Shown here: piece after piece, positions 1 through 32,000 of the stretch
Layout: each line of letters opens with the position of its first letter
Position numbering within the stretch: the stretch's first letter is position 1
Assembly: GCA_947073285.1 (NCBI GenBank)
Contig: CAMTJT010000006.1
Span: 46,972-78,971, forward strand
Direction of reading: 5' to 3'
Origin: an uncultured Clostridium sp.
GTDB taxonomy: Bacteria > Bacillota > Clostridia > TANB77 > CAG-508
DNA length: 32,000 nucleotides
Notes under the pieces: model-generated
Told to the model about the DNA's origin: nothing
The model's database searches: none
What the model saw: only the letters and a program-made list of their open reading frames with translations
Made by a program: the position numbers and the translations under genes

Positions 1-7
1 TTTTCAT
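1..7 (-). CDS. rplX: probable first codons of 50S ribosomal protein L24 gene (runs off window)
   Basis: GAGGTG Shine-Dalgarno followed by ATG at 7..5 on the minus strand, downstream of rplN as in the conserved S10-spc gene order. Only 2 codons are visible. Confidence 0.3.
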
Positions 8-163
8 TTTTATTTTCACCTCTTTTTATTAGTTTTAAGGATTTTTAGAACTCCGATTTTATATTTCTCTTATAGTTTTAATCTATTTTGTTGACAAATT
101 TTAAATCTTCATATCTTTAATTTTTAACACTTTAGATGCTCACAAAACATTTTTGTTAATGGC

Positions 164-532
164 TTAAAGAACTTCTGGAGCTAAAGATAATATTTTCATA
201 TATTCTCCATCTCTTAATTCTCTAGCTACTGGTCCAAAGATACGAGTTCCTTTTGGTGTTTTATCATCTTTTATAATAACAGCTGCATTTTCATCAAATC
301 TTACATAAGAACCATCTGCTCTTCTAATTTGCTTTTTAGTTCTTACTACAACAGCTTTTACAACATCACCTTTTTTAACAACGCCACCTGGTGTAGCTGC
401 TTTAACAGAAGCAACAATGATGTCACCTATACCAGCATATTTTCTATATGATCCACCTAGACATCTGATACACATAATTTCTTTTGCACCAGTATTGTCG
501 GCAACTTTTAATATACTTTGTTGTTGTACCAT
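164..532 (-). CDS. rplN: 50S ribosomal protein L14 (uL14)
   Basis: 122-aa [21 protein letters not shown]...LSLAPEVL, a canonical uL14 sequence. Position in the S10-spc order fits. Confidence 0.97.
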
Positions 533-632
533 TTTGGGATTTCCTCCTTACTTTACTATTTTGTTATTCCTATTTGAGTACATACTTTTCATTATAAAAT
601 TCAAGTATGTCTCTATTAAATTTAGTTATTTT

Positions 633-896
633 TTATTTTATAACTGCCTTTTCTACAACTTCAACTACTCTCCATCTTTTATCTTTAGAAAGTGGTCTTG
701 TTTCCATTACTTTTACTTTATCACCTGTTTGGCACTCATTATTTTCATCATGTGCTTTTAATTTGTATGTTCTTTTTTGAATTTTTCCATACATTTTATT
801 CATAACATTTGTTTGAACTGCAACTACAACAGTTTTATCCATTTTGTCTGAAACAACTGTACCAACCATAACTTTACGAAGATTTCTTTCTTCCAT
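633..896 (-). CDS. rpsQ: 30S ribosomal protein S17 (uS17)
   Basis: [25 protein letters not shown]... is canonical uS17. Start set at the ATG at 896, which has an AAAGGAGA SD about 9 nt upstream. The ORF track extends to 929. Confidence 0.93.
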
Positions 897-955
897 ATTG
901 GTTAATCTCCTTTCTATCATTTTTGTCATAACTTAAACTTGTTCTTACTGTGATA

Positions 956-1156
956 TTATTTATTTTCAGCTAATTCTCTTTCTCTTAGAACAGTTTTGAT
1001 TCTTGCAATGTCTTTTTTCACTTCTTTTATTTTCATAGGATTATCTAATCCATTTGTTGCTAAACTAAATCTTAGTTTGAACAATTCATTTTTTAGTTCT
1101 CCTAATTCTTTTTCTAAATCTGGTGAAGACATTTCTTTTATTTTATTTATCTTCAT
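956..1156 (-). CDS. rpmC: 50S ribosomal protein L29 (uL29)
   Basis: [30 protein letters not shown]... matches the uL29 pattern. ATG at 1156 with AGGTGA 5 nt upstream. Overlaps the rplP 3' end. Confidence 0.9.
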
Positions 1157-1589
1157 CACTATCACCTACCTCGCTTGTAGTTTCTCTTTTGACAAACTTA
1201 CATTTTACAGATAGTTTATTTCCTGCTAAACGTAGAGCCTCTTTTGCAACATCTTCTGGTACTCCAGCGATTTCAAACATAACTCTTCCTGGTTTTACAG
1301 GAGCTACCCAAAATTCTACTGCACCTTTACCTTTACCCATACGAGTACCAATAGGTTTTGCAGTCATTGGTTTGTCTGGAAAAATTTTAATCCAAACCTT
1401 TCCACCTCTTTTAATATAACGAGTCATAGCAACACGGGCTGCTTCTATTTGATTTGAAGTAATTAGTCCAATCTCTGTAGATTGTAAACCATATTCTCCA
1501 TCTGTAACTGTATTTCCTCTTGTTGCTTTACCTCTAATTCTACCTTTTTGTTGTTTTCTATATTTTGTTCTTTTTGGTATTAATGGCAT
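1143..1589 (-). CDS. rplP: 50S ribosomal protein L16 (uL16)
   Basis: [20 protein letters not shown]... is canonical uL16, with a short acidic C-terminal extension ([10 protein letters not shown]). Confidence 0.97.
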
Positions 1590-2251
1590 TATTTGTCTCC
1601 TCCTTCCACTTGTTTTTTCTTTGTAGGAAGAATCTCTCCTTTATAAATCCAAACTTTAACACCTATTTTTCCATATGTGGTATCTGCTTCTGCAAATCCA
1701 TAATCAATATCTGCTCTTAAAGTTTGAAGTGGAATTGTACCTTCTTTATAGAATTCTGTTCTAGCCATGTCAGCTCCACCAAGTCTTCCAGATACTGCAG
1801 TTTTAATACCTAAAGCACCTGCTTTCATAGTTTTTTGCATACATTGTTTCATAGCTCTTCTAAAAGAAATTCTTCTTTCTAATTGTCCTGCAATGTTTTC
1901 TGCAACTAATTGTGCATCAACATCAATATTTTTTACTTCAATAATATTTAAATTAACTGTTTTTCCTATCATTTTTTCAAGTTCAGCTTTTAGAACTTCT
2001 GCTAGGTTTCCACCTTTTCCAATTACTAAACCTGGTTTTGCGGTATACACATTTACTCTAACAAATTTGGCAGTTCTTTCAATTTCAATTTTTGAAATAC
2101 CTGCAACATATAATTTTTTCTTAACATACTCACGGATTTTATGGTCTTCTACTAGATAATCACTAAAATTCTTTTTATCTGCATACCATTTTGAACTCCA
2201 ATCTTTAATGATACCAACTCTTAATCCGTTAGGATCCATTTTTTGTCCCAT
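1589..2251 (-). CDS. rpsC: 30S ribosomal protein S3 (uS3)
   Basis: [24 protein letters not shown]... is canonical uS3, 220 aa. Confidence 0.97.
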
Positions 2252-2270
2252 TTTGTTAAGTCCTCCTTTC

Positions 2271-2624
2271 TTAATCTCTTTCTTTTAACACGATTGTAAT
2301 ATGACTTGTTCTTTTTCTAATTCTTACTGCACTACCTTTTGCAGCTGGTCTAATTCTTTTAAGAGTTGGACCTTGATTTGCATAAATTTCAGCAACATAT
2401 AATTTTTCATGTGCTAAATGATGGTTATTTTCTGCATTAGCAATTGCTGATTTTAATAATTTTTCTATGATTTCGCTTGAAGCTTTTGGTGTATATTTTA
2501 CAATAGCTAAAGCTTCATCAATATCTTTTCCTCTAATTAAATCTGCTACAATTTTAACTTTTCTAGCTGATATTCTAGCATATCTTAGAGTTGCTTCTGC
2601 TGAGTGTACGATAACTTCTTCCAC
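2271..2624 (-). CDS. rplV: 50S ribosomal protein L22 (uL22)
   Basis: ...[23 protein letters not shown]... is the uL22 signature. GTG start with GGAGG 8 nt upstream. Confidence 0.95.
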
Positions 2625-2728
2625 TTTATTTTCCTCCTTTTTTTACTTTTTCATGTTATCTATTGGGATTTCTATCTTTCCCCTAGTTATTCCTTTAGAG
2701 ACTTAATAGCTCTACTGGAGTTTTATTT

Positions 2729-3007
2729 CTATTTTGTGGTAGTTGTTTTATCTCCAGAATGTCCTTTAAATGTTCTTGTTGGTGCAAATTCGCCTAATTT
2801 ATGTCCTATCATTTCTTCTGTAATATATACAGGTACATGTTTTCTACCATCATGAACGGCTATTGTATGTCCAACCATTTGTGGGAAAATTGTAGAAGCT
2901 CTTGACCATGTTTTGATTACTTCTTTATTTCCACTTTCATTCATTGCTTCTACTTTTTTCATTAATTCAGGAGCAATAAATGGACCTTTTTTTACTGATC
3001 TTGACAT
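2729..3007 (-). CDS. rpsS: 30S ribosomal protein S19 (uS19)
   Basis: [20 protein letters not shown]...[16 protein letters not shown] is canonical uS19. Start moved to the ATG at 3007 (GGAGG upstream). The ORF track extends to 3031. Confidence 0.95.
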
Positions 3008-3094
3008 TACTTTCTTTCCTCCTTTTTTCAAGGTTTTTATTTTCTATACTTTTATAATTTTCTTTTCAAAATACGTAACTTTGTTTCACCCAGT

Positions 3095-3223
3095 TACATT
3101 CGCTATTTCTAACCAAAAAATGCTTCGCATTTTTGGCTAAGAACTAGCTTCTTCTCCTCTTCGTTACGCATTCGCTATTTCTAACCCAAAAATGCTTTGC
3201 ATTTTTGGCTAAGAACTAGCTTC
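3095..3223 (-). repeat. tandem duplication (72-nt period) of a ~55-nt element carrying a perfect 10-bp hairpin, in the rplB-rpsS spacer
   Basis: 3095-3151 and 3165-3223 are near-identical (cattcgctatttctaacc(c)aaaaa(a)tgctt(c/t)gcatttttggctaagaactagcttc). Each contains CCAAAAATGC/GCATTTTTGG. Copy 2 abuts the rplB stop codon. Confidence 0.85.
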
Positions 3224-4049
3224 ATTTCCTTCTTTTGGTTATTAATTTATTAGAAGCTTTATTTTTCTTTCTTGTTTTATATCCAAGTGCTGGTTTGCCC
3301 CAAGGTGTCATTGGTCCTGCGTGTCCTACTGGTGCTCTACCTTCACCACCACCATGAGGGTGATCTACTGGGTTCATTACAGAACCTCTAACTGTTGGTC
3401 TAATTCCCATATGTCTTGTTCTACCAGCTTTACCAATTTTAACATTTTCATGATCTGTATTTCCTACAGTACCAATTGTTGCTCTGCAGATAGCCATTAT
3501 TAATCTCATTTCGCCAGAAGGTAATCTTACATGTGCATATTTTCCTTCTTTTGCCATTAATTGAGCTTCTTGACCAGCTGCTCTTACTAATTTTCCACCT
3601 TGACCTGGATTTAATTCGATATTGTGTATCATAGTACCTACTGGAATATTTTCTATTTTCATACAGTTACCTGGTTTGATATCTGCTCTTTCTCCTGATA
3701 CTACTTTATCACCATCTTTTAATCCAACTGGTGCTAAGATATATGCTTTTTCTCCATCTTCATATTCAATTAATGCGATGTTTGCACTTCTGTTTGGATC
3801 ATATTCAATACCAATAACAGTTGCTTGCATATCTTCTTTATTTCTTTTAAAATCAATAATTCTATATTTTTGTCTGTTTCCTCCGCCTTGATGTCTTACT
3901 GTAATTCTACCATATGCGTTTCTACCTGCATTTTTCTTTTTAGTAGCAAGTAAAGACTTTTCTGGGGTCTTTTTTGTAATTTCTTCAAATGTAGAAACTG
4001 TCATGTTTCTTCTTGAAGGTGTGTATGGTTTAAAATGTTTCATTCCCAT
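3222..4049 (-). CDS. rplB: 50S ribosomal protein L2 (uL2)
   Basis: 275-aa ORF with ...[16 protein letters not shown]...[15 protein letters not shown]..., canonical uL2. Confidence 0.98.
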
Positions 4050-4179
4050 TTTTTGTTTTCTCTCCTTTACTTTATTTTCCGGGTTTGTTTCCCGATAATT
4101 TTTTCTAATTTCTCAAATTTTTAGAGCCTCGTATCCATTTTCCTTCAAATTATTTATAAAATTGAATGGATTTTTTTAC

Positions 4180-4527
4180 TTATGCTCCCATAAAGTGTTC
4201 GATTGAATCTTTATACTTTTTAGAAACTTTTACTTCTTTACCACCTTTAGTTAGGTAAGTATTTTCTGATGGGTTTGTATCAATAGTAACAATTGCTTTT
4301 TTCCAATCTGAAGTTTTTCCAGATGTTTTTCCCATTCTCTTTGTTTTTCCTTTTACACTAATTGTGTTTACATTTAAAACTTTTACTTCAAAAAGTTTTT
4401 CTACTGCATTACGAATATCTATTTTAGTAGCTTTTTTATTTACTTTAAAGGTATACTTTCCTTCTTGTAAACCATCATTACTTTTTTCAGTAATAACTGG
4501 TGCTATAATAACATCTTCTGGTCTCAT
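4180..4527 (-). CDS. rplW: 50S ribosomal protein L23 (uL23), with a C-terminal extension
   Basis: [16 protein letters not shown]...[27 protein letters not shown] is canonical uL23. Start overlaps the rplD stop. Confidence 0.95.
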
Positions 4528-5150
4528 TATGCGTACACCTCCTCTAATTTTTTAACAGTTTCTTCTGTTACAACAAGGTTTTTATGTTTTAATAAATCAT
4601 ATACATTAATAGTACCTACTTGAAGTGTTTTAACACCTTCTATATTTCTTGCTGATTTTTGAACTGTTTCATTTTTTTCTGGTAAAAGTATTACTGTTTT
4701 ACCTTCTGCTTTAATATTGTTTAAAATTCTTGCCATTTCTTTTGTTTTGATTTCTTTTAAATCTAATTTATCAACAACAATTAATTCTTTTTCTAATACT
4801 TTAGAACTTAGCATTGATTTAATAGCAAGTCTTCTTTCTTTTTTATTTACTGTATAATTGTATGAACGTGGTTTTGGTCCTAATGCAACACCTCCACCAA
4901 CCCAATGTGGTGCACGGATACTTCCTTGTCTTGCACGACCTGTACCTTTTTGTCTCCATGGTTTTCTACCACCACCTGATACTTCTGCTCTTGTTTTTGT
5001 ACTTTGTGTACCTTGTCTTTGATTAGCAAGGTAGTTAATTAAAACACTATGTACTACTGCTTCATTTGGCTCTAGTCCAAAAATTTCTTCTTTAAGTTCT
5101 ATAGATTTTACTTTTTTACCTTCTATATCATATACGTCTACTTTAGGCAT
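4527..5150 (-). CDS. rplD: 50S ribosomal protein L4 (uL4)
   Basis: ...[39 protein letters not shown]... is canonical uL4. Confidence 0.97.
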
Positions 5151-5167
5151 TTTTCTTTCCCTCCTTA

Positions 5168-5800
5168 TTATTTACTTTTTACACTTGATTTTAGTTTTAA
5201 AATAGCACCTTTTGCTCCTGGTACACTACCTTTTACTAAAATAGCATTTTTATCTAAATCTACTCTTACAACTTCTAAATTTTGAATTGTAATTGTTTCT
5301 CTTCCCATGTGTCCTGGTAATCTTTTACCTTTAAATACTCTACCTGGTGTAGAAGTTGGTCCCATTGAACCTGGTCTTCTATGATACATAGAACCATGTC
5401 CCATTGGTCCTCTAGATTGTCCATGACGTTTAATAACACCTTGGAAACCTTTACCTTTTGAAGTACCTTGGATATCTAATTTATCTCCAGCTACAAAAGT
5501 ATCTACTTTTAATTCATCTCCTACATTCATGTTTTCTACTGAATCTAGTCTGAATTCTCTTAAATGTTTCTTTGGTGTTATTTTTGATTTAGCATAATGA
5601 CCTCTTACAGGTTTATTTACTTTATGCTCTTTTACTTCTCCAAATCCTAATTGAATAGCATTATATCCATCTGTATCAACAGTTTTAATTTGTGCTATTA
5701 CACATGGTCCTGCTTCAATTACTGTTACTGGAATAACTTTTCCTTGTTCATCAAAGATTTGTGTCATTCCAACTTTTTTTCCTATTAATCCTTTATTCAT
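5168..5800 (-). CDS. rplC: 50S ribosomal protein L3 (uL3)
   Basis: [33 protein letters not shown]... is canonical uL3. Confidence 0.97.
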
Positions 5801-6042
5801 TTTTGTTTTTCCTCCTATACGGCAACCGTATAAGTTATTCGTAACTTGTTTTTCTTGAACGACTAACTTAACTATTGGCTGATACTTTATATTCCATTAA
5901 AATTTAATGTTATATCAGCATGGTTTAATTTTTAATGTAAGATTTAAACTACGTTTTCATCTAAACAATATATACAACTCTCTAATGTTGGTTGTATAAG
6001 TTAAGTGTAAACTTGATATTTGCTTTTTTCTTTCAATTAACA

Positions 6043-6375
6043 CTATAACTTAATTTCTATATCTACACCAGCTGGTAAGTCTATTTTCATAAGACTATCT
6101 ACTGTTTTTTGTGTTGGATAAAGAATATCAATTACTCTTTTATGTGTTCTCATTTCAAATTGCTCTCTTGAATCTTTGTGTTTGTGTGGAGAACGTAAGA
6201 TTGTAATAATCTCCTTTTCTGTTGGTAGTGGAATAGGACCTGATACTTTAGCTCCTGTTTTTTTAGCAGTATCTACTATTTTTTCAGCAGACTGTTCTAA
6301 AACAACATGATCATAAGCTTTAAGTCTTATTCTAATTTTTTCACTTGTAACTGCATTTTCTTTCTTTGTTGCCAT
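6043..6375 (-). CDS. rpsJ: 30S ribosomal protein S10 (uS10)
   Basis: ...[40 protein letters not shown]...[20 protein letters not shown] is canonical uS10. First gene of the operon. Confidence 0.97.
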
Positions 6376-6634
6376 TTTTTAATTTCCCTCCTTCTAATTA
6401 TATAGAGCTTTTTTGCTCTTATCTTGGTCGGAAGTTATAACGCACCCTAGTGTTTCTTTTATCACCAATATAAAAACCCAAGTTGCATGTTAAAAAATCT
6501 TGGGATAAGTGCTTTATTTTAAACTTACCGCCTTGGTCTAAGCCACGACATACTCCATAAGAGTTCCCTCCAAATGCCTTTATTTAGTACATTTGTAGCC
6601 ACATCTTACTTCATCGCCAAATACATGCTCATTT

Positions 6635-6663
6635 ATTATATAACGCTTTAAGCTTAAAGTCAA
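6635..6663 (-). promoter_or_regulatory. sigma-A type promoter of the S10 operon
   Basis: Minus strand reads TTGACT, 17-nt spacer, TATAAT. This leaves a ~250-nt structured leader before the rpsJ ATG at 6375. Confidence 0.6.
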
Positions 6664-6980
6664 CTATTTTTTGCTATTTTTTAATATTTGAGTGTATATT
6701 AGTCAATGATATGTCACACTTTATTTAAAAATATATACTTTGAAATATCAAAAGCTTTGACTATATTTTGACTTACCACCAATTACTGCAAAATATTAAT
6801 GTTATAAAATTAGACTCAAACATTGCTTAATTTTATTGCAATGCGATACTTTCTCTTTCCTTTCACTTTTTTCTTACACTTAAACTAGTTTCATGTTTTT
6901 TACATTAAGTTTTCTATTTTATTTCACCTTGTCATATTTCCTATTTTTTTCCATACAATTTACTATGGAGGATAACCTAT

Positions 6981-7999
6981 ATGAAAAATATTAAATTAGC
7001 AATTGTTGGTGCAACAGGTCTTGTTGGTCAAACTATTTTAAAAGTATTAGAAGAAAAGAATTTACCAATTTTAGAATATGCTTTTTTTGCTTCTTCTCGT
7101 TCTGCACGGTAAAAAAATCACCTTTTTAGGAAAAGAATATATTATTCAAGAATTAACCACTTCTTCTTTTGATTCAAAATTTGATTTTGCTATTTTTTCT
7201 GCTGGTAGTAGTATTTCTAAAATATTTGCCCCTATAGCAGCTTCTTCTGGTTGCATTGTTATTGACAATAGTAGTTATTTTAGAATGAACCCAAGTGTTC
7301 CTTTAATTGTTCCAGAGGTGAATCCTGAAGAAATTCAAAATCACAATGGTATTATCGCAAACCCTAATTGTTCTACTATTCAGGCTGTATGTAGTTTAAA
7401 ACCTTTAGATACTGCCTACTCTATTAAAAGAATTGTATATAGCACTTATCAAGCTGTTTCAGGAGCTGGCTATAAAGGTGTACTTGATTTAGAAAGTGGC
7501 ATGGAAAGTTATATGTGTAGTGGTAAAATAAATACTAATTATGAATTACAAAAATTTCCGCTTCCTATTTTCAGTAATTGTTTGCCACATATTGATACAT
7601 TTACAGATAATGGCTATACCAAGGAAGAAGAAAAAATGATAAATGAAACTAGAAAAATTTTGAAAAAACCTTATTTAAAAATAACAGCAACCACTGTAAG
7701 AGTTCCTGTTCTTAATAGTCATAGTGAATCTATTAATGTAGAATTTGAAAAAGATTTTAATTTGAAAGAATTAAAACAAATTTTAGCAAATTCCTCTGGA
7801 ATTATAGTAAAAGATGATTTTGAAAACGAAATATATCCAACTACTTTAGATGCCTCTCGGTCAAGATGCTACTTTTGTAGGTAGAATTCGTAGGGATTTT
7901 AGTATAGCTTCTGGTGTTAACTTATGGGTAGTAGCTGATAATTTACGAAAAGGAGCTGCAAGTAATGCAGTACAAATTTTGGAGAAGCTAATTTTTTGA
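6981..7999 (+). pseudogene. asd: aspartate-semialdehyde dehydrogenase, reading frame broken twice by single-C insertions (7107 and 7858)
   Basis: GGAGG SD plus ATG at 6981 gives MKNIKLAIVGATGLVGQ...FASSRSA, then CGG TAA. Skipping C7107 continues as GKKITFLGKEY in the 268-aa ORF. Skipping C7858 continues as [14 protein letters not shown]...[23 protein letters not shown]. The three segments total 338 aa, a typical Asd length, and contain conserved Asd motifs. Confidence 0.85.
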
Positions 8000-8160
8000 G
8001 ATTTTAAGTTCACTTCTAATCCTTGATAAAAAGTTTCTCTATCTCTCATTAAGATAATAACATCAATTGATTTTTCTTCAAAAATTTCATATAAAATTTT
8101 TGAATTGGAAAAATTTACTCTCTATTTTGATGAAACTTATATTTATTTTTTGATGAAATT

Positions 8161-8188
8161 TTGCATTTCTTGAACTTTTTGCTATAAT
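8161..8188 (+). promoter_or_regulatory. promoter of the sufC/sufBD-like pair
   Basis: TTGCAT, 16-nt spacer, TGcTATAAT (extended -10). Confidence 0.5.
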
Positions 8189-8203
8189 ATGATACAATTG
8201 CAA

Positions 8204-8307
8204 CGAAAAATGTCGTAGCACACCTGTCCTCATTGCGACAAAAATGTCGTGGCATACCTGTCCCTCTGTGACAAAAATGTCACAACACGCCCGTCTCCAC
8301 TATGACA
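8204..8307 (+). repeat. three tandem 33-34-nt repeats, each with a GACA-AAAA-TGTC type palindrome (candidate operator array or leader hairpins)
   Basis: The aaaaatgtc(g/a)...cctgtcc...tg(c/t)gac unit recurs with TGTC at 8211, 8245 and 8278. The third unit holds the perfect palindrome TGTGACA-AAAA-TGTCACA at 8267-8284. Confidence 0.8.
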
Positions 8308-8321
8308 TTACAGGAGGTATT

Positions 8322-9048
8322 ATGTTAGAGTTAAAAGATATTTCTTTTTCAAGAGATAATAAGCAAATTTTGAATCATGTTAATTTAAAAATAGATCATA
8401 GCAAGTTAGTTGCCATAACTGGGCCAAATGGTTCTGGCAAGTCTACTCTTGCTAAAATTATTATGGGAATTTTAGCACCAGACACACGGTAAAATTTTCT
8501 TTTGTGGGCAAGATATTACTAATATGAGTATTACTGATAGAGCTAAACTTGGTATTGGTTTTGCTTTTCAACAACCAGTTAAATTTAAAGGTTTATCTGT
8601 AAAAGATTTAATTGAACTTTCTTCTGGAAATAAGCTAAAATTAAGTGAAGCTTGTAATTATTTATCTGATGTTGGTTTATGTGCCAAAGACTATTTGAAT
8701 AGAGAAATTAGTTCTTCTCTTTCTGGTGGTGAATTGAAACGTATTGAAATTGCTATGTTAGCAGCTAAAAAGTCTGCTCTTACTGTGTTTGATGAACCTG
8801 AAGCTGGTATTGATTTATGGAGTTTCAATAGTTTAATTGGTATTTTTGAAAAAATGCATCATGAAATTGAAAATTCTTCTATTGTTATTATTTCACACCA
8901 AGAAAAGATTTTAAATATTGCAGATGAAATCGTATTACTCTCTAATGGTGAAATTGAAAAAATAGGCTCTAAAGAAGAAGTATTACCTTTACTTTTAAAT
9001 TCTACCAATAAGCCTTGTAAAGTAATGTTGGACAAGACTAATATTTAG
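8322..9048 (+). pseudogene. SufC-like ABC ATPase, reading frame broken by a single-C insertion at 8487
   Basis: AGGAGG SD plus ATG at 8322 gives MLELKDISFSRDNKQILNHVNLKIDHSKLVAITGPNGSGKSTL (Walker A)...ILAPDT, then CGG TAA. Skipping C8487 gives GKILFCGQDITNMSITDRAKLGIGFAFQQP...LSGGELKRIEIA (ABC signature)...VFDEPEAGID (Walker B). Confidence 0.85.
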
Positions 9049-9119
9049 TTATGAAAAGTGCTTCATAACATATTTAAAAACAAAAACTCATAATCTAACC
9101 TTAGAAGGGAATAAAAATA

Positions 9120-10061
9120 ATGAATAATGAAATTGAAAATAAACTAGATAGTATAGAATTGAATTTACTAAAACAAATTGCGGATATTGAAAAAACGCCT
9201 ATGGGTGCTTATAATATTCGTGAAAATGGAAAAGGTATTTTACGAAATACTACTAGTAACATTGATATTATAACAAAAACAGACAAGTCTGGAATTGATA
9301 TTGTTATTAAACCAAATACCAAAAATGAAAGTGTACACATCCCTGTTATTTTAACACAAGGTGGTTTTAATGATGTGGTCTATAATGATTTTTATATTGG
9401 AGAAAATGCAGATGTGGTTATTGTAGCTGGTTGTGGTATTCATAATAACAGTTGTCAAACGGCTGAGCATGATGGTATTCACACTTTTCATTTAGAAAAA
9501 AATGCGAAAGTAAAATATATTGAAAAACATTATGGTGAAGGTACTGGTACAGGTAGCAAAATTTTAAATCCTCAAACCATTATCTATTTAGAAGATGGTA
9601 GTACTTTAGAAATGGAAACTGTTCAAATTGAAGGTGTTACTAAAACGATACGTGAAACTAAAGCTGAACTTGGTGCTAACACTAATTTAGTCATTACAGA
9701 AAGAATTATGACTGCAAAAGACCAAGTTGCTAAAACTATTTTTGATGTGAATTTAAATGGTGAAAATTCTAGTGTACATGTAGCCTCTCGCTCTATTGCC
9801 AAAGATACTTCTACGCAAGAATTTATTTCTAATGTAAATGGAAATAATAAATGTTTTGGCCATGTAGAATGTGACGCCATTATTATGGATAAAGCAAAAG
9901 TTATTTCTACTCCTAAAATTGTAGCAAATCATATTGATAGTAGTTTAGTTCATGAAGCTGCAATCGGCAAAATTGCAGGAGAACAATTAGTAAAATTAAT
10001 GACTCTTGGGCTTACTGAAAAAGAAGCTGAAGAGCAAATTATTAATGGATTTTTAAAATAA
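9120..10061 (+). CDS. SufB/SufD-family Fe-S cluster assembly scaffold protein (short form)
   Basis: 313 aa. The C-terminal ...SLVHEAAIGKIAGEQLVKLMTLGLTEKEAEEQIINGFL matches the SufB/SufD (UPF0051) C-terminal signature. Lies directly downstream of the SufC-like ATPase. Confidence 0.8.
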   Translation: MNNEIENKLDSIELNLLKQIADIEKTPMGAYNIRENGKGILRNTTSNIDIITKTDKSGIDIVIKPNTKNESVHIPVILTQGGFNDVVYNDFYIGENADVVIVAGCGIHNNSCQTAEHDGIHTFHLEKNAKVKYIEKHYGEGTGTGSKILNPQTIIYLEDGSTLEMETVQIEGVTKTIRETKAELGANTNLVITERIMTAKDQVAKTIFDVNLNGENSSVHVASRSIAKDTSTQEFISNVNGNNKCFGHVECDAIIMDKAKVISTPKIVANHIDSSLVHEAAIGKIAGEQLVKLMTLGLTEKEAEEQIINGFLK

Positions 10062-10136
10062 TTTATTTTCAATTTTATTTTTCTTCTATTATACTTAAAC
10101 TTGAACCTAAACTTACTTTTTAAAATAGAAACCTTT

Positions 10137-10177
10137 TTCCTCCTTTATGCATAAAATAAAAATGTATAAAGGAGGAA
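10137..10177 (+). promoter_or_regulatory. 16-bp hairpin whose 3' arm contains the dapA Shine-Dalgarno
   Basis: TTCCTCCTTTATGCAT, loop AAAATAAAA, ATGTATAAAGGAGGAA (15 of 16 positions complementary). The AAGGAGG SD lies in the 3' arm, 6 nt before the TTG start at 10184. Confidence 0.6.
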
Positions 10178-10183
10178 GTCATT

Positions 10184-11065
10184 TTGAAAAAAAATCTATT
10201 TATTGGTTCATGCACTGCCCTAATTACCCCTTTTACAGAAGATGGAATTTATTTTGAAGAACTTGCAAAATTAATTGAATTTCAAATTAGCGAAGGTACA
10301 GATGCTCTTATTATTTGTGGTACTACTGGCGAAAGCTCTACCATGACTTTAGAAGAGAAAAAACAAGTAATACAATATACAGTTCAAGTAGTTCATAAAA
10401 GAATTCCTGTTATCGCAGGAACTGGCAGTAATAACACTAAAGCTACTATTGAACTTTCTCAATATGCCCAAAGTGTTGGAGTAGATGGTATTTTACTTGT
10501 AACACCTTATTATAATAAAACTACACAAGCAGGTTTAGTTGCTCATTATAGTGAAATTGCAAAAAACGTTCAACTCCCTATTGTTTTATATAATGTTCCT
10601 AGTAGAACTGGTGTTAACATTTTACCTGAAACTTGTTTAGAGCTTTCTAAAATCTCTAATATTGTTGGTATTAAAGAAGCAAGTGGAGATATTTCACAAG
10701 TAGCTAAAATTGCTAATTTGTGCAATGATAATTTATGGATTTATTCTGGAAATGATGATCAAACCCTCCCTATTTTATCTTTAGGTGGCATTGGCGTTAT
10801 TTCTGTTCTTTCTAATATTGCTCCAAAGTTCGTACATAATATGGTATTTGACTATTTAAGTGGTAATCATACTTTAGCAAAAGACTCACAAATTAAAGCT
10901 ATTCCTTTAATTGATTGTTTATTTAGTGAAGTAAACCCTATTCCTGTTAAAACAGCTTTAAATTTGATGGGCTATGAGGTAGGAAATCCTCGTCTTCCTC
11001 TAATTCCAATGTCTTATGCTAAAAAAGAATTACTCCTTCAAGAAATGAAAAAGTTTAAACTTTGA
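10184..11065 (+). CDS. dapA: 4-hydroxy-tetrahydrodipicolinate synthase
   Basis: 293 aa: [14 protein letters not shown]...[15 protein letters not shown]...[10 protein letters not shown]...GIKEASGD, canonical DapA motifs. TTG start. Confidence 0.93.
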
Positions 11066-11220
11066 ACTAGATAATGATTTTGTTGGTTCAAGTATATATT
11101 TGTTAAACGATTAATTAATAGCAAAATTTCTTAATTTTTTCTTGAGATAGTTTTTTATTTGCTATTTATGTGATATAATGAAATTAGATTTTAAAATTAT
11201 TTTAAAGGGGATTTTGTTTT

Positions 11221-11781
11221 ATGCTAAATCTTATTACAAAAGAAACCTCACTTGCCAAAAGCTCTTATGCTGAATTTTTTTGCATTATTCAAGATTTAAT
11301 TAAAAATGCAACTGTGCAAGAAATGAGGAATTTTAATCAACATGCTGATACTTCTTGTTATAGACATTGTATGCAAGTAGCTTTTTATACCTATATTATT
11401 TGTAAAAAGCTACATTTAGATTATATATCTGCCACTCGTGGTGCTATGCTTCATGACTTATTTTTATATGACTGGCATAATCATGAAAGAACTGAAAAAA
11501 CTTTTCGTAGCCTACATGCTTTTGCACATCCTAAAATTGCTTTGCAAAATGCTACTAAAATTTTTGATTTAAATGAAATTGAACAAGATGTTATTTTAAA
11601 CCATATGTGGCCAGTCACTATTAGATTTCCACATTTTAAAGAAACGGTTGTGGTTACTTTTGCTGATAAATATAGTGCTACTAGAGAAACCTTTTTCCAT
11701 TTAAGAGATTTGTTACATACCAAAAAAGTATACAAATATGCTTATGTATTTTTAAGTTTAATTATTTTTAGAATTATTTAA
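11221..11781 (+). CDS. HD-domain phosphohydrolase-like protein
   Basis: 186 aa with H...HD motifs (YRHCMQVAF...GAMLHDLFLYDWH...LNHMWP). Hydrophobic C-terminus. Specific function unknown. Confidence 0.65.
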   Translation: MLNLITKETSLAKSSYAEFFCIIQDLIKNATVQEMRNFNQHADTSCYRHCMQVAFYTYIICKKLHLDYISATRGAMLHDLFLYDWHNHERTEKTFRSLHAFAHPKIALQNATKIFDLNEIEQDVILNHMWPVTIRFPHFKETVVVTFADKYSATRETFFHLRDLLHTKKVYKYAYVFLSLIIFRII

Positions 11782-11809
11782 TTGTGTCTTCATGTGAATA
11801 AATAAATTT

Positions 11810-11850
11810 TCTCCTCATATATATTTATAAATATATATGAGGAGATTTTT
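11810..11850 (+). terminator. perfect 15-bp hairpin plus T5: terminator after the HD gene that also sequesters the dapB SD
   Basis: TCTCCTCATATATAT, loop ttataa, ATATATATGAGGAGA (11810-11845), then TTTTT and the ATG at 11851. The GAGGAG SD of dapB is inside the 3' arm. Confidence 0.65.
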
Positions 11851-12597
11851 ATGATTAATTTATTGGTAAATGGTTGTTTAGGTAAAATGGGTACAGAGGT
11901 GATAAATTTAATAAAAACAAATCCTAATTTGCATTTATTAGGTGGTTTAGATAGACAAATATCACATAATCTTTTTTACCATGTTTATACAGATGTTAAT
12001 GACATTTTAGAAAAACCTGATGTTATTATTGATTTTTCTACTCCAAAAGCTAGTGTTACCCTTCTCCCTTACTGCCTAAAAAATAGTATTCCTATTGTAA
12101 TTGCTACTACTGGTTTTACTAAGGAACAACAAAATGAAATAAATACTGCAAGTCTTCAAATTCCTATTTTTCAGTCTAGTAATATGTCTTATCAAGTTGC
12201 TTTAATGGCAAAACTAGTTTCTGAGCTATCTACTAAACTAGAAACCCCAGAAATTGAGATTGTTGAAACACATCATTCGAAAAAACTAGATGCTCCAAGT
12301 GGTACTGCTTTATTATTAGCAAACAGTATCAATAAATCAAATGCTAATTGCTATAATTATGTGTTTAATAGGCATTCTAAAACTCAAAAGAGAGATTCTA
12401 AAGAAATTGGATTTTCTAGTATTCGTGGTGGTAATATTGTTGGAGAACATCAAGTATTATTTTTTAGTGAGCATGAAACAATAAAAGTAGAGCATACCGC
12501 TTACTCTAGAACTATTTTTGCAAAAGGTGCTGTTAAAGCTGCTTTATTTTTAATAAAGCAAAAAGCTGGATTATATACTATGGAAAATTTATTATAA
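11851..12597 (+). CDS. dapB: 4-hydroxy-tetrahydrodipicolinate reductase
   Basis: 248 aa: VNGCLGKMG...DFSTP...VIATTGF...IVETHHSKKLDAPSGTA...SIRGGNIVGEHQVLF, canonical DapB motifs. Confidence 0.92.
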   Translation: MINLLVNGCLGKMGTEVINLIKTNPNLHLLGGLDRQISHNLFYHVYTDVNDILEKPDVIIDFSTPKASVTLLPYCLKNSIPIVIATTGFTKEQQNEINTASLQIPIFQSSNMSYQVALMAKLVSELSTKLETPEIEIVETHHSKKLDAPSGTALLLANSINKSNANCYNYVFNRHSKTQKRDSKEIGFSSIRGGNIVGEHQVLFFSEHETIKVEHTAYSRTIFAKGAVKAALFLIKQKAGLYTMENLL

Positions 12598-12679
12598 TTA
12601 CTTTTAAAATTTAACTTAACTATCTTTAAAATTTTGACTTAAATAAATTCTTAACACCATATAAAGTTTAAACTAAAAA

Positions 12680-12718
12680 AGTTCTTAAAATATTAACCTT
12701 TTTAACATTTTAAGAACT
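12680..12718. terminator. bidirectional hairpin terminator between the convergent dapB and 1145-aa genes
   Basis: AGTTCTTAAAAT, 15-nt loop, ATTTTAAGAACT: a perfect 12-bp stem flanked by an A-run on the 5' side and a T-run on the 3' side. Confidence 0.6.
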
Positions 12719-12742
12719 TTTCTTGATTCTCATTTGCAATTT

Positions 12743-15700
12743 TTATCTTTGTACATCTGTTGATATTTGCAAATGGCGTGTTATTTCTGCAATAAATTCT
12801 TGTGCCTCTTGCCTTTTTTTACTATTTACAAAATTCCTTGCAAATCTCTCTATTTCTTCTTTCGCTATCATAAAATTATTATCCCAAAGTTCAGCATCCT
12901 CTTCTATAAATCCACCATCTTCTCCCCAGCCTCCTTGTTCTTCTTCCCAATCATTTTCCCAATCTTCCTCTTCCCATTGTTCTTCTAGGCCATCTCTTCC
13001 TTCTGGTAGTTCTAGGTTTGATAAATCTATATTAATTAATCTTTTCAATTCTTCTGGGTCTGTATAAAGTGCAACTGTTTTTTCATTACTACTTACTTTA
13101 GCAGTATTTTGTGCCTCTGGATCTTGATATAAAATAAATTGTGTTCTAGAATCAGCAATATATTCTACATCTTCTTCTGGTGCTCTATTTTCATCATCTA
13201 GTTTTAATCCTTTTAAACTAATATCTGAATAACCACTCCCTACTGTTACTTTTGTAAGCCTTTGACTACTTACAGTTTGCTCTATTCTAGCTTTTTGAAC
13301 TTCAAATTCCTGATCTGAAATTTCTCCATTTTCTTTTTGTTTCATAAGTTCTGAAAGTTTTGTTTTACTCCAATTTTCAAATTGCTCTTTGTCTACTTCT
13401 ATAAATTCTTGTGCTGCTCTTTGAATGGTATTTAATATTTCATTACTAACTAGTCTTTTATGATGATGATCTCTTTGAACTGTTTCTACATTATCCAAAC
13501 ATAAAACATTTTTATTTCTCCAAATCCAACTTTGTGATACTACTTTTCCATTTGTATCTCTTACAACTAATACCCTGCCATTTTGAGACATAATACTATG
13601 TAACATACAGCTTTCTCCAGCATTGTTCATAGCTTGACAACAATTTGTTAACTCTCCTACAAATATGGCAGCTGGGTCATCTAGCCTTAAGACTTGATAA
13701 GTATAGTTTTCTAAAGAAACATCTTCCCCAATCGCTGGAATGCTACTTTGAGTTCTTTTTAATTGCTCTTGATGCAACCTTACTGCTTGGTTAAACATAC
13801 TTTGGTCATAATTACAATTAACACTTAATTTAGCTATTTCTATATCTTGTGGTTGCACATTACTATATGTAATATTTGATAAATAAGCTGTACACATATC
13901 AAAAGTAATTTCTTGCCCTATAAATTCCTCTTGTATTTTTTCCCATTGATTTTGAATTTTAGCAAGCATCTTTTGTATGTCTTGCCTTTGTAATATAGTT
14001 TCTAAATTTTTAACAAAAAAATTATAAAAACCTGGTTTATAATGCATATCCATTCCATCAAATATAGCATGCATTTTATTTTTTGTCATAATATTAGAAA
14101 CACCTAACTCTCCATATAAATATCTTATCTCATCTGTCAAATCTTCTCTTGTTTTAGCATCTAGTGTTTGTAAATTTCTTGTTAATTGATATTGGCATTG
14201 TAAATCATATGCCTTTTTATAACCTTTTCTATATATATACTGTATAATTGCGCTTTCTCCTACTGCTATTTCTTCTGTTGCTATTTCTTGCTCATTATCT
14301 TCTACTTCTTTAAGAACTTCCTTCATCTGGTTAGGAGACATACTCTCTGGTAGATTCCACTCTAATAACTGTTTTCTTGCTACTTCTCTATCTCCTCCAA
14401 ACATTTTTAAGAATATAGGATCATTGTATAAACTATATAAACTCAATTCATATCGTAAACTCTCTGGTATCTTTTGTTCTGAAACTAATTCAAAATTTTC
14501 TTGCAATATGTCTTCCATAGCAAATCCACGACTATCTTGTATACTCTCTTCTATCTTTCTTGAACTTGCACTGATTTGTGTTGGAATATAAATAGCAAAT
14601 TTTTGAAGTAGGCTATACCTTCTTTTAGCATCTTCATCTGTTTCAAAAACTCCCATAACATGAATTGCCTCAATTAGTGCATTTTTTGCATCATCATCTT
14701 GACTATATATATTATGTTTTACTAATTCTGCCCATTTTTTCTTATCAAACTTTTCTATTTGGTCTTCTGGATATTTTAGCATCACTCTAAGTGGTGGTAT
14801 AAATCTTGCTACCTCCTGGAATTTTTTAGCTTTTTGAAACACTACTTCTATTTCGCTTAATGACACTGTTGATTGTTCATTATCATTTCTTTGTGCTACT
14901 GATTTATATCTATTATATAGACTTGTTACAATTCTTCCTAAAACTGGACCTTTTTTACTACTTTTAAAAGAACTAACTAATTCTCTTATTGCATCATTAT
15001 TTAATAAGTCTTCTGCAAATTTTGCCATAGAATATTCTACTTGATGAGCAGGTTCTTCAGTATAACCAAAAATCCTATCCATAGGGTCTTCTGGTCCTTG
15101 CAGTGTTAGTATTTTTTCTGGCTCTTGAATATCTTCTATTTCTAGTAATTTTAAAAGTAATATACCATGTTCATCTAGCCTTTTAATTAATAGGTCATCT
15201 TCTGAAAATTTTAAAAGTTCTTGTGCAGAATACTTTTCTACAAATTCGTTTCTTAGAAAATACCACCTAAAAGGAATACTATTAGGCATTTTATCCTTCC
15301 AATTATTCCAGTTTTCTACCATAGAACTATCTTTTAATAGACCTGCTCTATTTGCTTCTACTAATTGGTCATATACTTGCTCATCACTTTCTTCATGCAT
15401 CATTTTTAAAACCTCTTGTGGAAATTTAGCAGTTATTTCAAGATATTCTTCATATAATTTATCGATTTCTTCTCTCGTTACCTTTTCTCTTGTTTTTCCT
15501 GATGTCCAACGATAGCTATTTCCAAAAATTCTTTCTTGAAAATTTCTTGAAAATAACACTGCTAGTTTTTCTGGGCTATCTTTAAATAATGCCTCAAATT
15601 CTTCTATTGAAATTTTTTCATCATTTTCTTGTATAACACTTTGTATTTTATTACTTAATCTAAAAATTGTTTCTGCATCAAATAAACTCATAGCTGTATC

Positions 15701-16180
15701 ACTTAATAATAAACAACTAGTAGGCTCAAATGTAAAACATTCTGCTTCAAGTAACAATTTTTCTATTTTTTTATAGTTTTCCATCATTCCATTTACTTTT
15801 ACATGTTGTAAAACTTTTATATGTTCTGATGGTCTATAGTAACCTAAAAGTCCCCACTCTCTATTTTGTGAAAAATAATTATAATCTTCTAAAATGCCAT
15901 CTTTATTTTGAATAAAATCTCGCATTTCTTGTGAAAAAATACTAGTATCTTCTTGTGCTATTCTTTTTTCTATTTCTTCAAAACTAAGCTCTTTTGATGT
16001 TTCTTGAACTCCGTCAAGTATGTTTAGTACTTCCCAATCTAGCGTACTAGCTAAAGTAAATAAAATGTCTACCCCATATTTCTCTAGATTTTCTTTTGTT
16101 AAAATAGTATTTTCATAATGTTTCATTGTAAAATCAGGATATTTTTGTTTTATAATTGCATATATTTCATCTTTTTCCAT
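12743..16180 (-). CDS. 1145-aa acidic cytoplasmic protein of unknown function
   Basis: Uninterrupted 3.4-kb ORF with GGAAGG SD, 15 nt downstream of the 152-aa ORF. No signal peptide, TM segment, Walker A or nuclease motif recognised. Cys/His cluster ELTNCCQAMNNAGESCMLH at about aa 843-861. Trp/acidic tail EEQWEEEDWENDWEEEQGGWGEDGG at about aa 1066-1100. Confidence 0.85.
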   Translation of the reverse strand: MEKDEIYAIIKQKYPDFTMKHYENTILTKENLEKYGVDILFTLASTLDWEVLNILDGVQETSKELSFEEIEKRIAQEDTSIFSQEMRDFIQNKDGILEDYNYFSQNREWGLLGYYRPSEHIKVLQHVKVNGMMENYKKIEKLLLEAECFTFEPTSCLLLSDTAMSLFDAETIFRLSNKIQSVIQENDEKISIEEFEALFKDSPEKLAVLFSRNFQERIFGNSYRWTSGKTREKVTREEIDKLYEEYLEITAKFPQEVLKMMHEESDEQVYDQLVEANRAGLLKDSSMVENWNNWKDKMPNSIPFRWYFLRNEFVEKYSAQELLKFSEDDLLIKRLDEHGILLLKLLEIEDIQEPEKILTLQGPEDPMDRIFGYTEEPAHQVEYSMAKFAEDLLNNDAIRELVSSFKSSKKGPVLGRIVTSLYNRYKSVAQRNDNEQSTVSLSEIEVVFQKAKKFQEVARFIPPLRVMLKYPEDQIEKFDKKKWAELVKHNIYSQDDDAKNALIEAIHVMGVFETDEDAKRRYSLLQKFAIYIPTQISASSRKIEESIQDSRGFAMEDILQENFELVSEQKIPESLRYELSLYSLYNDPIFLKMFGGDREVARKQLLEWNLPESMSPNQMKEVLKEVEDNEQEIATEEIAVGESAIIQYIYRKGYKKAYDLQCQYQLTRNLQTLDAKTREDLTDEIRYLYGELGVSNIMTKNKMHAIFDGMDMHYKPGFYNFFVKNLETILQRQDIQKMLAKIQNQWEKIQEEFIGQEITFDMCTAYLSNITYSNVQPQDIEIAKLSVNCNYDQSMFNQAVRLHQEQLKRTQSSIPAIGEDVSLENYTYQVLRLDDPAAIFVGELTNCCQAMNNAGESCMLHSIMSQNGRVLVVRDTNGKVVSQSWIWRNKNVLCLDNVETVQRDHHHKRLVSNEILNTIQRAAQEFIEVDKEQFENWSKTKLSELMKQKENGEISDQEFEVQKARIEQTVSSQRLTKVTVGSGYSDISLKGLKLDDENRAPEEDVEYIADSRTQFILYQDPEAQNTAKVSSNEKTVALYTDPEELKRLINIDLSNLELPEGRDGLEEQWEEEDWENDWEEEQGGWGEDGGFIEEDAELWDNNFMIAKEEIERFARNFVNSKKRQEAQEFIAEITRHLQISTDVQR

Positions 16181-16195
16181 CTTCTGTACCTTCCT

Positions 16196-16654
16196 TTATT
16201 TTTTTAAAAACCAAGATTTTAGCTTATCTAATATTTTTCTAAAAATATTTTTTTCTTTTACAATAGCAAGTTGCTTTGTTTGGGTTTGTACTTTATTAGC
16301 ATTTTTTTCTTGCATGTTTTTAGGAAACATCTCTTTTACTTCAATATTTCCTTGCTTATTTTGTTCTTGTTTATAAAAATTATCATATTCTTTCCACTTT
16401 TTCTTTTCTTCTTCTGAACACAAATAATTACTATAAATAGCAGAAAGTAACCCTTGTGTTTCTGGCATAATTTTCTGTTCTTCTAGTGAAACTGTTTTAT
16501 CATAAGTAAAATGATATTCTTTATCCATATTTTTTATAAATTCTTGTTTTATTTCTTGTGGAATTTTATTTTGCAATTCTAAACTCATATGTTTAATAAT
16601 TTCATTTAATTCTACTAATGCTTTACAATACATAAGTTTTTTCTCTTGTATCAT
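16196..16654 (-). CDS. 152-aa hypothetical protein, first gene of the two-gene operon
   Basis: ORF with AAGGAAAGGAGAAAGG SD. Lys/Glu/Gln-rich, probably helical, with no recognisable motif. Tightly coupled to the 1145-aa ORF. Confidence 0.75.
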   Translation of the reverse strand: MIQEKKLMYCKALVELNEIIKHMSLELQNKIPQEIKQEFIKNMDKEYHFTYDKTVSLEEQKIMPETQGLLSAIYSNYLCSEEEKKKWKEYDNFYKQEQNKQGNIEVKEMFPKNMQEKNANKVQTQTKQLAIVKEKNIFRKILDKLKSWFLKK

Positions 16655-16684
16655 TTGCCTTTCTCCTTTCCTTAATCTATCTTT

Positions 16685-16713
16685 AGTATAGCATAAACAT
16701 TTTTTATTTTCTA
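16685..16713 (-). promoter_or_regulatory. candidate promoter of the 152-aa/1145-aa operon
   Basis: Minus strand reads TAGAAA, 17-nt spacer, TGcTATACT (extended -10), about 30 nt upstream of the ATG at 16654. Confidence 0.35.
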
Positions 16714-16843
16714 CTATTTTTTGGTAATATTATTTGTATACTCTCAATCATTTTTATGAAATCTTCCTATTAGCATTTATTTTCTTGTTTTTGAATAAAG
16801 TTAAATTCCTTTTGATTTTTCTGTTAAATATGTAGATTTAAAA

Positions 16844-16882
16844 CTAAAAAAAGGAGAGGTGCACTTGCGCCCTCTCCTTGCT
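16844..16882 (-). terminator. rho-independent terminator after the GC-rich ORF
   Basis: Minus strand reads AAGGAGAGGGCGC, loop AAGT, GCACCTCTCCTT, followed by T7. Confidence 0.7.
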
Positions 16883-16924
16883 TAGGTTATTTTTTGCTAT
16901 TTTCCTGTTGCTTGGCTTTTCGGC

Positions 16925-17197
16925 TTATCTTTCCTCCTCGTCTTCTTTGATGTTCGGTCTTCCCGTTGTTTTGACCTCCTGAATCATGTAGATTGTGTCC
17001 GAAGACTTGGTGACCATGATGCCACCCCAGGCCTTTGCCGATGCAGCAGGTCCTGTGTCATCAATTCTGGCGCAGCCCTGCATCGAAAAGATACCAATGT
17101 AGTCTCCCAGCATCTCAGAAATGCATACCGAGGCATCAGGTTCCAGCTGTTCCCGATCCACTTCCACAGGAAAGCTCGCTTTGTTGATGATTGTCAT
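16925..17197 (-). CDS. 90-aa hypothetical protein in a ~50% GC islet
   Basis: ATG at 17197 preceded by GGAGG 9 nt upstream. MTIINKASFPVEVDREQLEPDASVCISEMLGDYIGIFSMQGCARIDDTG... Codon usage (CTG, CAG, GGC, GCC, CGG) is unlike the neighbouring genes. Has its own terminator. The 112-aa version in the track overlaps the upstream gene and lacks an SD. Confidence 0.65.
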   Translation of the reverse strand: MTIINKASFPVEVDREQLEPDASVCISEMLGDYIGIFSMQGCARIDDTGPAASAKAWGGIMVTKSSDTIYMIQEVKTTGRPNIKEDEEER

Positions 17198-17259
17198 TGT
17201 TAATAACCTCCAAAAAAAATTATTGGCATCTTTAATTATATCATACTTTATGTTACCTG

Positions 17260-17649
17260 TCAAAAGATATTTACAATTTTTAAAGCAGATTTATCTTTTA
17301 TATGTTCTAATATAAAAGTACAATTACTCAAATTTTCAGCTGCCATGCTATATTCTTCCATTTCTATATCAGAACCTAGCTTGGTTAATTCTGTTCCTAC
17401 TTTTTCTAATTCATCATGTTCTATATAATATGCCATTGTTTCATAATAATCGTTCCATGCTTTTTGTACCTTCTGCATTTTTTGTTTTGCCTTTTCTTTA
17501 CTTGCGGTTTCCTTTGTTACCTCTTCTTGTAACACCTCTAAATTACTTTTCATTTCATCTACTATTTTGACAGTATTATTTTGAGTAATAATGTTTCCTA
17601 CTGCTATTAAAGCAATTACTACAATACAAATTATTATTTCTTTATACAC
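17260..17649 (-). CDS. DUF4363-like membrane-anchored protein
   Basis: 129 aa with an N-terminal TM helix and a helical domain. This is the usual partner gene downstream of DUF421/YetF-type genes in Clostridia. GTG start with a weak SD, so the start is uncertain. Confidence 0.6.
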   Translation of the reverse strand: MYKEIIICIVVIALIAVGNIITQNNTVKIVDEMKSNLEVLQEEVTKETASKEKAKQKMQKVQKAWNDYYETMAYYIEHDELEKVGTELTKLGSDIEMEEYSMAAENLSNCTFILEHIKDKSALKIVNIF

Positions 17650-17708
17650 TTCTTCTTTTTATAACATAGCTTTGTATCTATATTATAGACTCCTTCCTAA
17701 TTAACTTG

Positions 17709-18386
17709 TTATCTTTTTTGCTCTTTTTCTTGGCAAAAAATTTGACCTTTTCCATCATAAGTAACAATTAAAGCATCTTCTATATTGATATTAAATTTGG
17801 CTACTTGTTTTCTTAACCAATCTTCCTCTTTTTGAATTTGCTTTAAATTTTCTTTCATAATTTTTCCATCTACTACTAAATCATAAGTAATTCCTTCATA
17901 TTCTGGCATTATATTAAAATCTTCTGGTATAGTAGTTCTTTTATTTGGTTTTTGAATAACAGTTACTTGTCCACTAGTTTCTAAAATAGCATATTCTACA
18001 TCTCCAATATTAACAATATTATTTCCTCTTAACCTTTCTTGTAATTCATTTAAAGTAAATCTTTCCTTTTTTAAAGCTTTTTCATCAATTCTGCCACGGT
18101 ATATTAAAATAGTAGGTTTACCACATAATACTGCTCTTGATTTCATACTTTTCATATTAATCATAGATATGACTAAATGCATTACTAAAAGTCCTAAAAT
18201 TGGTATAATTCCATTTGAAATTGGTATTCCATTATCTGACATTGGAATAGATGCTAAATCTGCAATCATGATAGAAATAGCAAGTTCAAATGGCTGAAGT
18301 TGCCCTATTTCTCTTTTTCCCATAAGTCTCATAACAATTAAAACAAGTATGTATAAAACAATGGTTCTAATAAATGTAACTAACAT
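17709..18386 (-). CDS. DUF421 (YetF/YrbG-like) membrane protein
   Basis: MLVTFIRTIVLYILVLIVMRLMGKREIGQLQPFELAISIMIADLA... is the characteristic DUF421 N-terminus. 225 aa. Confidence 0.8.
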   Translation of the reverse strand: MLVTFIRTIVLYILVLIVMRLMGKREIGQLQPFELAISIMIADLASIPMSDNGIPISNGIIPILGLLVMHLVISMINMKSMKSRAVLCGKPTILIYRGRIDEKALKKERFTLNELQERLRGNNIVNIGDVEYAILETSGQVTVIQKPNKRTTIPEDFNIMPEYEGITYDLVVDGKIMKENLKQIQKEEDWLRKQVAKFNINIEDALIVTYDGKGQIFCQEKEQKR

Positions 18387-18625
18387 ATTTCACGCTCCGC
18401 TATTAACACTTTTATTGTTAATTTTATTCATTTTTCTTATTATCATTTTGAACAAAAAAAATAAATTTATTCATAATTGTTTGAATAAATTTTTATTTTT
18501 AGTTCATAATAAATTTAGAAAACCATCAAAAAGGTTTTAGCAAATGTTTTAATTTTTTTAATGCATTTGCCCAATCCGTACATTTAAGTACCTACTTAGA
18601 ATTACGGAAAAGGAGGTTTTTGAAA

Positions 18626-19003
18626 ATGTCAGATAATAATGCAAACACACAAACAAGATCAAATACCAAAGGCACAGTATGGCAAATTGTTGGTAGATTA
18701 GTTACTGCTGCAATCGTTCTTGCTGTTACTGCATTTTTTACACCAGGATTCCAAATTAATAATATTTGGTCATTAGCAGCAGCTGCTATTGTTCTTACTA
18801 TTATTGATTATTTAATTACTAAATTTACAGGATTACATGCAAGTTCTTTTGGTAAAGGATTTGTAGGATTTGTTCTTTCTGCTGTAGTATTATATGTTAC
18901 TCAATACTTTGTAGCAGGATACACAGTATCTTGGATGGCAGCTATTATTGGTGCTTTAGTATATGGTGTTGTAGACTATTTTCTTCCTGGCGAACAACAA
19001 TAG
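18626..19003 (+). CDS. small integral membrane protein (about 3 TM segments, holin-like or DUF360-like)
   Basis: AGGAGG 9 nt upstream of the ATG at 18626. The TTG at 18620 used in the track is too close to the SD. Hydrophobic segments LVTAAIVLAVTAFF, LAAAAIVLTIIDYLI, FVGFVLSAVVLYV, AAIIGALVYGVV. Confidence 0.7.
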   Translation: MSDNNANTQTRSNTKGTVWQIVGRLVTAAIVLAVTAFFTPGFQINNIWSLAAAAIVLTIIDYLITKFTGLHASSFGKGFVGFVLSAVVLYVTQYFVAGYTVSWMAAIIGALVYGVVDYFLPGEQQ

Positions 19004-19010
19004 AAAATGT

Positions 19011-19054
19011 AAAATGGGAAAAGGAGGCAAGCCTCTTTTCCCATTTTTCCTTTT
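19011..19054. terminator. bidirectional terminator between convergent genes
   Basis: ATGGGAAAAGGAGG, loop CAAG, CCTCTTTTCCCAT, then a T-rich run, with an A-rich run on the other side. Confidence 0.65.
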
Positions 19055-19064
19055 GGTACCCTAA

Positions 19065-19283
19065 TTAGGATTCTACAGTATTTCGATTAACTACATACCT
19101 ATGTTTTTTTTCATTAGAAGTATACTGATATGGCACTATCCTTCCTTCATCTCCTAATTTACTCATAACAGATAAAATCGTCATATCTTCCTCAATTCCA
19201 GTTTCTTGTGCCTTCTGTTTCAATTCTTGAAATGTAAAAGGTTCTTGCATACTAAGGATTATCTTCGTAACTTTCTTTTCCAT
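19065..19283 (-). CDS. 72-aa hypothetical protein
   Basis: Strong SD (TAGGAGG) 7 nt before the ATG. Soluble, possibly a winged-helix-sized domain. No motif recognised. Confidence 0.6.
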   Translation of the reverse strand: MEKKVTKIILSMQEPFTFQELKQKAQETGIEEDMTILSVMSKLGDEGRIVPYQYTSNEKKHRYVVNRNTVES

Positions 19284-19530
19284 TTGTTGCCTCCTATCTT
19301 CTTGCAGTTTGTAGTTATTGTTACTATAGTTTTTTACCTTTTATAAATATTTGCCTAAAAATCTTATCATATTTTGTCGAAAAATGCAATTCATTATTTG
19401 TATTTCTTACAAGAAAATATATACTATTTAATCATACAAATTGCATCTAACTTACAGAATTTCATTTAACTTTTTGCTTGCCAAAAAAACATATATTATT
19501 AGAACAATTTGGCTGAAATAAAGTAAAACA

Positions 19531-20787
19531 TTACTTTCCCTTATTCCAATCTTCTTTATTGGTTTGTCTTTGTCTTGCTATTGCTAAACTTTCAGATGGC
19601 ACATCTTGTACTATAGTAGAACCTGCTGCTACTAATACATGGTCTCCTAAAGTTACTGGTGCTACCAAATTTACATTTGAACCAACAAAACAATTATCTC
19701 CTATTTTGGTTTTATGCTTATTTTTTCCATCATAATTACATGTAATTGTTCCACATCCTATATTACATTTTTCTCCTATTTCACAGTCTCCCATGTAAGA
19801 TAAATGTGGCACTTTAGAGCCTTTGCCTACTTTAGTTTTCTTAATTTCTACAAAACTTCCTACTTTTGCTTTGTCTTCTAAAACACAGCCTTCACGGATA
19901 TAGGCATTTGGACCAATATTACAATCTTCTCCAATTACTACTCCTGATTTAATAGTGGTGTTTGGATGAATAACTGTATCTATTCCTATTTCTACATCTT
20001 CATAAATATAAGTAGTGTTCATATCTTCTATAGTAACCCCATTGTTCATATGCATTGTATTAATACGAATTCTTAAAAATCTGGTAAGCATTTCTAATTG
20101 TAATTTTGTATTTAAACTTAAAATTTCTGTGTTATCTTCTACTAAAACACCACCTATCTTTTCTCCTTTAGTAGATAGCATTTGAATAACATCAGTTAAA
20201 TAATATAAGCCCATACTACTTTTTTCTAATTTACCAATAATTTCTAATAATTTATCAATTGAAAAACAATATAATCCAGCATTTACTTCTAACAATTTAG
20301 CCTGTGCTTGTGTTAATTCTTTTTCTTCTACTATTTGTGTAATTACATTATTAGTTCTAATTATTCTGCCATAACCTATTGGTTCACTAATAATCCCTGT
20401 TAAAATAGTAACAGCTTCTTCTTCTTTTTGTGACTTTTCTATTAAAGTTTGAATTGTTTGTGGTGTAATTAATGGGATATTTCCATTAGCAATTACTACT
20501 TTACCTTCTTTTCCCTCTAAATAGCTAACAGCTTGCATAATTGCATGCCCTGTGCCTAAACATTGTTTTTGCTCAAGATAGGTAACTTCATCTTTTAAAA
20601 TTTCTTCTATTTCTGATTTGTTTTCTCCTACAATAACAGCTATTTCTTCTACTCCTGCCTTTTTAATAGAATCTACTACTCTTTTAATAACTGCTTTTCC
20701 ATATAATTCTTGTGCTAATTTTGATTTTTTTGATTTCATTCTATCGTCTGTTCCTGCTGCCATTACTAAACCTATTACTTTTTCCAT
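19531..20787 (-). CDS. glmU: GlmU-like bifunctional nucleotidyltransferase/acetyltransferase with a degenerate N-terminal signature
   Basis: 418 aa. N-terminal nucleotidyltransferase fold and C-terminal left-handed beta-helix (IGDNCFVGSNVNLVAPVTLGDHVLVAAGSTIVQDVP...IARQRQTNKEDW), as in GlmU. The canonical LAAGKGTRMKS signature reads MAAGTDDRMKS. Confidence 0.7.
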   Translation of the reverse strand: MEKVIGLVMAAGTDDRMKSKKSKLAQELYGKAVIKRVVDSIKKAGVEEIAVIVGENKSEIEEILKDEVTYLEQKQCLGTGHAIMQAVSYLEGKEGKVVIANGNIPLITPQTIQTLIEKSQKEEEAVTILTGIISEPIGYGRIIRTNNVITQIVEEKELTQAQAKLLEVNAGLYCFSIDKLLEIIGKLEKSSMGLYYLTDVIQMLSTKGEKIGGVLVEDNTEILSLNTKLQLEMLTRFLRIRINTMHMNNGVTIEDMNTTYIYEDVEIGIDTVIHPNTTIKSGVVIGEDCNIGPNAYIREGCVLEDKAKVGSFVEIKKTKVGKGSKVPHLSYMGDCEIGEKCNIGCGTITCNYDGKNKHKTKIGDNCFVGSNVNLVAPVTLGDHVLVAAGSTIVQDVPSESLAIARQRQTNKEDWNKGK

Positions 20788-20983
20788 GCTTTTTTACCTC
20801 ATATTATATATTTATAAATTTTATAAATATATTCTTTCTTTTTTCTTTATTCTAATCGCTTCAATTTGCTATCAGTTTTTTAACTTTCAAAAACTCACTT
20901 TATGTTATATAACAATCATTCATCATAAACTACTAAAAACTTTTAAACTCCTAAAAAGATAATTTATAAAAATATTTATCTAT

Positions 20984-22213
20984 TTAAAATTTTGCATTAT
21001 ATAAATCTACCGCTGTTTCTGGGCTATCTTCTCCTGTTTTATTTTTTACTGGTGCGAATTCGTCTTCTCTTTTTACTCTTAAAACAGTAATATCATCATA
21101 TCTAGCAAACACATCAAAAATGAATGCTTCAAATTTATATGCGTTTGGTTCTTGTGGTTCTATATATTCTCCTTGTTCGTTTAAATAAGCACATTTTTTA
21201 AATGCTGCATGAACAGGAAGCTTTACATCTGCTAAATTTTCTAATACGTTTCGATGAAGTAAATAGTTTCCAAAATTTCCTTCTCCATAAAGTAATTCGC
21301 CATTTTCATCTCGTTGTTCGGCTAGTTCTTCTGGTAAATCAATATACTCTATTACTTTAGGTTTTCCATTTACTTTACAAAAAACACCTACTTTTTCTTT
21401 TGGACTATTTTTAGCAACTGACTTTGCTGCTATTTTTTGATTTTGTTTAATGGTAATTCCTACTAATAGTGGATCTATAAAGTTAGATAAAATATTATCA
21501 ATATTACTAATAAATATCCATTCGATATTGTTTGTTTTCATTTCTTTTATATAGCCTGATTTTGCAATTGCCTCATAAATACCACCATTTCCATCTGCTG
21601 CTTCTTTAATTGTTTTATTTTTATCTAATATTACTTTTCCTTGTGTGTTTACTAGTGGTAATTCTCCTTGTGTAAAAAACTTTATTTTATTAGCTGGATA
21701 TCCAAAATATTCATGTTCTTTCAAAAATGCTAGTGTTTCTTGATGGTTTTCTTTACTAGTCATAATATACCATGGTACAAAAACGCCATACTGTTTTTGT
21801 GCTTGTTTTAAGGTATCTACTATAATTTCAAATATATATTTTGTTCCATTTTTAGTAGTTAATGGATATGTTCCTTTTGGTCCGCTATGCCCAAGCCTTG
21901 TACCTTGACCTCCTGCTAAAGTAATTACTGCATAACTACCTTCTTTTATGATTGTTTCGCCTACTTTTTGTAGCTCTTCTCTTTCTTCTTTGGTTAGCTT
22001 TTGTTTATCTGTATAATGAATATATTCTATTTTCTTTTCTTCTATGTATTTTTCTTTTTGTGTTTCTTTATATAATGTATTTAATTGCTCAAAATCTATT
22101 CTTAAAATTTGTTCCTCTAATTGTTTTTCTTGCTCTTCACTTAATAAATTAGCATAATTTAAAAGATGTTCTTGATGATATTTTTCTAAAATTTGTATTA
22201 CTTCTTTTTTCAT
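20984..22213 (-). CDS. UDPGP-family (UAP1-like, eukaryotic-type) UDP-sugar / UDP-N-acetylhexosamine pyrophosphorylase
   Basis: 409 aa with the LAGGQGTRLGHSGPKGTYPL signature loop of the UTP--glucose-1-phosphate uridylyltransferase family. Confidence 0.75.
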   Translation of the reverse strand: MKKEVIQILEKYHQEHLLNYANLLSEEQEKQLEEQILRIDFEQLNTLYKETQKEKYIEEKKIEYIHYTDKQKLTKEEREELQKVGETIIKEGSYAVITLAGGQGTRLGHSGPKGTYPLTTKNGTKYIFEIIVDTLKQAQKQYGVFVPWYIMTSKENHQETLAFLKEHEYFGYPANKIKFFTQGELPLVNTQGKVILDKNKTIKEAADGNGGIYEAIAKSGYIKEMKTNNIEWIFISNIDNILSNFIDPLLVGITIKQNQKIAAKSVAKNSPKEKVGVFCKVNGKPKVIEYIDLPEELAEQRDENGELLYGEGNFGNYLLHRNVLENLADVKLPVHAAFKKCAYLNEQGEYIEPQEPNAYKFEAFIFDVFARYDDITVLRVKREDEFAPVKNKTGEDSPETAVDLYNAKF

Positions 22214-22357
22214 TATAACTCCCGCCTTTTAGATTATATTTTCATAATCTATTTCTTATAGATTATTTTGCACTTCTCTTTTTATTACTATTATTGTATG
22301 CAAATATTTTTATTTTGCTTTATTCGTTATATCATAAATGTAAGAAATAAGTCAAAT

Positions 22358-22381
22358 ATCTGTGGCTTGACAGCCACAGAT
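22358..22381 (-). terminator. hairpin after the 89-aa membrane protein gene
   Basis: ATCTGTGGCT, loop TGAC, AGCCACAGAT: a perfect 10-bp stem 14 nt past the stop codon. The trailing T-run is only moderate. Confidence 0.5.
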
Positions 22382-22394
22382 ACTCTATTTTAGG

Positions 22395-22664
22395 TTAGTA
22401 GCATTTGTTTTTATTGCATATTCTTTCTATTGCTCTTATAATAATTAATATTAATAATATTACTGCTAGTATGATAAATGCTGGTAAAGATGCTAAAATA
22501 ATAACGGCTATTACTGGAATAGCACCTACTATTAAACCTAAAGTGACTCCTAATAAGATAGATAATATAAAGATAATAACATCTATGCAACATTTATTTT
22601 TTCTTTTATTTTTGTTTTCGTTATTACATATAATAATGCATTTTTTCTCGTCTTCTTCGTACAT
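22395..22664 (-). CDS. 89-aa Cys-rich membrane protein
   Basis: TAGGAGGTG SD. Two long hydrophobic helices flanked by Cys/Lys/Asn-rich ends (KKCIIICNN...NKCCID ... ERICNKNKCY). Confidence 0.65.
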   Translation of the reverse strand: MYEEDEKKCIIICNNENKNKRKNKCCIDVIIFILSILLGVTLGLIVGAIPVIAVIILASLPAFIILAVILLILIIIRAIERICNKNKCY

Positions 22665-22857
22665 GTTTTTTGCACCTCCTAGTAATACTTAAATTGTAAG
22701 CATTACTACTATATTATATGCATGCTTTTTACTATTTTCTACATTTTTCTACTTTTTTTAAATTTCTAATTGTTCTTTTGTTATAAGCCCTATTTTTAAA
22801 ACAATTATAACAACGAAAATTTATGTATTTATTCAACTTTTACTCCAATATATATTC

Positions 22858-24075
22858 TTAATCTTTAAAATCCATAAACTTGTCAATATTCATTTGCCCT
22901 GCTCTTGTGACAGTATTATAACCATACTTTTCTTTTAACTTATCAAGTGTTTTGTCTAGCTTCTGTTGTTTTTCATTTCTTGGTGTATCGAATAAAGAAA
23001 TCTGTTGAACTTCTGGAGAACTTAGCTTATCTACCTTAATTCCTATCAAACGAATAGACTCATTTTTATAACATTCTTTTAACAAATCTTTTGCCATTTC
23101 AAAAATAATTTTTGTACTACTAGTTGGTGTTGCTAAGGTTCGTTGATGGGAATAGCTTTTAAACTCACTTGTTTTTATTTGTACGCCCACTACTCTTGCA
23201 AGTAAATTATGTTTTCTTAAACGATAAGTAGTTTGTTGGGTAATAGCTAATAAAATTTCTTCTATCTTTTCTAAATTGTTTAAATCTTCTGGCAAAGTTA
23301 CTGAATTACCTATACATTTTGGCTCTTCTTTAGTAGCATTTACTTCTGATAAATCTATTCCATTTGCATATTCCCATATTAATTTTCCGAATTTTCCAAA
23401 TAAATTTATCATGTCTTGTTGATTTCTTTTTGCTAGTTCTCCTATTGTTTTAATACCTAATCTTTCTAATTTGGGCAGACTTCTCTTTCCTACCATAAAT
23501 AATTCTGATACTGGTAAATTCCACATTTTAGTAGGTATTTCACTATCATACAAAGTATGCACCTTATCTGGCTTTTCAAAATCTGACGCCATTTTAGCCA
23601 GTAATTTATTAGATGCCACCCCTATATTTACTGTAAATTCAAGCTCTTCCTTTACTCTTTTTTGTATTTCATAAGCTATTTGTAGTTGTGTTTTTCCTTG
23701 TGGTATAAAATTGGTAATATCTAAAAAACATTCATCTATAGAAAATCTTTCTATCTGATCTGTATATTCACAAAGTAATTGATATAAACGATTAGAATAC
23801 TCGTGATACACTTTAAAATTACTTTGATATATTTGCAAATTAGGACATTTTTGTTTAGCAAAGTAAATTGGCTCTGCTGTTTGTATTCCATATTTTTTAG
23901 CAGGCATACTTTTAGCTAAAACAATTCCTTTTCTTTTTTCTTCATCCCCACCAATAATAGCAGGAATAGTTCTAATATCTACCTCTGCTCCGTTTTTTAG
24001 CATTTCTACTGCTGTCCAAGAAAGAAATGCATTATTTACATCTACATGCAAAATTTTTCGTTCCAAAAGCCTCAT
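22858..24075 (-). CDS. Y-family DNA polymerase (UmuC/YqjW-type translesion polymerase)
   Basis: 405 aa. ILHVDVNNAFLSWTAVE (the D-x-N-x-F motif typical of the UmuC branch), SIDECFLD, little-finger region. Confidence 0.85.
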   Translation of the reverse strand: MRLLERKILHVDVNNAFLSWTAVEMLKNGAEVDIRTIPAIIGGDEEKRKGIVLAKSMPAKKYGIQTAEPIYFAKQKCPNLQIYQSNFKVYHEYSNRLYQLLCEYTDQIERFSIDECFLDITNFIPQGKTQLQIAYEIQKRVKEELEFTVNIGVASNKLLAKMASDFEKPDKVHTLYDSEIPTKMWNLPVSELFMVGKRSLPKLERLGIKTIGELAKRNQQDMINLFGKFGKLIWEYANGIDLSEVNATKEEPKCIGNSVTLPEDLNNLEKIEEILLAITQQTTYRLRKHNLLARVVGVQIKTSEFKSYSHQRTLATPTSSTKIIFEMAKDLLKECYKNESIRLIGIKVDKLSSPEVQQISLFDTPRNEKQQKLDKTLDKLKEKYGYNTVTRAGQMNIDKFMDFKD

Positions 24076-24087
24076 CTTCCTTTATCG

Positions 24088-24921
24088 TTATGATATATAT
24101 TTTTGTACTTGCAAGCGAAGTTTCCCTTTAGCTGTTTGTGATACAATCTCTCCTATTTCATATTTACCTTTTCCTCTAATAGTTAACACATCTTGTTGTT
24201 TTAACATAGTAGCATTTTTGGTTTTTAACTCATAATTTACAAATACTCTTTCTGAGCTAATTAGTTCATTTGCCTTACTTCTTGATAAATGCAAAATTTC
24301 AGAAACTACTACATCTAACCTCATTTGTGGAATTAAAATAATCATTTCTTCTTTTTGTACTGGCAAAATATTTAAATTAGTTAGTTCTTTTACTGTAATT
24401 TCTGACTTTTGAAATCTTGTTAATTCTTTTAACTGTGTTTGTAAATAATCTACCATGTCATTTAGTACTAAAATATCTGCTCCTTTTTCATTTACTATAA
24501 TATCTCCTATTATTTCTCTTTTTATTCCTAACTTCATTAAACCACCTAAGTATTGTGCATGGTGGAAACTTCCTTGTAATTCTTCTGGTAACATAATAGA
24601 AATTACTTTTATGGTATCTATTATTACTTTATTTTGTTCTCTTTTTCCTTCAAATAATTCTTGCAATTTATCTGGATACAAAAATAGTATTTTTCTTTGT
24701 GCTTCTTCATAACCACCGTCTAAAATATATTGCTTTTCCTTACATAAATTTAACATTTTAGTAACTGTATTTTGTTCATAACTATCTAAAAAGTAAGTTG
24801 TTTGTATTTGATTTTTCATATTTGCAAATTTTAGCTTGTCCCACACTTTTGAAATTAACAATTTTTCTTCTTGTTTTGCAAATTTTTTTAGTAGCTCTTG
24901 TTTCTCCATTTTTATGACCAT
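24088..24921 (-). CDS. ylmH: YlmH-like S4-domain RNA-binding protein
   Basis: 277 aa. ...FHHAQYLGGLMKLGIKREIIGDII... and C-terminal S4 motif MRLDVVVSEILHLSRSKANELISSERVFVNYE...VLTIRGKGKY. An alternative start is the ATG at 24909. Confidence 0.75.
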   Translation of the reverse strand: MVIKMEKQELLKKFAKQEEKLLISKVWDKLKFANMKNQIQTTYFLDSYEQNTVTKMLNLCKEKQYILDGGYEEAQRKILFLYPDKLQELFEGKREQNKVIIDTIKVISIMLPEELQGSFHHAQYLGGLMKLGIKREIIGDIIVNEKGADILVLNDMVDYLQTQLKELTRFQKSEITVKELTNLNILPVQKEEMIILIPQMRLDVVVSEILHLSRSKANELISSERVFVNYELKTKNATMLKQQDVLTIRGKGKYEIGEIVSQTAKGKLRLQVQKYIS

Positions 24922-25120
24922 TCCTTTCTTTGCTTACGGAAATACTACTTTTCCCATTTTATTACTTTTCAAGCTTCCAACACGTTTTATGCTTGTATAT
25001 CTTTCTTCCGTAGTTCTAAATATTTCTTGTCCATCATATCATAAATTATGTTTTATTTCTATGTTTTTTATCAATGTTACAATTTTATTACAAAAATATT
25101 ACAAAATTGTTACATTTCTA

Positions 25121-25149
25121 TTGAATTATGTTAATTTTTGCGTTATAAT
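25121..25149 (+). promoter_or_regulatory. promoter of the VWA surface protein gene
   Basis: TTGAAT, 17-nt spacer, TATAAT, about 45 nt upstream of the ATG at 25193 (GAAGGAGG SD). Confidence 0.55.
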
Positions 25150-25192
25150 AATTAAGGTAAACTTTTTATGTGAGAAGGAGGATTTATAATTT

Positions 25193-26656
25193 ATGAAAAC
25201 TAAATTGATTAGTTTTTTAGCATTGTTTATTGTATTATTCACTACACTTGGTAGTTCTGCATTTGCTGTAACAATGCCTACAGAAGATAATAATTCTAAA
25301 GTAGAGGCTAATAAAACCACTTTAGAAGTAGTTGATAAAAGCATTTGTGAGATGGACTTAGATAATATGGGACATTTTAGAAAAGAGTTAACTCATTTTG
25401 ATGTAGAGAAAAGAGAATTAACCATTACTTTAACAGTCAATAATACTGCTAATGTAGAAGAAGCAGAAAAACCTGTTGAAGTATTTTTAGTGTTAGATAA
25501 CTCTAATAGTATGACCAAAACTTATAATAATAAAAATAAAATAGACTATGTAACTGATGTTGCAAATTCTTTTGCTACTTCTTTATTTAGTCATTTTAAA
25601 GATATTAAAATTGGAATTGTTGGTTTTTCAAGTACCAAAGAATTTGTAAAAGGAACTACTGGTTCTCTAGCTGATGCTAGTGTTCTACTTCCTTTATCTA
25701 ATTCTGCTGAAGCAGTAAAAAGTACTATTAATTCTTATGGTGCTGAACACGGACCATGGACTAATATTGAAGCTGGTTTAAGCTTAGCAAAATCTAATTT
25801 TTCATCTAATGCAGATACTAAAAAATATATTGTTTTATTATCAGATGGTGTACCTAATCTTTCTTTAGATACAGAACATACTCTTACTTATTCTGGTATA
25901 AATGCAGCTAATACTAAAAAGAAATTACAAGAATTAAGTCAAGAATATATGATTTATTCCGTTTTAATGGGATATTATGAAAAAGATGTACAATGCCCAA
26001 AAGCATTTATTGAAAATGGTAAAGAAATGACCTATGGAGAACTTGCAGAAGAGATTTTTGGAACACAAACAACTCCTACTGCTGGTAAGTTTTATTATAT
26101 CAATTATGAAAATTTAAATGATACCATTAATAAAGATATTTTTAATGATATTACTTATAAAAAAGATAATTCTTTAAAAAATATTGTTATTAAAGATTAC
26201 ATACCTCAAAAAATTATGAATAATTTTGATTTTATACATAGCATAGCACCTAATATTGGAACTGTAACAGATAAAGTTGATACTTCTGATAATAACAGTA
26301 TTACTTGGACTATTCCAGTATTAGAAGAAGGCAAAACTGCTACTTTAAGTTATAAACTAAAATTAAAAGATCATGTTGAAAAATCAGTTTTAAATGAAAT
26401 TATTCCTACTAATACTAAAGTAGATATTGATTTTGAAACTCCAGATGGAAAAGATAAAACCACTTCAGATGTTTCACCAAAAGTTAAAATCACTTATGAA
26501 GAACCTAAAAAACCTGAAGTACCTAAAGATAATACAGTAGCTGAAAAACCAATTCCTCAAACAGGAAATTACACAAATATTTTCTTTGTTCTAGCAACAA
26601 TTGGAATAGTTGTATTTGCTACCACAAGAATGATAAAATTAAAGAATTTAAGATAA
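25193..26656 (+). CDS. cell-wall-anchored von Willebrand factor A (VWA) domain protein with an IPQTG sorting signal
   Basis: Signal peptide MKTKLISFLALFIVLFTTLGSSAFA. MIDAS motif LVLDNSNSM. C-terminal IPQTG followed by a hydrophobic helix and an RMIKLKNLR tail. Confidence 0.85.
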   Translation: MKTKLISFLALFIVLFTTLGSSAFAVTMPTEDNNSKVEANKTTLEVVDKSICEMDLDNMGHFRKELTHFDVEKRELTITLTVNNTANVEEAEKPVEVFLVLDNSNSMTKTYNNKNKIDYVTDVANSFATSLFSHFKDIKIGIVGFSSTKEFVKGTTGSLADASVLLPLSNSAEAVKSTINSYGAEHGPWTNIEAGLSLAKSNFSSNADTKKYIVLLSDGVPNLSLDTEHTLTYSGINAANTKKKLQELSQEYMIYSVLMGYYEKDVQCPKAFIENGKEMTYGELAEEIFGTQTTPTAGKFYYINYENLNDTINKDIFNDITYKKDNSLKNIVIKDYIPQKIMNNFDFIHSIAPNIGTVTDKVDTSDNNSITWTIPVLEEGKTATLSYKLKLKDHVEKSVLNEIIPTNTKVDIDFETPDGKDKTTSDVSPKVKITYEEPKKPEVPKDNTVAEKPIPQTGNYTNIFFVLATIGIVVFATTRMIKLKNLR

Positions 26657-26661
26657 AAATT

Positions 26662-26703
26662 AATCTAGGTAAGAGCGAGTTTATCTCTTACCTAGATTTT
26701 TTA
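26662..26703 (+). terminator. rho-independent terminator of the VWA gene
   Basis: AATCTAGGTAAGAG, 9-nt loop, CTCTTACCTAGATT: a perfect 14-bp stem followed by a T-run. Confidence 0.8.
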
Positions 26704-26739
26704 ACTATTTAGCAAATAGCTGGATAAATTCTGGATATT

Positions 26740-27366
26740 TTAGTTTCTATCTAATGCTAATGAAACATCAATTATTCTTTGCACTTCTTTCATAAATTCT
26801 GGAGTCATTGTTCCTATATAACTTCTTAGTCTCCTCTTATCTACTGCTCTAATTTGCTCACCACAAACTACACTCATTCCTATCATTCCACATTCTCTTA
26901 CATATTCTATACTGGAATCATAAAAATCAAAGCTATATTGAAATGGATAATCTTTTTTACAATCTAACATAATGGGTAAGACAATTGTGGTAAGAGCATA
27001 TTTATTCCCTATATCGTTTTGTATAATAACAACAGGTTTCATTCTTCTACTCTCAAATCCAAACCCTTCTCCTAAATCACACCAATATACTTCTCCTCTT
27101 TTTACCACCTTATAACGTAAATCCAATTCCTCTACATTTGATTGTAAAACACTTCTAGGTTGACTGCTTAAGGGTTCTGTGGCATTTAAGAAGATCTCTA
27201 TCTCAGTAGAATCTAGAATCTCATAAAGATCTTCTAACATTTCAGACTCTACCTCATCTTCTATTGTAACCATTGTAGCAGAAACCCTTGCACTTATCTT
27301 ATATGCATTAAGTATCTCAGTGAGCCGAAAAATGTCCATAGGTTCTTTTGATTTAATCTGTAACAT
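26740..27366 (-). CDS. MazF/PemK-family endoribonuclease toxin domain fused to a ~94-aa N-terminal extension
   Basis: From about aa 95: KRGEVYWCDLGEGFGFESRRMKPVVIIQNDIGNKYALTTIVLPIM...GEQIRAVDKRRL, a typical MazF/PemK pattern. The N-terminal 94 aa are acidic with no recognised motif. GGAGG SD 5 nt before the ATG. Confidence 0.8.
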   Translation of the reverse strand: MLQIKSKEPMDIFRLTEILNAYKISARVSATMVTIEDEVESEMLEDLYEILDSTEIEIFLNATEPLSSQPRSVLQSNVEELDLRYKVVKRGEVYWCDLGEGFGFESRRMKPVVIIQNDIGNKYALTTIVLPIMLDCKKDYPFQYSFDFYDSSIEYVRECGMIGMSVVCGEQIRAVDKRRLRSYIGTMTPEFMKEVQRIIDVSLALDRN

Positions 27367-27500
27367 AGCTACCTCCTACATTTTCATGAAGTTTGTTTGC
27401 CTTGCAAAAATAAAACTTTTTAAATATCCTCTCCTTTTTACAGACATTTGCTAACTCATAGAAAAACTATTGTCTATGAATATCACAAAATTATGCAAAC

Positions 27501-27529
27501 ATATTAACACATCTTTTCTTACTTTTCAA
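27501..27529 (-). promoter_or_regulatory. promoter of the MazF-fusion gene
   Basis: Minus strand reads TTGAAA, 17-nt spacer, TAATAT. The ~125-nt 5' UTR has a TCATAGA/TCTATGA hairpin. Confidence 0.5.
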
Positions 27530-27554
27530 GTGTTTTAGCCTTTATTGTATCAAA

Positions 27555-29084
27555 CTATTGTGTTTTTTCTATTTGTGCTTGCAACTTTTTGATTTTTTTA
27601 AATTCAAACGTTACTAAAGTTACTGCCATTAAAAAGGCTAATCCATCTGCTGTTGGACCTGAAAATAGTATTCCTTCTACGCCTCCTAGCATTGACCAAA
27701 TAAGCATTGCTGGCAACAAAAATAAAATTTGTCTTGAAAGTGAAATAGCTGCTGATTTAATAGATTTACCAATAGCTTGCATAAATATACCTGTAGTAAT
27801 TTGAAAACTATTAAAAATAATTAACATTAAAAATCTTCTAAAACACATTTTAGCATATTCATTGTATAAATCATTTTCTTGTCCAAATAAATTAATAATT
27901 AGTTGTGGGCATAGTTGTAAAATTAAAGTTCCTATTGTGGTAATAATAAATCCTAGTGAAATAGCTCTTACATAGGTTTGTTTTACCCTTTCATACTTTT
28001 TAGCACCATAATTAAATCCTAAAATTGGCTGTGCTCCTATTGCAATTCCAAGAATAATAGAGTTAATAATTTGATTTACTTTCATAACAATTCCAAATGC
28101 TGATAATGGAATATCACTTCCATATTTTGAAACTGCTCCATATTTTGCCATTAATTGATTAGAAACAATAATAACTAGTGTAATGGAAATTTGTGTAATA
28201 AAACTTGATATTCCTAATGCTATCAAACTTTTTAAAGTTCTAAAATTTATTTTAATACTTTCTTTATTTAACTGTATTGTTTTAAATTTCTTCAAATAAT
28301 ATAAAGATACTATTCCAGATACTGCTTGCCCTATAATAGTTGCAATTGCTGCTCCTTCTACTCCCCATTTTAACACAAAAATAGCTATTGGATCTAAAAT
28401 TAAGTTAATAATAGCTCCTACTAAAGTACTTGCCATAGCATATCTAGGTGATCCATCTGCACGAATCATAGAGTTAAAGGCTGTTGTTATCATATAAAAT
28501 GGTAAGCCTAATACTATATAAAACATATACCCTTTTGCATATTCATATGAGCCTGTGGTAACTCCAAATAACTTTAATAGTCCCTCTTGAAATACTAATC
28601 CTATTATTAAAAATAGAATGCTTAAAATAATGATACTACTTACTGCATTTCCAATTCCTTTACTAGCACTTTTTTCATCTTTTTTTCCTAAACATAAACT
28701 TAAGTTAGCTGCTGCTCCATCTCCTATTAAAAGTGCAAAAGCTGTTGCAATAACGGTTAGAGGAAATACAATATTAGTTGCTGCATTTCCTAAATAGCCT
28801 ACCCCTTGCCCTATAAATATTTGGTCTACTATGTTATATAATGAACTCACTAGTAACGATATAATACAAGGAATACTAAATTTCATTAGTAGCTTTCCTA
28901 TTTTCTCTGTTCCTAATATATTTTCTTTTGGCATTATAGTTTGTTCTTCTATGCTATTATTTTGTTCTTGTGTTTTACTTTCTAAATTATCTACTAGCTG
29001 TTCTTGCTCTTTTAATTTAGCTTGTTCTTCTTCCTTTAGAACTTCTTGTTTAAAATCCTTTACTTGTTCTTCTTTTTGTTTCAT
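27555..29084 (-). CDS. MATE-family multidrug/toxic-compound efflux transporter
   Basis: From aa ~51: MPKENILGTEKIGKLLMKFSIPCIISLLVSSLYNIVDQIFIGQGVG..., a typical MATE N-terminus with about 12 TM segments. The first 50 aa form a Glu/Lys/Gln-rich extension. The true start could be the ATG at about 28934. Confidence 0.85.
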   Translation of the reverse strand: MKQKEEQVKDFKQEVLKEEEQAKLKEQEQLVDNLESKTQEQNNSIEEQTIMPKENILGTEKIGKLLMKFSIPCIISLLVSSLYNIVDQIFIGQGVGYLGNAATNIVFPLTVIATAFALLIGDGAAANLSLCLGKKDEKSASKGIGNAVSSIIILSILFLIIGLVFQEGLLKLFGVTTGSYEYAKGYMFYIVLGLPFYMITTAFNSMIRADGSPRYAMASTLVGAIINLILDPIAIFVLKWGVEGAAIATIIGQAVSGIVSLYYLKKFKTIQLNKESIKINFRTLKSLIALGISSFITQISITLVIIVSNQLMAKYGAVSKYGSDIPLSAFGIVMKVNQIINSIILGIAIGAQPILGFNYGAKKYERVKQTYVRAISLGFIITTIGTLILQLCPQLIINLFGQENDLYNEYAKMCFRRFLMLIIFNSFQITTGIFMQAIGKSIKSAAISLSRQILFLLPAMLIWSMLGGVEGILFSGPTADGLAFLMAVTLVTFEFKKIKKLQAQIEKTQ

Positions 29085-29241
29085 TTTTTGTATGTTAGTT
29101 TTCTTACTAACATTTCCTCCTTCCCTTGTACTATAATTTGTAAATCTCTAATTTTGAGCATAAAAATAACGTCTAATCTTTTTTTGCCTTTCCTATTTTG
29201 TATTTTTTCAAAGACTACACATTATTTTAAGCATGTTAACT

Positions 29242-29269
29242 ATTATATCACTTAACTATAAAAAAGCAA
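29242..29269 (-). promoter_or_regulatory. candidate promoter of the MATE gene
   Basis: Minus strand reads TTGCTT, 16-nt spacer, TGaTATAAT (extended -10). Confidence 0.45.
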
Positions 29270-29426
29270 GTGATATTTCTTAATAAACAAATTTTCCGTT
29301 TGTATTTTTCTAATTTTTATTATCCATTACTATTTTATTGAACATAATAATTTCTCCTTTTTGCATACTAATATATATATTATACTATAAAATCAAAGTA
29401 TTAATAATTCCAATATTTTCATTTCA

Positions 29427-29462
29427 TTATCTGTGCAATTTTCTGTGAAGTTATCTGTGCAA
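29427..29462. repeat. three tandem 12-nt units TTWTCTGTGMAR
   Basis: ttatctgtgcaa / ttttctgtgaag / ttatctgtgcaa. The outer two units are identical. Confidence 0.7.
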
Positions 29463-29560
29463 CTACCTTTTGTTTTTTCTATAGGAAATCTGCTACCATT
29501 AAATTTTAACACAATAATATCTTTTTTTGAATACTACTAGCCAAATTTGCTGTAAATTAT

Positions 29561-29589
29561 TTGACAGAACCAAAAAAATGTGCTATTAT
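29561..29589 (+). promoter_or_regulatory. near-consensus orphan promoter driving the sRNA candidate
   Basis: TTGACA, 17-nt spacer ending in TGc, TATTAT. Confidence 0.6.
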
Positions 29590-29595
29590 ATAGTT

Positions 29596-29670
29596 ACATT
29601 AAACAATGTACTCTCGTTCGGGTTGTGTATATTGTTTGCGTATGTGTACCTCAATACACATACTTTTTTT
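29596..29670 (+). ncRNA. candidate ~75-nt small RNA bounded by a promoter and a terminator
   Basis: Begins about 7 nt after the -10 box and ends at GTATGTGTA, loop CCTCAA, TACACATAC, T7 (29640-29670). No SD-preceded ORF inside. Contains GUUCGGGUUGUGU (29616-29628), complementary to the start of the convergent 36-aa ORF. Confidence 0.5.
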
Positions 29671-29739
29671 ATGCCTAAAAATAAAAGAATAGGAGAGTAC
29701 CCTCAAATACTCTCTCATTCCGACTATGTATGGCACATT

Positions 29740-29850
29740 TTAGTCTTTACTCTTTTTTTGTTCTTCTAATTTTGATTGAAATTTGTTGCTTTTGTCTTTT
29801 TCAGCTAAAAGCATTTCAACCAGTTTTAGAATAAGTTCGGGTTGTGTCAT
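29740..29850 (-). CDS. 36-aa peptide MTQPELILKLVEMLLAEKDKSNKFQSKLEEQKKSKD
   Basis: ATG at 29850 preceded by AAAGGGGGG. Candidate promoter TTGAAT-17-TAATAT at 29915-29943. Terminator GAGAGTA/TACTCTC plus a T-run at 29677-29714. The 67-aa version in the track has no SD. Confidence 0.45.
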   Translation of the reverse strand: MTQPELILKLVEMLLAEKDKSNKFQSKLEEQKKSKD

Positions 29851-29960
29851 CTTGTTTCCCCCCTTTCCGTCTTTATGTAAAAGACCTGCCTTTTGACATT
29901 GAAAGGTTGGTAATATATTATAATATTCTTCTATATTATTCAAGCGAACAAAGTAAAGTT

Positions 29961-30162
29961 TTACAACTTCTTGTCAACATATTTATTTTCAATTTTGTAT
30001 TCAATATCGTAGTGAAATTCATAATGGTTATAAATATATGTTGTTGTTTCTTTTTCATTACACCATTTTACTAACTGTACTAATCCAACAACAATACTTA
30101 CAATACTTGCTATTATTCCTATTATTATTCCTATTTTTTGAACTTTTTTATTCCTTCGACAT
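29961..30162 (-). pseudogene. small membrane protein ORF out of frame with its own SD and ATG
   Basis: AGGAGGAGG then ATG at 30162 reads MSKE*. The +1 frame reads (C)RRNKKVQKIGIIIGIIASIVSIVVGLVQLVKWCNEKETTTYIYNHYEFHYDIEYKIENKYVDKKL* and has no ATG, GTG or TTG start of its own. Confidence 0.4.
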
Positions 30163-30407
30163 ACCTCCTCCTATTTTAATTTTTGTAATTATTAAAATAG
30201 GTCTTATTAGGTTGTATCATAATATGTGTACCTTCAAATTACCTCCTTAATATTGTTTAGCAATAATGCTTTTTGACTGCTAAAATGATACCCTACTTTC
30301 TATACTTTGTCAAATAGAAAAACAAGTTGTATTTCAACCGTTTTCTTATTGTTGTGCATAAAATGAACCCACCTTGAAAATAAGTAAAAGTTCTTTTATG
30401 ACCGTCT

Positions 30408-30483
30408 TGGTTGGGGTACTAGGATTCGAACCTAGGAAATGCCTGAGTCAGAGTCAGGTGCCTTACCGCTTGGCTATACCCCA
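30408..30483 (-). tRNA. tRNA-Gln (anticodon CUG), CCA encoded
   Basis: Minus strand reads TGGGGTA TA GCCAAGCGGTAAGGC A CCTGA CTCTGAC TCAGG CATTTC CTAGG TTCGAAT CCTAG TACCCCA A CCA. Cloverleaf folded by eye. The D-arm is typical of Gln tRNAs. Confidence 0.85.
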
Positions 30484-30550
30484 ATATAAAGTCACTACAA
30501 TGTTACCACATACTGACGTTGTAATCGGCATAGCCTCAACAACCTCAGCA

Positions 30551-30573
30551 GCTTGGCTATACCCCAATATAAA
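30551..30573 (-). repeat. 23-nt perfect duplicate of the tRNA-Gln 5' end plus 7 upstream nt
   Basis: gcttggctataccccaatataaa occurs at 30468-30490 and again at 30551-30573 (83-nt offset). Confidence 0.9.
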
Positions 30574-30703
30574 ATTACTACATATCCCATATTATTGCAT
30601 ATTTTTTTACAAATTGCTACTATTTTTTGAAAATTTTTTATTGATTTTGCTTTTTTCTTAATATATACTTAAGTTATCATAAAAAAATAATGGAGGTTTA
30701 CTT

Positions 30704-31327
30704 ATGATAAATGAAAATTGTTTACAAAAAAGATATGCTGATGTTTCTCATCTTGCTGAAATTATAGAAATCATTCTAATTTCTTTAGGAGTGTTTTTAA
30801 CCCCTTTAGTAATTCCACAAATTTTATCTTTCATTTTTGGGGCTAATAGCTTTTTAGCTACTAACTCTCAATTTGTGGTTGGTGCTATTGTTAATACCTC
30901 ACTTGTTATAGCAGGTATTAATTTAAAGGGATGGAAAAAAATATTTGCTATTGTTTTTTTACCTAGCATTTCTGCACTTTTTAGTGGGTTAGTATTAAAC
31001 TTATCTGCTATTTACACCGTATACATGATTCCTGCTATTTGGCTTGGTAATTTTGCTCTTGTTTACTTATTTAAATTTTTATTTGTATCTAAAAAAGTAA
31101 ATTATATTCTTACTAGTATATGTGCTATTTTGACTAAAGCTACCATTATTTTTGCAGGATATCACATTTTACTTTGGTCAAATATAATACCTCAAAATAG
31201 TAAAGTAGCAACTGTTTTATTTACTTCTATGGGAATTAATCAAGTAATTACTGCCATAATGGGATGCTCTATTGCTTTTGTACTTGTTAAATTGCTTTAT
31301 TCTTCAAAAAAAGAAGCCCAAATCTAA
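30704..31327 (+). CDS. 207-aa polytopic membrane protein (about 6 TM segments, possibly a transporter substrate-binding-type component)
   Basis: GGAGG SD before the ATG at 30704. Strongly hydrophobic throughout. No motif I can assign. Confidence 0.7.
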   Translation: MINENCLQKRYADVSHLAEIIEIILISLGVFLTPLVIPQILSFIFGANSFLATNSQFVVGAIVNTSLVIAGINLKGWKKIFAIVFLPSISALFSGLVLNLSAIYTVYMIPAIWLGNFALVYLFKFLFVSKKVNYILTSICAILTKATIIFAGYHILLWSNIIPQNSKVATVLFTSMGINQVITAIMGCSIAFVLVKLLYSSKKEAQI

Positions 31328-31365
31328 AAAAACAAGCTTAAATCTAAAAAAAGAAGCTCAAATCT
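31306..31365 (+). repeat. 3 x 20-nt tandem repeat spanning the stop codon of the membrane protein gene
   Basis: aaaaaaagaagcccaaatct / aaaaaaacaagcttaaatct / aaaaaaagaagctcaaatct. Confidence 0.85.
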
Positions 31366-31481
31366 AAATATTTACTTGTAATTTTCTATTAAGCCTGATA
31401 TAATTGTTTTATTAGGCATATAGCCTTATTTTGAGTAAGTAGTAGGGGTAAGAACAACAGTCTATTAAGGAGGACATTTTA

Positions 31482-31871
31482 ATGAGTAACATACTTACTA
31501 TTCCTAAAGGCACAAATATTTTGGATTATCTTCATGAACTTGATGGCACAAATGAGCGAACCAAAAATGCATGGCTTATTATGCATAGAAACGTAGTTGA
31601 AAACTTAATGCAACAAACAGAAAGTTTTGCTTTAGCACCTGCTCTGGCACTTGCAAGTGGTGACTGCTCTTTTGATTTGAATTCTACCAATCCTTCACAA
31701 CGTATTGGTGCAATTTCATTTCGTACAGCACCTTGTATTGATGAAAATCGTCAAACACTCTGGTTTCTTGTAACTGCAATTTATCTTGATGAAGATTCTC
31801 ACATTAAAATTGCCTTTCGCAGTTTATCACCTTATCCCACCGAAGCAATTTTTCTAACTTTAGAAGAATAA
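31482..31871 (+). CDS. 129-aa hypothetical protein
   Basis: AAGGAGG SD 8 nt before the ATG. GC moderately above the local background (about 33-43% in two 60-nt stretches counted). No motif recognised. Confidence 0.6.
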   Translation: MSNILTIPKGTNILDYLHELDGTNERTKNAWLIMHRNVVENLMQQTESFALAPALALASGDCSFDLNSTNPSQRIGAISFRTAPCIDENRQTLWFLVTAIYLDEDSHIKIAFRSLSPYPTEAIFLTLEE

Positions 31872-31893
31872 TACGAAAGAAAAATATATTTAC

Positions 31894-31934
31894 AAAATGA
31901 CCCCCAAATCTTAAAAGATTTTGGGGGTCATTTT
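31894..31934. terminator. bidirectional terminator, perfect 19-nt inverted repeat
   Basis: AAAATGACCCCCAAATCTT / AAGATTTGGGGGTCATTTT, between convergent genes. Confidence 0.8.
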
Positions 31935-31946
31935 GTATTATATTCT

Positions 31947-32000
31947 TATTTTATTGCTTTACGTCCTCTATAAATTGCTACATCTCCAAGTTCTGCTTCT
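31947..32000 (-). CDS. 3' end of an unidentified gene (runs off window)
   Basis: Minus-strand frame reads ...EAELGDVAIYRGRKAIK* with the stop at 31947-31949, just before the terminator. Confidence 0.4.

Follow-up and report, generated by a model that had tools for sequence, protein, structure and literature searches.

What kind of system is encoded by two adjacent genes of no assignable function in a 32,000-nucleotide stretch of DNA (the window) from an uncultured gut species of the Clostridia? The initial annotation, made from the sequence alone, described a tightly coupled pair and took it for a candidate defence, anti-defence or effector module. Tentatively, and with slightly less than an even chance of being right, the unit is read here as a chromosomal transferase-type module composed of a large GNAT-fold protein and a small adaptor, the reduced form of a wider module.

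Anatomy of the gene pair

Both genes are real and are co-transcribed. The two open reading frames lie where they had been placed (Table 1), and their tight coupling is borne out: the TAA of the small gene is separated from the ATG of the large gene by 15 nt (AGGAAGGTACAGAAG), and the ribosome-binding site of the large gene, AGGAAGG, is a good Shine-Dalgarno sequence. The promoter claimed for the pair stands as a consensus match, but such matches are not above chance here, the AT-rich stretch holding 30 promoter-like sites where 23.9 ± 5.1 are expected. The bidirectional terminator proposed between the large gene and the convergent dapB is real as a structure and is likely to serve as such; a strict terminator scan missed this hairpin because its stem has few G-C pairs. 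On the other side, a second hairpin closes the upstream DUF421-DUF4363-90aa operon and therefore marks the 5' boundary of the pair.

Table 1. Positions of the genes, signals and protein segments in the window.
Feature	Position	Strand	Description
Small gene	16196..16654	-	152 aa; ORF list
Large gene	12743..16180	-	1145 aa; ORF list
Candidate promoter of the gene pair	16685..16713	-	TAGAAA, 17-nt spacer, TG-extended TATACT; consensus match only
G+C-rich hairpin followed by U7	16844..16885	-	z = -3.7
AT-rich 22-bp hairpin with U/A runs on either side	12675..12723	.	z = -5.3 (minus), -5.1 (plus)
C-terminal basic amphipathic helix of the small protein	16199..16258	-	KEKNIFRKILDKLKSWFLKK; alignment of 21 sequences
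N-terminal region, aa 1-440	14861..16180	-	All-helical, pLDDT 34-76, poorly conserved
Mosaic patch A, aa 404-458	14807..14971	-	Two sharply different alleles in strains at least 97% identical
Middle domain, aa 441-700	14081..14860	-	pLDDT about 85-94; long beta-hairpins
Mosaic patch B, aa 528-582	14435..14599	-	Two alleles; differences almost all amino-acid-changing
GNAT-like core, aa ~820-1020	13121..13723	-	AlphaFold models, Foldseek, conservation
Helical hairpin, aa 912-973	13262..13447	-	Inserted at the position of the third GNAT helix; modelled
Acidic Trp-rich tail, aa 1051-1099	12884..13030	-	pLDDT < 50, segment pI 4.07, disordered

Family and domains of the large protein

The large protein has many relatives: it falls in a big family, not yet named, of giant cytoplasmic proteins encoded by uncultured gut bacteria. 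A profile search recovered 2285 cluster representatives at E ≤ 1e-3, mostly of about 1600 aa, 268 of them at E ≤ 1e-30. Most members have about 1500-1700 aa (range, 1100-1900 aa), and the window protein is a short form that aligns only to the C-terminal ~1100 residues of relatives of about 1650 aa. The family was found at 180 places in GTDB species genomes, all of them gut MAGs of Clostridia, Bacilli or 'Tenericutes'. Its signature can still be recognized in members that are very distant and differently built, such as P0174, which has LRR and a GNAT-like domain. Tandem duplicates are present (L040 and L047), and in some lineages the module has been lost or reshuffled.

Neither the large nor the small protein has a significant match to a curated sequence family (Pfam, NCBIfam, PHROGs or PADLOC), in agreement with the initial annotation, which could place no motif in either product. 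It had also described the large protein as very acidic and free of transmembrane segments. Both points are confirmed: the pI is 4.75, with 212 D+E against 138 K+R, and a transmembrane segment is excluded because the highest 19-residue Kyte-Doolittle mean is only 1.26.

AlphaFold is confident over aa 440-1050. The region that precedes them is the counterpart of a repeat-bearing scaffold in the longer relatives, and profile coverage is low across positions 1-160. The middle domain contains a nearly invariant block (F460, P462, F478, W483, G510, F512 and P533) and has no structural neighbor in the PDB, where Foldseek matches were only to GNATs. The Cys/His cluster reported farther downstream is present (C847, C848, C858, H861 and C894), and the beta-like stretch that follows it is modelled as three strands. 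The segment called coiled-coil-like is modelled as a helical hairpin. The acidic Trp-rich tail, also as reported, is indel-prone, with an 8-aa insertion in close relatives.

The short form might be a decaying remnant without current function, from which about 500 N-terminal residues have gone, along with the C-terminal domain found in the long relatives and the ProA-like partner described below. Its restricted alignment to the longer relatives, the missing partner and the split of the large gene into two ORFs in the nearest species-level relative (L004) are what such decay would leave. Against this, at least six strain variants have the 1145-codon frame uninterrupted, no signature residue has been lost, and nonsynonymous:synonymous differences outside the mosaic patches are 11:12 in comparison with L002 and 5:8 in comparison with L097. 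In addition, the short form and its small partner have been retained together at 59-61% identity (L003 and L004), and decay is considered highly improbable.

The GNAT-like core and its partner proteins

In AlphaFold models the conserved C-terminal core looks like an acyltransferase (GNAT) fold, the only recognizable fold in the model of the large protein. Two independent models, one of the C-terminal module (pLDDT 78) and one of the full-length protein (pLDDT 72, with the core above 90), agree and show their elements in the order of the mixed alpha/beta GNAT fold, in which six or seven strands are combined with four helices. A strand (826-830), two helices (837-844 and 856-864) and three strands (868-875, 880-889 and 892-895) are followed by the helical hairpin and by strands at 977-981 and 1014-1019. 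For both models, the top 50 Foldseek matches in the PDB are almost entirely GNAT-fold proteins. The best is Tetrahymena Gcn5 (tGcn5, 1m1d; probability 0.97-0.98, target TM up to 0.50), and NatD (Naa40, 4u9w), SpeG and Legionella VipF, which share the same order of strands and helices, are among the others, as are FemX and L/F-transferase. The E values of these matches are weak (0.014-0.4), and the large size of the query holds the query TM scores down.

Near-invariant residues are concentrated on, and close to, the fourth and fifth strands. They comprise C847, C848 and Q849 (CCQ, in the loop that joins the first two helices), H861, Q883-S-W885-x-W887-R-N (QSWxW), C894-F-D896-N-x-E899 (on or just past the fourth strand), T979-x-G981-x-G983-Y (TVGxGYxD, after the fifth strand), D1010 and Q1014. 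The most distant members, P0174 and P0175, lack H861 and C894. In Gcn5-type enzymes the general base lies on or just after the fourth strand, the place at which the core has conserved acidic residues.

In other respects the core differs from GNATs. No curated GNAT model of Pfam (Acetyltransf_1, _7, _10 and others) matched the window protein at E ≤ 1, and for 31 family members at E ≤ 10 there was no GNAT model among the 25 families listed. The CoA pyrophosphate loop of motif A (Q/R-x-x-G-x-G/A), which follows the fourth strand of GNATs, is absent from the consensus of the family alignment, which continues after FDN(I/V)E as IPxKxFxR, with no Gly motif; in the window protein this loop reads TVQRDHHHKRL and has low pLDDT. 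The third helix is replaced by the 60-residue helical hairpin, which is missing in P0174 and in the window protein includes a SHOCT-like motif (GEISDQEFEVQKARI, aa ~947-966); of 31 members, 13 gave SHOCT matches that stayed below threshold (best E = 1.5e-4). The core also has the additional cysteine-histidine constellation (CCQ and C-x2-H) and forms part of a much larger protein (1100-1900 aa).

FemX (1xe4, 1ne9 and 4ii9) and L/F-transferase (2z3l and 2dpt) are GNAT-fold enzymes that depend on aminoacyl-tRNA. Like the core, they and FemA lack the CoA loop, and in FemA of S. aureus the GNAT-like domain is interrupted by a long coiled-coil arm. FemX and L/F-transferase nevertheless rank and score below the acetyltransferases (probability 0.35-0.87) and have no sequence similarity to the large protein, for which a single GNAT-like lobe is modelled, as opposed to two in this comparison.

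The small protein is basic (pI 9.1) and consists of a helical N-domain of ~95 aa and a C-terminal tail, both conserved, with a variable linker between them. Nine homologs were found, and there was no match in the PDB. The amphipathic character of its C-terminal helix is conserved down to 21% identity, and the helix may tether the protein to a membrane or to a partner. The small gene is found on the same strand and within 4 kb of the large gene in only 15 of 83 loci, again down to 21% identity; the initial annotation had asked whether the pair is always together.

The usual partner of the family is not the small protein but a paralog of ProA (gamma-glutamyl phosphate reductase), whose gene either overlaps the large gene or directly adjoins it in 71 of the 83 loci and is absent from the 32-kb window. 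A profile of this paralog matches both the N- and C-terminal halves of ProA structures (E = 6e-24 to 1e-13). About 70 residues of ProA (8zok, 247-314), a stretch that includes the catalytic cysteine region, have no counterpart in the paralog, and the partner alignment has no conserved Cys. Since both are missing, the ProA-like partner is probably not a reductase. Partner variants of 430 aa carry a tail similar to the amphipathic helix of the small protein.

The absence of a conserved Cys also fits a non-catalytic assembly. The large protein could be a scaffold, that is, a structural or regulatory platform (e.g., associated with the envelope or with division) in which the GNAT-like domain and the ProA-like partner serve for binding only and the small protein is a membrane anchor. 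The lack of a CoA-binding loop, of a GNAT HMM match and of a counterpart to the ProA catalytic segment is consistent with this, as are the long helical N terminus, the coiled-coil hairpin with its SHOCT-like motif, the disordered acidic tail, the amphipathic tails of both kinds of partner and the wide occurrence of the family in small-genome gut lineages. However, the strictest conservation is that of polar and Cys residues (C848, D896, N897, E899, Q883, R888, D1010 and Q1014) at the canonical GNAT cleft, a pattern more typical of chemistry than of packing, and the loss, reshuffling and tandem duplication of the module would be unusual for an essential scaffold. A scaffold of this kind is judged somewhat unlikely.

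Under the transferase reading, the two genes would form an operon that is chromosomal and inherited vertically in its species, a cut-down version of a module of two to three genes with a wide distribution among uncultured gut Bacillota. The large protein, cytoplasmic and multidomain, would combine a variable helical N-terminal scaffold, a conserved middle domain and a C-terminal GNAT-fold transferase-like domain; fast-evolving mosaic patches on the scaffold may recognize a target or partner. Since the near-invariant residues cluster where GNATs bind their donor and catalyze, we infer that the domain may transfer an acyl or aminoacyl group to an acceptor, either a macromolecule or a small molecule. 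C848, H861 and C894 would serve in catalysis or in metal binding, and a donor other than acetyl-CoA is conceivable, since the core has no canonical CoA pyrophosphate loop. The small basic protein, with its amphipathic C-terminal helix, could be an adaptor for the acidic large protein, serving to localize or regulate it. Most relatives have the ProA paralog in the partner position, and this lineage would have lost it.

Phage relatives, genomic context and mosaic patches

A relationship of the Cys/His region to PcfJ (PF14284) had been suggested, and a structural echo of it stands: Foldseek against BFVD returned models of phage proteins annotated 'PcfJ-like' as weak structural neighbors at E = 3.7e-4 and 6.4e-3, with targets of 900-1400 aa, low TM scores and an aligned part that is not necessarily the PcfJ domain. 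Membership of the large protein in PcfJ failed every sequence test. PF14284 (gathering score, 25 bits) had no match among 31 family members even at E ≤ 10 and scored 148.9 bits with pCF10 PcfJ, the positive control; hhalign was not significant against pCF10 PcfJ alone (E = 0.25) or against a profile of nine PcfJ sequences (E = 0.6); and no PHROG is common to the family and PcfJ. The PcfJ-like domain has an HC-containing loop followed by G-x-ϕϕϕ-R/D strands, a local layout that looks similar to that of the large protein with its CCQ, and both domains are C-terminal in larger proteins. PcfJ occurs in phages and plasmids (pCF10 and Herelleviridae phages), whereas the family is chromosomal; in pCF10, PcfJ adjoins an AcrIIA9-family gene. 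The closest relatives outside the family are distant homologs, shorter, phage-encoded proteins without a Pfam domain: BFVD A0A7G9A3X2 (Bacteriophage sp., 656 aa; Foldseek E = 1.9e-11 over 329 columns) and ORF68L of Microcystis phage MaMV-DC (697 aa; tblastn 2e-9, 27% identity across aa 28-212 of the C-terminal module).

Strains that are otherwise almost identical differ in the two mosaic patches, mostly by nonsynonymous change. Patch A differs from that of L097 by 20 nonsynonymous and 9 synonymous codons (48 nucleotide changes). Patch B differs from that of L002 by 19 nonsynonymous codons and 1 synonymous codon, compared with 11:12 in the rest of the gene (Fisher p = 8.5e-4).

Such short two-allele patches, with their strong nonsynonymous excess in strains otherwise about 99% identical and with three of the four possible allele combinations seen, are consistent with a conflict system: a new chromosomal defence or anti-mobile-element module in which the transferase-like domain modifies a component of the invader and the patches are specificity determinants in an arms race. 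The core homologs in phages, the structural neighbors annotated as PcfJ-like, the AcrIIA9-family gene next to pCF10 PcfJ and the layout of a large protein with a small partner point in the same direction. The surroundings, however, give no mark of a defence island. The 97 immediate neighbors across the 83 related loci belong to 80 different families, mostly housekeeping (Mob_Pre was seen in two and DUF1016 in one), and genes for defence, integrases or transposases are not overrepresented among them. PADLOC-DB 2.0 gave zero matches for both proteins at E ≤ 1, no relative of the family was found in 72,556 plasmids or by a pattern scan of IMG/VR, and GC content is flat across the locus, with no compositional anomaly. 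The pair has the same position in three independent assemblies of the species (L002, L097 and L098), all four assemblies of the species have the locus at one and the same chromosomal site, and synteny is partly retained in relatives as distant as about 50% identity. Furthermore, the conserved partner is a paralog of a metabolic enzyme and not a known defence component. Placement in a defence, anti-defence or effector island is not supported by these results, nor is a location in mobile elements, and a conflict system is unlikely.

It is quite unlikely that the family represents a new enzyme class, a Cys/His-decorated, GNAT-derived transferase that shares ancestry with the PcfJ-like proteins of phages and plasmids, uses a non-CoA donor and acts on a macromolecule, with the patches of its giant N-terminal half providing target specificity. 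If it did, the unit would be an unrecognized, chromosomally fixed conflict or self/non-self module that is common in uncultured gut Bacillota and has as its partner a ProA-derived protein without a conserved cysteine.

A diversity-generating retroelement target was considered for the patches but is not supported: positions 14400-14640 have no second copy (template repeat) within the 32-kb window, and patch B varies as two discrete alleles whose differences are not confined to adenines.

Operon structure and genomic setting

The tightly coupled pair of ORFs described in the initial annotation was recovered, with AGGAAGG inside the 15-nt spacer between the small and large genes. The bidirectional terminator proposed for the unit is likely: on either strand, the hairpin between the large gene and dapB folds far better than shuffled sequences (z = -5.3 and -5.1). 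As for the proposed promoter, a TG-extended candidate site is present 5' of the small gene, but promoter-like matches in this region are no more frequent than in shuffled sequence. GC content is flat across the locus at about 29%, and Rfam gives no non-coding RNA match to the unit and its surroundings at E ≤ 0.1.

Features of the two-gene unit, in window positions
Feature	Position	Strand	Description
Small gene	16196-16654	-	152-aa ORF
Large gene	12743-16180	-	1145-aa ORF
Patch A	14807-14971		large gene, codons (aa) 404-458; two sharply different alleles
Patch B	14435-14599		large gene, codons (aa) 528-582; two sharply different alleles
Upstream hairpin	16844-16885	-	G+C-rich, then U7; z = -3.7; closes preceding DUF421-DUF4363 operon
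Promoter-like site	16713-16685	-	TG-extended -10; 5' of small gene, after upstream hairpin
Downstream hairpin	12675-12723		22 bp, AT-rich, U/A runs on both flanks; between large gene and convergent dapB

In the window the unit is flanked on one side by dapA, an HD-domain gene and dapB, and on the other by a 90-aa ORF and DUF4363, DUF421, GlmU-like, UDPGP, DinB and YlmH genes. The arrangement is identical in three other assemblies from this species; at about 50% identity, the UDPGP gene is still downstream in related loci L007 and L010 and Suf genes are upstream in L067. Among related loci, 97 immediate neighbours represent 80 different Pfam families, chiefly housekeeping ones (ABC transporters, RsgA, PLP enzymes, OGG, rotamase, FtsW, L17). 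Mob_Pre occurs twice among them, and the enrichment in defence islands, prophages or ICEs that the initial annotation had asked about is not seen. No relative was found among 72,556 plasmids or by a pattern scan of IMG/VR, and PADLOC returned nothing, all of which speaks against the earlier proposal of a defence, anti-defence or effector module. Phage or plasmid carriage was rejected on the same two negative searches, with nothing beyond distant cyanophage hits; Microcystis phage MaMV-DC ORF68L, which has no Pfam domain, is a distant homologue of the core (27% identity, E = 2e-9).

Several other features of the window were recorded. A perfect sigma-70 consensus (TTGACA, 17-nt spacer, TG-TATAAT, 12/12) at 17235-17263 on the minus strand coincides with the TTG "start" of a mechanically called 112-aa ORF (16925-17263, minus strand). 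Translation probably begins instead at an internal ATG, giving a 90-aa product, as in the call for the same-species assembly L002; this gene has no Pfam match and is bounded by the upstream hairpin. A 127-aa membrane protein with a Phage_holin_4_2 domain (18620-19003, plus strand; Pfam E = 2.5e-16) stands alone among housekeeping genes, with other phage genes absent nearby. Two 62-nt direct copies, 94% identical (3097-3158 and 3169-3230), lie between two minus-strand genes, each with the palindrome CCAAAAATGC...GCATTTTTGG; their folding is much stronger than that of shuffled sequence (z = -5.4 and -7.0), and they may represent a pair of terminators in tandem or a small repeat element. A 32-nt direct repeat, also 94% identical, is found at 30468-30499, over the 5' end of a tRNA gene (30411-30483, minus strand; Rfam 64.5 bits), and again at 30551-30582, 83 nt away.

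The large-protein family and its GNAT-like core

At 134 kDa and pI 4.75, the large protein is acidic and free of hydrophobic segments, in agreement with its initial description as an acidic product lacking transmembrane segments. Searches of Pfam, NCBIfam, PHROGs and PADLOC found no match for either protein, which bears out the earlier failure to place a family motif in either, and PDB sequence searches with profiles were also without a match. A word-indexed search yielded three relatives of the large protein and no more; an exhaustive profile search of 1.84 billion cluster representatives raised this to 2285 proteins at E ≤ 1e-3, of which 268 reach E ≤ 1e-30. These representatives are of 50%-identity clusters, and there are more than 2000 of them, yet no Pfam, NCBIfam or PHROG model exists for the family. 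Members named at NCBI are called "unknown" or "hypothetical protein". Proteins of the family are 1100-1900 aa long. The majority have 1500-1700 aa, and it is to their C-terminal ~1100 residues that the window protein aligns. Five long members checked for Pfam domains have none except DUF4116 repeats in one, and self-BLAST of the window protein reveals no internal repeats. When one genome was scanned for each GTDB species, 180 encoded relatives came to light. All 80 of the loci listed from these 180 are in gut MAGs labelled Clostridia, Bacilli, "Tenericutes"/Mycoplasmatota or similar, including Clostridium sp. CAG:571 and Mycoplasma sp. CAG:877. The family is confined to RF39-like Bacilli and CAG-type Clostridia, gut lineages that are abundant but uncultured.

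AlphaFold models were calculated for residues 690-1145 (31-sequence alignment; pLDDT 78, core >90) and for the full length (57 sequences; pLDDT 72). In the full-length model residues 1-440 are helical and of low confidence, residues 440-1050 are confident, and the acidic, Trp-rich tail (1051-1099) is disordered. Foldseek matches of both models in the PDB are almost exclusively GNAT-fold proteins (tGcn5, NatD, SpeG, VipF, FemX, L/F-transferase), with probabilities ≤0.98, target-normalised TM scores ≤0.50 and weak E-values (0.014 or worse). The modelled core has strands at 826-830, 868-875, 880-889, 892-895, 977-981 and 1014-1019 and helices at 837-844, 856-864 and 912-973, and its order of elements is that of a GNAT, with a 60-residue helical hairpin, which contains a sub-threshold SHOCT-like motif, in the position of the third helix. 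No structural neighbour was found for the middle domain (residues 441-700), which contains long beta-hairpins.

Alignments of 31 to 150 sequences show nearly invariant residues in the middle domain (F460, P462, W483, G510, F512) and in the GNAT-like core (R809, I814-P815, G842, C847-C848-Q849, H861-S862, G868-R869, Q883-S-W885-x-W887-R-N, C894-F-D896-N-I-E899, T979-x-G981-x-G983, D1010, Q1014, D1041). Helices one and two are joined by the loop that carries the CCQ motif, C-FDNxE is on and just past strand four, and TVGxGY comes after strand five; these regions form the active-site cleft in the GNAT fold. Two very distant members, P0174 and P0175, retain CCQ, QSW/FxW, FDNIE and (T/V)IGxxYxD but have lost H861; P0174, a BspA-type LRR protein with a GNAT-like domain, has also lost C894 and has no hairpin. 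Unlike canonical GNATs, the large protein has no Q/R-x-x-G-x-G/A CoA-binding loop, and any donor would probably be something other than classical acetyl-CoA.

Our leading, though tentative, reading is that the unit is a chromosomal, vertically inherited module. In this reading the large protein would be a transferase-type enzyme with a GNAT-derived core and a variable scaffold serving in recognition, and the small basic protein may act as an adaptor.

The initial annotation had also hinted at a PcfJ-like (PF14284) domain. In BFVD the best Foldseek match is an uncharacterised "Bacteriophage sp." protein (E = 1.9e-11), followed by proteins annotated "PcfJ-like" (3.7e-4 and 6.4e-3) and then viral GNATs, so that a weak structural resemblance remains of the hint. 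Its sequence side failed: PF14284 matches none of 31 family members even at E ≤ 10 (pCF10 PcfJ, the positive control, scores 149 bits), hhalign is not significant against PcfJ alone (E = 0.25) or a nine-sequence profile of phage and pCF10 proteins (E = 0.6), and no PHROG bridges the two. Because every sequence test failed, sequence homology was rejected; PcfJ is not taken to be the family to which the protein belongs, but may be a remote relative in structure. The structural link, if true, would give a first fold-level handle on an uncharacterised domain that is widespread in phages and plasmids. "PcfJ-like" is reportedly mentioned in a DGR survey. The type PcfJ gene, that of pCF10 (L084:15874-17984), shares an overlap with a gene whose annotation places it in the AcrIIA9 family of Cas9 inhibitors, and DpnD/PcfM is in the same block, a neighbourhood that hints at an anti-defence setting for true PcfJ proteins.

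The small protein and the ProA-like partner

The small protein is basic (pI 9.1) and found no match in PDB and family searches. Its helical N-domain of ~95 aa has conserved A12, I19, K30-I31-P32, L57, Q60, L69, Y74 and Y77, and is followed by a variable linker and a conserved basic amphipathic C-terminal helix (KEKNIFRKILDKLKSWFLKK) whose character is maintained down to 21% identity. These features could fit a membrane-tethering or adaptor role. Homologues occur in only 15 of the 83 related loci, all in the Clostridia branch and always on the same strand as the large gene, so the pair is not always together, a point the initial annotation had raised. They lie immediately 5' of the large gene in L002-L004 (the closest relatives), L048, L066 and L067, and after a ProA-like gene in L005-L008. 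An origin as the split-off N-terminus of the long relatives was rejected, the small-protein HMM matching 0 of 150 large representatives and none of the large genes in the loci. A metagenome scan from the small-protein side found two loci only, both encoding 100-aa homologues without the C-terminal tail. In one (L096:2573-2875, ERZ1643246) a free-standing N-domain homologue of 45% identity, lacking the amphipathic tail, lies directly upstream of polA, with no large-family gene within 6 kb; the small domain is therefore not exclusive to the module.

ORFs called and clustered in the 83 loci revealed a more frequent partner, a 320-440-aa gene that overlaps or directly follows the large gene in 71 loci (e.g. 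L051:9451-10770 and L001:6952-7941). Its profile matches structures of gamma-glutamyl phosphate reductase (ProA) at E = 6e-24. Because about 70 ProA residues (~247-314) around the catalytic Cys have no counterpart in it and its alignment has no conserved cysteine, the partner is most likely not a reductase. A non-catalytic scaffold, in which the component domains have lost catalysis, is an unlikely alternative that still deserves some weight. The GNAT fold class is already known. Within these libraries no description exists of the family, of its architecture or of its pairing with a ProA paralogue that has no conserved cysteine.

A six-frame search found no ProA-like gene in the window, and it is also missing from L002-L004. 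Because this partner is absent and the small gene is present in just 15 loci, the window is taken to carry a two- to three-gene module in reduced form; that the unit is a decaying remnant is very improbable. In L040 and L047, which also lack the ProA-like partner, the giant gene is tandemly duplicated (about 1660 aa, then 1170-1550 aa).

Allelic patches in the large gene

Variation among strains is concentrated in two patches that flank a conserved middle block of the large protein. Compared with the 97% identical allele of L002, patch B has 19 nonsynonymous and 1 synonymous changes, against 11 and 12 in the other 1030 codons (Fisher p = 8.5e-4). Compared with L097, another same-species assembly, patch A has 20 nonsynonymous and 9 synonymous changes (48 nucleotide changes), against 5 and 8 outside both patches. 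Each patch has two discrete alleles among six strain variants (97% or more identical), and of the four combinations that could arise, three are seen, which points to recombination. A DGR origin was rejected within the 32 kb in view because the window contains no template repeat; the variation, moreover, consists of two alleles.

The mosaic patches are the one feature in favour of a new chromosomal conflict or defence module, a reading that we consider quite improbable and to which the genomic context, as a defence island, lends no support. Diversifying or balancing selection acting on a specificity surface may lie behind the patches, or they may be introgressed tracts. Experimental handles on the family are its GNAT-like, catalytic-looking core, the obligate-looking ProA-paralogue partner without a conserved Cys, and these strain-variable patches.

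Follow-up and report, generated by a model that had tools for sequence, protein, structure and literature searches.

A candidate par-like module pairs a small RNA with the gene of a hydrophilic peptide in uncultured Clostridia

Introduction

Are a small RNA and a small-peptide gene that face each other on opposite strands matched to one another, and what would the peptide do if they are? The question is raised by a locus of about 390 bp within a stretch of 32,000 nucleotides from an uncultured gut Clostridium sp.; the stretch as a whole is called the window below. A short direct repeat places a segment of the sRNA opposite the first codons of a 36-aa open reading frame (ORF), an arrangement that the original prediction likened to the par locus of Enterococcus faecalis plasmid pAD1. 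The features of par are convergent promoters, kissing between terminator loops, direct repeats over the translation initiation region (TIR) and sequestration of the Shine-Dalgarno sequence (SD) (PMC7472228). We found no published description of the module examined here.

Results

Two convergent transcription units

The plus-strand unit consists of a promoter, a structured sRNA and an intrinsic terminator, all where they had been predicted to be:

29561..29589, plus strand: sRNA promoter, matching 11 of 12 consensus positions, with an extended −10
29596..29670, plus strand: predicted antisense sRNA of about 75 nt with hairpin SL1 and terminator SL2; ends are deduced
29600..29638, plus strand: SL1, in which 29600-29611 pairs with 29627-29638 (RNAfold)
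29616..29628, plus strand: box 1, sRNA copy GUUCGGGUUGUGU, complementary to ORF codons 2-5 plus 1 nt
29632..29637, plus strand: box 2, sRNA copy UUGUUU, which pairs with AAACAA between SD and AUG
29640..29670, plus strand: sRNA terminator SL2, with a 9-bp stem, loop CCUCAA (29649-29654) and then U7

The −35 element of the promoter (TTGACA, 29561-29566) lies 17 nt from the −10 element (29584-29589, within TGcTATTAT). This promoter is retained in the paralogous modules of the same genome and, by a regular-expression search, in 56 of 65 modules. From a start near 29596 and a terminator whose hairpin proper spans 29640-29663, with T7 after the 9-bp stem, we predict a length of about 75 nt for the sRNA. 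As had been proposed, it lacks plausible coding potential: it contains no conserved ORF, and its ATG at 29606 is absent from the paralogous copy C8a. No Rfam family matched it, at the gathering cut-off or at E≤10.

The target-recognition box of the sRNA lies in the apical loop of SL1 and in its 3' arm. A hairpin equivalent to SL1 is present in each family member, and about 60% of the box nucleotides are unpaired in the minimum free energy (MFE) structures. SL1 was checked one sequence at a time because an alignment of 30 sRNAs (MAFFT, RNAalifold) misaligned the variable box region and recovered the terminator only. The terminator stem GUAUGUGUA/UACACAUAC occurs in 28 of 54 peptide-anchored modules, and compensated variants occur in the remainder. 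Invariance of this stem was therefore dropped as partly an artefact of the search pattern.

The opposing unit comprises a promoter, an SD, the 36-aa ORF and a terminator of its own, again at the places originally assigned to them:

29915..29949, minus strand: mRNA promoter, −35 TTGAAT (29943..29938), 17-nt spacer, −10 TAATAT (29920..29915)
29684..29908, minus strand: predicted peptide mRNA of about 225 nt, its ends deduced from promoter and terminator
29901..29908, minus strand: mRNA 5' end AACCUUUC, in which CCUUUC (29906..29901) is the predicted pairing partner of GAAAGG in the SD
29852..29868, minus strand: translation initiation region, with SD GGAAAGGGGGG (29868..29858) and spacer AAACAA (29857..29852), the target of box 2
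29740..29850, minus strand: ORF of 36 aa, stop included in the coordinates, MTQPELILKLVEMLLAEKDKSNKFQSKLEEQKKSKD, a predicted hydrophilic single alpha-helix
29835..29847, minus strand: box 1, mRNA copy ACACAACCCGAAC, codons 2-5 plus 1 nt, the 13-mer repeat
29693..29714, minus strand: mRNA terminator hairpin, its loop carrying UUGAGG (plus-strand CCTCAA, 29701-29706)

The mRNA promoter is conserved over about 100 leaders, as is, within the family, a GTTCGC motif (29949..29944) directly upstream of its −35. Of the two −35 elements, the one in the sRNA promoter is the stronger, and the combination of a near-consensus sRNA promoter with extended −10 and a weak mRNA −35 would fit the type I pattern of a labile antitoxin RNA in excess and a stable toxin mRNA. 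The two transcripts converge, with predicted 3' ends about 12 nt apart; their terminator hairpins (29640-29663 on the plus strand, 29714..29693 on the minus strand) are separated by 29 nt and have unrelated stems. A promoter-like site on the plus strand at 29893-29921 was treated as a by-product: it coincides in part with the mRNA leader hairpin and the AT-rich −10 region, no terminator follows it, and copy C8b lacks it.

All modules retain an SD of the form GGAAAGG(G/A)GG. The CCUUUC at the mRNA 5' end is predicted to serve as an anti-SD that masks it. By MFE and partition-function folding, the probability that the SD is unpaired is 0.13 here and 0.27 on average in the family, and both sides of the helix are invariant.

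The sRNA and the peptide mRNA share two predicted contacts

The 13-mer GTTCGGGTTGTGT, reported earlier as a direct repeat at 29616-29628 and 29835-29847, occurs exactly twice in the window. The complementarity between the sRNA and codons 2-5 that had been read from it proved to extend further, into the UUGUUU block. The predicted pairing thus has two blocks, of 13 and 6 nt, which flank the AUG and leave it in a small internal loop. An in silico prediction of this duplex, one of the checks proposed for the locus at the outset, gave −29.6 to −35 kcal/mol. Equivalent two-block pairing is predicted in other subfamilies, such as that of L008 with 15+7 nt.

A second co-varying site, overlooked in the original prediction, lies in the terminator loops. 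On the DNA both loops carry CCTCAA (29649-29654 and 29701-29706), which gives CCUCAA and UUGAGG between the two RNAs; we propose the SL2 loop CCUCAA as a kissing site. A third contact, between a conserved motif of the mRNA 3'-UTR (CAUACAUAGUCG) and the sRNA terminator arm, was rejected, as hand alignment gave 5 bp only.

Covariation of both repeat pairs was seen in the four other paralogs of this genome and in about 100 modules beyond it. In an alignment of the own-genome copies (A1), sRNA box and ORF box are identical within each copy and differ among copies. In copy C12 both sites read GCTCTGGTTGTGT, two synonymous codon substitutions in the ORF being matched in the sRNA; in C8a both read GTTCGGAAT, and in C8b both read GTTCTGCG. 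The loops of the divergent copy C2 share GTGGTAG. When all five sRNAs were compared with all five mRNAs of this genome (5x5 matrices), the cognate pair was best at both contact sites.

Two sets of modules were used beyond this genome: 65 unique modules found via the sRNA, and 54 found via the peptide alone, which are unbiased with respect to the RNA. The search for box covariation in related genomes, likewise suggested at the outset, found it in about 100 modules. Among the 65 unique modules, the cognate sRNA/TIR duplex averaged −31.4 kcal/mol, against −15.4 for non-cognate and −14.3 for shuffled pairs, and the cognate target ranked first of 65 for 42 sRNAs. In 48 of the 54 peptide-found modules, 9 nt or more of the TIR recur 85-120 nt beyond the stop codon, compared with 1 of 54 for a control region; pairing in the remaining six is interrupted, at −25 to −41 kcal/mol. 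The loop repeat has a mean length of 7.7 nt in cognate pairs and reaches at least 7 nt in 77% of them, versus 10% of non-cognate pairs. Loop matching also holds in the peptide-found set, where the stems vary too.

These repeats could in principle act as DNA, through protein binding, recombination or replication slippage, or match by chance, with no RNA pairing at all. They are indeed direct repeats on one strand, and the conserved GTTCGC motif and nearby 12-nt repeats suggest that protein-binding DNA elements may exist locally. Such a reading is nevertheless hardly credible to us. Two independent repeat pairs change in step in each module (60 distinct boxes and 35 distinct loop strings were counted), the five differing copies in one genome could not be tracked by a single DNA-binding protein, and the repeats are located precisely at the sRNA loop, the start codon and the hairpin apices. 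Chance is countered by shuffled sequences, in which the 13-mer had a mean of 0.13 matches even with 2 mismatches permitted. Judged by comparison of sequences, the gene pair is real and its RNA-RNA pairing is under selection at both contacts; we hold RNA control of the peptide gene to be highly probable.

The ORF is conserved as a coding sequence for a hydrophilic peptide

The family comprises 94 distinct peptide sequences of 29-46 aa. An alternative in which the ORF is untranslated, and the locus encodes an interacting pair of non-coding RNAs or an sRNA with its RNA sponge or decoy, would draw on the brevity of the ORF and on how often gene callers miss or mis-start it. We consider it very improbable, because a strong, well-spaced SD and an ATG, TTG or GTG start codon are retained in about 100 modules and the reading frame is retained across all 94 distinct peptides. 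Moreover, dN/dS is about 0.36-0.42 over the full length of the ORF, codons beyond the pairing box included; changes within the box are synonymous; and the pairing site has the translation start at its centre. Comparison across modules shows the ORF to be coding.

The original prediction had cautioned that the peptide was not a clear transmembrane toxin, and this caution applies throughout the family. The 36-aa peptide has a GRAVY of −0.96 and no predicted transmembrane segment. GRAVY values in the family range from −0.4 to −1.3, and none of the 55 peptides scored has a 19-residue window with a hydropathy above 0.66. By these measures the 94 distinct peptides are hydrophilic and devoid of a transmembrane segment. 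In the peptide's own genome, the mRNA leader is never found ahead of hydrophobic peptides; a search with it returned the hydrophilic family alone. An AlphaFold2 model shows a helix over residues 3-35 (pLDDT 92.7), on which I7, L10, L14 and then N21, L24 and L28 form an a/d-like stripe.

Searches of Pfam, NCBIfam, PHROGs and PADLOC gave no match to the peptide, nor did a sequence-profile search of the PDB; no toxin, defence or phage family proved homologous to it in these searches. Resemblances to the Fst tail, to the 'LILKL' motif of TisB, to the N-terminus of HU and to SinI-type antirepressor helices were set aside, as none produced a profile match. TisB- or Fst-like membrane insertion is excluded by hydropathy. 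A PSM-like amphipathic peptide at the membrane surface was also rejected: the hydrophobic moment is just 0.3-0.5 with a mean hydrophobicity near 0, which makes for moderate amphipathicity. Gene callers frequently miss or mis-start the ORF, and many database matches have odd lengths.

The modules are accessory, multi-copy and lost from one side

Six-frame searches of 401 genomes of the order found the peptide in 109, nearly all of them in one family, where 106 of 275 genomes (39%) carry it; copy number ranges from 1 to 6 per genome. The genome of the window has five paralogous modules, all differing in box and loop. Each of the 54 peptide genes found by protein search has a cognate sRNA (54/54). 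Conversely, about 30 sRNAs lack an ORF, some of these loci retaining the mRNA terminator alone, and in one module (L011) the ORF is truncated. This one-sided loss matches the expectation for a peptide that is harmful when unrepressed.

The copy in the window lies in a variable segment:

29233..30400, no strand: variable segment of about 1.17 kb, adjoining the 3' end of tRNA-Gln

This segment contains the module, the 12-nt repeats and a neighbouring unit encoding a transmembrane peptide. In the congener G242 the site is empty, with the flanks about 37 bp apart, and genomes G002 and G226 have other cargo at the same tRNA-Gln site. Searches of 50,697 phage records, 72,556 plasmids and IMG/VR contigs gave no match to the module. 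A tyrosine recombinase was found within 8 kb of 5 of 56 loci, a frequency about that of the background (14 per 1.86 Mb), so a general link of the module to integrases was dropped. The window's own copy is nonetheless in an indel beside a tRNA gene.

These data bear on whether the same RNA circuit might control a non-toxic regulator or adaptor, for example a coiled-coil binder, in a repurposed toxin-antitoxin-like architecture. Small soluble bacterial proteins frequently serve as protein-binding regulators, and the peptide, a soluble single helix with an a/d-like stripe, without a membrane segment and under purifying selection, could be one of them; nor is the module enriched on mobile elements. 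We think such a role unlikely, though worth serious attention. A housekeeping regulator would be expected in single copy and in synteny, whereas the module is accessory (39%), exists in 1-6 insulated copies and sits in indels. The ORF never occurs without the sRNA, but the sRNA frequently occurs without the ORF. Repression in three predicted layers, by a strong promoter for the sRNA, by masking of the SD and by pairing at two sites, also speaks against it. The copy number of 1-6, accessory status, sRNA-only loci, ORF truncation and location in indels are population traits like those of toxin-antitoxin systems.

Discussion

We favour, with measured confidence, a par-like, RNA-controlled and self-contained small-protein module whose peptide is most likely a toxin acting in the cytoplasm. 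A strong constitutive promoter would produce an sRNA of about 75 nt with two hairpins, and a weaker convergent promoter would produce an mRNA of about 225 nt, free of overlap with the sRNA, that encodes a soluble helical peptide of 36 aa. The first contact, we infer, would be a kiss between the terminator loops, CCUCAA with UUGAGG. Next, the SL1 loop and 3' arm would anneal to a stretch of the mRNA that reaches from the SD-AUG spacer to codon 5, forming 6 + 13 bp. This pairing would block ribosome binding and would probably create a substrate for a double-strand RNase. Before the sRNA pairs, the CCUUUC at the mRNA 5' end may keep the SD masked. As each paralogous module has box and loop sequences of its own, co-resident modules would be mutually insulated.

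Made without the sRNA, the peptide would most likely be harmful, and it would presumably act as a toxin in the cytoplasm, not by spanning the membrane. As the peptide is hydrophilic, with neither a transmembrane segment nor a known family, its toxicity is inferred from the circuit and its distribution; we put even chances on its being a true toxin.

In this family the RNA logic of par is predicted to guard a hydrophilic helix. Should the peptide prove toxic, type I toxins would need a wider definition, and the peptide would signal a target in the cytoplasm of these uncultured gut Clostridia, a large group. The RNAs are of interest in themselves: 1) about 100 diverse modules, each with a matched kiss between loops and a matched duplex at the start codon, constitute a natural test set for RNA-RNA recognition; 2) up to six insulated pairs per genome offer ready orthogonal regulator/target pairs; and 3) cooperation between kissing loops and linear pairing can be tested cleanly, free of the tie that a shared terminator imposes. 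The family is publicly unannotated, with no names and no entry in Rfam or Pfam.

Comparison with known type I systems

The sRNA is predicted to base-pair with the mRNA of the putative toxin, which is the generic property of an RNA antitoxin in type I systems. Known type I toxins are nearly all hydrophobic membrane peptides; as cytosolic exceptions, two enzymes alone are named, RalR and SymE (PMC8309996). These set a precedent for a non-membrane type I toxin with a non-membrane target (PMC8309996). However, RalR is a DNase of about 64 aa and SymE an RNA-cleaving enzyme of about 113 aa, both with recognisable folds, whereas the present peptides are single helices of 29-46 aa, and Pfam, NCBIfam and PDB searches gave no match to RalR or to SymE with its AbrB-like fold. 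We tentatively suggest, as a possibility that we would not yet press, that with these peptides a class of type I toxins that are small, soluble and not enzymes comes to light for the first time: coiled-coil-like helices that poison an essential cytoplasmic target by binding it, are governed by a par-like circuit with two loop-matched terminators, and diversify into mutually insulated copies in a single genome.

The enterobacterial pairs tisB/istR-1, zorO/orzO and shoB/ohsC are trans-acting type I systems whose genes are adjacent and non-overlapping. The module resembles them in that the antitoxin gene adjoins the toxin gene without overlap, complementarity of about 18-20 nt in the 5' region controls translation, and the primary mRNA is translationally inert through its own fold, features that in the module are predicted ones. 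It differs from them in that their transcription is divergent, they pair at a ribosome standby site or elsewhere in the 5' UTR, they have no terminator-loop contact, and their peptides are hydrophobic membrane peptides.

The type I modules of C. difficile (CD2517.1-RCd8 and others) are likewise from Clostridia and multi-copy, with charged Lys-rich peptide tails and an association with variable regions (PMC5961336, PMC7699646). Their antitoxins, in contrast, overlap the toxin mRNAs as cis-antisense RNAs, and their toxins have a hydrophobic N-terminal transmembrane domain (PMC5961336, PMC7699646). They also reside in prophages or beside CRISPR arrays (PMC5961336, PMC7699646). In sequence they bear no similarity to the module.

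The closest relation is to par, both that of E. faecalis pAD1 (RNA I/Fst, RNA II) and the par-like loci on Firmicutes chromosomes (PMC7472228). Several differences are apparent. Whereas par has one shared bidirectional terminator, the module has two separate terminators about 29 nt apart, of which the loops alone are complementary; its sRNA, at about 75 nt against about 40 nt, has a 5' hairpin of its own; and it was not found on the plasmids or phages searched. The Fst/Ldr signature (a hydrophobic transmembrane helix, PXXXG and a conserved Trp) is absent from the peptide, which has the charged tail alone in common with that family and, being hydrophilic throughout, is not a member of it. The YUNR motif is variably present: the loop in the window, UUUGAGGG, contains UUGA; of other loops in the family, UUCACGG and UUCGCAG contain YUNR, and GUUGCA, GUUACAG and GUUGUG do not. 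This motif is not universal among par homologs either (PMC7472228).

The likeness, on the other hand, covers the convergent promoters, an sRNA antitoxin facing an mRNA of about 230 nt that encodes a peptide of about 30-40 aa, and direct DNA repeats that, read in opposite directions, yield complementarity over the translation initiation region. Interaction sites are poorly conserved among paralogs in both, which insulates co-resident systems. The resemblance is closer than first claimed, since the module also has a second contact at the terminator loops, here complementary and co-varying, and an SD predicted to be sequestered inside the mRNA. Cumulatively, the comparison does not support placing the peptide in the Fst family, and it does support the view that the module works like par.

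An sRNA gene and a peptide gene converge in the window

The module combines a plus-strand sRNA with a convergent minus-strand mRNA for a 36-aa peptide. The promoter, terminator and ~75-nt span of the sRNA, the SD, 36-codon ORF and own terminator of the mRNA, and a 13-nt direct repeat (the box, found in the sRNA and at ORF codons 2-5) all lie where the original prediction had placed them.

Elements of the module, read from the window sequence
29561-29589, plus strand: sRNA promoter, TTGACA-17-TGcTATTAT
29640-29670, plus strand: sRNA terminator, 9-bp stem and U7
29714..29693, minus strand: terminator of the peptide mRNA
ATG at 29850, minus strand: 36-codon ORF
Upstream of the ATG at 29850, minus strand: SD of the peptide ORF, GGAAAGGGGGG
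29616-29628 and 29835-29847: two copies of the 13-mer GTTCGGGTTGTGT

The plus-strand promoter and terminator delimit a predicted sRNA of about 75 nt, whose ends we infer from them. The 13-mer occurs only twice in the whole 32 kb; shuffles gave 0.13 matches with two mismatches allowed. No Rfam family match was found for the window locus.

sRNA and ORF boxes change in step

The source genome, an uncultured gut Clostridia draft (1.86 Mb, 28.6% G+C), carries four additional copies of the module, named by contig: C12, two on C8 (C8a and C8b) and a divergent one on C2. Covariation of the two 13-mers and an in silico duplex had been proposed as checks, and both spoke for the pairing. In an alignment of four of the five modules (window, C12, C8a and C8b), the boxes of sRNA and ORF co-vary: relative to the window, C12 carries two synonymous codon changes (CCC to CCA and GAA to GAG), both mirrored in its sRNA, and the two boxes match over 9 contiguous positions in C8a and 8 in C8b, with sequences quite different. 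We then scanned the sRNA-terminator motif across 185,579 species genomes. Among the matches listed, nearly all were MAGs of uncultured Clostridia from human, chicken, rabbit and ruminant guts, including 'Clostridium sp. CAG:354'. The fetched loci contained 124 sRNA-like units, of which 65 unique ones are followed at 140-200 nt by a small convergent ORF. For these 65 modules, the predicted duplex between an sRNA and its own translation initiation region (TIR) averaged -31.4 kcal/mol, versus -15.4 for non-cognate and -14.3 for shuffled targets, energies that ignore accessibility. For 42 sRNAs the cognate target was the best of the 65; most of the remaining cases involved near-identical relatives. 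At one locus (L075, 3613-3796, minus strand), a lone peptide ORF has upstream of it two tandem sRNA genes spaced by about 180 nt, and only the proximal one matches the start region of that ORF.

Because the sRNA pattern could bias the module set, 401 genomes of the order were also searched using a peptide-only profile. The peptide was present in 109 of them (106/275 in the own family, 2/33 in one other family, none in the other three families), at 1-6 gene copies per genome. Sixty matches were fetched, and an ORF was definable in 54. A TIR copy of at least 9 nt was found 85-120 nt past the stop in 48 of the 54, compared with 1 of 54 for an equal-sized control region; in the remaining six an sRNA is present too, and its pairing is interrupted. 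Thus, no peptide gene examined lacks an sRNA of its own. The family totals 103 unique coding sequences, which encode 94 distinct peptides and carry 60 distinct 13-mers at +4..+16, module counts here coming from related genomes and not from independent samples.

Terminator loops form a second predicted contact

The loops of the sRNA terminator and the mRNA terminator have an identical plus-strand sequence, and the convergent RNAs are therefore complementary at their loops. This complementarity, absent from the original prediction, is a second contact as judged from sequence. The common string is CCTCAA in the window (29649-29654 and 29701-29706) and ACTGCAAT, CCGTAAA, ACTGCAACT and GTGGTAG in the paralogs. 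Among the 65 modules, the string common to both RNAs averaged 7.7 nt and was 7 nt or longer in 77% of cognate versus 10% of non-cognate pairs. In the peptide-anchored set, the stem of the sRNA terminator differs between modules through compensatory changes, and the loops continue to match their partners. In 5x5 matrices of the own-genome modules, the cognate pair scored best at the box site and at the loop site, indicating that the five are mutually insulated.

Predicted folds and pairing around the start codon

The sRNA is predicted to fold into SL1, with the box in the apical loop and 3' arm, followed by SL2, the terminator. The proposed complementarity to codons 2-5 was recovered as 13 bp in the duplex prediction, with an additional 6-bp block (UUGUUU with AAACAA) in the SD-AUG spacer; the AUG itself falls inside a small internal loop. 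The probable start of the peptide mRNA, at about 29908, is AACCUUUC, and TTGAAT-17-TAATAT lies upstream of it. The minimum-energy fold of this mRNA places CCUUUC opposite GAAAGG of the SD, and the SD is unpaired with a probability of 0.13 in the window (family mean 0.27). Masking of the SD by the mRNA 5' end stays a prediction of folding, because both sides are invariant.

Two further motifs were observed at this promoter. GTTCGC (29944-29949, minus strand), directly upstream of the -35, is kept in about 100 related leaders of otherwise divergent modules and may be a regulator site or UP-like element. A near-consensus promoter-like site, TTGACA-17-TATTAT (29893-29921, plus strand), lies antisense within the leader and promoter and is missing from C8b; the leader hairpin loop UGUCAA together with the AT-rich -10 probably gives rise to it incidentally.

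The peptide is conserved, hydrophilic and predicted to be helical

A dN/dS of about 0.36-0.42 across the entire ORF reflects purifying selection, so this is a real coding gene. The consensus reads M-[TN]-x-x-[DE]-L-I-L-x-L-V-[ED]-x-L-L-A-E-[KR]-[ED]-K-N, followed by a Gln/Lys/Glu-rich tail. The earlier caveat that the peptide is no clear TM toxin holds across the family, which is hydrophilic throughout (GRAVY -0.4 to -1.3), its highest 19-residue hydropathy window (at most 0.66) being far under membrane-helix level. AlphaFold2 predicts a single unbroken helix (residues 3-35, pLDDT 92.7), and the amphipathicity of the peptide is moderate. Searches of Pfam, NCBIfam, PHROG, PADLOC and PDB found no relatives; among 1.84 billion cluster representatives there were 243 at E<=1e-3, and none of the eight relative clusters looked up had a name. 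The literature searches turned up neither this peptide family nor a type I toxin that is a soluble helix.

Genomic setting and one-sided loss

The window module occupies a ~1.17-kb segment (29233-30400), flanked by a MATE pump gene on one side and the tRNA-Gln 3' end on the other. Compared with loci L207, L205 and L210 of congener genomes, this site is a cargo hot spot with unrelated genes (1.17 kb here, 2.5 kb in G002, 1.25 kb in G226), and it is empty in G242 (L207, G242:C19), where the flanks are about 37 bp apart. A 32-nt, 94% identical copy of the 5' part of tRNA-Gln(CUG) (30408-30483, minus strand) lies 83 nt further (30551-30582); being present also in G242 and G226, it is older than the cargo differences. 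Within the variable segment, TTATCTGTGCAA occurs as two perfect copies 24 nt apart (29427-29462), just upstream of the sRNA promoter.

A neighbouring unit (29961-30313, minus strand) has a promoter (TTGACA-17-TATCAT, 30313..30285), a strong SD (AGGAGG) and an ATG opening only MSKE*; a ~66-codon single-TM peptide (..KIGIIIGIIASIVSIVVGLVQLV..) lies in the +1 frame and lacks a start codon of its own. It is outside the conserved module, as paralog similarity stops at the mRNA promoter. Since no terminator precedes that promoter, read-through into the module is possible.

C8a and C8b (L202, G000:C8:4000-23999, 7600-13130) bracket a ~5-kb stretch. It contains the C-terminal fragment of a tyrosine recombinase (integrase), an ATPase-like gene of ~394 aa and three unknown ORFs, and an intact integrase and spo0A lie next to it; the arrangement resembles a small integrated island with modules at its borders. 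Recombinases were not enriched near modules across loci, and searches of phage, plasmid and IMG/VR collections gave no match to the module.

Within the fetched sequence (<=8 kb), about 30 genuine sRNA genes are without a peptide ORF. In some of these orphan loci, the terminator and 3' UTR of the mRNA are still present before the module breaks off, and one locus retains only the C-terminal half of the ORF. An ORF lacking an sRNA was found in 0 of 54 cases. Orphan sRNA genes in L007, L042 and L057 directly adjoin tRNA genes on the opposite strand. The accessory, multi-copy, insulated and indel-borne distribution, together with this one-sided loss, would suit a toxic peptide, to which we give an even chance; the main rival explanation is a non-toxic small regulator gated by the same RNA circuit.

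Mechanism and comparison with par

The module is very probably under RNA-level control, and a par-like model is the best-supported mechanism in our analysis. By analogy with par, the terminator loops would kiss before the start regions pair, and sRNA pairing would then block translation or cause mRNA decay. In the par locus of pAD1 (Fst/RNA II, Enterococcus faecalis), convergent RNAs make their first kissing contact at terminator loops, the SD is masked by a 5' stem-loop, and co-resident systems differ in their interaction sites (PMC7472228). Convergent RNAs, terminator-loop kissing, SD masking (predicted here) and pair-specific interaction sites each have a counterpart in the module, in keeping with the par-like design first proposed. 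Unlike par, with its one bidirectional terminator, the module has two separate terminators, and its peptide is not Fst-like; the only non-membrane type I toxins named, RalR and SymE, are both enzymes (PMC8309996).
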